DNA from: Amphiscolops sp. MND2022
Lineage: Eukaryota
DNA: 64,000 bases
Assembly (NCBI GenBank): GCA_964187785.1
Contig: OZ076409.1
Location: forward strand, 60,762,001 to 60,826,000
Direction of reading: 5' to 3'
Part shown: positions 1-64,000 of the stretch, one piece after another
Numbering within the stretch: the stretch's first letter is position 1
Layout of the letters: the number at the start of each line of letters is the position of its first letter
Notes under the pieces: generated by a model
Told to the model about the DNA's origin: nothing
Database searches by the model: none
What the model saw: the letters and a program-made list of their open reading frames with translations, nothing else
Made by a program: the position numbers and the translations under genes

Positions 1-28
1 ATGAGATAAAACGCGACTATTTAGGTGA

Positions 29-515
29 TTTTTAGTCGGCGCTTTTATTAATAAAAGAGCCCGACTATTACAGTCACTCGTTTTTTTTTTAAGAGTCTCG
101 AAGCGACGAACGTTAAAATTAACGTTCACCTACTAAAAGTACTAAACTTCTGGACCGCTAAAGGCAAACACGGAGAGCGCATTCATTTACTTTTTCAACG
201 CTACATACAAGCCCGGACGGGACTAAAGTTTCGTACAACCCCCCCCCCCCTTTCGATTTTTTTCGGCGCTGTGAGATTTTTTTTCGAATTTTTTTTAATG
301 TCCCCAAAGGGTCCCCCCTTTGAGTTTTTTGTTATTTTGCTACAGAATGCGTGTTTATAAATCGAAAAGGGTCCCCCCTTTTACATTTTTCGGCACTGTG
401 CGACATTTTCCGAAAGAATTTTTTTTTCGAAAATTTCAAAGTTTTTTTCCAAAAAAATGTTTTGCGCTTTTTGAGCCTTAGATATAGCGCCGACTTGAGG
501 CGTTCTCGTCTTGTT
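29..515 (+). mobile_element. Non-autonomous Helentron/Helitron2-type element (HINE family 1), full copy
   Basis: Starts TTTTT-AGTCGGCGC folding back on GCCCGACT; central AAAGGGTCCCCC/TTTTCGGCACTGTG tandem units; ends GCGCCGACT (3' subTIR) + short hairpin + CTTGTT. Inserted in the T-run of another copy's 5' end (1-33). Confidence 0.75.
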
Positions 516-795
516 CGTAGTTGTTTCGCCTTTTAATTGGTTTTCAATCGGGTCGTAGGGACATTTGAAATTTTTCAAAATGCCAAATATATTCAAAGGG
601 TTCTCCTTTTCATTTTTTTTATTTCTGCGATAGAACTTCGCAACTTTTTTCAGTCAACTTTTCGTACGCGACTCAAACACCTACTGAAAAATTCAGATAT
701 TTTGTCCGGCAGTGAGTATAAGCGTGAGATTTAAATTTCTCAAGCTGCCAACGACAATGCGTTTCTCGTGCGATGAAACGAGCGAGTGGTAATTA

Positions 796-1087
796 TTGCA
801 CATGACGAAGTCAATGTGCATTGCAGTCCAGCTAAGAAAGTTTTTTTTCCACAATAGCCAACTTCATAATAAGCGCCTTTTAGAGAAAAGCCAAAACCCC
901 ATAGAGATTCGAACCTGCAGCCTCCCGATTGCGCGGCATAAGTGTTAACCACTGTGCCACAAGGACGTTATTAAATAAAGTTGAACTGTTGAATATATAC
1001 GCATGCGATTAAAATAATATATATACGCATATTAAAATAATTGTTGTCTTCGTCATGTGTTGCGAAGCACCGCTTCGCCTCTGTGTT
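796..1087 (+). mobile_element. Second HINE-like family (family 2), about 290 bp, containing a tRNA-like cassette
   Basis: subTIRs GCACATGACGAAG (798-810) / CTTCGTCATGTGT (1048-1060); 5' hairpin TGCACATGAC-GAA-GTCAATGTGCA; 3' hairpin GCGAAGC-ACC-GCTTCGC then CTCTGTGTT. The 5' end recurs at 44613-44665 and a related 3' end at 34402-34443. Confidence 0.65.
897..966 (-). repeat. tRNA-derived Pol III head (SINE-like / tRNA pseudogene)
   Basis: Minus strand has A box TGGCACAGTGG and B box GGTTCGAATC at tRNA spacing; acceptor and anticodon stems pair poorly. Confidence 0.65.
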
Positions 1088-2599
1088 AACATATTGAATC
1101 GGATAAAAAGCAATTTGTTGGTTTATTTTTGGCACTGTGCGATTTTATTTCGAAATTTTTATTTTACAAAAGGGTCCTCCTTTTGATTTTAAATGTTTTT
1201 AGAAGAAAAGCTTCTTCAAAGCCCAATGTGCCATTTTGAGTTTTTGTCAGCGCTGCGATCGATTTGAATGTTTCAAAATTTCAGCCTTATGTTTTTTGGC
1301 ATTTCCACTTCAATGGTTTTATGATCTAGTTTTTTTTCGGCACTGTCAGAAAGTTTTTTTAGCATTTTGAAATGGGCTTTTTATGCTTTATTTACTCGCG
1401 TTCTTATTATTCTCTAGTAATTATAATGTACTTCCAGTAAAGAGACTCTAATAAATCAGGTGATTTGACTTGATCTCTGAACAAATTGACTTGTTGATCT
1501 CTTGAATTTTTCAGAACGGTAGTTTGCCTCAGACGTCTAACCATTTCAGTAATGTCGAAAGTTGCTAAATTTGACAAAAGCAGCATTTTTCGGCATTTGC
1601 AGGTGTCCCCTGGTTGGTTCATATGCATTGTCTTTTTAATGAACTGAGCATTCAAGTCGGACATAGTATTAGGATGTTAATTGGTATATACCTCGATTAA
1701 TGTGAATGTAATTATAGTTTTTATATACCTGTAGTACACTATGGGAATGCGTTGAAAAGTATTGCTGGGGTTTTGTTATGTCCCGTGGTGTTGTATAATT
1801 GTGGGGCTACTTTGATAGTCTAATATATTCTTGGCTGCAAGTATAATGAGCGGCTGATGGAAGCATTTGCCTTTTAAATTAAATTATGCTGCTCTTGGTC
1901 TTGCTTCGTTTCTATCATTAACTGTTTTATCATTAAAATATTCTAATGCTACTGCTGCTGCTGTTTCTATCTCATCTCTCCATCTCTTAACGGCTGTTTC
2001 TCCTCATCACTTCACCATCTTCCGGTAATAAGTCCCAGATAGCAGGCCAGCTGAAGAAGAACCCCACATTCGAAAGCTATTCTTCTTGATTTTTTTACTC
2101 GTGAGTTTTTCGTATTCATTTCGTTACACTTCATCATTCATTTTTAAGTGCCACATACTTACAACTACTTATAAAATCGACTACTGCTTCTTTAAATGGC
2201 GCCTGTAAATGTTAGTCAATTCTGGTTATAAAGAACCGACGCGTGCAGAATTTTTAATTCACTTACCGAAATTCGTTATAACCGAAATAGACAAAGATGT
2301 GTCACATATTACATCGAAAGACCGATTTCTATTGGATAACACATGGTTTCAAATTGACATAGACTTAGTAAGTGTTTATTTCAATGCGAGCTTTCAAAAA
2401 TTAGCATTCAATGACTGTGAACAATTGGAAGTTCAACTTCGTTATAATTGTCCCTCGTTTGTTATAAGCTGACTGCGCTAGTTCATCCTAAATATTTCAT
2501 TACAACCAATATTTCAGGTGATTTGGGTCGATTTCTGCGTTGAAACGTTTTTTTTTTGGTTTTTGGTACTGTGACCTTTTTTCGATTTTTTTTCAATAA

Positions 2600-2900
2600 A
2601 TCTGCGTGAGATGAAATGTTATAGACATCGGCCACGCCGGTTTTTTTCCAGACTTCTCGTCTCGTTTGTGTCACCAATTCTCGTAGCAGCTAGGCTGCGC
2701 GTTTGAGATGGAGTGAACGAGCATTAATTATTCGTACGCCGAGTCACGCTTCGCCTGCAGTCAAATACGAATACGAAAATTCATTTGCACATTGTTGTAT
2801 TGTCTTTTGTTCAGGTAACACAGCTTATAGTTCGAGATGAATCAAAGGCGGTGTAGACAGTTACTATTTATGCGCTATATAATGAATAAACAGGGGTTTA
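2600..2900. repeat. Unclassified interspersed repeat shared with about 690-795 and 55790-56140
   Basis: Shared blocks by eye: GCGTGAGA..AAAT, TTGAGATG.AG.GAACGAG, TTATTCGT.CGCCGAG, AAGGCGGT.TA and AATGA.TAAACAGG. Confidence 0.6.
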
Positions 2901-3049
2901 TAGTTTTTTCGAGAATGTTTTGAACTTGGAAGTCAACGGTGATTGCAGCTTAAAACTGAGCCCCGCAGTGACCTACTATCACCAAAAGGTACAAACATTG
3001 ATCTTTTGATTTTTGAGGTTTTTCGGGAGGAAAAAGTGTTTTAACCGAC

Positions 3050-3489
3050 ATATTGTTTCAAAAAGAATCAGGAAACTCGCTTAGTATCGAAAAATTTCAA
3101 AGATACTCTTTGGCCTTTGCAAGCATTAATAAAAACATTTTGAAGAATGTCTAACGGTGCCAAAAAACGCAAAAGAGGGGACCCTTTGGACTTTATCATC
3201 AAGTTTGTTGCCGAAAATCAAAATAACCAGAGAGGGGACATCAAGAAATTTTGGGAAGTCTCAATGCCGAAAAAACCTTAGGTTGTTCAGTAACGACAAA
3301 AGCTTCAAATAATATGGTATCCAAAGGTGGTACCCTTTGAAACACCACAGATTGCTTGCTAGTAAGGTAGGAAGGCCTAGGGAAATTCCTTAAAAAGTGG
3401 ACCTTTCAGTTTGAGACCTGTGGTCTTGAGAAAAAGTCACTGTAAGAGTCAGGCATTTTTTGTTAACACAAAACGTGCCGACTAAAAAA
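3050..3489 (-). mobile_element. HINE family 1, degenerate copy
   Basis: GGGGACCCTTT core units and terminal AGTCAGGC...GTGCCGACTAAAAAA hairpin; left boundary approximate. Confidence 0.55.
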
Positions 3490-3654
3490 CACCTATATAC
3501 GCTTTATTGACGCTATTCTCGAAAGCATGTGAAATACTTTTGTTTGAGTTGCCGCTTTTGGAACTCGGCATGAACTTTTCTTACCTGTAAACTTTTCTCT
3601 GCTGAAAGTAATTCGATACTTTTTCGTCTAAAAATTGATGCTGGAAGGAGTCTG

Positions 3655-4535
3655 TTTTTCAGTCGGCGGTTTTTGACTAAAAGTGCCCGACTCATACAGC
3701 GGCTAGTTTTTGTCTGACCACAGACCTCGCCCTGTTTCTACCACTTTTTTGCCAAAACTTTTTTGTGTATATGCAAAACCGGACGAGACTAAATGGTCCC
3801 CTTTTAATTTTCTTCGGCTTTGTGACGCTTTTTTCGAAAATGTTCCAATGTCTTTAAAGGGCCTCTTCAATTTTTTTTCGATATTTTGCAACAAACTGGC
3901 AATACTAACCGCCCTAAGGATCCTTCTTAACAATTTTCGGCATTGTGAAATTTTTCAGAAGAATATTTCTTGTCTTAAATTTTCTCAGTGGCCCAGGACG
4001 CTATATCCAATCTTACGACGTTATATCCGAAGTAAATTGAGTTTTATTAAAGAGGTTGAAGTTTGATAATATTGCGGTATATCAGAATTTTTGATGTTAT
4101 ATCCGAAGTATATAGTTATTTACTAAGGAGTAAGCGGGTGTTCGAAGAAATTACGCTATATACGAATTATGCAAAAGACCTACAGCTTTCTTCGCCACTG
4201 TACGACTTTTTTTCGAAACAGATCTCTGTAAAATGGTACCCCTTGGCTTTTTAAAACGTTTTTGGCTTGGAAAAAGTGTTTTGCGAATTTAAAGAGCCTC
4301 GTTTTGGGTTTTTCGGCACATACGTTTTCGAAAAGAGAAAAATCATCATTTTTCTCCAAAAAATGGTTTCTAGTTGGGGAAAAAGTCGATTTCGAGGCTT
4401 ATGCATATCGCTTCGGGTATTTTTCGGCACTTTAAAATTGATAAAACTTTAACAATAGTATCCTTTTGCATATTAAAAAACTTCACCCTCTTGAACCTTG
4501 AGCGGGGCGTCGAATTGGGCTGTTCCATACTTGTT
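3655..4535 (+). mobile_element. HINE family 1, diverged copy
   Basis: 5' TTTTTCAGTCGGCG...GCCCGACT; degenerate 3' end GGCGTCGAATTGGGCTGTTCCATACTTGTT. Confidence 0.65.
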
Positions 4536-4598
4536 ACTCTTTGCTTTATGAATTAAAACGTGTAATACAGTGACTTTTCGTCGTTTTTTCCATTGCGG

Positions 4599-5303
4599 TT
4601 TTCAGTCGGCGCTTCATGAAGTGAAACGCGACTATTATAGTGACTTTTTTTCAATCCACACGAACTGACCAAAATAGTTCTTAAAATTTCTACAAAATAT
4701 TATTGCAGCAAATTGCACCATTTGGCCTAGCGAACTGAACCAAAAAGGCTTTTCCTGTTTTCCTGCGTAACATACCATACCGGGCGAGACCAAAATGTCT
4801 CTTTCAATTTTTTCGGCACTGCGAGACTTTTTTTCCGAAAATAAAAATTTTCCCCCTTCAATTTGTTGATGTTTTGCGACAGAATGGATGTTGAAAAACC
4901 CCAAAGGGTCCCCCCTTTCAGTTTTTCGGCATTGTGAGACTCTTTGCTAAAAAATTTTCTCTCCAAAGGGTCCCCCTTCAATTTCTTTGATATTTTACAA
5001 CAGATTGGGTGTTTAAAAATCCCGAAGGGTCCCCCTTTCAGTTTTTCGGCATTGTGAGACTTTTTTTTCGAAAATTTGTTTTCTCCAAAGGGTCCCCCTT
5101 CAACTGCGACAAAAATGTTGACAATTTTGGAAGTGTCCCCCTTTTAGCGCGTCAGGGGCTCGCGCTAGCGGGCCCCGGCGCGCCACTCGGTCCATTTTGT
5201 TTGGTTTTTCGATTTTCGAGTACTGTAAATTGACACTTGGAAGCCCTTTTGCTATTTTTGAGCCTTGTATATGGCCCCGACTTGGGCCGGTCCCTGCTTG
5301 TTT
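4599..5303 (+). mobile_element. HINE family 1 copy carrying a GC-rich internal hairpin
   Basis: 5' AGTCGGCGCTTCATGAAGTGAAACGCGACT; tandem core units; 3' CCGACTTGGGCCGGTCCCTGCTTGTTT; close inverted relative at 54188-54870. Confidence 0.75.
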
Positions 5304-8300
5304 CAAGCAATATGTGGGTTCATTTTAGGCACTGTGCGACTTTCGGAAGAGGGTCCCCTCTTGTTTTTCGATGTTTTCGATTGAAAAAAAAATCGTTTCG
5401 GCACTGTACATTTTGTTCTGAAACTCTTGAATTCCATCTATGTGTTTTTATGACCATTTCAACGAAAAAAGCCTAATAAACGGCAGGGTTTGTTTTTCGG
5501 AACTGTGAGACTTCTCAGAATTTCCATGAAAGCAGCCATTTAGAACAAAGCTTTTTTCAAGCCCTAAGAAACTCCCTTCTTGCACACTCCGATTTAAATT
5601 TTTTGCAAAAACAGTTCAGTTAAGCTTTGAATTACTTTGCGCTGCGCATTTCGAACCTTAAGCGGGTGCGACTTATTGCCCTAAACGCACCGACGTGCCA
5701 ATATTAGTCCAGCGGTTGGTTTTGACAGAGGCCGAACTGAAGGGGTGTGCATGCCACATTTTTTGCAATCGGTTTTACTTTTCAAATTATAATTCTTCGG
5801 ATGTCTTTTTTTGGCCTTTAATTCCGATAAATAGTCTCGGGAGTTATTTTCTCAAACTTTTCGCAGACAATGTTCACAGATCTTGAATAATTTTTCAGCA
5901 ATTCCATGTTTATTTTCATATTCGCTATGAATAGTTCTTACTTTTATGTCCAGTATTTACTTTTTTCGAGAACAAAAGATATTTCATATTTGTGACCTCT
6001 TGTGTTTTCCTTCGGTCAAATTTGTGTCTTGTAATTAATTATTTTTTGTGCATTTTCAGCGTTCTAACATCGACATTTGTCGTATAATTTTTTTGATTCG
6101 TCGACTTCAAGCAGTATAATTTTTTTATTAGTCAACTACAAGCTATGGTTTTTAGCGTTGACCAGTGAGCAAATTCATACAGATTGGACGGTCATTTGAA
6201 AAAAATCGAGTTTTTGTTTTCAGTTCAAAGATGATGAAATTCATGCATGATTAAATTCATACATGGGTTCAACTGGAACATGTTTTCTCGACGTTGATTG
6301 TAAGCATTTTGACGACGGTAATCAGCACAGCATTAAAGTGTTCGCATTAGAATTTTGAGCAATATTAATAGCAGTTTTTCTAAGAGGCAGAAGTAAACCC
6401 TAAACCGAAACATTGACCAACCAAAATGTTTTCCTAATCCTTCACTGAGCCAAAAAATGCTCTCTGAAGCCAAAGAACTGGAAAAAAAATCAATTTTCGG
6501 GATCTTTTCTAATGAACTTCATAATTTCAAAGAAGCTCTTTTATAAAGTGCTTTTTTGTTTAAGTATCCATGAAATCTTTACAAATGTTTCAAATCTTGT
6601 ACAAAAGTTCGAAATGTGAATTTTGTTCATTTTTCCTTATTTACACGTTACGAACCTAAATTTTAGTTTAATTTCTGTTGCATGAACTTTACCAGTTGAC
6701 TTCAAAATTAGACGATGGCAAATTTTGGGGATAAAGCCGACTGAGAAACATTTCCTTTTCGTTATGAGCGGGCTTATTAAGCTGAATTTTTAGTACTTCG
6801 ATTTTCCACTTTTTTTAAAAAAGTTTTTCCATCTTAGTGAAAGTTTTTTTAAGATTCGTATTCCACTATAAGCAGAGCCTAAAATGTAGCCAAGTTTTTC
6901 AAGAAAAATGACGAAAATCTGAAAGTTTTATTGAATGTTTTCGTGGCGTGTTGTGTTCAAACAACTCACGTGTTAATTTGGGCATCATACCTAGATTTAA
7001 GGGTTTGACATCTAAAGGCTAATCAGCGCTCAAATTTTCGGAATCGATTTAACTGAATTTATCTTCATTGAATCAAAAATTTTAGTTTTGAAACAAAGCA
7101 GTATAAAGGTAACATTAGTGACTTTGCATAGCAATTTTATGGTTTATTCTAATGGCAACCAAAAATACCTAATATAAATTCTTTTATAAACTTTTATATA
7201 ATCTCTTATATAAACTTTTATACTGTTAACCCAAAGAGGCGGTCGTCTATTTTTTCGACCTTTCAGATATGCTTGATGTTTGCCTTTTTATTCAGCGGTG
7301 TGCCAACTTGGGCCATTCCCGGTTTATTTGCTTTTTCTATAAATTGGTTCAGTTTTCATGATTCCTCAGAAAAACGAGTAAGGTACAACAGCGGCGAATC
7401 AGAATCATGTACAATGCAAATTTATGATTGGTTTCTTATTTGATAGAAAAGATGCATTTCAGCACCTTAATTCAGCAAAAATATATGTTGATACAGGCTT
7501 TTGGTACCGTAAAACATTGAAGATAGCAAAACGTGGTGAGAGCTAGAATATTACTTTTGGATGGCCAAAAAGTATTGTAATTGTTTCAAAGATTAGTTTC
7601 ATCTAGCACTGCACATCGAATATCAACATTTGGTTCAAGAAAACCTTGAAACTGCCGAATAAGAATGTGTTGAACCAACCAATAAGCCTTTCCACCGTGT
7701 CATTTCAGCGGTAAAAAGTAGCATAGTTCGGAGACATTTTGCCGCTCAATCTTTGTCCAAGGTGTGCATGGAATGTGCTAATTGAATGTTTCGGAACAAA
7801 GTTTGCTTCGCAATGAGTAATCTGGTTGATTAATCACCTGTTTTGAATGTCAGTTCACTTCATCGAAAATAAGTACAGGAACTTTTAATTGCTCGAAGAG
7901 TTCAAGCTGATGTCTTAGATTCAAATATTTATGTCTCCACGCTATCTAGAAACAGTAGCTCCTACTCGATGGATGAGTCATCGGTCATTTGTAGAAGTAT
8001 TGGGAATTCACTGATTGATTCGAATTGTCATCCACGGTTAAACTTCAAATCCATGACGTTCCCATTCATGCGCAGCGTGATGACGTGATAAGTTAAACGT
8101 TAGCATTCCGACATACTGATGACAGGGCTTTGATAAATTGTTAGTCGATTTTCCTGTCGGTTCTAGGCTCGCATGCATCATGGTTTAATTTCGGTATTGG
8201 GTATGTTTCAAAAGTTTTTACGACCGCAAAGATTTTTTCGGCGAAGTAATAGATATCGCCCTGTCTTCAACATCAAAAAATACTGAAAGTTTCCTGTTGA

Positions 8301-9644
8301 AAAGTTTTTTTTGAATTCTCTGTCTTTCAACCAAGGTTTTTCTGAGAGATGATTATGCTTTAAATCCGTTGATGGAGCCAATTTTTCCGTTTCGTTGCTA
8401 TTGTCGTGAAACATTAATCCGAACGAAAGTGGTAATAAATGCAAAATTTTGACACTTGCCATTTTTGTCAACACTGATATTTTTGTTTTTTTTTTCCGCT
8501 AGCTTTTAGAAGATAACAGCCTTCAGATTGATTCAAGTTGAGCCAATTTTGAAAATTTTGTTTTATTTTTGATAAATGCTTGATCGAAAGTAGCTATAAT
8601 TGTCACATTTACGATTTTGAACATTGTTATCTTACTAATTGCTTCGCTCAATTCCTTTCGAATAAAGCTCAATCGAAAGCATATAATGTGCAGATTGAAC
8701 CAAGTGAACATGTTCTGCGATTTTTTAGTTTATTTTTGAGTTTCTTGTTGAATTCCTCAGAAACCGCTGACGTTCTAGTGAAATTAGATGTTTTAAGAAA
8801 GAAAACGTTCCGTTAAAAGCTTCCTTCTGCGCCAACAAACCTTTGGCCAGCCATCTATCCTTTGCCTGGCGGTAAAAACGCGAAAATATAATGGCTTTTT
8901 GTCTTGTGATCCTTTCGAAGTGATCATAAAAGTTCTACAAAATGCCAAGATCATTCAGACGGTCCTCCTTTTTGTTTTTAGCATACTTATTCGTATTTCA
9001 AGCCATTTATGGGTTTATTTTATGAACTCCACTACTTTTTTTGAAGTTTTGAAATTTCATGAAGGGGTCCCGCTATGATAATAATATTTTATAAAGAGAT
9101 TTTTTGGCACTGTGCAACTTTTTGCGAGTTTTAAATTTCACATAAGTTTCCTCTTGGTTTTTTGATGTTTTTAGCTAGAAAAAAGTGCTCAAAGGGTGTC
9201 CTTCGGATTTTTTCGGCACTGTGCGACTTCGGAATTCTCGTGAAAACAGTCATTCAGCATTTTTGAAAATTGAAAAAAAGTTTCACAAAAAAACCTTTGA
9301 ATAAAGTTTGAATCAAGTCCAGTTTTGCTTAATGATTTATTGGATTTTTCCTGGATGGAAAACAGGAAAAAATAACATGTAACCCATCCTTGTTCTGTTT
9401 CACGATTTCGTTCATCTTTGCAATTCCACTGAGTTTCCGGTATAAGTTTCATTCGAATGTTCATCACAGCCAGTGAAGCTATTTTTCGAAATTTTGATTT
9501 TTTTGAGAAATAGAAATATCAATAAATTTTATCATTCATCACTGATTGCCATGACTGAATGATTTAGCGATTTAATTGGCAGCGTTATATATTAACAGCA
9601 ACCATTTGCTGAAATACTTGTAAAAATCTGTTTGCTTATATCCC

Positions 9645-10077
9645 AAACAAGACGAGAACGTCTAAAGTCGGCGCTATATCTAAGGCTCAAAAAAGCGCTA
9701 AGTTTTTAAACTTGTAAAAGGGGGACCCTTTGGGCTTTTTGAAACTTCAGTTTGCTGCAAAATATCAAAAAACTTGAAGGGGGGACCGTTTGGCGACAAA
9801 AGAAAATTCGAAAAAAAGTCGCACAGTGCCGAAAAAAAATCAAAGGGGGGACCCTGTAGTCCCGTCCGGTTTTGTATCTTACGTTAAAAATTGATTACAC
9901 GAAAGGGGGGACCCTTTGCAGTAACTCAGATGTGATTCCGCTTGCCGGTTCAGTACTTTTAGTAGTTCTGTAAAAAGTGTCCACTACGCATACATTCTGT
10001 GGTCTGACGAAAAAAAAAAAAAAACTTGCCACTGTAATAGTCGGGCTCATTTTCTTCTAAAATGCGCCGACTAAAAA
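9645..10077 (-). mobile_element. HINE family 1, full copy
   Basis: AAACAAGACGAGAACGTCTAAAGTCGGCGC at left and AGTCGGGC...GCGCCGACTAAAAA at right. Confidence 0.75.
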
Positions 10078-12000
10078 TGTCACATTTTCCAGGATACTTG
10101 CTCAATTTTATTTAGAGTTGGGAAGATTGGAATTTTCAGTATCGACTTTTACCCGGTAATTTTGACTTGAAATAATTTTTAACAAGAAACATTGATTTTG
10201 TTCCTAGCTCGATATCCCAATTCTCACTTGGATGAATCGGAGGCGCCTTTGCTGCGCGGAGTCTTTGTAGAAAATGAGTTGAAATTTGAATTGAGTGAGC
10301 TTTAATTACAGTTTTTGCCACTATAAATGCTGAAGTGTAAGGAAATGCCTTTCTCATATTTAATTTATGCGCGTTGATATACGATCTAAAGAAGTTTTTT
10401 GGTTTGAATCGATGGCAGCTGTGATACTTGACGCCAATGGTATTAATTCACAAGTAGTTTTATACTCTCAATCTCAATTTTGTTCCCTTCGCCTCATGTC
10501 GTTGCCTCTGCCTAAAAAGTGCGGCAGCTCATTTGGCTTGGGGTAAAATCGAAATGTAAAATCTCAATGCGAGTGTGCTGTCAATATATAGCTGCCCAAT
10601 TTGCAGCAGAAAGATTTCTTTTGCTAGGGCAGGAAATAACGCTAATTAGAAATTAGGAGAATCGAATCAGGAAATGTGTAACAAAACCAAATTGACTTAT
10701 GGTAAAATACTTATGATTGAGGTAAAATACTTAAATGCCGCTCAAAAGTAAACCAAACATTGTTTTTCATTGTTTCAATTGTTTTTCCGAACGTTTCTGA
10801 TTTTGTTGTGAGCCCAATACCCATTGCTTAGAAAAAATTGTAAGGCTTCGAAACTCGTCTTCAAGCCTATTTTTTCCTTTTTCTGAGTTTGCATGGAAAA
10901 TTTTATAGACACAGCTTGCAAAAAAGTGAAATTAATTGTTCGTTTATGGCGTTATCTGTTTCTAACGTTTCTGATCACTTGCTCCATATGAAGGTTAAAT
11001 GAAACTTTACATTTTGCATACCTAGATTGACTGATCGAACTTTATTCTCACTATGGATTTGTATTCGAATTTCTTTCTGGTCTTGAAAGTTTACTCAGTT
11101 GACATGAAATTGGCGTATCGTAAAGTCTATTTGAAATTGAAATTTCAATGGATACAAATTTAACGAAGTACAGGTGTTCAGAGATTGAGGTGACAAAAGT
11201 CATATTTTTTGTCAAATGGAAAGTTCTGAAACTTTGCAGAGATACTGATACAAGAAGGATATTTTAGATAATCTGCACATCAAGAGTCTACAGCTTGAGT
11301 GAATGTTGAAAATACTGCCATTTGAGATAAACAAAATCTAGCTCGTTTTAGCAAATTCTTCACAGCTTTTCACATCAATAATCGCGATTTGGATTGCAAA
11401 GTTGTTAACGCTTTTCATACGGTCAGGTCATTGATATATGTGTGAGTTCGCAATACTTTTCCACTGGTTGCAAATTTTGCTCGGTAACTGAGTTTTTCGT
11501 TGGTGTTTTTTTCATTACCCCGTTTTTTAGGATTTTTTAAATTGATAAAATCTTGACATTTGAATTGTTTGTTTACGAAAGTCTCTCAGAAACTATCTTT
11601 TTTGTCGGTGATTTCAACTTCGCAAAAAATAGAATAAAATGCTTTTAATTGTCGCTGAATTACATAGCGTTAAGTTTTATGGCTGAAAAGTGACCGTTCA
11701 ACGCAGAAATTTGTATGAGAATTTTGTTTTTTGAAGCTTGCGATCTCCTCAGAGACTAAAAGACTTGAAAAAATTATGGGAAGTTGCTTAATCATGTTAG
11801 TGTGAAGAAGACAAATAAAGGGTCTTACAACGTGTATTTATGCTCCTATTTCGTTCATTTAAAACAGATGGAAGGCAGCTCCCGTGTTGTAAGGCGTCGA
11901 ATAGCGAGAGCCAAGTACAGCATCAAAAAGTTTACACTGCACAACAGTATACATTATTATGGCGAAGGTGACGTACTGCCTGTGAAAGCAGAAAAATTCA

Positions 12001-12073
12001 GGCCCCAGCGCGGGTTTGAACCCATCACCTACAGAGTGGCAGGGGGACGCCCAACCAACTGGGCCACCGTGAC
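12001..12073 (-). repeat. tRNA-derived Pol III head (SINE-like)
   Basis: Minus strand GTCACGG-TGGCCCAGTTGG (A box) ... GGTTCAAACCC (B box), then GGGGCCTGAATTTTT; start and end resemble 40066-40145. Confidence 0.65.
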
Positions 12074-14431
12074 TAAAATGAATGGATTATATTGCTAAGT
12101 TGAATTTTGGAATTTTGGCAGTTTTTAAAAAAAACAGATTGTGATTTGCCCCCTATGCACCAATTTGCGAGTGCGGAAAATGACAGAAATCCCAAAAAGT
12201 ATCTGGGTGATAATGGGATACTTGTTTTCGCTGGGACGTCCAATCAGTTTTCTTATGCGTTTTTGTCTGATTAGTTACCGCAAGACCTAGCAATTTTAGT
12301 TGGGCTTTCGTGAAAAGTACACATTATAAAGGTGACTTTAGGAAGACCACTCGAACGGACAGATTTGATAAACAAGACGCCCGCTGAGCAGAGATATTTT
12401 CCGCCCCAAACTGTTCTACAACTACATACCTTTGAGGCTCAACAATAGCCAATGCACTATAAAAACGCAAAGAAGTTCGAAGAAAAGAAAGCTTTGATTC
12501 ATCTTAGCCCATTTTCAATGAAACACATAAGTTATTTCTGCGATAGCTGGCCACTTTGCGTTTTTTCGGCACTATGCAACTTACCGAGAAAAAAAATTTC
12601 AATAGTTTCTTTGAGAATAAATTTCGAAAAACATTTTTCGCAATTTTCAATTTTTGAGGTTTTCTGTAAATGAAATAAGTTCACCGAGTCTTGAGGGTGA
12701 CTTCTTTTGATCATATGGAACTGACGAGGTTTTTTATTGATTGTGGAAATTGCCTCATGTCAGTATTTTCGGCTCCGTGCGTCTTTCCGAAACTTTCATT
12801 TGGTCAAAGAGTACCCCCTTGCTTTCAGAGCTGATTTGGACTTGAGAAAAGTAGTTTTGCGAGCTGAAACTTGCTTCGTCATCATAGAACTTTACCGGAA
12901 AAATCTGAAAATTAATTTTTTTTGTCATTCCTGTTGGGGAAAAAGTGGTTTCCTAGTCTCAGGCGTATTTCTTGAGGTAATTTTTGACACTGAGAAAATG
13001 GCAAAAACTTGAATCAGGTCCTTTGCAAATTTAGGAAAGTTGAGCGATCCCGGTTTGTTGTATAACTGAACATAGTTTCACCAGAAGTGTCAGAAATTTG
13101 AAATAGTTTAGACAACTTTGGGGTCAATTTGAGGACTTTTTCTATCACGAATCTACAGATGTCTCTTCAAAAATAGGTCTACTGTACACCGCGTTCAGTT
13201 GTTTTTGAATGTTTACACCATTCTAACCCACAAAGTAGCTCGAAACATTTTCCTTAGGTCGAAACCTTGATGTCGAAATTTACGTTTTCGAGTAAAGTTT
13301 TCTGAAAGTTGTGCAAATAGAGTGATCTGATATCTTTCCGAAACACTACCGGTTCCTACACGTTTCAATCTTGAGCCTATGGTATTTCTGATTGAAATAA
13401 ATTTTCGAAAAGGGTCCAAAATTGGGACTATGTTGTCAAAAATAAAGAACGTTCGGAAACTTTGACACCTTTGTTGTAAACTCGATGAACTTTATCCCAC
13501 TTTTCCCCAATTGCACTTTGAATATCATTGCTTCAACGCTCAGGTCATCGGAAGTTCTATTCTTCAAAAACTTTCGTGGTTTGAACCAAAGTTGAGATTC
13601 GTTTGTCAAACAACCTGCTTTTTTGTTGTTTCGTGGATGTTTGTTTGTTTTTGAGCCACTTCGAACAACAAATGCGGTTATCTCTTCAAAGTTGCCTACT
13701 GGAGATACCCGGATTAGTCATTGTTTAGTTGGTTCAACCATATAATGCCAGGAAGTAGCTCGAAAATTGTAGCCTAAAAAGGTGAACAAAACTTGAAAAT
13801 TTTCATTTCTTTGAATATTTGGGTCATTCTGAGGAATCTTTCGACCATAAGTAAGGCAATTTTTCTTTAAAAAATTGCTTCGTGCCTAGTTTCATTATCT
13901 GGAGGTTTTCGAAGCTTTTTTCGACCGAATTTTCCCAATCTCAAAAAAAATTCACTGAAGATGTCAGAAACTGACAAAAATTTAGACATTTTCGAATTTG
14001 CGGTCAATTATGAGCCATTTTCTAACCGAAGTTTGCAATACTTCTTCAAGAGCCTACTGGATTACCAGTTCAGTCTTTGTTGAACGTTTGACATCCTTCT
14101 GACTCCAAAACGATTCAAAAAGAACACGAGTTGCACAAAAATAAAGATGTTGAAATTTTTCAACTCCTTTGGAGGGTTTCCGAAGTGTTTTTGAAGCAAA
14201 ACGCTGCAACGTTTTCTTCAAAAAATGTAATGCATAGGTCGTTCTCTCGTTGAGTTGATTCTGTTGGAAATTAGAACGCAATCTTTCGGAAATTGTACAG
14301 AAATTGCATCAAAATTGACAAAGCTTCAAAGTTTTTGACAATTCAGGGTCAATTTGAGGCATTTTTCTTTCACATATTGAGCTTATCTCGCGACAAAAGC
14401 TCATCGAAACATCAAGCTTGTCCATGCTTTA

Positions 14432-15253
14432 GGGTGTTAACATGCTAGTGCACGGTCTATCAATATTTTGACAATTGAACAAAAATTTTGGTCATTTTCG
14501 GTGTCAATTTGAGACCAACCCTTTTCTTGTTGACCCTTTAAAACATTCCAATCCACGAAGTCTATCAAAATTTAACAAAATCATGAAAACTTTAAAAATG
14601 GGAAAATTTTGGGGTTTTTGTCATTCTCGGTGTCAATTTGAGACATTTTAACTTAGAAAACTGTAATAAACTCTTCTGAAAAGCCTATTGGACATCACAT
14701 TCTCTCATTGTTGACCCTTTTCAACATTCCAATCCACAAAGTCCGTCGGAAATCTGGAAAAAAAGTGCCTAAAATCTTTGAAAATGAGAAAATTTTCGGT
14801 GTCAATTTGAGACATTTTCATTTTGAAAAATGCAATAAACTCCTCGGAAAAGACTAATGGACAACCAACCCGGCCTTGTTGGCCCCTTAAAACTTTCCAA
14901 TTCACGAAGTCGGTCAACAATTTGACGAAAAATGCGTAAAAACTTTGAAAAATGGAAATTTTCGGTCATTTTTGGTGTTAATTTGAGACATTTTTTATCC
15001 AGTTATCTGCAATAATCTCTTCATAGAAGCCTATTGGACAACGAATTTGTGACTTGTTGAACGTTTTCAACATCTTATCCACGAGATCCATCGAAAAATT
15101 GACAAATTGCATTAAAACGTCAAAAATTGGAAATTTTTGCGAGTTTTCTCGTTTTTGGGGTCCTTGGGGTCAACTAAAAAAGTCCAGAAATCTCCACGAA
15201 TACATATCGCACGAAGCTAAATTTATGTGAGTTGAATTCTATGGGTAACACCC
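14432..15253. mobile_element. Putative PIF/Harbinger (Tourist-like) non-autonomous element filled with 130-190 bp tandem units
   Basis: TTA|GGGTGTTA ... TAACACCC|TTA (8 bp TIR, 3 bp TTA duplication); GTGT(C/T)AATTTGAGAC recurs at about 14501, 14630, 14799 and 14975. Confidence 0.5.
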
Positions 15254-18200
15254 TTAAAGTTAAATATAAATTTGGTTCTTGGCAAATTTTATTTAAAAAA
15301 ACCGTTTGATTTAATTATTTTCCTTTCCCATATATGAAATATGGGCGGAAAATAATAAACCTTCATTTCCTGCCGTCGCGGCGTAAATGTGTAAAGCGAA
15401 AAATACATACTTTCAGGTAGGAAAAAGTGTTTTGCGAGCCTTAAGTTGCCCCTGCTAGTTTTGCCCTCATTTAGTTCTTGTGCACAGTTTCTCTTGATCA
15501 TGCCTGATGAAGGTATGTTTGATTGAGAGTTATGTATTTTGTAAGGATTTCACCAAATAGTCATGCTGTACATGTTATGTATGCACTAAGGAATTTACTT
15601 CCACGTTTGGGTTTTGCATTGAAATTTATCATTCAATGTGTTTTCTATTTGGATTCTTCGTTTCTACTTTTTTGTCGGTGTTGGAATGAGTTGGAAATCC
15701 CGTTGCTATTGATTTCGCTGCTTCAACTAAGCTCTGATTTCTAAGTTTTATGAACAAAATTTGATTTTGTGTTCAATACTTCATAATAGTATGCAAATTA
15801 GCTTCGATAAAGGAATAAACAGTGACGTATTTTGCCTTAAAAAGTCTTATCCGATCCAACTTTATCAATTCCCCATGTTTTCATCTCCGCCGCGGCTGCC
15901 ACGTGAAATGTTTGTTTTTCACCCACGTGCATCGGACACGATGATTAGAAAAAAGACGCAGAAAAGTTCATATTAGTTTATATACTTGCAACTCAAGATA
16001 CGTGGCGCAATTGTCGTTTCCATGTTTTATTGTCTTGTTTGTTTTCCCAATTTTATCTTTCTCAACCAACACATTATCAGCTATAAGCCCCCTCCCTCCC
16101 TTTTAACTATGAGCCCACTGTGCTCCAACGCCTTGCAACTTGCGACACCTTTTCGCACTCCGGATTATCTGTTTCTGCAATTCAGGCACTGCCCTGGAAA
16201 ATCTAGCCCTTGAACCACCTTGCCTCGTGTCATTTTTTGCACTCAGTGATGATCATTTATACCTATGAAAATCAAATCCATTAAACTCATACCGAGAAGC
16301 CTCTAATCATGAATATTTCTAGACTTATGAAATGATATGAAAATTTTTCCAGTAATTAAAAGTTGACATTTTCCTTTTTCGAACAGCGCATGTTTCAAGA
16401 CAAACTCGGGTCACGGAAGTTTGGTGCAAAACCACCGAGCGACTCCCCATTATGGTAAATTGTTCATTACGTAAGTTACCAAAACGAGGGTTTTGAATAA
16501 TTCGTTTAACCTCTTTAGTTCGAAACGAAACTCGAAACAATGGAAATTTTAGAACAAATTCAAATGCAGTTTTTCCAAGACTTTTGGTTATAGCTCAAAT
16601 AGGAAAGCGCTGTCGATGTAAAATTATTATGAATTGATAAAAGTAAGGGTTTAAAATTTTCAAAAAGCGATGGACCCTCACTTGGTTCTTTTAAAAAGTC
16701 CATCTGAATAGACATTTTGGTATGGCTGCGACTCGGGACGATTTTGAAAAAGTTTCCCATTTAGTTTTTCGTGATTCGAAAGTTGCTACAGTCCCTCCCC
16801 CTGATATCAATCGCCCTTGCATAACCATGATTGCGCATCTTGTTGCTGCTGTCGTCCGGGTTGAAGAGATTATAATGGAGCCGCGTAGCATTTGTTCTTT
16901 TCTGTCTTGGTATTTTTTGCTCATCTTGTTTGTAGCTGGCATCTTGTTTGCTGCATCCGTGAAATTTGAGAAGGATAAGTTGTGTCTTTGGTTATATAAT
17001 TTGTCCCTGTAGTCTCGTTTAATTTGCCGCACCGTTCCCACCATTAAGGTGATGCGTGAGGGATGTAGGGGAGATATATTATTATAGCTGTGAGACTGGT
17101 TGTGTGCAATAAATTGTCTGACAGCTGCAACACTTTTTGTGCTAATCACTGTGTGAGTGAGTTTATGACCTGCAAAACACCACCAACTTGTAGCCTCAAT
17201 GGCCTATTAAAGCGGGCGCCTAACTCCATTCTATCTGCATAACAGCCCTTTGATTCCCCCACTCTTGAATACATTAACTTCCATATCAACTCTTTCTCTA
17301 ACAACACTCTCGTCTTCATCTAACACTAACACTTCATCTTTTCCAAATTTCTCTTCTTTCTTTTCTCCCTTTTCTCTCACTATATTCAACGCAACCCAGT
17401 TTTGCACCCTTTCTTTTGTTTTTACAGACATCAAAAATCCAATTGGATGGCATTTTAGATTCGGGTGCCTTGAAGTTTTAAAGATTTGAGTCAAGTTGCT
17501 TGGTACTCACCAGAATTACGGCCATTTGTATCTAGTAGTTTTCGTACTTGCTTCTAGCTGCAGATTGTGGAAGCAACTATGGGTCTTCAACTTGTAAAGC
17601 TTTCCAAAAGACTGGTGCCTCTCGGAATATAGGTGCATCGGAGAAACAAATATGAATTTTATCCTTCGCAGACCTACAAAGTTTTACAGAAGGAATTGTG
17701 GAATTGAAGTTTTCAGAATCAAAACCAAATTGTTAAATGATCGAAGAGATTGTGAATGTAAAATGCGTTCTAAATTTAATTTGTGCATATATACTCATAT
17801 ATAGGGCCGATGCTGAGTGGAGCCACAACTTGATGAGTTAGCAAAATCTCATCTGGAAGGGCGCCGAGTGTCCTGGAAGGAGCAATGCTGAAATTTGTAA
17901 CCAATTTTGTTGCCTGAAGTCGTATGAACTATGTTTCTGTCGATTCTGTGAATTTCGTGTGCATACAAAACCACCCCTTTCGAAAGACCAATTTTAAGTC
18001 TCTTTTTTTCGTTTGCTTATAAAATTATTTTAAGACATTCAATGGATATACATTTCAGTGGTTGAACCAGATGTTACATCTGAACTTTTCAGATGAAAAA
18101 CGGTCAATTCGATAATTTTGGGATTTCTACGGAAAATATATACTGCGCATCATGGCGGTTGAGTACTTCGAAACATGCATACTGTGATTAACACTGGATT

Positions 18201-18854
18201 CTAAAGAAAATCGTTCGATAACTGTCAAATTGAAAGTTGTATTTTTTGAATACATAATTGAGTCAATTTTGGCGAAAAAGCGTTTGTTTTGGAGATTACT
18301 TTTCAAAAAATCTTTTCCGGTCCCAATAAAACTGTCGAATTCGTTATCGTTGTTCGTTGTTGTAGAAAATGACAAATTTCATTCTATCGGTACGAGAATT
18401 TTGAGAAGTTGTTCCTTTGCCATTTACCCCTATTCAGGACAATTTTGTACCAATTAGTTTCTGCAAACTTCGAAGACACTAACTGAACGTATGGAAAAGG
18501 AAACTATTCAATATGATTTTTAGACAATATAACAGCCTTGCGCGCATTTTCATCAATTATTGACTTGATGTCTCTGAAATCAAGAAACCGGGACCAAAAA
18601 TTGAAAAAAAACTGCATATTTTTGATTCTCAAAAAATTCTGAGGGAATTATCTTTTTGGACAATAAAATTAAAAATGAGAGAAAGCCGCGAATATTAGTA
18701 ACAATTCTTTAAAAAGTCAATGTTGTACTTGTGCAGCTCAGTTCGTATATTATGCTAATGCGTGACCGTCGTGCGTTCAAAGGCTATCGCCCGCTGCTTC
18801 TTTCCTTATCGCCCGCTGTTTCGCCCGCCTCTTGATCTTGTGCGGGGGTCTGTT

Positions 18855-18976
18855 CATGGCGACAGTGACTGGTAAGCGGGACTTCGTGCTTTCGAATCCT
18901 GTGCTGGTCATTTTTTTACGTTTGCTACTTTTTTGAGCCTTGAGCGGGCGCCGACTTGGTCCTTTCCATCTTGTTT
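18855..18976 (+). repeat. Degenerate tRNA-like head followed by a HINE family 1 3' end
   Basis: TGGCGACAGTG..GGTAAGCG and TTCGAATCC boxes, then GAGCCTTGAGCGGGCGCCGACTTGGTCCTTTCCATCTTGTTT. Confidence 0.45.
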
Positions 18977-21920
18977 TTGTTTAGTTTGTTATCAACTGAC
19001 TGCTAAAGTTGACCACCGTTATGTCCATTCGTTTTGTTTAGTGGCTGTGGAGGTTTTTAAACTTCAGTTGTGAGATATGATTAAAAACAATGATTTTTCG
19101 TGATTTCGTAGTATCATTTTGAATGATTCTCTGAAAGTCTTGCTCCTTTTTTTGCAGATAAGCGCAAAACTGGCTTCATTTCCTTTTTGAACGGTACTGT
19201 GCCTCAAAGATATTGAAATTAGGTTCTCGCATTTGTATGTGCTATTTAATGAGCGCTAATACAAGAAGCGAAAGTCCCCCCAAGCGAAAGTAATAGTTCA
19301 AAGGATAGGCTATGAATGAATCCCAATAGAAGAGGATTTGTACGTGTGTTTAAAATTGAAACAGTTCAATTTCACAAATTGCTACTTAAGCTGAAGGATT
19401 TGACGACAGGCTAAAACTGTAATTATCTTTTTAAAGTTCAATTTTAGATAATCCGTTGTTTACAGTCGGTCATTATTATAAGAAAACCTTTGCTCTATCA
19501 TAGAAACTTAGCACTTTTTTAACGACTAAAGAAAAACACCATCAGTTTGTCATTTTTTCCCAAAGATTTTTGTTAGACTTGTTGTTTTTATTTCGTGGAA
19601 TTTTTTTGCTTGAAAAAATTCAAAATGGGTTGAATTTTAATCAAAGTTGTTTTTTCCTTGAAATTGAAAACTTTGAGCTGGAAATGATGATAGCGTGAAA
19701 AATGTGAAGGTGTTACTTTAGCCCGCAGGCAAAGCCAGTAAATTAGGATGATATACATGTAGGTGAGAGGAGTTAAGAGGGTATAGTAGTTAGCTTAGAG
19801 AGACGTGTCTACTTGTGTGCTGGTTGAGCGAGCAAAGGGCATGAAAAAGTGTGACAATTGAATTGAGGACGTTGAAAAGATGTTGGGAAATGTTGAAAAG
19901 AAAGAAGAAAGTTGTTAAATGAAATGTGAAGAGTTAAACAAGTTGGCAAGTGTAATTGAATTTGCTGTGGCTGACTACTGGAGACAGTTTCTATAACTCA
20001 GTTAGAGATAGTTGTTGAAAATGTTGAAAGTGATTTTTGATTCAATTTCCGCCGCCAACCAAAGTTCTTAACTAGCACAAAGATAATATTTAGTTAGTGA
20101 AGCACTAGTTAAAGAACAAGACAACCACAACCTGCACGGAAAAGAAGACGGATAGAAAGAGCACAGCTCACTAATAGAGGAGACTAACTATTTTAGCAGC
20201 TCTGGAAATAATGGAGGAAAGTGTGAGACTAACTAAGGAATCAAGAAGGAAAAAGAACAAGAGTGTTAATTGCAATCAGCCACTTCTCTTCATCGCTTCA
20301 CCAGCCCCCCTGCTTGAATGAGTTCGAGATATTTTTTTTTTTGGGGGGGGGGGTGATGAGGGTTGTTGCAATGGTTATTAGTACCTGTCTATGTGTGTAG
20401 TAAGCATCATTCATACCTTTCCCCACAACTGCTGCCAATACTTAATGGGCCATCAATAAGTAGTTTAGCATGCATTCAGATAGAAAATTATTTTATGTAC
20501 TTGACTTCGTCTCTTCGCTTTCATTCAAAGAAACAAAAATTTTGAGAATTTCTTGCAGAAAGGGGAACAAAATGTAATGTTTAGGTGATTTTTCCTTAAA
20601 AACTTTTTTCGAAAATTTTCATTTTCATCCCATTGAAAAAATGTAAGGGTAGTTTAAAAAATTATAGCTATTGTAATTTGAACGTCCTCATTCAAAATGG
20701 TTGCCACTGATCACCCGAAAATTATCCCTTATTTGGCAGTTAAGGATGCATTGCATAGCCTTGTGTTACTTGTCGTTTCATCTTGAAGTTTGAAGGTAGC
20801 TGGTTTTTTGGGACTCCCTCAGATGAAAATCGGCAATGATTTTTTCTCGACATCAAACTCTTCGCACTTCAAACAATGACACTTGATCTTCTTACTGACT
20901 TGATATTTTCAAATAGGTCACAGATGGATGAAAAAACTTTTGAACAGTTTGGAAAATTCATTTCAGACTCATTCAACTTCTTTGTCACCCAGATGTGAGA
21001 AAAACCTATTTAAAATTTGCGAATTGATTTTGAATGGATTACAGAAATGGCTCCCTTTCTTTTTCTATTTTGACACTTGAGTGATAATTTTGTCATCGCT
21101 TTAAGAAATGGAGACACAGTCAATCTGACCCGATTCGCGAGATATGAAATTCACTTCAAACGACTTTTTGAAAGCTGTTTGTTCAAAGTGTCCCGTGGCT
21201 TAAGTTTCTTTGAAAGTTCGAGAAAGTTTGAACAATTTTCCGCTGGTTTTCTCATGGATTTGTTTCTCATGCTCAGCGGTTGAGCATGTTTCGGAATTCG
21301 GTATTGTGTTCTATTTGTGGTTTCAAATATTGCAAGTTTGGAAATTCTCAATCAAAATCTCAAATATTAATAAAAGTTAGATGGGCATTTCCTCATCTAA
21401 GTATGCAAAACAAAGATAATATACAGTTAAAAATAAATGTTTTTGTTTCGACCGCTGTAAGTAGGTCACAACTTGTGAAATATAAACTGCTTTGCTTTGA
21501 GATTTTTTCCCAAAACGCTTCGCAAATCCTTTTTTCCCTGTCGCATTAGGAAAGTATTTTCTCACAAAAAGCAAAGTTGCTAATTGCTTATGCTAATAAT
21601 TTTTAACCCATCTCATTTACATTTATTGTTAAAGCTAAGAAGTTAAGTATTTTTTGTTAATTATTTTTCGCACATTTGACTGAACAGCGTCATAAAATGT
21701 TTTGCTTATGTTTGGATGGAGATGAAACATGGGCTCGTTTCAACGGATTAGTTTTGAGCTGATTGTTAGCTGCGTTTTTCTAATCGAAGGAAGAACAAAA
21801 TAAAATGTGAATTTCATTAGTTCTACGACGATGTATTTATTATTCACTTAGTATCACCTTCCCGCTATCTTGCTCTCACAAGAAAAGGAAAATCTTGCTG
21901 ACATAACACTTATCTTGATG

Positions 21921-22094
21921 CAGTCGAACTCGGATAAAAGAAACATGGATAAAAGAAACAGTTGGATATAAGAAACGTTCTCACTCCTCCGCTTTTATTC
22001 AAGACAAACTTTCTACGTTAATACGACAACTGATAAAAGAAACTACGGATAAAAGAAACTCCTTCCTTGCCGCCCTTTTAGCCGAGTTTGACTG
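21921..22094. mobile_element. Tc1/mariner (pogo/Tigger-like) MITE, 174 bp
   Basis: TIRs CAGTCGAACTCGGATAAAAG / CTTTTAGCCGAGTTTGACTG, flanked by TG and TA; internal GGATAAAAGAAAC repeats. Confidence 0.7.
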
Positions 22095-22109
22095 TATTAA
22101 TATTCAAGT

Positions 22110-22162
22110 TGTTTGTTCGCCCTCGGGCAACAAAAATAACTCAATGATTCATTCATTCATTG
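22110..22162 (+). mobile_element. Extreme 3' end of a LINE with an (ATTC)n tail
   Basis: TTGTTCGCCCTCGGGCAACAAAAATAACTC matches the LINE terminus TTGTACGCCTTCGGGCAACAAAATTAATTAACTC at about 47215-47248; followed by ATTCATTCATTCATT. Confidence 0.55.
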
Positions 22163-23139
22163 CTAGCAAATCGTAGTAAAATTCTGGATATTTCAAAAAA
22201 TTTCCGGACACCTGATAGCGTGGAGGAAGTTTCCAAAACTTTTTGTATGGGAGCGAGATTATTTTTAAGATGAGAAATTTCATCTGATAAAACGGCAAAG
22301 TAGTTGCTGCAGAGGGAGCTTCTTATTTTTGTCGACCTGCGACAGTGTTATGACGCCGCTAAATAGACATCGATGATATTAGCGAATTGATTTAACCATA
22401 AAAATTTTATTAGCTATTTTTCAAGAGTGCACAGAACAATCGTTTGGTACAAATTGTTTCGAGAAAACTGAAGACTACACGGGGAACGTGGAAAGTCTAC
22501 CCAATGCCATCGAATTTTGGCATGAAATCCCAGAAGCCGTTGAAATATCCGTTGAAGCAAAAAATCTACTTTATTAGCGATTGCGAATAGCTGTTAAAAC
22601 CAGTGATGTCAAAACCCCCAACCTGGAGCCATGCGACGATTGATGGATCTCAGGGGTTGTTTTAAAATATATTGATTGGAGTATTTTGAGAGCATTCGTT
22701 TGTCGTCTGATTTTTAGATTAATATTGAACAAAAATTTTCGGAAAAAATATTCGTTCGATCAAAGGATACCCACCCCTTAACTTCTTTGATGTTTTTGGT
22801 TTGGAAAAACCGTTCCGCGAGCTTAAAGGATCTCTTTTTGAGATTATAAAGACTTTTTGTGCGCGGGTTTTTTGGTGTTTCCAGTTAAGGAAAAAGCAGT
22901 TTTCAAAGTGTTCGCCTTTGTTGGGTATTCTTCGGCACTGTATGATAAATAAAAAGTTTCACAACAGTTGTCTCTTTGTGTATTTAAAACAGTTTGCTCT
23001 TTTTGAACTTTGCGCAGGGCGCCGACTTCTGCCGTTCCCGGCTGTTATTTATAATTATTCATCTCTACATATAGCGTACAAGAATAATGAAAGGTTTTCG
23101 CATTTGTTGGTCATGGTTTCTTGGAAAGAATTGAATATA

Positions 23140-23782
23140 CAGTACTGTGATTAAGAAATCGTCCCCCTATGCGCTGAGCGTCGTTATCAACCAATTAAAA
23201 TTGCCTATTTGCTCTAACTTTCAAGTGAAATCTCATGTACAGAAAGAACGCTTTTGTTATTTTCCTAGTTTCGGGCGGGTTTTTGAAAAAAAATTAAATT
23301 CAACGGATTCTGCAGGGTGTCTAGAATTTAATGGTATATTTTTTGGTTCAAAAACATTCTAAATGGAAAAACAATCGCACCTTTTCTCCGTGAAACATTA
23401 TTTTCCTATCTTAATACATGTTAATCGACGGAATTTTACCTTTCCAGTATGATATTTTGAAAACTGTTGATAATTTTGAAATCAAAATACATCTATAGAT
23501 TCAGTAGATTTGTGCGAGCTGATTGATCATAAAACATGCCAAAAAAACTGGTGCAAAACCGTTCAAAAATTGGAAAAACGGCAAAAAACCCAATTTTGCA
23601 CAAAATTAGCTGTTTGTAACTTTCAATTTTTGTCTCAGAATTTAAAAAAAATACTACTAGTAATATAAACTAGATGAAATTCTAAGAAACTTTTATCGCA
23701 GACGTTTTTCGAAACTTTCAATCGATGTCGAGAACATTGAGCCTAAAATCAAACGGGGGACGTTTTCTCAATCACAGTACTG
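23140..23782. mobile_element. Tc1/mariner-type MITE, 643 bp
   Basis: 27 bp TIR CAGTACTGTGATT(A/G)AGAAA(T/A)CGTCCCC with TA on both sides. Confidence 0.85.
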
Positions 23783-25722
23783 TACATCATGAAGCTTGTT
23801 TGGATCTTCATTTCTGCAAAATATACTAATAGAAACCCATTTAAAATGTATCAAAACTTTTTATGTTCTCAAAAAACAACGGTTTCGGAAAAAAACTGTT
23901 TCAGAACAACGTTTGAATTATATTGGATTATACTTTTTCTACCCTTTGCCATATGGAAAAAGAAAATTAATCTCTCCCTAATTTTGTCATGTCTCAATTT
24001 CATACTCAAAAAATAAAGTTTCTTCCACAGAATTTGATGACGAAAAAGAAATTAGGTTCGTAGCATAAGCATTTTTGGAAATTTTTGAAACAAGTACCGC
24101 AGAAAATGCTGAAAATGTGTGCAATTTTTCAACGTTGCCAGTTGTATATAATTTTTGAACGTTATTGTGAGTTTGAATAGCCACAGAGCTCGACTACAAA
24201 ATTTTCAGCTCCTCAGTATACCATTTTCATGAAGAAATGTTTTCGAAAGTTTTTTGAAGTGTGGCTCAAATGAACTTTAAAAAGTGTCACAAATTTCAAT
24301 CTTTTCGTGTAATTTTTGAACGTTTTTGTTCTTCGTGGGCAATCCACCTTCAAGAAAATGCTGTTGCTTAATTAATCCAGGACAGAAAATATCCCGTTGC
24401 TCAGCGGGCGTTTTACGAAGGTAAGCTCTTCATGATATGTTACTGAATATGTTATTGCTTTGTCTTCATCAATATTGGTTAGGTTTTTTATACTGTTTGT
24501 TTGCTCATGCTGTATGTTGTATGAGGATAGAGCTGGTTGAAGCATATTGATGGATGGGTCTTTGCCTCGACGTTTTCCCTGTGACGTGTTTTATACGTTT
24601 ATCTTGCTTTGTTTTTTTTCTTTTCCAGATAGATGATTATGATCAGGTGTGAATTGTTATCAATCTGCTTCTACAACCTCATCGAGCGATTATTGGTTAA
24701 GTTTATTAGCGGTAGTGTTGGAAAAATATTGTAGATAAAAATTCTAATTAACACCGGCTTCACTTTAATCCCTACTTGCACTCAATGATAAGTGTGCTAT
24801 AACTCGCTCCAACTTGTCTGCTCCTACTTTCACTCTTCAACCCGTCACGTCTCGCAATCATCCCCTTTATCTCTCCCTCTGTCCTCTTATAACTCTCCGC
24901 TTATTCTTTTTCTGCTCTGCTGGGTCTTCTTTACCACTTGTTGAAACACCAGCAACTCGCGCTGATACAACCACTAATCTTCCCAGCCTGTCAAATCGCG
25001 ACAGTTTACTACACTCTCAGTGAGAGCTTAAGAAGAGAAAAAAACAATAGTTTGTACAAGTTTAATCATGATGATGATGAACACGATGGTTAGATCACAG
25101 TAGACCTGAAATGGAGAAAATTTTTGTCTCCAGCAATTTCCCTTTGCTTGTAGAACGATTAACGCATTTCGTTCTTAGAAATAGCTGGATTCCTTTTTGT
25201 GATGGCTAGGTTTTTTGGATCTTATTGAACAACACAGTCCAATTTTCGAGTAGTAGTTTTTGTTTGACTAGTACATTATTCAACTTGTGTGCGTTGGAGG
25301 GATTGTTTTTCATAAGATTTCCATTGTTGGGATGTTTTGTCGCATGTAGCGTTTTTCTGGCCTAGTGGAATTTTGTTCGCAACTACACTTGACAACGTCT
25401 TTCACAAGCTGATCAACAACTCAGTTTTTTCCGAAGTCAGTATTTTTATGTGAGTAGTTTGAATTTCGAGAATTTAATTTGGCATCAATTCTAAATTGAG
25501 TGGTGCTTTCGATGATCATATATTTAGTTTGAGAAGCAACATTTCATGAAAAACATTGTCGATCACCTTATTTGCTCAAGTAATTCACTTTTTTAAACAA
25601 AAACTGACATTTTGGAAACGAGGAATAGAAGGTCGGTGTCTCTGCTGAATTGCTGACCAACCTTGAATAATGAAAGGTTTTCGCATTTGTTGGTCATGGT
25701 TTCTTGGAAAGAATTGAATATA

Positions 25723-26366
25723 CAGTACTGTGATTAAGAAATCGTCCCCCTATGCGCTGAGCGTCGTTATCAACCAATTAAAATTGCCTATTTGCTCTAA
25801 CTTTCAAGTGAAATCTCATGTACAGAAAGAACGCTTTTGTTATTTTCCTAGTTTCGGGCGGGTTTTTGAAAAAAAAATTAAATTCAACGGATTCTGCAGG
25901 GTGTCTAGAATTTAATGGTATATTTTTTGTTTCAAAAACATTCTAAATGGAAAAACAATCGCACCTTTTCTCCGTGAAACATTATTTTCCTATCTTAATA
26001 CATGTTAATCGACGAAATTTTACCTTTCGAGTATGATATTTTGAAAACTGTTGATAATTTTGAAATCAAAATACATCTATAGATTCAGTAGATTTGTGCG
26101 AGCTGATTGATCATAAAACATGCCAAAAAAACTGGTGCAAAACCGTTCAAAAATTGGAAAAACGGCAAAAAACCCAATTTTGCACAAAATTAGCTGTTTG
26201 TAACTTTCTCAATTTTTGTCTCAGAATTTAAAAAATACTACTAGTAATATAAACTAGATGAAATTCTAAGAAACTTTTATCGCAGACGTTTTTCAAAACT
26301 TTCAATCGATGTCGAGAACATTGAGCCTAAAATCAGACGGGGGACGTTTTCTCAATCACAGTACTG
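25723..26366. mobile_element. Tc1/mariner-type MITE (copy created by the tandem duplication)
   Basis: Same TIRs, TA flanks and flanking DNA as 23140-23782. Confidence 0.85.
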
Positions 26367-27624
26367 TACATCATGAAGCTTGTTTGGATCTTCATTTCTG
26401 CAAAATATACTAATAGAAACCCATTTAAAATGTATCAAAACTTTTTATGTTCTCAAAAAACAACGGTTTCGGAAAAAAACTGTTTCAGAACAACGTTTGA
26501 ATTATATTGGATTATACTTTTTCTACCCTTTGCCATATGGAAAAAGAAAATTAATCTCTCCCTAATTTTGTCATGTCTCAATTTCATACTCAAAAAATAA
26601 AGTTTCTTCCACAGAATTTGATGACGAAAAAGAAATTAGGTTCGTAGCATAAGCATTTTTGGAAATTTTTGAAACAAGTACCGCAGAAAATGCTGAAAAT
26701 GTGTGCAATTTTTCAACGTTGCCAGTTGTATATAATTTTTGAACGTTATTGTGAGTTTGAATAGCCACAGAGCTCGACTACAAAATTTTCAGCTCCTCAG
26801 TATACCATTTTCATGAAGAAATGTTTTCGAAAGTTTTTTGAAGTGTGGCTCAAATGAACTTTAAAAAGTGTCACAAATTTCAATCTTTTCGTGTAATTTT
26901 TGAACGTTTTTGTTCTTCGTGGGCAATCCACCTTCAAGAAAATGCTGTTGCTTAATTAATCCAGGACAGAAAATATCCCGTTGCTCAGCGGGCGTTTTAC
27001 GAAGGTAAGCTCTTCATGATATGTTACTGAATATGTTATTGCTTTGTCTTCATCAATATTGGTTAGGTTTTTTATACTGTTTGTTTGCTCATGCTGTATG
27101 TTGTATGAGGATAGAGCTGGTTGAAGCATATTGATGGATGGGTCTTTGCCTCGACATTTTCCCTGTGACGTGTTTTATACGTTTATCTTGCTTTGTTTTT
27201 TCTCTTTTCCAGATAGATGATATTGATCAGGTGTGAATTGTTATCAATCTGCTTCTACAACCTCATCGAGCGATTTTTGGTTAAGTTTATTAGCGGTAGT
27301 GTTGGAAAAATATTGTAGATAAAAATTCTAATTAACACCGGCTTCACTTTAATCCCTACTTGCACTCAATGATAAGTGTGCTATAACTCGCTCCAACTTG
27401 TCTGCTCCTACTTTCACTCTTCAACCCGTCACGTCTCGCAATCATCCCCTTTATCTCTCCCTCTGTCCTCTTATAACTCTCCGCTTATTCTTTTTCTGCT
27501 CTGCTGGGTCTTCTTTACCACTTGTTGAAACACCAGCAACTCGCGCTTATACAACCACTAATCTTCCCAGCCTGTCAAATCGCGACAGTTTACTACACTC
27601 TCAGTGAGAGCTTAAGAAGAGAAA

Positions 27625-28149
27625 AACAAGACGGGAACGTCCCAAGTCGGCGCCATATCTTAGGCTCAAAAATATTCAAGGAACAACTATTGTAAAAATT
27701 TGGAAAAAAATTTTTCAAAAAAATTATTTTTGAAATTTTTTTTCGAAAAAAAGTATTTTTTAAGTCGCAAAATGCCGAAAAACTCAAAAAAGGCCATTCA
27801 GGCTCATTAAACGTTTTCTACAAACCGAAAATTTCAAAAAAAATGCAAGGGGGTACCCTTTGATAAATTTCAAAAATTTTCGAAAAAAGTCGCATAGTGC
27901 CGAAAAAAAACCCAAAGGGGGGGCCCTTTGGTCTCACCTGTACTTTTGGAAGCATTAAAAAATTTATGGTTTAGTGCGAGAATCGAACCCACGCACTCCG
28001 GCTGGGTCGAAGATGGAAGATGAACAAATATGAAAGATGAACAAATTGTAAGAAAAGTGGACCACTCAGAGTGAGATTGTCAACTGAAAAAAAAACTACT
28101 CACTGTAAGAGTCGGGCTTTTTTCCTTAAGGGAAAAGGCGCCGACTAAA
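27625..28149 (-). mobile_element. HINE family 1, recent insertion into the second duplication unit
   Basis: Absent at the homologous site 25038-25044; ends AACAAGACGGGAACGTCCCAAGTCGGCGCC and GGCGCCGACTAAA; exact ends ambiguous within A-runs. Confidence 0.85.
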
Positions 28150-30163
28150 AACAATAGTTTGTACAAGTTTAATCATGATGATGATGACCACGATGGTTAG
28201 ATCACAGTAGACCTGAAATGGAGAAAATTTTTCATTTGCTTGTAGAACGATTAACGCATTTCGTTCTTAGAAATAGCTGGATTCCTTTTTGTGATGGCTA
28301 GGTTTTTTGGATCTTATTGAACAACACAGTCCAATTTTCGAGTAGTAGTTTTTGTTTGACTAGTACATTATTCAACTTGTGTGCGTTGGAGGAATTGTTT
28401 TTCATAAGATTTCCATTGTTGGGATGTTTTGTCGCATGTAGCGTTTTTCTGGCCTAGTGGAATTTTGTTCGCAACTACACTTGACAACGTCTTTCACAAG
28501 CTGATCAACAACTCAGTTTTTTCCGAAGTCAGTATTTTTATGTGAGTAGTTTAAATTTCGAGAATTTAATTTGGCATCAATTCTAAATTGAGTGGTGCTT
28601 TCGATGATCATATATTTAGTTTGAGAAGCAACATTTCATGAAAAACATTGTCGATCACCTTATTTGCTCAAGTAATTCACTTTTTTAAACAAAAACTGAC
28701 ATTTTGGAAACGAGGAATAGAAGGTCGGTGTCTCTGCTGAATTGCTGACCAACCTTGACCTGCCAAAAGGAGGTAACCTGAACAATAGCAATTAAGAAAG
28801 CTGGATTTAAAAAATATTGTAAAGATACAACTCAGAAGTACTATGCAATCTTCAGCTCAAACTTGTCCTGGGAACCATTTTCTGAAAGTACTGACAACTT
28901 GTGAGGTTATAAAATCGCTGAATGTTCTCATGGAATTTTGAGAAGATCTGTCTACTTTTCAAACAGACTTCTAACGAAGTTTTTCCTTGAAAATTTTATT
29001 GCTTGAATAGTGTTCAAAATTATGAAATTAGTTTTGAAAACTTCCTTTTTGAATCACATGCCACCCCTAGCTGGTTTTAAATACATGCTAAATATGTTAA
29101 AGGCCATTTTAAAATCATTCAAAAATATACCAAAGAAAATTTGAATTTTCTGAGTTGTTATTTTGGGTAAAAAATTAGCTAATAAACATAAACGGCCCAT
29201 TTTTGTTCCCGCTGTTGTATGTTTTCTAAGACACATACTACAAATATTTCGTAAGGATTCTTTTGCCTATCACGTCTCTTCTTACTAAACAGCCCTTTTC
29301 CCTGTCCGGAGCCTAATCCCGCTTAAATTATTATCACTATCCCGCAATCAGTTTAAGTGAACACTTTACCTCTTGTCTTAATCCCTTCTAATTTGTTAAT
29401 GTGTAGCACGACTAACATCTCCTAATGTCTTCTTCCCTTTGTGTTGAGAAGATTCCATTTTCTTTTTCGAGAAGTCCTCTGCGAACGAATTTAAAATGGC
29501 GCTTTTATCCAAATTAAAAGCGCTAATTGCTCACCGTTTTTTCTGGGAGAAACATGAAACAATTGATCAAATTTGCGATCGTTCGAGAAATAGCAGATTT
29601 GAGATTTCGGCAGGATTACTAGCAGCGTTAAATATTTAGTCATATTAGCTAGATTTGAGGTTCTCGGGTATCGCTTGTGTTTTTAGTCTTACCCGAATCT
29701 TATTGTGACAAGTTCTTTTGTAAGATGACAGAGCTTACACTGATTAGTTCACTTTTTCAGCATTCTTAACCTCAAGATTTAGAGAGACCAAACGGCCCCC
29801 TTTGAACAATTTTACATCAACATCAAAACTACGTAAGACCAAGCGGTCCCTATTTTGGGTTTTTGGGCCCTATGCGACTTGGTGTTTTGCAGACGCAATT
29901 TTGTGGTCTAAACTTATCTTTCAACACATATTTTTGCACATATTTCGAAGATTTTCAGCAAATATTTAATAAAATATTTCAGCAATGTTTAGCAAATATA
30001 GTTTCTGTCCCTTCATGACCTATTAAGATATATCCAATATGATCTTTTTCCTCGCATTTGCAAAGGTTTTAAACCAAGATACACAATACTCAAAAGTAAG
30101 CCATGGAGAACGCTTGTTTGGGATGAACTGTTTTTGCAAGCTGTTTATTTTACTGCGTTTCAG

Positions 30164-30313
30164 GGCAGACGAGGTTTAGGAAGCATCTATGTGTGGGCCT
30201 CTGGCAACGGGGGTGCGGCCGGCGACTGCTGCAGTGCCGATAGTCTGGTATCCTCTCCCTACTCAATAGCCATCGCGGCCCTCACCCACGAGAGCAAACC
30301 CGCATACTTCCAG
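30164..30313 (+). CDS. Kexin/furin-family proprotein convertase, catalytic-domain exon (oxyanion Asn)
   Basis: cag|GGC...CAG|gt; GRRGLGSIYVWASGNGGAAGDCCSADSLVSSPYSIAIAALTHESKPAYFQ resembles furin GRGGLGSIFVWASGNGG; phase 0-0; GC-rich. Confidence 0.95.
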
Positions 30314-30535
30314 GTACAACCACTCCAATCTGCCACACCCAACTTTCACCCTTTCACTTCCTTTCGGGGTGTGGAACTGTTACCCTTTCACTTCCCCTTA
30401 AATAAGAAACAAGGTTCAATTTCATTATGTCGACATAGTTTGCAATGAAATTGATGTCGACGTAATCCTATCTTATACATTGATTCACAGCCAAAAAGTG
30501 CTCGTTCAATTCAATGGTGGAGGAATTTATATGGT

Positions 30536-30600
30536 AGTTTGCCCAGTGGATGGAGCATTGGCTTCCGAATCAGGAGTACGGGGTTCGAATCTCGCTGGTG
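30536..30600 (+). repeat. tRNA-Arg-like Pol III head next to a HINE 3' end
   Basis: GCCCAGTGGATGGAGCATTGGCTTCCGAATCAGGAGTACGGGGTTCGAATCTC resembles tRNA-Arg(CCG); no proper acceptor stem; GCGCCGACTTGG follows at 30611. Confidence 0.6.
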
Positions 30601-30735
30601 TTAAATTTTTGCGCCGACTTGGAGCTGTTCTCGACTGGTGTTAAATTTTTGGAGCTGTTCTCGACTTGTTTTTCAATTGTTTTTTAAAACAATGATAACC
30701 AACCATAATACTAATCCATGTATGTGTTTGTATAG

Positions 30736-30840
30736 GAGACATGCCCTAGCATCCTGACGTCTGTGTATACGGGGGGTGTGAGCAAGGTGCAGATGACCAG
30801 TCTCAAGCAGGGAGGCAAAATGGAGAAAACACACCCTATG
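30736..30840 (+). CDS. Proprotein convertase exon (not in ORF track)
   Basis: tag|GAG...ATG|gtaag; ETCPSILTSVYTGGVSKVQMTSLKQGGKMEKTHPM aligns to furin EACSSTLATTYSSG; phase 0-0. Confidence 0.9.
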
Positions 30841-32141
30841 GTAAGAACACAATTTGTGTTGTCGAATGAGATAAAATTCGAAAAAAAAACGCAATTTGCA
30901 TTGATTGCACTGTAATGATTGCAGGTTTCGACATTCTTCGTTTTAATAAAGCAAAAACTTTGAAAATTGCGTTTTAGCATCCTATCAGAGGCTACTAATC
31001 AATCAATTGATTGAATTATTTGCGTGTGGCTGCTGCTTCATCGCTGTTTAGTGGTGTCAAAACTTGTTCGCAAAAGTTTTTTCAGCAACTATTCCAACAA
31101 TCGAATTCGCATCAAAATCAACAAGCTCGAAATTAGTTACAACCGTTCAAAAATATTACGTTCCTATTTTATTGTTGATATTTTTACTTGAAAAATCATG
31201 TATTTAATTCTATAATGTTTCATGGTAGTTGTTGATTTAAACAGGAATTGTTGAAAACAAATTGGGTTGACATGGGATAATGTGACGAGAATTGTAACAT
31301 GTAAAATACAACAGTAGTATATTTTTCTATGATATCAGTTTGAAATATGGGTATTTGTGGGAAGACTTTATGAGGGTAAATTGATAAGTTTGTTGATACA
31401 GAAGCGAATCTACTGCGATAGTCATAAAGGTGACCATAAAAACATAGTCACGCTGTCTCAACACAACATTGAAGGCCAATTCTGTCGTCTTATTTTTCGT
31501 TTGAATGCCTGGTTGTTTCACTCACTTGGAAATAAGTGCCTCACAGTTCAAACTTGCTGTGTGATAAGAGGCTTATGACGAAATCGAAAAGTTAAGAAGT
31601 TTCATCTGAGGAATGAACTTCATTCAGCCAAAAAATATCGGCCGATAAAATACCCCTTTTGGCGCTCAATTTGTCGTTACAGCTTTGTGGTCAAATAGTT
31701 CATGGTTCAAGCTTTCAATGATAACGTTTTCTTGAAACCTTTTAGTTATGTTGAATTTTGGGAAGCGAGACCTTGAATAGCTATAACTTCATTCTGTTTT
31801 CAACCCACTTTGAAATTTCGATTCTCGCGATTGGCAGAAAGGAAAATATTATAACCGAACTTTCATAAAATCCATTCGAATAGAACAAACTTGTTTATAA
31901 CGTTCGTTTAAATTGTATGTTAAACTTTTTTTGAAATTTTGAGAATTTTCAAAACTGAAAATTCATTTTTAGTTCTATTCGGGGTACTAGGATTTGTTTT
32001 CTCTTCAGTATAAACAGTTTTTTGCGTACAGAATTTCTATGAATTTCAGATAAGACCTTGTGGCGAGTGCATTTCATAACGCCAATTTTTGACAACTGTT
32101 TCTCATCTATTTCTACCTTCCAAGTCAGTTTGGAACCTTAC

Positions 32142-34303
32142 TTTTTAGTCGGCGCTTTTCAGTAAAGTGCTAGACTCTTACAATGGTAAGTTTTTTCGCC
32201 AGTGTTTCTGTTACGCCCACTAATTGATTAACAAATTTTATATAGCCTTTGGTCTAGCGGTTAACTCATCTTTCGAAGCCTGGTGACATGGGCTTGAGAA
32301 GCAGGAGTATGTTTGTTCAAGTCCAGGACTAAGCCAAATTTTTCTTGAGCTTGCAAATGTACAGGAAAAACTAAAGGCCCCCTTTTAAAGGTTTTTTTCG
32401 GTACCATGCCACTTTTTCTCTGACTTTTTTCACCGAAGCCCCCTTCGAATTTTAGCAAGCATAAATCCTTTGGGAGCAGAGGGCCCTTAGAGGTTTTTCG
32501 AAATGATTTTTACGCGTTTTGATTTTTTGAAGTTTTAGTTGAGGAAAACCGTTTCCCAAGTCTTAAGGGTGACATCTTTGGTTATTTTTTGGTCCTTTGG
32601 GACCGACGAGAGTTTTCTCAATTATTGCGGAGAAGACGCGTTGTTTTTTCGGCACTGTGCGACTTTTTCTCGAAAAAAATTCATTTGGTCAACGGGTACC
32701 CCGTTCACATTGACATTTTCCGCTTGATGAAAGCGTTTTGCGAAGTCCAGAGTTCTTTTCGGTTTTTCGGCATCATGAAACTTTTTCAGAAAAAAAATTT
32801 CAATTTTTTTCTATACTATGCTATTTTTTTCTGATTTTCTAATTTATGAGAAAAATTACCGAAAAATGTGAAAAGTTCATCACACAATTTTTGTTTTTTT
32901 TGAGGTTTTCTATTAAAGAAAACCGTTTTCCGAGCTTCGGTGTTCCCACTTTTTTCGGCACTAAAAGACTTCCTCCTTTTCGGCTTTGTGAGACTTTTTT
33001 CGATTTTTTTAATATCCCCAAAGGGTCCCCCTTCAATTTTTTGAAATTTTGCAACAGAATGAATGTGTAAAAAATCCCAGAGGGTCCCCTTCTTTCAGTT
33101 TTTTTGGCACCATGAGACTTCAAAATACTCAATTTTTGTTTTTCTTCGAAAATTTTTTGAAGTCTCCAAAAAGTTCCTCCTTCAGCTTTTTGATATTTTA
33201 CAACGGAATAGATGTTGAAAAATCTCAAAGAGTCCTTTTACAGTTTTCGGCGTTGTGAGTTTTTCAAAATGAATATTTTTGTCTTGAAATTAGGTTTTCT
33301 CAGGCCTAGCACGCTATATCCGAATTTTGTTTTTTAGGAGTCTGAAAAAATTTTCGACTACCGTATTTCATCGGATACAGGCCGCGACTTGTAAGTTTTT
33401 TCCGTAGTGATTTCGCGGTCTTTATTCGAAGAAACACTGTAACCTTGGTTTTTGGAATAAAACTTTCATGCTTGATGCGGCTTATATTCTGGGGCGGCCT
33501 ATTTTCGGGGGCGACTTCTATTCGAAGAAATACGGTACTTATGCAATCGTGTCGTTTTTTCTCCCGACCTTTCGTGAAAATTTCAAATTTCTCAAAAGTT
33601 GTCCATACGATTTCCATAAAATTTTTCAGTCATTCTTCACCCAAAAGGGCCCCTGCATGAGCAAAGGCATCAGAATCGTATGACTAGAATGTGAGAAACA
33701 TAGCCAAAATTAACCCAAAAAACATCCATTTTCGACTTTTGATTTTCGCAAATAATTCTACACCATTTTCTACACCATAATGTGGTCCTATGTGTGCAAC
33801 TTCAATAAATTCGTATGATTGGGATTCGAGCGAGTCAGACGGGAAAAGACCTAAGCCGACTTCTTTACTGCATATGCGGCTCTGGTTTTAAAGACCAACG
33901 TTTTTTCTATGCGACTTTTTCCTAATTTGTTTTCATTGAACCTCCCCCTCAATTTTTACTAGAAACGAAACGTTTAGCGAGCATAAAGAACTCCTTATGG
34001 TCTTCGACACTAGGCGACTTACCGGAGACATTCATTAAAAAAGTTTTCAAAAAATTTTCGAAACTTTGTTTCCTTAATTTTTCAATTTTTGAAAGGTTTT
34101 CGGTTTAGAAAGATAGGTTTTTTGCTGTATCCATTTGGAGAAAATTGATTTTCGAGTCTTATGCGCATCCCTTCGGGCATTTTTGGCGCTGTAAAATCGA
34201 TGAAAATTTAATGTCCTTTTGCATATTTAAAAAAGTTTACTTTTTTGATCCTTGAGGTTTACTTTTTTGATCCTTGAGAGGGGCGCCGTTCACGATTTGT
34301 GTT
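32142..34303 (+). mobile_element. Composite/nested HINE family 1 region with further insertions
   Basis: 5' TTTTTAGTCGGCGC...TAGACT, core units and degenerate 3' end GGGGCGCCGTTCACGATTTGTGTT; contains a MITE and a repeat (about 33540-33890) shared with about 56280-56590. Confidence 0.6.
33361..33535. mobile_element. Tc1/mariner (Tc2-like) MITE, 175 bp
   Basis: TA|CCGTATTTCATCGGATA ... TATTCGAAGAAATACGG|TA. Confidence 0.8.
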
Positions 34304-34582
34304 AAATTGATCAAGTAGTAGAAAAATTGTCCGACTCGTTAACCCTTGGTTCTCCGTATGATATTGCTTATTTGGTTTTCTTTTCAAAAGTTCGCAATTC
34401 TCTTCGCAGGTGTTTGCGAAGCACGGCTTCGCCTCTGTGTTTTGATTTGTATCATGTTCTGCATTTCTAGGTTTTTTAAAAATTTTGAAATCACTACTAT
34501 ATAAAGTCCATTTCTTTATCACAATTTAAGAACTTTGCTAGAAAAATATAATGCAATTTAGGCATGAATTTCCTCATACTTT

Positions 34583-35036
34583 AAAAACTAGCCGGGAACG
34601 GCCCAAGTTGCTGCCATATCTGAGGCTCAAAAATAGCAAAAGGACTTCAAAGTGTCAAAGTATTCTCTTCTACAGTACCCGAAAAACCCAAAAGTTGGGG
34701 GGACGCTTCGAGATTTTTCATCCATTCTGTCGTAAGTCATCAAAAAATTGAAGGGGACCCTTTGGTGAAAAAAAATTCGGAAAAAATGTCAATGCCGAAA
34801 AAAACTGAAAGGGGGACCCTTTAGTCTCGTCCAGTTTGCTATGCTAGAAAGAAACAACTCTTATAGTCCAGTTCCCTGGGCCAAAAGATACAATTTGGCG
34901 CCTTGAAATTTGTGGAACTTCTGGTAGAACTATTTTGGTCACTTCAGGTGTATCGAAAAAAAAACAAAAAAAAACACTGACGAAAAGCCATGACTATAGT
35001 CGACTCTTTTCTGAAGAAAAGCGCCGACCCAAAAAA
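34583..35036 (-). mobile_element. HINE family 1 copy
   Basis: AAAAACTAGCCGGGAACGGCCCAAGTTGCTGCC at left; AGTCGAC...GCGCCGACCCAAAAAA at right. Confidence 0.7.
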
Positions 35037-36096
35037 CGGAACTCAAATTCCCGTGTTGGTCATAAATGAAATATCTATATTCAATACCAAAAAATTCAAA
35101 CTGAACCTTGGCTTATCATTGGTTCTCATTGGTTGGCCTGCTGTTCAGGTCGAAAAAGGGACTCGCTCTTAAGGATAAATAATCCAGTGTCTCGGTGACC
35201 TGTTAAAAATACATTTGTCTTTTATTTATCGGGAAACAAGCTGCTAAAGCTATCTACGGTGTCGGAATAAATAGTTTTCTGTGATAGAGATAAGCATTGG
35301 AACTTTATTACTCTGCCATTTCTGTTTTGCGAAAAACAGTATATATTCAATGTTTGGTCTGATCAATACTGGTGCTTGAAATTTTTTGATAACTCATGAA
35401 TTTCAACTAGGACTTTTTGGTCTAGTTGTTTTCCTTTCCCCAGCGCAATGGCTATCTTGTGTGAGTTCATGAGTTCTTAATTTAATCCACGTTGCATTTT
35501 CAGTACCTCCAATCCGGATAATGGATAGTACCAACAGGTAACTTGAAAGTTGATGCGCATGTCGTGAAATGTTTTTAGTTTTACTCAGAGCATGACCAGT
35601 CATACACATCATGTTGAGTGTTGGATCTGTGTATCCACCCATTTCAATTGTTATCATTTTTATTCCTTCCTGTTTTGAATTGTGCTTTTAAAATTGATTT
35701 TTTATTATTCCACCCATTCCCTAGAAGAAACTTTAGTCATGGAGACTTTTTTGATGAATGGTTCAGTTCCTCGTCATAATTCTTGATCGTGTTCAACTGA
35801 AGCTAACTTCTGATATGCAATTAAAGTTCTTCAAACGGAGCAGGGTTAATAGTTTTTTTTTTCAAAGTTTGACCTACTTTTTCTGTGTGAATCAAAAGCA
35901 ATAATGTTGAAATAATTTTGGTTTTGGGTTTCCATGACTGTCCAATTCATTTTGTCATCATTATTTGTTCCATTGAGCCTGTTATCTGTTTTTAGTTGCC
36001 GGTTGTTCAGTTGTTTAGTTTCTCGGTTGTGTTTTGCATGATGCCACTGTTGTATATATTGGGCAATTAGCCCTAAGGACTGCTGTGGGTGTTTAG

Positions 36097-36224
36097 GTAA
36101 CTACCAACATCATGTTCAACAAGGCGAACCCAACCTCTCTCGAGAACTGTGACGAGTACTTCAGTGGCACATCGGCCGCGGGACCTCTGGGCGCAGGCAT
36201 GATTGCATTGATGTTGCAGGCAAA
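36097..36224 (+). CDS. Proprotein convertase exon with catalytic Ser (not in ORF track)
   Basis: ttag|GTA...AA|gtaagt; VTTNIMFNKANPTSLENCDEYFSGTSAAGPLGAGMIALMLQA(N) contains the subtilase GTSA motif; phase 0-2. Confidence 0.95.
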
Positions 36225-38006
36225 GTAAGTATTTTGTACTTCAAACATTCAACTACTGAAATTTTCAACCACTGCCGTCGCTCAACATGCGTATGATGTC
36301 CACACTGACCAGTTTCAATGTTGATTCAGTGTTTGGGCGTCTTGATTTTCATTTTCGGTATCACAAAAGGTCGATTTATTTGGCCACATTTTTCAATTTG
36401 TTATTGGAAATTTCGAAATCATGGAGCTAATTCATCTGTTTAGAAAAAAGTGGCAAATTTGTTAGTTTTTAATGTAAATTGGGCTTATTGTGACAAAAAG
36501 ATATACAATCAGATCTGTCATATTACTGATGAATTTTATCCCGCATCCATTATTGTCATTATCCATTGTTTTCTGAAGGAAAATCATATTTATTTATTGA
36601 AGAAAATCTGCATCCATGAAATCGTTCAGTTTTGGAAAGACCGACCTCTTGATTTTGACTACGTTGAAGTCTCACATTTCAAAAAGGGAAAATTTGAAAC
36701 TGAGATTCGGATGGTTGAAATGATTACACACTCAAGAGAACTAAGCACCCTTTTGGCTTTCAATATCTGTCTAAGTATCATATTTAATGAGTAAAAGGTG
36801 GAAAAGGTTGATAAAAATAAGTGCTGGTAGCTAAGAGGGACGGACCATCCACTTTGGCGTGATCACTCAAGTGGTGTGATCAAATCTCACACGCACCTCT
36901 CATCAAATGGACTTTCTGGCCCTTGTTTAGTTGCCAGCGCTTTGGCATTAATTATGCAAATATTTCTCGCAACATTAGTGGACCCACAGAAGTCAATTAA
37001 CAATACTTCTTCCCCCGTCGCTCTAAAGTTTTGAAAATATAAGCCTGGCTTAGTTAAGTACAACTGAGAAAACCAACCACGCACTAATGCACTAAAAGCC
37101 CTGCCTGTTGAAGGGTCATGTGGGAAAATGGGAAGGCTTCTAAAAGGTTCTTTACATTTATAAACAGTTATGACAAACCTAGGAACGGTTATGACAGTTG
37201 GAAAACGATTTTTAATGAGAAAATCTTGCATCTAGTTGAAAAAATTTTACCATTCGTTGTCTGATGCAATATATATCTATGATCAAATCGTTTGTGTGTG
37301 GGTCTTTCTGCTATGAAGCCTGCATGCGCTGAAACTACTCCGTGTAGTAACGGTGATGCAGCTTGAGCGTTCTATTAGATAACAAAGAGGTGTTTTTAGC
37401 TAACTGGAAATTTTGCTGAGAGTGATTAAACGGAAAGGCCCCCCAATGTTTTAATTTGATATTTTTTTGGTTAATACGAATTTCATTGTTTCACGAAGTT
37501 AAGCAAAAAGCATTCCGCCGGATAAATTTTTGAATTTCTAGCGTATGAAGTAACATTTAAATTTTTGGAAATATCTTCTTGAAATGCAACTTTTTGTTTT
37601 AAACTCTGGGCAACATCACAGCATATTTTGTGTTGCTCGATTCATTATGTAGTCAGCAAAATTTTTGCAAAATGTCAGCAGTGTTTGAATGGACGAATTT
37701 AGCTGACATATCAGTAAGTTAATTGCGTACGTGCATTCTAGGGAGACTCGTCTTGAAGCATTAAAAAATGCGCCATTGAATTTCAAACAAATATTGAACG
37801 ATTATCTTTTTATATTTCGGTTGTTACTTAGTATGCCTTTTATTTAGCTCGATAGAAGTAGCAATTAAGCTTGTCCAAAATGTCTTTCATTTGTTTCAGA
37901 ATTTTGTCAGCTTTTACGGATAGTATGAAATTTAGACTAGAGCAACAAAATTAATTCCTATAGTTAGAGGATATCATGAAATTGTACAGTAGGTAAATGT
38001 ATAAAC

Positions 38007-38215
38007 AAACTAGACGACAACGTCTAAAGTCGGCACCTCGTTTAAGTCTGAAAAGCGCGGAGTTTTTAAAATATGTTCAGGGCATTTTCACAAAAATCCG
38101 AAGTATAAAACTCAAAATAGCCATTGTGGTCTTTCGTGCTAAAGAAATGCTGGAGAAAAACTAGTTACCGTAATTATCGGGTACATTTTTTTTTGTAAAA
38201 TACGCGGGCTAAAAA
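38007..38215 (-). mobile_element. HINE family 1, short internally deleted copy
   Basis: AAACTAGACGACAACGTCTAAAGTCGGCAC at left; degenerate terminal hairpin ending GGCTAAAAA at right. Confidence 0.55.
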
Positions 38216-39389
38216 CTGCAGACCAAGTTCTAGATTTTCAACTATTTAGTGGAACTTTAATTCCATTCGAGAGAAAGTAGTTAAGGGGCTGTAGACTCTG
38301 GCATTTTTTGCTGCTCATTCAAATGTGATTGTTCAATTCTACTTTTTCAATTTCAACTGCACTGTGATGATAATCGAACAGCAGTCATGAAAAAATCTTT
38401 TTACGCAGACATCGGGTTTTGTCATGAATCTTGAGCGTCTTCAATTAAATGAAATCGATCGACTGAACATCAATCCACTTTCGATTAATCGCCGCTAATT
38501 ATTCACGTCAGGTCTGACAACATGTTTTGTCGTGAAAATTTTAGCCTTATCGGGATTTTGTTGTAGTCTTTCTTTACGTTAATCAATACACGAGCGTCAC
38601 GTTTTGATGTACTGATAATTTTATAAAATTTATAAATAAGTCCTGAGAATGTTGGATCTGATTTTTGTCGATTCTAGACTCAACTGACTGACAGTTTTTT
38701 TCCACATGGCGAATGCTCAAACTTCCAAACAATTTTTGTATTTCTTCGTATCTAGGATATAAAAATCCAGTTTTTGTGACCATCAATGTAAAACATCAAT
38801 TTTTCATGCCAATTTTGTCCTCAGATACGTGGAAATTCGGTTTGAACATCGCTACTTCAGAATTAGCTAAAAGCTTTTGAATTGTTTGTTTGTATCGAAG
38901 ATTTTTTCACAGGAACTCATAACTTAGTTTGGTTTCAGCACAAACAACTGTTTAAACGTTTTTATAATTCGTGAATTTTGTTCTTTCGGTTTTGTATCAC
39001 ATGTCCAAAAAGGTTAGTTTTTCATGTTTGTGTTTTTTGACGATTCCCTTTGTTTTATTGCTAATGAAATCGCTGAAATGTTGGAACGCGATCGCTTGAT
39101 AATTGATTAGCGGTGTCAAATGCCTGTTGAAGTTCTTGGAAACTGAAACTCCGACGCTTCGAACTCGCCGTATTCAAGTAGTTTTTCTGACCTTCTGCTC
39201 ATAGATTTTGAGTGTCTGGCTTAGGTTTCAGTCGAGTTTCATAAAGTTTTATAGAAAGTTTGACATCGACAAAAACATTATCATCAGGATATTCTCTGAC
39301 GATTCCTATTTGGATTACGATAACATTTGTCGTAATCAGTCATTCGTCAAACTGTTTGTTGGTGACTATTTTAGTTCAATACAATTACA

Positions 39390-39926
39390 TTTTTAGTCGG
39401 CGCATTTTCCTTTAAGGAAAAAAGCCCGACTATTACAGTGGCTAGTTTTTTTTTCGTCAGACCACAGAGCTCATCGCGTGTGTACCACCTTTTACAGAAA
39501 CTGATAAGTTCACTCAGGCCAAGTTCGACCAATGCAAACTTACTGCAAAGGGTCCCCCCTTTCATTTTTTACCTTTTTTACGTAACCTACAAAACCGGAA
39601 GACTCCAAAGGGTCCCCCCTTTCAATTTTTTTTCGGCACTGTGCGAATTTTTTTTCGAAAATTTTTAATTTTTCAAAAGAGTCCCCCCTTCGGATTTTTT
39701 GATATTTTGCAACAGAAAGTATGTTAATGAATCCCAAAGGGTTTCAATTTTTTTTGTTTCCAGTCGAGAAAAGTGATTTTCCAGTCATATCGAGCATGAA
39801 AGGCACACTTTGGGTGTCTCGAAAGTGTTTTCAAAGCTTTTCATGAATACATCCTGAGCATATTTAGAAAACCCGAGCTTTTTGAGCCTTAGATATAGCG
39901 CCGACTTTAGACGTTCCCGTCTTGTT
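39390..39926 (+). mobile_element. HINE family 1, full copy
   Basis: TTTTTAGTCGGCGCATTTTCCTTTAAGGAAAAAAGCCCGACT ... GCGCCGACTTTAGACGTTCCCGTCTTGTT. Confidence 0.8.
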
Positions 39927-40065
39927 GTTCTGTATATTTATGAAGCATTTCTCGTGGATGCTTTCTGTAACAAAAAGTGCGCGACTTTCACAGTTACATT
40001 TTCAATTTTTTCGACCACAGGAAACACACACGCCTGTTTTTAGCACAATTTCGCGACAAAGTCCC

Positions 40066-40137
40066 GTCACTTGGCCTAGTGGTTAGAATGCATGCTTTGC
40101 AAGCCGAACATCGAGAGTTCAAATCCCAAGAGGGCCT
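40066..40137 (+). repeat. tRNA-Ala-like Pol III head (SINE-like)
   Basis: A box TGGCCTAGTGG; TAGAATGCATGCTTTGCA resembles the tRNA-Ala(TGC) anticodon arm; B box GAGTTCAAATCC. Confidence 0.6.
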
Positions 40138-40281
40138 GAAATTTTATCATGGATTTTTCGGTCTTGTGCAGCTTTGAAAATTTTCTTTGATTTTTTTGTA
40201 TGGGTTTCTTGAAGTTTTCATTTAAGATGATGGTTTTTCGAGCCCAACTTCATGGAAATTTTTCTAGAACTCCCTTGGCGG

Positions 40282-40904
40282 TTTTTTTAGTCGGCGCCTT
40301 TTCCTTTAAGGAAAAAAGCCCGACTATTACAGCGGCTAGTTTTTTTTCTTTTTTTTTCGTCAGACCACAGAGCTCATCGCGTATGTACCACTTTTTACAG
40401 AAACTGATAAGACTACTCAGGCCAAGTCAGGCCAATGGAAACTTAGTGCAAAGGGTCCCCCCTTCATTTTTTACCTTTTTACGTAACCTACAAAACCGGA
40501 AGAGACCAAAGGGTCCCCCTTTCAATTTTTTTTCGGGACTGTGCGAAATTTTTTTCGAAAATTTTTTAAGATCTCAAAAGTGTCCCCCCTTCGAGTTTTT
40601 TGATATTTTGCAACAGAATGTATGTTAATGAATCCCAAAGGGTCCCCCTTTTCATTTTTCGGCACTATGCGACATTTTCGAAGTTTTTTTTTCAAAAAAA
40701 AATTCAAAAAAATTTTCAAATTTTATTTTGTTCCCAGTCGGGAAACAGTGATTTTCCAGTCATATCGAGCATGAAAGGCACACTTTGGGTGTCTCGAAAG
40801 TGTTTTCAAAGCTTTTCATGAATACGTCCTGAGCATATTTAGAAGACTTTGCGCTTCTTGAGCCTTAGATATAGCGCCGACTTTAGACGTTCCCGTCTTG
40901 TTTT
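40282..40904 (+). mobile_element. HINE family 1, full copy (close relative of 39390-39926)
   Basis: Same termini and internal sequence with an extra core unit; a further orphan 3' end follows at 40908-40948. Confidence 0.8.
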
Positions 40905-41006
40905 CTTTTAAGCGGGCGCCGACTTGAGACGTTCTCGTCTTTTTTTTTGTGAATTCAAAGCGTTTTTCATTGTGATATTTTAATATGAATATGGTCTGTT
41001 TTCCAG

Positions 41007-41246
41007 CCCATTTCTCAACTGGCGAGACGTGCAACACATCATCGTGGAGACGAGTGACCAGCCGAACCCCAAGGGCATCTCCTCCTCTGACGACGGAAAG
41101 TGGGCGCTGAACGGGGACGGCAGAACTGTGAGTCATGACCTGGGCTTCGGGGTCATGAATGCTGCCAAGATGGTCATGACCGCCCAGAATTGGACTCAAG
41201 TGCCCCCACGCAAACAGTGTGTTGTCGACACTGTACAAGAGACAAG
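41007..41246 (+). CDS. Proprotein convertase exon (end of catalytic domain)
   Basis: ccag|C...AG|gt; (N)PFLNWRDVQHIIVETS...WALNGDGRTVSHDLGFGVMNAAKMVMTAQNW aligns to furin LTWRDMQHLVV...WATNGVGRKVSHSYGYGLLDA; phase 2-2. Confidence 0.95.
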
Positions 41247-44200
41247 GTACCACCCACTCATAAAGCACTTTGGTTCATGTTCGCATCATTCTTAGAATCC
41301 CTCACCAACCTTCTTGGGTGTCCATTCTTTACAAGGGTCTCAACTTATTTGGACCCAATCTTTCATTTGGATTTTATTTAGTTTCTAATTATCATCACTT
41401 TCCCATCTTCCTTTTTGTACTCATTTCTCAATAATAATAATTTGTCAGTGATTAGTTTCAAATGATTACAATAAGGCTATTGTTTTATGGTATTGGACCA
41501 TAATGCAATAACTAATTAAATTATACTTCGACTTGATCTTTTTACCCATTCAGTTTAATGTGGGGCTATGTTTACTAGGCCAATACTTGAGAGCAAATAG
41601 TTAACAAAAATCAAACTTGGGGCATATGCATATTCCTTACAGAGGCTTTCTAGAAGGGGTTCTCAACATGGTCCGAACATTTAATTCAGGTTTAATGCAT
41701 TCGATCCACAAGTTTTCGCTTTCTGTTGTTTGTGAAAAACATTGTTAATTGTTAAATATTAATGTTACAAGTTACAAGTGGTTAATACAAACTTATGAAA
41801 AAAAATCGTTTTGGGTAACATATTTTTTACTAAAGCTTGCTATTCCAAGTTGTCAGCATTCTGTTGGGCTCTATTTTTCTTCAGCTTCAATTTGGTTCTT
41901 CCGAAAACTTTTCCCTAAAATTTGTGAATCTATAACAAAGTCTATTTTCAAATTTTTCCCCTAGTATCTAACTATAAAGTATAAGGTCGGTACATTCTAG
42001 TTCTAAATACATGATGCTAGTCTTTCTGCATGTGTTGGCCCAAAACATGACCGATTTTTTCACACGAACTATTTCTCTATTTTAATTTGTTTTCTATGAA
42101 ATAAGTGCACCTAGCAATGGCATTGGCATCCACTTGATGCGTATAGAAAAGCGTAAAGCTTAGATTTGGAATATTTGAGGACCATAGGAGTGAAAACCAT
42201 GCAAAGAAGCAGAGGAATGAAAAGAGAAGGAAGGATACAAGAAAAAAAGATGGATGGATTTGGAACAACAGTTGGCAAAGGAAAGCAGAGAGGGAGAGGG
42301 ATACTAGAGTCTGAAGTACTAAAGTTGGGATGAGGGGAATAAATGAGAGAGATTGCGGGAGGGGGGTTGTGAAGGATTGAGGATCGGGATGGGGGATTGA
42401 AAAGATGCTTCTTTCTATAAATGTGTGTGTGTGTGGTTGTGATATAGGGACAGCAGCGTTGCAACAGAGGGGGGCAGTATGTGGTTGGATAGTAGTAGTG
42501 CACTTTTGGGAATTGAAGTATTTAATGAAAGTTTAACTCTGTGCTGCTGCTTGTGTGTGAGTTAGTATGGCCAGTATAGGGGTATACGCACTGATGTGCA
42601 GTGATGGACAGTTTGGTGCAGGTATTGCTCGGTATTAAAGGGATCAAAATTCAAATTGCTTCAAATTCCACATAATCTCACCACCGCACACTACCCACGA
42701 CCCGACCGACCACACAAGACACGCTCAAGAAGTCACGCAACAAAAAGTACTATTGCTCACTCTTTGTGTGTAGAAAATGTAAGGAAAAAGACAAGACAGA
42801 AACAGTCTTGAAGTACACCCTCATACACTCACAACCGAAATCCTGAAAGATATTCCAGTCAAGAGGTCTCCACAGTAAGTATCCACGTCAAATTGAGGAT
42901 CGCTGTGATTTTAGCAAAGACTTGACTGAAAGCATTTCTGCTTTTTGGAAAAGCTGGGTTTCGCAAAATTGATGGACATTCATTTTTCGATGACGCTTGA
43001 GAAAAGGTTTGAGTGAGAGTGTTGAATAATGCCATTTCTGTGACCGGTAAGTCCAGGTGTCATCTAGAAAAATAACTGGTCCAAATTATTATAAAAATAC
43101 TATAAAACCAGCTGAAGCCAAATATTATAGAAACAGTTCGTGCTGAAACCGTGTTTGCGTTATGTCTTTGATGATTGAATGCAAAGCAAGTCAAGGGGTT
43201 TCCCCTCCTTTTCAACGAACCCCGTCTTGATTTGGAATGAAGTGACAAATGTTGAGATGAACTATATTATTTTTTTCTTGAGTAATCCCATGCTGAATGA
43301 TCCTTTGATGTCAGTTCCGAAAATGATTAGATTATTCTGACCGACAGAAGTGAGGAAAGTACTCAAACTTCGTGCTTTCGTGGAGATTCTGTTATGTAAA
43401 AGAAGGGGATTGTATACTTTGAAACCTGTAATCGCAGGTCATGTGTACGTTTATAAAACAGGAATGTCTTGAGCGTGCTCATGTGAAAAAGGAGTAAGTC
43501 TTTCAGTCTTAACGTCTGGCACCAATTCTGCTCCCAATTCTGTCAGATTTTGGTGAAAGCAGATTTCATCATAATCCGCACATACTTCATAAACGTTTAG
43601 TACGAAATTAACATCTCATCCTTTTTTAGTTAACGCATTTTAGAAGAAAATGTGCCGGATTGTTACTGGACTTCTTTCAGAGATCTCAGCCTTCCCTTTG
43701 ACGTTTGTTTGAACAATTTTACCTTATCTACGAAACTATATTGTACCACAGGGCCTGGCCTCCCTTTTGTTTTTTCGGCACTGTACTTTTAGAAACTTCT
43801 TTGAAAAAATTCCACTGTTCATGGCTTCCACTGAGCAGGGCGTTGACTTTAGAGGTTCTCGTCTTGTTTCTACTAATTTTGCCATGTACGAAAAATTATC
43901 TTTGTAATAATTTTTCCAATTAAATTCCGACCTTTAAAATAATGTATGATGGTGAAATAATTGATGGCGGAAAGCTGGGTGGTTAGGTTAGCAGGCGTCT
44001 TATTTCAACGAAGAACTCGAAAATCAAATTGTAGTTCATTGACATGAATTTTTTTCTGGCTGTCGAACTTTTTCAATTGCATGGAAGGTTGATTTCTTCC
44101 ATCGTCAATGTCGCTCATAAATCTGGACTTAAAAATTAAGTTCGATGTACGTGTGTTGTAGCAATTGATTTTTTAAGTGGATGGACTATTATATATAAAA

Positions 44201-45361
44201 GCTGTATGGATTAGATCTCAAATAAGCTGTCAAAAGTTATATTTTGACATCAAAATGTTATTGTAATTGTGGGAAATTTACCCCCCGCGTTTGTTTCTCT
44301 ACAATGCTATAAAACAAGCGTTAAGTATTAACGGTGATTTAACATAACAATATAATTTAACTAATAAAAAGTGCCATGAGAACCAAGTCTCAAAATCCTA
44401 TCTGAACGCTACTGCGCTTGATGATTGAGTTATTAACAAAATAGAGGAAACCTCTTTTTACATCGTAAGCAAATTAACAATTCATCAATAATAAGAAATA
44501 ATTTCAATTTTTTTGTAAAGAAACGAAGTTTGAAAGTTTGCAGCTCAACAGTTGTTGGCTTAAAAGTAGGTATAAGTAAATATTAGTTTTGGGAGTGTTT
44601 CCGTAGTGAACCTTTTTGCACATGACGAAGTCAATGTGCATTGAAGTCCAGCTAAGTAAGTTTTTCATAATGTTTTATCAAAATATCGCTTTTTAATCCA
44701 ACTCATCTAATCAAAATCTTTTTTCTTTTAAAAGTTTTTTAATGGCCCATTACTCAACAAATGATTCACAGGCCGAGCAATAAACTCTTTGCAAAACAAT
44801 AAAACAGCTCGAAAGTATCCTTTTTTTATAACTTAGTTATCAATAGATCACGCGGCCGAAATCGAATGTAATTAATCACGCATTGATTAGTTCGATAGAT
44901 AAACCTCGATGAAGCTATGTGAATAACCAGACTTTTCGGGATCAATTTCGTCTCGATTGAAGTCGTAAGAAAAGAAAATCAAAGGTAATTTCTTGAAAAT
45001 TTTCGAATTGTTCATTTTTTTTCAAAAAAAAATGTGCAACTTGATTAAAGGTGAATCCGGTTTCAATGAAGAATTTTTCATATCCTCAAATTAAGCCTGA
45101 AATAGGCATTGAAACACGAACAGCTGTTGCCAAAAAATATGAATGTTTTCAAAAAGTTGGGTCAAATGTTATTATAAATAGAGGAAGTTTTCTTTTTTTT
45201 AGCTGTGTTAAACACTGTTACCTACAGAACTACTAATTCTCCCGCTCAACCGAGTTTTGTTTAGGCGAGTATCAGAAGGGATCAGTTAAACGTATTTAGT
45301 TTGAAATTTCCCCTCCTGTTTCAATCGTGCAATTCTTGGGATATCTTTTGATCGTTTTCAG

Positions 45362-45597
45362 GGCCATTCCAGCCATGCCGGGCTCGACCAGTTACAGTGT
45401 GATGGCCGACTGCAGGGCAGTGAAAATACTTGAACACGTGGTGGCCATAGTCAGCTTCAACTGTTCCTACAGAGGCAGTGTGAAGATATCTCTGACGTCA
45501 CCATCCAACTTCACCTCTCAGCTGATGGTACCCCGACCCAAAGATAACAGCACCGCGTCTGTTGATAAGTGGCCCTACGTCAGTGTCCTACACTGGG
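45362..45597 (+). CDS. Proprotein convertase P-domain exon
   Basis: tcag|G...G|gtgagt; LEHVVAIVSFNCSYRGSVKISLTSPS...PRPKD...WPYVSVLHWG matches the P-domain pattern; phase 2-1. Confidence 0.95.
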
Positions 45598-45835
45598 GTG
45601 AGTTCACAGTTCTTCGTGTGATTACCGCTCTCGCATATTTCTGCCAATACCTGAGGTTTGTCACAGCTAATTAGGGATTTCGCTGCCGCGCCGGAATTTT
45701 TAACCGATTCAAATTAGCGTCATCTGAGGAAAATGTCCAAGTTTCTTCAGTACGCACGGAAAACTTTTTTCCTTGAAAAATCCACACAATACGAAAAATT
45801 CTAGTCTTTCTTGAAAAAATTAAATTGTCATTCAA

Positions 45836-47742
45836 CCCTAAATGAACCATTGGGACGTATTCGTCCCAGTTAGTTTCCGCAAACGAACCAGCTGACTGTA
45901 TGGTAAAAAACTCTTGAACATCTTTTTAGAACATTTCAAGAAGCTTAACAGTGTCTCGACCCCCAGTCATAATGATTGTAACATATCGTATGAAGTTATT
46001 GATAACTCCAATTTGAATAAAACGATTTCGCTCGATGAAGTGAAGTGTAGTTTGAAGAAAATTCGTAATCGTGAATCAGCTGGTCATGATGATGTTTTCC
46101 CGGAATTCCTTAAATATGCCAACGACGCTATCGTGAATCTTCCAACATTTTTCTTCAATAAGGTTCTAGTAAGTGGCGTTGTCCCTGATGACTGGGGCCT
46201 TTCCATCTACCGTCCTCTCCATAAAAAAGGGGATAGGTGAAATCCAAATATCTAGAGGTATCCCTCACCAGTTGTCTTTGTAAGATATTTACGCCTCTCA
46301 TTGTCGACCGAATTCAACGCGACCTGGAAAATGAGCAGCTCCTTGGTCGGGAGCAAGCAGGATTTAGGTAACATGTATGGTGTTTTGATCACGCTTTTGT
46401 CCTACACGCCATAATATCGACCTACCTAATGAATAAAGAGACTATTTGTAACATTTGTTGATTATGAGAAATCCTTCAATCGTGTTGAACACTCTTTGAA
46501 AAACTTGGACAACATGATATTAATGGTAAAGTTTTGTCGGTGATAAGAAATCTATATCAAAAGACTAAAGCCTGCGTGGATGTTAACGGATCGCCTACAG
46601 ACGTTTTCGATTTTCGGGTAGGAGTGATGCAGGGCGACAACCTCTCACCCTTCTCTTTATCATTTTTTAATTACTTCGAAAACTACGTCAGCTCTAAAAT
46701 GCAAGGTATTACCCTAGAGGATTCCAACTTGCAGACGTTTTTGAAGCGTTATGTACTGTTGAATGCTGATGATACTCTACTTTTCAATCATGGTAAGTGA
46801 TGCTTCAAGTGAACCCAGTATGTGAAAATTACCGCCTATATAAGCATCGACTAGAACTCCAACGATATTTGAAAATATATAGAGGTCCTGAAAGAGTGAA
46901 ATTAACCAATTTTAGGTGTTCGTCTGCTGCTTTACCAACTGTTAAAATAGTGTTACGCAACTCCTTGATAGAAACTTGTCCCTATGTGGGTCGTATCGTG
47001 TTCCGGGCGAATACCATCTGTTATTGAACTGTAGGTTTGTTAGCGCTAAACGTCAAGAGCTTTTGCCAATTTATTACTTGACTCACCTTAATTTAATAAA
47101 GTATGACCAGCTGATGAATACGTCTAATGGAACTCTTCTGATGAATATCCCAAATCTTGTCCAATACATTATAATTTGTTGCACCAGTTCTGATGAATAT
47201 TTGTAAGCTGTTATTTGTACGCCTTCGGGCAACAAAATTAATTAACTCTCTCTCACGATTTTCAGAGGATATAACATAACATTGCATGCCCTTTCACGGA
47301 ATATTGATATGGTGTTTCCAAAATCAAGGAAACGAAACCTAAAAATCAAAAAAAATCAGCGCCTATTATCCGTTTTTTTTTCAGTTTTCGTTTATGGCCA
47401 TTTTATCCCACTGGTATTAAGATTAGGTTAAAGTGGCCTTAGCATGTTTTGAAAGATGTTTTGCAGTCGGAAACACGAGGCGTGCAAAGTTTCGGCGCAA
47501 AATCCGGAGCCAGTGCGGCGAAGCTGCACGCCAGCGAAGGACTTCCCGCAGAAAACGCTGCACGCAAGTGGTCCGCTAGCGGGCCCCCAGCCCAAGTAGT
47601 TCAAAAATCAAATTAATAGCCCTGATTGTCTTCTTGCGAACGCGCTGTAAATCGTTTGTCGGACTTGAATATTTTAGGAGATATTACGGTTAAAAGTTTA
47701 AGCACCAGATTTTTGGATGAATATTTCCTGGCCCATTTAGGG
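45836..47742. mobile_element. piggyBac-type MITE interrupted by a LINE
   Basis: TCAA|CCCTAAATGAACCA ... TGGCCCATTTAGGG|TTAA; the halves 45836-45914 and about 47250-47742 are colinear with the intact copy at 48041-48629. Confidence 0.75.
45915..47245 (+). pseudogene. 5'-truncated, internally deleted non-LTR retrotransposon reverse transcriptase (RTE-X/CR1-like LINE)
   Basis: Frameshifted RT motifs SAGHDDVFPEFLK, VPDDW...PLHKKGD, EQAGFR, FVDYEKSF, GVMQGDNLSP, NADD (YADD-like) and C-terminal LTNFRCSS...C..C...EYHLLLNC; stops and frameshifts throughout. Confidence 0.9.
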
Positions 47743-48040
47743 TTAATATCAAAACATTCTTGAAGTAAAAAAGTTGAAGCGAAACAGTGACTTAAACAGT
47801 TTAGCGATTAGTGAAAAAAAATCAGCTATGACAATACCCTGACCAATACCAACAAGTTTACTTCTTTTAAGATTGCTTTCAATTCGTTCAAAATGTATTT
47901 TCACTCGCGTTCCGATCCAGGAAGAGATTTTTCTAATGAGGTTGTTGACATTTTTTAAATCCCAAACGTGTTGGCCGAAGCACCGTTTTTGACTGATCAG
48001 AAATATTTCCACGAACTATCATTAGTGATCACATTATTAA

Positions 48041-48629
48041 CCTTAACTTGGCCAATGTGCCAAATTTGGCACATTTAGTTTCTGCAAATTCTTAATGCAC
48101 CAGCTGATTGTATGGTAAAGCAAACCCTTTAATTAGAGTTTCAGACAATATTGCATAGCATTCGGTGCCTTTTCACGGAAAATTGACGTGATGTCTCCAA
48201 ACTCCAGAAAATGAGGCGAAAAAATCAAAAAAAAATAAGTGCAGATTTTCCGTTTTCCCAGTTTTCGTTTGTGCCCCTTTTATCCCACTGGTATCAACAT
48301 TGGGTCAAAGCGGCCCCAGCATGTTTTGAAACATGCTGAAAAGCAAGCAGAGACACGACGCGTGCAAAGTTTTGGCGCAAAGTTCGGAGCCAGTGCGGCG
48401 AAGCCGCACGCCAGCGGAGAACTTAGCGCAAAAAACTTTGCACGCAAGGGGCCCGCGCTAGCGGGCCCCAAGCATAGCAGTTTATAAATTGATTTGAAAG
48501 CCCCAATGCTCCTCTTTCGAACGCTGTATAAATCGTTTGTCGGACTTGTATAGTTCAGGAGATATTGCGGTTTAAAGTTGAAGCACCCGTTTTTTGGATG
48601 GAACCAGATTTTTCCTGGCCAACTTAAGG
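48041..48629. mobile_element. piggyBac-type MITE, 589 bp, intact
   Basis: TTAA|CCTTAACTTGGCCA ... TGGCCAACTTAAGG|TTAA; internal GC-rich hairpins at 48360-48469. Confidence 0.85.
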
Positions 48630-50775
48630 TTAATGAACATTGTAAACTTCACTTGAACAAGTTCTTTTTTTCAAAATTACCTAGAAAACGACAAAGATGT
48701 AGAGTGAGCCAACATGGGCAAGTGTGAACGGTGGTGGATGAAAAAGATTGCAATCGTGATGATAGACTTGAATGTCTTACATGTGTAAGAGGTATATTTG
48801 GTGCTAGGTGTTTGGCGGGCGGGTGTTAGCTGTAAGAGGGTGTTTGCCTTGCGATTGTTAGATTAGAATCAAATCGCTCGCCCGATGTGTAATTGCAGAT
48901 AGCGATGCGTGTTGGGTGTTGTATTATTTAATGCTTGTCGGAGTAATGTGGGCATAGGATTGAAGAAATAATTACTTTTTGCAATGTATCAATTAGCTTT
49001 GAACAGTGCTCATTCAATGGGTGTCAATATAGCCCCAAGTGCCCTTTTGTGCCCCTGTTGATTTTATCTTCCAGCCACTCTAAAAGTGACGCAAAGTTTT
49101 GTTCACACAGCCGCCGCTAACAATCAATAGCAATACCTTATCGCAATACCTTCCAACTAAACTCACTCCTTTTCCCCATCCACCCCCCTCTCTACTGGAT
49201 ATCTCCCATTTCTCACCTATCCCAAGGTGGACAAATATTTACACTCAACATTTCGTCTTTAAAGATGACTTGACTTCCGCTTTTAGCTATCAATGAGAGT
49301 TATGTTTATTTTGTCAAGTTGGCATCTGCGTAAGAACCGCTACATGCTGTATGCTTGTTTTCCATTAGTATTGAATTGTACTTTCAAAGCCGAACATGGG
49401 CTTGAGTTTTCGGAAAAGCCGAGAATCAAACAAGCCTAAAAGTATACGACCAAATAGCCAAAAAATATACTTCGTGGTTTGTAAAATTTAACGAGCAATT
49501 TGAAATGATTTTTTTGACTCCTTATATCAATTTTGTTATAAAACAGATTCGAGAGAACCCAGAAATGCCCTAAAACACTTCGCGAACGTGTTGTGTAAAT
49601 TGAATACAAAATATTGAACACGCCGTAAATTTGATATCACGTTCGCACGAATTTTTGAGTAATAGTCTGAATTTCTGAAAAATGTTGATTCAAAAGACAA
49701 CTGTTGATCATTGAGATGTTTTCCACCCTGAACTATTTCAGCTAGACAGTAAAACTTCAAGAGTCAATGCATCCATGTTCTGAAAAGTATTTGGATTAAA
49801 TATCATTGTCGTACTTTGCATTTTTAAGAAAGATTCCTGCATAAATGATTGTGCGAAGAAACTAATTGTTTTGTCGTTGAACTCCGTGGACCGAGTATGA
49901 TTTTAGCGCGATTCTGTTGAACTAATTTTTAAGGAAAATATCAAAAATGAGAACATGAAATGGAAGAAAGCGTCGGTCAACTTTCGAGGTTTCCTCAGCT
50001 GATCAGAAACAAGTTTTGCATCTCCTTTTGCTTATGACAACAACCCCTTCAGAGGATAATGTACCTCGACCTATAGCCTGAAGTTGCGTAATCGTTACAC
50101 AATCAATGCTCATCCAGCTATTCGACCTCATTGCAGCCATTAGGATACCTTTTTCCGCTCTTTTTCCCCTCTTTCTTCCGGTCGTATCTTGAGGCAAACT
50201 AGCTGCTGATACTTTAAAGATTCATCTTTCCGGTTTTCTATCTTAGCAAACAATCTTTGGCTTTTCTTCTGGACCCTAGAAATTGAGAAAAAAGTGAGAA
50301 AAAATGTTGCAAAAGAAAGTATGACCAAAATATGCATTTGTTCAAATATTGAATTTTGTGTCAACAGAGTTTTTAGATAAGGTCGAAGAATGGCTTGTTT
50401 TAAAATGTAAAGACTTGATGTTCGCTGTGTTTAAAGGTGGCCGGATTGTACTGTTATCCAGGTTGCTTGTTTGTTTCCCGTTGAGTACCGAGCACCGATT
50501 GATGCTAAGTCAAATCGAAGATGTCCCAGTTTTCGTAATTGAAAATGAGCTATCATAGCAAAGCAAAAAAGGATAAGATGTATGATGTACGTTTTAAAAT
50601 CAATTCTTGTTGTTCCCTGGAATTTGATTAAAAATAGTATTTGTTATGGATTGTAAAAATTATATAAAAATAACTTCACTTATAGAATGTGGGTAGAACT
50701 GTGGCTAGTTAAAAAATGAATGATTCAATTTGGTACATAGTAGCACAAAATTCCTTTTTTCTACACAGCCCGCAA

Positions 50776-51039
50776 GGTAATAAGAAAAAACGTAGCAAGA
50801 AAAAACGTAAAATATGCAAAAGAGAAAAAACGTAGCAAGAAATAACGTATCAAGAAAAAAACATAGCAAGACTCAATAATTTAGGGTAATTACATTAATT
50901 GCAAATCATGATACTATGTATTATTGTATTAAAATATTTATGCTACATTTTTTCCGTTTACGTTATTTCTTGCTACGTTTTTTCTCGTTCGCTATGCTTA
51001 TGCACGTTTTTTCTTGCTATGTTTTTTCTTGTAATCGCC
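50776..51039. mobile_element. Foldback-type MITE with arms built from AAGAAAAAACGTAGC repeats
   Basis: Left arm AAGAAAAAACGTAGCAAG repeats; right arm CTTGCTACGTTTTTTCT repeats; AT-rich spacer. Confidence 0.7.
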
Positions 51040-51156
51040 CACAAAATGGCTGATTTTTAAATGCTATAATGGAAAAACTCTGTCAGCTTGGAGCATTTAC
51101 ATAGGACACGCGTTTCAGAAGTTTCTTTTTGTTTACATTTTTCTATTTTTTTTCAG

Positions 51157-51354
51157 GTGAAGAATCGAAAGGAGAGTGGGTAGTGAATGTGTCCTATGAC
51201 CCTAATGTGATCCCGCAAAGTGGGAACAATAGCGATGACTTCAAGTGTGAGATCTCGTATGTGCAGTTAGTGCTCTACGGAACTAAAGAAAGACACGTCA
51301 ACCCCTCGAAGAGCAATCCCAAACTCGCTTCTGTTGGACGCGAAACATCTCTCG
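51157..51354 (+). CDS. Proprotein convertase exon completing the P domain
   Basis: ttcag|GT GAA; (G)EESKGEWVVNV...QLVLYGT matches furin WDEDPSGEWVLEI...LVLYGT. The 3' end at G|gtcagc is inferred; the frame stays open to a stop at 51530. Confidence 0.85.
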
Positions 51355-51579
51355 GTCAGCCATGTTCACATATTTTGACCCCAAGCACTGCTCACAGGGT
51401 TACTGTAGAAGTGAAAGAAAATTCCATCCACATGATAGTTTTTCCACAGAATTCAACTACCATAGAAGTATTTGGAGTATGTTCGAACTACTACAGAAAG
51501 AAATGTTTGTCGACCTTTTTTGAAAATTAGCCAAAAATTCCGAAAATGTTTTGGTGGTTAACTACGAAACAATTAGCTA

Positions 51580-51698
51580 CCCAGCCCAGCATGCTTTTTA
51601 AAGTTCAATGAAAAGTTTTCGGAAAACGCACCAGAAACCCCCCTTCCCCAAAAAACGTGTTCTCAATTTTCATTCAACTTTTTGAATGTTTAGTTGGG
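51580..51698. mobile_element. Short degenerate MITE
   Basis: CCCAGCCCAGCAT...AAAGTTCAATGAAAA versus reverse-complement end CCCAACTAAACAT...AAAGTTGAATGAAAA. Confidence 0.5.
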
Positions 51699-52529
51699 GA
51701 CTACTTAGCATACTTTCAAACATAGAAATCTGAAATGTTATTTATTTGAAAATGCCCCAAAACTCCAAAAAAGCTAAAGCAAATTTTTCAGTTTTTGACA
51801 ATTGTTGATGTTTTGTGGGTGTGAACATCCACAGAGTTTAACAGTACATTTGGCTACTTAACATACTTTTGTATGGAGAAATACTGAGTTTCATTTTAAA
51901 TAAAGCCTAAAATTCTGTGGTGTATCAAATCCAGAAAGTTGAAAACAGAATTAGTTACGTAGATGTTTTAAAATGAGAAATGATTCTTTTCAAAAAATTA
52001 TTGTGAACTGAAAATTACCCGTTTTCAATTTCCTACTGTTTAATGCAGTTTTTGTACCAATTTTGGTTGTTTTGGTAATACGGTTTCCTCAGAGTTGAAC
52101 AACACAAAATAGTTACGTAAGTATATTACAAAGGAGCCTGGAACGAAATGTGCCAAATAAGCCAAGAGGTTTTGAATTTTTGTGCGAGTTTCAAACGTTT
52201 TAAATGGCGTTTGGCATTTTGACCCTTCAATAATGGAATGAATCGATATCAGAAAAGTATCGTTTTTTTTGGAAAACATCCAGTGAAAAGACTGGCCTCA
52301 ATATTTTGATATTAGAACTTTAGGTTTTTAATGTGACATTTTGTTTTTGCCATATTCTGATAATATACAACATTCTGTTTAGAGGCTTAAATACTCAAAA
52401 GTACAAGTTATATTCGATGAAGGCCTTCTAACTTAACATGACTTTTACATGGTTGGAAACTGAATTTTTTGGAGAAAAATATTGAATTGTTGAAAGTACT
52501 GAAAAGACATTGACAATGTCTTGTTTTAG

Positions 52530-52598
52530 AAAACACAGCTATCAAAGAACAATTCAAGCACGACTCAAAAAACAATGAACTAATTGGAGAAATTGTCG
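52530..52598 (+). CDS. Candidate convertase C-terminal exon
   Basis: Strong acceptor ttgttttag and donor gtaagt; 69 nt open in phase 1-1: (E)NTAIKEQFKHDSKNNELIGEIV. Confidence 0.5.
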
Positions 52599-53487
52599 GT
52601 AAGTGAAACTATCATGACTCATTACCACACGATTTCCACTCTTGTTGCTAATGTGACTTTTTTAAAATTCAAATAAGAAGTCAAACATTGATTCCTCGCT
52701 TTTCAGTATATTTTTCAATTTTCACGAAGTACTGCTTGTTCGTTCTATTTTGAAATAGAATACTGTGCAGCCAAAAATTTCTGAGACCTTTGAAGTTTCT
52801 ATTAGAAGAATATTAATGTGCAGTGTTATGCGTTGTGAGCATACGGTTTTTTCTGCAGTTATGCAAATTTGACACTTATGCTCGAGACTAAACATAAAAT
52901 AGTTTTGAAAAATGTATATCACCTGGTTTGGAGATCATTATTCTTTGTTTGATGAAATTTGACTTCTTGTGTTGATTAATGTCAATTCGATGTTTAAACG
53001 TCTTTCATATTAAATTTCATTGGAGTTTTTTTATCGTATAGTAATTTTGATTATCTACAATGTCGCAGACTTTATTTCCATTTCGAAATTGCTGTGAGAA
53101 ATCTTATCATTTGAGATATTTGCCAACTCTGAGAACAAATTTTTCTTAGACTGTGAACTGGAAAAGTTCATTCCTAATCTTTTGATACGACTGACACTAC
53201 TGTATGAGTATTCAATTTCGCATTACAGTTTATCTATTTAATGGTTCATTTTTGTTTTGATATTTACAACAGGTAAAGTCTATTTTTTTCGCAAAAAATA
53301 TCTTTTCGTGTTATGGAACCCAACTCAGGAAAATGAATGAAAAGTGAAAATTTGGAAACATTTTCGTTTGTGTAATGAAACATTCAGTTCTTTTCCATTT
53401 TTCAGTGAAACATGTTTTAAGTGGCAATTATTGTTTGTAGTATTTATCAGTTATCTCAATTGATTTGATCTGGCCTTTGACTAAAAG

Positions 53488-53550
53488 TAGTCACCGCGTT
53501 GTTTCTATTACTCTTCCTTGTTCTCATTACCTCCTCGGCCGCTGTTTCCC
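53488..53550 (+). CDS. Candidate hydrophobic (transmembrane or signal-like) exon
   Basis: Phase 1-1: (V)VTALFLLLFLVLITSSAAVS; both splice sites (aaag or tag acceptor, gtaatg donor) are weak. Confidence 0.3.
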
Positions 53551-53869
53551 GTAATGACCATTTTTCATTGACAATATTTAAAAACCTGGCTAATCATACC
53601 GTACTGGTTGGAATTGAAGCCTCATCAATAGTGCTTTTAAAAAATTTAGTAACCGCACTCAAATCGAGTATACGGCATTCAGGCACAAACCTCAAACTTT
53701 CAAAATGACACAATTGTTTGCATGTGACAGATTCCAGCGACGATGGTATTTTTGAAAAGTGCTATATCTTCAAGAATTTTTGTATCTTCAACTAAACACA
53801 GTTTAAAAAGTTACATTGGAAGAATCACTTGGAAAAAAGCTGTAAAGAACCTTTTTGCCAAACACGACA

Positions 53870-54178
53870 CATTGAGATTTTTCGTCCATTCTGTCGCAAA
53901 TCATCAAAAAAATTGAAGGGGGACCCATTTGTCAAAAAAATTGGCAAGTCTCACAATGCCGAAAAAAACAAAGGGGGACCCTTTAGTCTCGTCCAGTTTT
54001 GTATGATACGCGGAAAAAAGGAAAAACCTTTTTGGTTCAGTTCGCTGGGCCAACAGGTACAATTTAAAAATTTTGTAGAATTTTTGGTAGAACTATTTTG
54101 GACATTTCAGGTGTATCGAAAAAAAACTGACGAAAAGCCATGACTATAGTCGACTCTTAAAAAAAGCACCGACTAAAA
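53870..54178 (-). mobile_element. HINE family 1, partial copy
   Basis: Closely resembles 34710-35036; ends AGTCGACTCTTAAAAAAAGCACCGACTAAAA. Confidence 0.65.
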
Positions 54179-54187
54179 GTTAATGAC

Positions 54188-54870
54188 AACAAGCCGGGAC
54201 CGGCCCAAGTCGGCGCCATATCCAAGGCTCAAAAATAGCAAAACGACTTCCAAGTGTCAAGTACTCTTTTACAGTACTCGAAAATCGAAATTTTTTGAAA
54301 AAAAATTTTTCGAAAAAATTACATACTCAAAAAAAATGGACCGAGTGGCGCGCCGGGGCTCGCTAGCGCGAGCCCCTGGCGCGCTAAAGTCTCACAATGC
54401 CGAAAAACTGAAAGGGAGGACCCTTTGAGGTTTTTCAACATCCATTCTGTCGCAAAACATGAAAAAATTGAAGAAAACAAAAATTTTCATTTTCGGGAAA
54501 AAATCTCACAATGCCGAAAAAAAACTGAAAGGGGGGACCCTTTGGGATTTTTCAACATCCATTCTGTCGCAAAACATCAAAAAAATGCAGGGGGACCCTT
54601 TGGGGAAAAAATTTTTTTTCGGAAAAAAAGTCTCGCAGTGCCGAAAAAAATGAAGGGGGGGAGTCTTTGGTCTCGCCCGGTATGGTTTGTTACGCGGAAA
54701 AACAGGAAAAACCTTTTTGGTTCAGTTCGCTAGACCAAATAGTGCATTTTGGACCAATAATATTTTGTAGAACTTTTAAGAACTATTTTGGTCAGTTCGT
54801 GTGGATTGAAAAAAAAAAAGAAAAGTCACTATAATAGTCGCGTTTCACTTCATGAAGCGCCGACTAAAAA
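54188..54870 (-). mobile_element. HINE family 1, full copy with GC-rich internal hairpin
   Basis: AACAAGCCGGGACCGGCCCAAGTCGGCGCC ... CTTCATGAAGCGCCGACTAAAAA. Confidence 0.8.
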
Positions 54871-55000
54871 TTATGGTAAAATTAGCAAATCATCTCGCAT
54901 TTTTCGGATAGAATACAATTTTAAAGGAATAGACCTAAGGTTTTCAAAGGAATATTTGTTTCTGTGTATGGAAATGAAAAAAAGTGGTCATGTGTTGAAG

Positions 55001-55153
55001 ACAAGCAGATGGGCAAGCGAGAGGAGGCGGCCGAAGGCATGAGTGAGAAGAACATGGGGGGATACAGTGAGTTCAGAGACCCCTACGAGGGAAAGATCTC
55101 CGCCAGTGGACACAGCCCCAGGGTCCACACCAAGAAGTCAAACACCGCCAGGG
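55001..55153 (+). CDS. Exon encoding KR-preceded peptide repeat 1 (probable convertase C-terminal tail)
   Basis: GC-rich island with gaag| acceptor and G|gtgagt donor, phase 1-1: (D)KQMGKREEAAEGMSEKNMGGYSEFRDPYEGKISASGHSPRVHTKKSNTAR. Confidence 0.75.
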
Positions 55154-57041
55154 GTGAGTTGCAACTCGTAGAATGATTTGCTTTGAACTAACAACGCTGT
55201 CTTTGTATTGGGTGGATAATCTGTTGATGGTTTTCGGATATCGGATCATGACTAAAACATGACTGATATGAGGAATTAGCTCGATATAACTTGTAAAGGT
55301 TGTAAAGAATGCGCACTCCAGCTTGTGCGTTGTTAAAAATCTGTCCTAAAATGTTAGTGGACATCCTTAACATGATCCGGAAACTGCGACGTAAGAAAAT
55401 GCCTAAAAGGGAATATCCTTCGAAAGGTTCTGTTTCAGTGTCTTGATTTTTGATTGTCAATCAGATTTGGTTGTAAAACTCTTGTTTCTGAAACAATTGA
55501 TGTTCCCTGCAGAAGGAGGCGACCTCGATGTTGTTAAGAAGGAGTTGTTTATAGTTTTAAGTGTTTGTTATAAATAATGCAAAAATTGTCTGTAATGTCA
55601 AGTTCAATTTTCATCTCAGAACATCGAAGAGAACGAACAAGATCGTGAGTTTTTGTTTTACTGAGTTTTCTATCACATCTGGTAATATCAAACTAATCGA
55701 ATGAATGACTGTTTATTATTAATTCAGGTATATTATTGAAACCTCAAGATGTCAACTTTTTTCAGTAAAATTCTCGTCGCGATACTGAAAAATTAGATAT
55801 TTTGTTGCAGTGACTATAAGCGTGAGAATTAAATTTCTCCAGCTGCCGACGACATTTCAATTCTCGTGCGATGGAACGAGCGAGTGGTAATTATGCATTC
55901 GTACGCTGACGTCATTGAGATGAAGCGAGTGAATGTTCGGAATTATGCTTTCGTGCGCCGAGTTATTGAGATGAAGCGAACGAGTGTTTATTATTCGTTC
56001 GCCGAGAGCTTTGCCTGCATTCAAATGAGAATGCGAAACTTCGTCTACGCTTAGTAGTTATATTTGCTTTAGTCCGGGATTTAAAGGCGGTATAAACTGG
56101 TACAGTGATTAATTGTGCGCTAAATAATGATTAAACAGGAGTGTATTGGTATTCCAGATATGATTAAATTATTAATGAAAGATTAAAACAGAAATAATAG
56201 TTTGACCCGGAGGGGCCTATTTTCGAAAATTTTGCACAGCTATTATGCACCTAAAGGTGCTCCTGCTCGCGCAATGACATCAGGCATTTTTCGATCTCTC
56301 AAAAACTGTCAATGCGACTGGAACGAAATTTTCTACAGTCATTCTGCACCATATTAGAGTCTTATATGTGCAATGGCATCAAAATCGTATCGCTGGGATC
56401 TAAGAAACAAAGCATAAAATAGTCCAAAAATGACCAAAAAACAGCCAATTTTGGACTTTCGATTTTCTCAAATACTCTTTACCGCTTGAAAGAACGTTTA
56501 TGGAGTCTTCCTTCACCATTATAAGTGCTTAATATGTACAATTTCATCAAATTTGTATGACTGGGACTTGAGCGAATCAGAAGGGCGGCTCTTGTTTGGT
56601 ACCCTCATGTATTTCGAGCCGCGATATTGTGATAGCTTTTAACGTGATTTTGTTTACTTTTAAAAACTCTAATTCATGCCAGCTGTTATTATTAGCTAAA
56701 TATCTTTTTTGTTTTACAATAATTACATTTTTCGACACCACAATGTTTTTATATGTTTAACACTGGTCTTGAGGTTGCTACTGTTCTGTTTTCACGATCT
56801 TCAACAATGTCTGTTGATTGACACTTAAAAGTATCTTCAAAGCTGTTTTCATGAAAATCTAACAGTGCGCTGTATTCCAACAAAGTAATTTCTTGATTGA
56901 CGCCCAGTAATACTAAAAATTATTGTTGCACCAGATTAACTGGGAAGTAACTTCTGCTTTCTCAAATGGTAAAAGGGGGGATTGAAAATGAAGTGCTGTG
57001 AAGCTTGTTTTTTTTCACTTGCATGTTTTTGTCTTTTTTAG

Positions 57042-57202
57042 ATTCCTGGGTCAAACGCGATTTTGATTGGCTGTCTTCTGAGCCAATGGGAGGACTGGAA
57101 GACTTCAAAGATCCCCGTGAAGGAAGACCTTATCTAAGTGGGTTTCAACCCCGACTATCCAAAACCCTCAGATCACTTACCAGAAAAAGCAATGAGCATT
57201 AA
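57042..57202 (+). CDS. Terminal exon encoding KR-preceded peptide repeat 2
   Basis: Polypyrimidine tract + tag, phase 1: SWVKRDFDWLSSEPMGGLEDFKDPREGRPYLSGFQPRLSKTLRSLTRKSNEH*; paralogous to 55001-55153. Confidence 0.75.
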
Positions 57203-58051
57203 AAATAGCCCAGACTGTCACGTGCTCGGTAATATAAATTGGTTACTGTGATACATAGGCTTTATTCCACTTGCACCAGGGTGGAAGCTCACCAAAATTG
57301 GAATTTTTGGAATGTCGTAAAAACTCTATTTTGTCAGATAGAATCAACTAAAATTTGTTAACTTTATTAGTTTCCAATACCGCTACAAGATTGGTGCCTC
57401 AATATTTTACCTCTAGAGTAATATAAAATGTATTTTTCAAACTAAAAGCTGCGATTTTACTTTCTCTTGTCTGATGCATTTTTTGGGAGTAAATAATTTT
57501 GTGAAAAGTTCAAAAATTGTGTTAGTTCTACTGTGGTGCAGCCTGTCGGTGTCTTGACTTGTGATGCAGTATTTTCTCCCTTATTCGAAGAAACCCGCTT
57601 GGATCTTTCGCTCCCCCATTCCCCTTCGAAAGGTTAACGTTTCTGTGATTGGGCTCTTGCTTTTTCCTATGAATGAATTGAATTGATTAAATCGCGGGTG
57701 AAATAATTTGCTGCATATATTTTTAATATTTTATTTTATCAGAAGTCTGTAAAACTTCTAGAACTGCTAATCGGGCCGCTTTAAAACGGGGCTCTGAAAG
57801 GTGTAGTACTGTTTTAACAAGCTAATAGAACGCGTGGTGCATAGCTAGTTGTATCTAATGGGTAACTAATGATGAATTTGCAGAAAAAAATTGTAAATAG
57901 CATAAACTTGATATTATGTCGGTATAAAAAGTTGCAAGAGACGTTATGCTTGGCTCTTTCTTTTCATCTCACAGTTAGGATTCCACTGAGCGCAATTTTG
58001 GGCAATATTTTGCTATTTGTATTCCCTAAAGTGACACTTGTGTGTAGAGCA

Positions 58052-58490
58052 TTGCATAATTTGCTTCCGTTGAGAAGTTGAATTAGCATTTTTATTCCTC
58101 TTCCCAATTAGTCTTTATTTTATCGCTTCTCCCTTTGCCTCTCAGCCAATCACAATTGAGCTTCAATCCCCGCATCCTATCAGATCGCTGCTCAATTTCA
58201 CCGGCCTCCATTGCGCTGTCAGTTAGTTGATACTTTTTATTGCCAAAGTGGAAGCTCAACAGCTTCAATTTACCTGTCTCCTTTTTGTATTTTCAACTCC
58301 AAATCTTCAAATCCATTCATTTTTCACTTTTTTCCACACATCTTTGCTTCTACTCTTTTCATCTGATTCATTGAAGCATTCAATCCTGCTTGTACCTTGT
58401 GTGTACTTTTGCTGCCACTTGTGAAGTTGCAAAAAGTGTAAAACCGCTCGGAGGTAATAAGTTATCTCAACTATCTTCTCAGTTATAAAA
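58052..58490 (+). promoter_or_regulatory. Candidate POU3 proximal promoter
   Basis: CCAAT box AGCCAATCA (58144-58152), TATAAAA (58484-58490), POU-like sites TTGCATAATTTGC (58052-58064) and AATTAGCAT (58081-58089); motif matches only. Confidence 0.35.
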
Positions 58491-58543
58491 AACAGCTGCT
58501 TAATCTGATAGTTAGCTCCAAGTTAACTTGAGACTAACTAGCC

Positions 58544-60541
58544 ATGGTCATAACAGTGGCTTCACAGGAATCGCAAGACATCATAAACCAGTTAGGGCCA
58601 ACGGGACCTGGGGTTACAGCCTCCCAATGTTCCCCCTCTCAGTTTGTTCCATCAGCCGGCGGTGCTCCTGGAAACTGCAACAACGTGGCTACCGCGGCGG
58701 CTGTTGCTGCCAATGTCCTGTCGTCAAACTCTTACAACGAATCATCTGCTTCTGCCTTGTCATCTTATTGTACAACTTCTGCTGATTACCCTTCTGCCTA
58801 TCTTCACGCTCAATCGCAATCACCCCCTTCGGGCGTTGCCGCTCATTCCCAGATGCATTGCCCTATTCCACCTGGGGTTTCAGTCGCGGCGGCGGCGGCT
58901 AACCCCATACATGCAATCGGGTCTCCTGCTGTGATACCTTCCGCTAACTCCAACCCGTATCTATATGGTAAAGACGGAGGCATCGCTTTGTCCACATCTG
59001 CTTACCCCACTTGTGTGAGCCCGCCACCTCTGAGTGGTGGCACACCTTGGTTGTTGTCAGCTGAGAATGCGTGTTCTTGGGGAGCCGCTGCAAACGCCTT
59101 CTCACCCTACCAGAGCAGTCAGTGTTTAATGCAAAATGGGTGTTTCTTTCCCAATGTTGCAGGCGGTCCAAGCCTGTATGCCCAAAACGCAGCAGCTCTG
59201 AACCCGGCGGGGATAACCAGCCCAAACTCGTGGAGCCATATAGCGGCCGCAGGAACCAATGCCTTCAGTGGATACATGACACCCTCAAGATTAGACTCAC
59301 CTCCTCCGAACATAGCGCCCACTTACCCGTTAGCAGGTACCCCAACAATTCACAACTATTACGCAGCAGCTGCAGTTGCCCACGCAAACCCAATTCTTTA
59401 CGGGCGGGATCCCGATAGTCTTCTGGATTGTATGGAACGGGAATGCGAAGAAACTCCTTCAAATGATGATTTGGAACAGTTTGCAAAACAGTTCAAGCAG
59501 AGGCGTATAAAACTGGGCTTCACCCAAGCTGATGTTGGACTGGCTTTGGGCACCTTATATGGAAACGTGTTCAGCCAAACTACAATTTGTAGATTCGAGG
59601 CGTTGCAGTTGAGTTTCAAAAACATGTGCAAACTGAAGCCTCTGCTAACAAAGTGGCTGGAGGAGGCTGAGAATAACAATGGTTGTCCAAGTGCACTTGA
59701 TAAAATCGCAGCACAGGGTCGAAAGAGAAAAAAACGAACTTCGATTGAGGTTTCAATCAAAAACGCTTTAGAACACAACTTTCAGATTCAACCCAAACCC
59801 TCAGCCCATGAAATATCAACCTTGGCTAATAACTTGCAGCTTGAAAAAGAAGTGGTGAGAGTTTGGTTCTGTAACAGACGACAAAAGGAAAAACGAATGA
59901 CTGGAAATTACCTGGAAGATGGAACCCAAAAACATGGAGAAATGGAATCTAATGATACCGAAGATTGTGGCAGTAGCAGTAGCGGCGAGGAGGACGAAAA
60001 CCATAATGATGACTGCAGTGACATGGAAAGCAAAAGGTATTCATCCTGTCATCCTCTAAAACAGCAGCCGGACATTGGCAAAATTTACCCAGACGATGAC
60101 TTACCCTGTCGATTCTCGAAACACAGTTTGGAACTCGCTGATTCCTCTAATGATATCAATGACGGCGCAGGAAACGGTGGCAGTAAATGTGAGATCCCTT
60201 TGGGTAGTTATTGCAACCCTCAATCAGTAGAGGCCTCGCAAAACCCCCCACCCGGATCTCGCCAGATGAAATCACCTGGACCTCTCACCCCCAATACCCC
60301 AGTAGGGGGTCTTTCTATTCCCCCTGGAAGCGTTGCCCAACCTCATAACAGTCAACTCAGTCTGTTTTGCCCCTCTCTGGGTTACAGGAAAGAGCAACCG
60401 CCTCTAAACCACGCGTCTTTCTCGATTGCAGACTTTCACGCAGAAAAGGAACGCCTCATGCTGCAGCATTTGCACACAGAGTCAAGAAACTCGCTCGGAT
60501 GTAATTCTATTAACTATAGCTTCACTCCTAATTGCAGTTAA
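58544..60541 (+). CDS. POU3: Class III POU-domain homeobox transcription factor (Brn1/2/4, Oct6, vvl family), single coding exon, 665 aa
   Basis: POU-specific domain [60 protein letters not shown], class III linker [17 protein letters not shown] and homeodomain [17 protein letters not shown]; Ala/Pro/Ser-rich N-terminus. Confidence 0.98.
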
Positions 60542-61201
60542 TTGTTCACTAACTTTTAAGACAAAAGTTCATGAAAAGATAAATATATTGATGATCTACG
60601 TAAATATGCCAATTTAATTGAAATATAGTTTTATATTTCCCCAGATAAATAATTTGACCCCGTTTTGAATTAAATGTTCTTTCGGAAAATTTCACTATAC
60701 GTAAAAATATTCGTGAGGTATTTGTTTTCCCAGAAACTTTGTTACTAGCTGTATCTATTTTGATCTATAAGAATCACTTCTGTCTAAATTCAACCCGGAA
60801 AGCTTAAGTCGGCGCTTCACGAAAAGGTTGAATTAATGCAAACAAAACAAGGATTCACCCTGGTCTCTTATTCATCGACATTGATTAAATTCGAACTAAA
60901 AGCGAACTAATTACTGTTTGAAACTCATTTTCGCTAATTCATTTCATTCAAGTTTCCGCGTCAAATTTTACCTGCTTGAAAAACCTTAGTTGACATTTCA
61001 CCTTCAAAATGATTGATCATTAGAGGATCGATCCACGAACGCCACTGCACCCCCACCCACGATGAAACAGTTGCATTTTACTATCTTTATCAAGATTTCC
61101 AATGACATTATTATTAGCGAAGAGGAGTTAAATGCATGAGCCCGCTATGTGTTTTTTCGTGTCTGATATTTAGGGCGGAGTTTTTGATTGAAGAAAAGTA
61201 T

Positions 61202-61710
61202 AACAAGCCGGGAACGGCCAAAGTCGGCGCTGTATCTAAGGCTCAAAAAGCGCGAAGTTTTTAAAATTGTAAAGGGGGGACCCTTTGGGTTTTTTGAAAC
61301 TCCAGTTGTTGCAAAATAAAAAAAATGATGGGGACCCTTTGGAGACTTTAAAAAAATTTGTACAGTGTCACAGTGCCGAAAAATGTAAGACGGGGGATCC
61401 TTTGGGATTTTTTAGCATCCATTCTGTTGCAAAATGTCGAAACAAATGAAGTGGGCACTCTTTGGTGCAATCCAAAAATTTTCAAAAAAGTCGCGTAGTC
61501 CCGAAAAAATCTAAGTGAAAAACACCAAGATAGCCAAAGGGGATCCTTAGTATGTTTTCGAGGTTCTGGACGTCGGTTTTGTTTTTTCTTTTCATTTTGG
61601 ACGAGCTGAGGTTTCGAGTGTTTTGAACCTCAGTTCAGGTTGAACAAATAAACAAAAAAGTGGAGCTTATTCGTCTAAAAATACCCACTGTAAGAATCGG
61701 GCACTAAAAA
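61202..61710 (-). mobile_element. HINE family 1 copy with collapsed terminal hairpin
   Basis: AACAAGCCGGGAACGGCCAAAGTCGGCGC at left; right end AATCGGGCACTAAAAA lacks the hairpin interior. Confidence 0.7.
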
Positions 61711-63099
61711 TTACTAATCGGAATCTTAAAGCGGTATTCAATCAAATAGCTATATCGAAAGTTTCAAAACATTATATTGCCAATTATCAAAAATTTTAAC
61801 TGTGTTTATTATGGCAGCAGTCTGGGAATGTCGAAAGTCAGTGCCTCGCTTGATTTTGAAAATTGCTGTGCTGAATCTTACTTCAAGGCTGTGGCATTTT
61901 TACGGAATTGTTTTCTGTTCCAAGTTCTAAAGAGCGCTAAACGAGACCAAAAGGTCCTCACTTCAAGTTTTTCATATGATCTACCAAACTACATGAAACC
62001 GAAGGTCCCTCTATTTTTTGACCGTTCAAATCAAAAACTTTTAGACCACATGGACATTTTTTGGCATTGACGTTCTTACATAACAGCAAGTTTGAAAAGA
62101 TCTCGCACTTTTTGAAATTTGAGGTGTGCGCCGACTTGAGGTGATCCCATCTTGGTTGCCAATGTACTAAACAGGTCTCCAAAACAAATTTATAAGCCGC
62201 ACGCATCTATTAGTTGCTGCTGAAAATGAAATTTTAAAAACGAAATAAATTTTCATCAAATAAAGATCGGTGTTCGGTTTGCTTCCTGCTAAAAACTCTT
62301 CAATTTCGACCTTTGAATAGAGCGCTGGCTTGAGTCAATCCTGTTCGTTTTGACCTTGAGATTTTTTCTGATGAAAACGATATTTTAGCAATACGAATAC
62401 TTAACTTCCAATCAGCGTTTTATGGAACATAACGCTGTTATTGTGTTTTAAGTCGATTCTATTTTACCAACAGTCGGTTGTTTACCAAATGCACTGTTTA
62501 CCTTAAGCTTATCCACAGAGTTCAACCACAAAAATACCATCATAGCATTTTGGTGGTCCCAAAACCTAAAAAGGCAGATTTAAATTTCGACACTTGAGGC
62601 AGATTTTGTGGGCAAAGTCAGAAAGCTTTAGTGGATATGATAATCACAGAGATCAGCGACAGAACAAATATTAGCTACTGAGCATACATTAGTAAAGATG
62701 TTTTCAAAAGAAACTTAAATATTCTAAAATAAGGACAATTTCTAAACTTGACCACGTTGATTTAACCTGGACCATATGAAACGAATGGCGTAGTGGCACC
62801 GATTTTGTATACTTTTACGGCAATTTTCCAACGGGTGACCTTTCAGGGGAAAAACTCGACTAAAATGTCACAAAAACCCGAATTCGTGTTTTTCGGGAAA
62901 ATTGTGTTTTAAAAAACTCAATGCCGAGTTTACCTAGAGGCGTGACTCTTCGGTCTCAAAAACTGCGGTTTTTAATCAGAAGATCAAAAACCGAAGTAGC
63001 GAAACTTTCCACTAAAGTGAAATTTTTTAAGTATAGAAAAACAACATTTCTACTCGACCAAAACTAACCAACGAGGTCTTTTCCATAAGACTCGGGGAA

Positions 63100-64000
63100 A
63101 GTTCTGCAACACGAAATGTGAAAAAAAAACGAAAACTGAATGAAAATTTTCGCAAAGTTTTGATGCTTTTTTTCGAAAAACATTTTTTCTGTAAGTCGCA
63201 TAGTGTCAAAAAATGCCAAAGGGGAGGCCTTTCGGTATTTCTTGTACCTTTGCAATTATTAAAAATTTGTCTAGCGCGGTATTCGAACCCACATACACGC
63301 AGAGGAACTCACTCGCCTCGTACAGAAATTCGTTTTGACCTCCAAGCCAAGCGGTAGGTAGTGTCACTATTGGCAGAACTCTATAAGTACGACACCAGAT
63401 TTTGGTAGAAACGAGCAGAAAATGAAAAATCCCTGACAAAAATTTTTCGTTCAAGGAAACAAAAAATAAACAAGCTGGGAACGGCCAGTCGGCACACGGG
63501 CCAAAGTTCAAAAAAGCAAGGTATTTTGAATATGAGAAGGAACACTATTAAGAAAGTTTTTCTCAAATTTACGATGCCAAAAAGATACCCGGAGGGATAT
63601 CCATGAGACTCGAAAATCCGTTCTCGCCCTAACTAGAGAAACCAAAAAATCCAATTCTCATGCTACCGAAGACCCCTCTGAGTTAGCAAAACGCTTTATC
63701 CTAGCCAGAACGTTTCCTTAAAATGAAGGAGGAGTTCTTAAAAAAGAAGGAGGGTACCCTTTGACCGTATGAAAGTTGTTTCCGAAAAAAAAGACGCTAG
63801 TGCCTAAAAAAATCGTAGCTTTCTACAATTATTGAGGAAACTATCGTCAGTCCCACAGGATCAGAAAATAACCAAAGAGGTCACCCTCAAGACGCGGAAA
63901 ACAGTTTTCGTCTACAGAGAACCTCAAAAAATTGAAAATTATTTTTTTTCCGAAATTTTTTCCGATAAGTCTTAGTTCTGAAAAACTCTAAGGCGCCCCT
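63100..64000 (-). mobile_element. Degenerate HINE family 1 fragments
   Basis: AAGTCGCATAGTG core units, ATTCGAACCC at about 63281 and a terminus AAACAAGCTGGGAACGGCCAGTCGGCAC at about 63468; boundaries approximate. Confidence 0.5.

What the first reader, a model, noticed from the sequence alone, without database searches (positions are those of the whole stretch)
51157..57202. Convertase tail (or adjacent gene) that looks like its own substrate: two paralogous KR-preceded peptide repeats on phase-1 exons
Seen: exons 55001-55153 and 57042-57202 encode KR-EEAAEGMSEKN-MGGYSEFRDPYEGK-ISASGHSPR and KR-DFDWLSSEP-MGGLEDFKDPREGR-PYLSGFQPR, consensus KR-x9-11-MGGxxxF[RK]DPxEG[KR]xxxSGxxPR. They are phase-compatible with the last P-domain exon, directly or through candidate phase-1 exons 52530-52598, 53488-53550 (hydrophobic) and 53731-53745 (SSDD); acidic micro-exon candidates also lie at 55513 and 55620-55644. 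Known: KR sites, G-K/R amidation signals and acidic spacers typify neuropeptide precursors, while YxxF and acidic clusters typify furin cytosolic tails. Inference, three models: (a) an enzyme-prohormone fusion that releases peptides from itself; (b) a membrane convertase with a duplicated sorting tail, where skipping the symmetric hydrophobic exon moves the repeats into the lumen; (c) a separate peptide-precursor gene packed between the convertase and POU3. I do not recognise the repeat from any known family.
Basis: partly seen in the sequence, partly recalled or inferred. Interest (0 to 1): 0.72.

Follow-up and report, generated by a model that had tools for sequence, protein, structure and literature searches.

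The report
Acoel convertase with duplicated peptide-like tail
The two neuropeptide-looking exons are two old copies of the last exon of a hormone-processing enzyme in an acoel worm, so they are most likely its cleavable tail, although a nearby signal-peptide-like stretch leaves open that the tail is also made as a small secreted peptide precursor.

Summary
The two exons are real and translate as stated. They belong to the convertase. Two acoel orthologs (C. macropyga XP_075266131.1; JGI P0004) carry one copy of the same motif at the end of the enzyme's own ORF. In C. macropyga the last exon opens at the same phase-1 Asp junction that either window exon would use. So the ancestral last exon was duplicated here.

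The enzyme has the oxyanion Asn (not PC2). It trees with invertebrate 'PC3-like' (PCSKX-like) convertases, not PC1/3 or furin. Ortholog tails have no membrane segment.

The proposed amidated peptides are unlikely: Gly-Lys/Arg is not conserved, and the Arg is followed by Pro in 3 of 4 copies. The dibasic sites are conserved, so the tail probably works like the PC1/3 C-terminal domain, which is clipped off.

Open and more novel: exon candidate 53488-53550 looks more like a signal peptide than a membrane anchor, and repeat 1 contains MGGYSEF, close to acoel MxGF neuropeptides (MGGYSAF/MGGYSNF). An internal transcript could therefore make a stand-alone precursor (about 20%). No RNA reads were examined; all splicing is inferred.

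The parts
30164..30313 (+). Convertase catalytic-domain exon with the oxyanion Asn (WASGNGG)
   Evidence: tblastn 68% to P0001; boundaries and open splice
30736..30840 (+). Convertase catalytic-domain exon
36097..36224 (+). Convertase exon with the catalytic Ser (SGTSAA)
41007..41246 (+). Convertase exon, end of catalytic domain
   Evidence: 67% to P0001
45362..45597 (+). P-domain exon
   Evidence: Pfam PF01483 E 7.9e-11
51157..51354 (+). End of P domain and start of tail; donor at 51354, phase 1
   Evidence: homology ends at 51353; the junction codon gives the Glu found in both orthologs
52530..52598 (+). Tail helix exon, phase 1 to phase 1
   Evidence: same donor position in read-through calls P0120 and P0122; confident helix in the ortholog model
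53488..53550 (+). Candidate exon, hydrophobic and signal-peptide-like (VTALFLLLFLVLITSSAAVS); unproven; no in-frame Met (stop just upstream)
   Evidence: hydropathy and GC unusual, splice sites weak; absent from both orthologs
53731..53745 (+). Candidate acidic micro-exon (SSDD); unproven
   Evidence: in frame; not among the 14 best-scoring AG-GT pairs of its intron
53866..54876 (.). Dispersed repeat in the intron before repeat exon 1
55001..55153 (+). Repeat exon 1: copy of the ancestral last exon; strong donor, so probably internal; read-through stop at 55174-55176
55513..55532 (+). Candidate acidic micro-exon (phase 1 to 0); unproven
   Evidence: keeps frame together with 55620-55644; weak sites
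55620..55644 (+). Candidate acidic micro-exon (phase 0 to 1) with GTGAGT donor; unproven
57042..57202 (+). Repeat exon 2: last coding exon with stop; copy of the ancestral last exon
58544..60541 (+). Neighbouring intronless POU-homeodomain gene; not part of the convertase

Best explanation
An acoel soluble kexin-family convertase of the invertebrate 'PC3-like'/PCSKX-like group whose last exon has been duplicated. SHOWN by homology: after the P domain the ORF continues through 51354 and 52530-52598 into a tail. Each repeat exon matches the orthologs' single last exon and bears its motif [MW]G-x3-[DE]F-x-DP...PR[VL]. INFERRED: repeat 1 is spliced on to repeat 2, directly or through acidic micro-exons, or is skipped, giving tails with two motifs or one. 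INFERRED by analogy with PC1/3: the tail is lumenal and disordered, and is cut at its KR/RR sites in the secretory pathway by this or another convertase. Cutting would tune activity or routing and release non-amidated fragments of about 35-45 residues that carry the motif.
For: P0001 (756 aa) and P0004 (765 aa) hold the motif in the convertase ORF. P0004 is an unbroken ORF on a 3049-nt contig, so probably an mRNA (inference). An HMM built only from those two tails ranks the two exons 1st and 2nd of 2274 six-frame segments, though with modest E-values of 0.033 and 0.086. The pattern [MW]G...[DE]F.DP, drawn from these copies, occurs in 2 of 2274 segments and in 7 of 124 fetched proteins, all acoel convertase tails or repeat-1 read-throughs. 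Read-through calls P0119/P0123 place the C. macropyga last-exon start at the Asp before RGSIMKR, and P0120/P0122 leave homology at the window's 52598 donor. The ortholog tails hold 6 and 5 KR/RR sites. The motif region of the P0004 model has pLDDT under 50. Precedent: PC1/3 loses its C-terminal domain by in-trans cleavage, which changes activity and routing (PMC3557230 passages; PMC4182778 passages).
Against: No transcript of this species was seen. The repeat-1 acceptor is mediocre (18% of intronic AGs score as well). The tail role is borrowed from PC1/3, a clade the tree rejects for this enzyme (p-AU 0.011). PCSKX in leech is broadly expressed rather than neuron-specific (10.1101/802215 passages). 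Only two independent ortholog tails are known. This reading leaves the hydrophobic, GC-rich stretch 53488-53550 and the MGGYSxF likeness unexplained.
Confidence: 0.62

Rival explanations
1. Dual-output locus. Besides the full enzyme, an internal promoter in intron 52599-53487 gives a short mRNA: a small Met-bearing exon, the hydrophobic exon as signal peptide, an acidic spacer, then KR-repeat 1 and KR-repeat 2. This would be a stand-alone two-copy peptide precursor born from the enzyme's tail.
For: 53488-53550 has a short hydrophobic core followed by small residues and then acidic, not basic, residues. Its best 17-residue hydropathy of 2.61 is matched by 0 phase-1 symmetric pseudo-exons in 20,955 bp of this gene's introns, 0 on + 1-30100 and 1 on the 64-kb minus strand, the last two in all three phases. 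GC 0.49 is reached by 239 of 5701 unique non-coding windows, and the stretch is not in a repeat. Repeat 1 holds MGGYSEF, 6 of 7 like C. macropyga MxGF peptides.
Against: The threshold was set on the candidate itself; at hydropathy 2.0 the same three backgrounds give 5, 8 and 10 pseudo-exons. Its splice sites are weak. There is no in-frame Met on the exon, and 16 upstream ATG/phase-1-donor pairs fit, so none is singled out. No stand-alone precursor was among the 5 hits of the tail profile or for repeat 1 alone (none of 11 candidates); both are weak negatives. MGGYSEF follows EKN, not KR.
Confidence: 0.2
2. True enzyme-prohormone fusion: fragments released from the tail of the full-length enzyme are signalling peptides with a receptor, kept in all these acoels and doubled here. 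This is compatible with the best explanation but goes beyond it.
For: The motif is conserved as an island in a poorly conserved tail. A basic site lies 2-5 residues before it in P0001, P0002 and P0004, and KR 9-11 residues before it in the window. It resembles MxGF peptides. ProSAAS peptides are proposed to act as neuropeptides (PMC3229528, title and start of abstract only).
Against: Amidation signals are not conserved and Arg-Pro follows the motif in 3 of 4 copies (that Pro after Arg blocks cleavage is recalled, and one search found no paper for it). Ortholog motifs (WGSAEDF, MGNKTDF) do not resemble MxGF peptides. The motif strings are absent from the precursor list of PMC6188537, apart from one unrelated FEDP.
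Confidence: 0.2
3. Membrane-anchored isoform: including 53488-53550 makes a type I membrane convertase with the repeats as a furin-like cytosolic sorting tail.
For: The exon is symmetric and in frame. Its 19-21-residue windows are hydrophobic enough to insert on a rough scale. YSEF and acidic runs follow it.
Against: Neither ortholog has such a segment, nor do the last 130 residues of 10 other relatives (best 0.54), so the motif evolved in the lumen. No basic residues follow the segment. Its splice sites are weak. The enzyme is outside the furin group.
Confidence: 0.08
4. An unrelated peptide gene packed between the convertase and the POU gene.
For: Repeat 1 alone found no longer relative, and profile scores to the ortholog tails are modest.
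Against: The orthologs carry the motif in the enzyme ORF at the matching junction. Without these exons the window's gene has no last exon after the 52598 donor.
Confidence: 0.03

Closest known systems
C. macropyga 'neuroendocrine convertase 2-like' XP_075266131.1 (P0001) and JGI protein P0004
   Same: Orthologs: 65% identity over 307 columns, 100% SH-aLRT clade; same tail helix, same last-exon junction, same motif, dibasic sites, no membrane segment.
   Different: They have one motif copy, with an extra SRR[EQ]FSxP stretch the window lacks; the window has two copies on two exons plus candidate extra exons.
Invertebrate 'PC3-like'/PCSKX-like convertases (mollusc, annelid, priapulid, myriapod, hagfish proteins)
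   Same: Share a 10-row clade with SH-aLRT 97 in a quick tree; long, mostly charged tails without a membrane segment in their last 130 residues.
   Different: None bears the motif. The name PCSKX comes from 10.1101/802215, whose reference sequences were not in my tree; that paper infers loss in ecdysozoans and vertebrates, yet my clade holds a priapulid, a myriapod and hagfish.
PC1/3 (PCSK1) C-terminal domain
   Same: Soluble convertase with a tail removed by proteolysis, affecting activity and granule routing; the working model for this tail.
   Different: Different clade (p-AU 0.011); no tail-profile match to the PC1-named proteins fetched.
Acoel MxGFG/MxGF neuropeptides (PMC6188537)
   Same: MGGYSEF in repeat 1 versus MGGYSAF and MGGYSNF in Cmac_607.1; the family has amidated and non-amidated members.
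   Different: Those are short multi-copy peptides directly after KR on a precursor with its own signal peptide; here the motif is not directly after KR, continues into DP...PR[VL], and repeat 2 and the orthologs do not fit.

Membership tests
Kexin-like proprotein convertases | Peptidase S8 domain followed by P domain | tested here: met
   Pfam hits on window exons (S8 pieces weak, P domain E 7.9e-11) and on orthologs
Kexin-like proprotein convertases | Catalytic Asp, His, Ser and oxyanion residue | tested here: inconclusive
   Ser and oxyanion Asn are in the window; exons for Asp and His were not found in it; the orthologs have the matching motifs
PC2 (PCSK2) | Asp at the oxyanion position | tested here: not met
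   Window and both orthologs read WASGNGG; PC2 has Asp (PMC4182778 passage). No PC2 sequence was in my trees.
PC1/3 (PCSK1) | Groups with PC1/3 orthologs | tested here: not met
   AU test p 0.011 against 7 PC1-named rows; quick tree, long acoel stem, group chosen
PC1/3 (PCSK1) | Tail removed by cleavage at basic sites | not testable with these tools
   Sites are present and conserved; cleavage needs protein data
Furin-type membrane convertases | Transmembrane segment before a cytosolic tail | tested here: not met
   Absent in both orthologs; in the window only through an unproven exon
PCSKX orthologous group | Phylogenetic grouping with the PCSKX reference sequences | tested here: inconclusive
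   Groups with invertebrate 'PC3-like' proteins apart from PC1 and furin (SH-aLRT 93 and 97), but the paper's own reference sequences were not included
Amidated neuropeptide precursor | Conserved Gly followed by a cleavable basic site | tested here: not met
   G-K-Ile and G-R-Pro in the window; no Gly-basic pair there in the orthologs
Neuropeptide precursor (stand-alone) | Own N-terminal signal peptide | tested here: inconclusive
   Signal-like candidate 53488-53550 without a proven start; no signal-peptide predictor was available
MxGFG peptides | M-x-G-[FY]-[GS] directly after a dibasic site, in several copies | tested here: not met
   Motif fits in repeat 1 only and follows EKN

The most novel reading that the evidence does not exclude
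A neuropeptide gene being born inside its own processing enzyme. The convertase's last exon was duplicated, an intronic stretch became a signal-peptide exon under an internal promoter, and the locus now yields both the enzyme and a two-copy secreted precursor. One of its peptides resembles the acoel-only MxGFG family, hinting that such families can start from a convertase tail.
Probability: 0.17. Interest if true: 0.82.

Novelty: new variant of a known kind. Interest (0 to 1): 0.45.

Why it matters
At the least, it corrects the gene model and points to a conserved motif in the tail of a little-studied convertase group, kept in two diverged copies. If the internal signal-peptide transcript or bioactive tail peptides exist, the locus gives a concrete, testable route for the origin of the lineage-specific neuropeptides that acoels are reported to have gained (PMC6188537, abstract and section 9).

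Tried and rejected
No genome is held for this window and no RNA reads were examined, so the link between exons rests on homology. Repeat 1 as a query found no longer relative. Pfam had no family for either repeat. The ESM Atlas gave only a 0.79 P-domain lead for the P0004 tail. The AlphaFold model of P0004 gave no confident structure for the motif; few alignment rows cover the tail, so this says little. The careful tree did not finish; quick trees were used, on 46 and 25 of the fetched proteins, chosen by hand, plus the window model. Termination at the 51530 read-through stop was rejected because homology continues at 52530. Micro-exon candidates did not rank among the top 14 AG-GT pairs of their introns. 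Literature: six motif strings gave 0 papers; topic searches listed no paper whose title or abstract start describes acoel convertase tails or a convertase-derived peptide gene; subscription papers are mostly outside the library. The mass-spectrometry data files of PMC6188537 are not among the five files held, and its colour marks for detected peptides are lost in the text; they could bear on whether C. macropyga tail peptides were seen. Earlier scan findings: nothing relevant.
Full report
Observation. They are paralogs: 17 of 43 residues identical, E 1e-9 for the pair. Repeat 2 scores 76 against repeat 1, where the best unrelated one of 2274 six-frame segments scores 35. In the 24-codon ungapped core 12 residues are identical, 5 through synonymous changes, and the DNA alignment is barely above shuffles (5 of 500). 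I infer an old duplication with both copies kept at the protein level.

The gene. A search with exon 41011-41244 gave 3 hits among 66 candidates: C. macropyga XP_075266131.1 (P0001, 67%), a JGI protein (P0002) and a genomic fragment. The P0002 cluster holds a full-length member, P0004, 765 aa on a 3049-nt contig. The window is therefore most likely from an acoel (inference). Seven exons from 30164 to 52598 splice into one open frame matching P0001 from about residue 289 on. The 5' half of the enzyme was not found in the window.

The tail. Both orthologs continue past the P domain into a tail of about 135 residues without a hydrophobic segment. The start of the tail matches the end of exon 51157-51354 and exon 52530-52598, with the junction codon giving the orthologs' Glu. 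The end holds one copy of [MW]G-x3-[DE]F-x-DP...PR[VL]. An HMM from the two ortholog tails alone ranks the repeat-2 and repeat-1 frames first and second of 2274 segments, with E 0.033 and 0.086; the next is 1.2. The motif as a pattern, which I drew from these four copies, is found in 2 of 2274 segments and 7 of 124 fetched proteins, all acoel tails or repeat-1 read-throughs.

Exon structure. A profile of the four tails against 1.84 billion representatives gave 5 hits. Four look like gene calls that run through intron DNA, which marks exon edges. P0119/P0123 match C. macropyga only from the Asp before RGSIMKR to the stop, so that is one last exon. P0120 and P0122 leave homology right after the residues matching the window's 52598 donor. 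Joining 52598 to either 55001 or 57042 yields an Asp followed within a few residues by KR. Each repeat exon is thus a copy of the ancestral last exon. Repeat 1 has a strong donor (0.6% of intronic GTs score as well) and a mediocre acceptor (18%); repeat 2 has a strong acceptor (1.6%) and the stop. The simplest models are repeat 1 then repeat 2, with or without two acidic micro-exons, or repeat 2 alone; all stay in frame. P0121 and P0124 are repeat-1 read-throughs from other contigs, identical across the exon; they are not transcripts.

Family. The oxyanion residue is Asn, and PC2 has Asp (PMC4182778, passages), so the ortholog's database name 'convertase 2-like' is not supported. In quick trees the three acoel sequences form a 100% clade inside a group of invertebrate 'PC3-like' and 'kpc-1-like' proteins, SH-aLRT 93 with 47 rows and 97 with 26 rows. 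A clade with the PC1-named rows is rejected, p-AU 0.011. That group is probably the PCSKX group of 10.1101/802215 (passages and first part of section 7). The match is inferred: no reference PCSKX or PC2 sequence was in my trees, and the acoel stem is long.

How it probably works. The ortholog tails have 6 and 5 KR/RR sites. The P0004 model shows a confident helix at about 641-679 and low confidence at 686-745, which includes the motif. PC1/3 loses its C-terminal domain by in-trans cleavage, giving a more active, less stable enzyme, and that domain helps routing to granules (PMC3557230 and PMC4182778, passages; PMC3634814, passages). By analogy I expect this tail to be cut at its dibasic sites. 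A convertase tail that looks like a substrate is therefore not new in itself. The orthologs read DPYDGQ and DPWSIR there. In repeat 2, P0001 and P0004 the following Arg precedes Pro, and in repeat 1 a single Lys precedes Ile. That such sites are poorly cut is recalled; a search for a source found none. The expected products are longer, non-amidated fragments.

What remains unexplained. First, 53488-53550. Its hydropathy (2.61 over 17 residues) is matched by 0 phase-1 pseudo-exons in 20,955 bp of introns and by 1 on the other backgrounds; at a looser 2.0 there are 5, 8 and 10. Its GC is in the top 4% of unique non-coding windows (239 of 5701) and it is not in a repeat. Its splice sites are weak, it has no in-frame Met, and 16 upstream starts fit equally. 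Its make-up, a short hydrophobic core followed by small and then acidic residues, suits a signal peptide better than a membrane anchor (inference; no predictor run). A signal peptide would also keep the motif in the lumen, as in the orthologs. Second, repeat 1 contains MGGYSEF, and the C. macropyga MxGF precursor carries MGGYSAF and MGGYSNF (PMC6188537 supplement). Given the M, G and F that the tail motif already supplies, the extra G-Y-S match has a chance of about 2e-4 per comparison, before allowing for the many peptides in the list. It is a lead only: it follows EKN rather than KR, and repeat 2 and the orthologs do not share it. No stand-alone precursor with the motif turned up in the protein searches or in that supplement (parts 1-4 of 11 read, whole text searched). 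These are weak negatives, since few acoel transcripts seem to be held.

Papers seen. PMC6188537: abstract, section 9, supplement as above. 10.1101/802215: passages and part 1 of section 7, no supplement. PMC3557230, PMC4182778, PMC3634814, PMC3867721: passages. PMC3229528: search listing only.

Verdict. Observation confirmed; interpretation partly supported. About 85% that both exons are duplicated last exons of the convertase; 62% for the full working model of a soluble enzyme with a clipped regulatory tail; about 20% each for an added stand-alone precursor and for bioactive tail peptides, which are not exclusive; 8% for a membrane isoform. New variant of a known kind; interest 0.45, or about 0.8 if the internal precursor transcript is real.

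Noticed in passing
window 1-30163: No exon for the signal peptide, prodomain or catalytic Asp/His of the convertase was found: either an intron over 30 kb or a 5'-incomplete copy.
   Followed up: partly
window 23082-28758: Near-identical tandem duplication: 23082-25042 recurs at 25665-27626 (99.2%) and 25040-25666 at 28147-28758 (97.1%), with about 520 bp inserted in the second copy. Recent duplication or assembly artefact.
   Followed up: partly
window 51355-52529: This intron has no counterpart in read-through calls P0120 and P0122, whose frames run across the position: intron gain or loss among acoels.
   Followed up: no
window 45890-47210: Broken frames that look to me like a decayed LINE reverse transcriptase inside the P-domain intron (likeness recalled); no Pfam hit.
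   Followed up: partly
window 58544-60541: Intronless POU-homeodomain gene, 665 codons, starting 1.3 kb after the convertase stop on the same strand.
   Followed up: partly
P0001 (XP_075266131.1): Named 'neuroendocrine convertase 2-like' but has the oxyanion Asn and trees with 'PC3-like' proteins; the name is probably misleading.
   Followed up: partly
P0011, P0032, P0040, P0090, P0099: Hagfish, myriapod, priapulid and spider proteins fall in the PCSKX-like clade, although 10.1101/802215 infers its loss in vertebrates and ecdysozoans.
   Followed up: no
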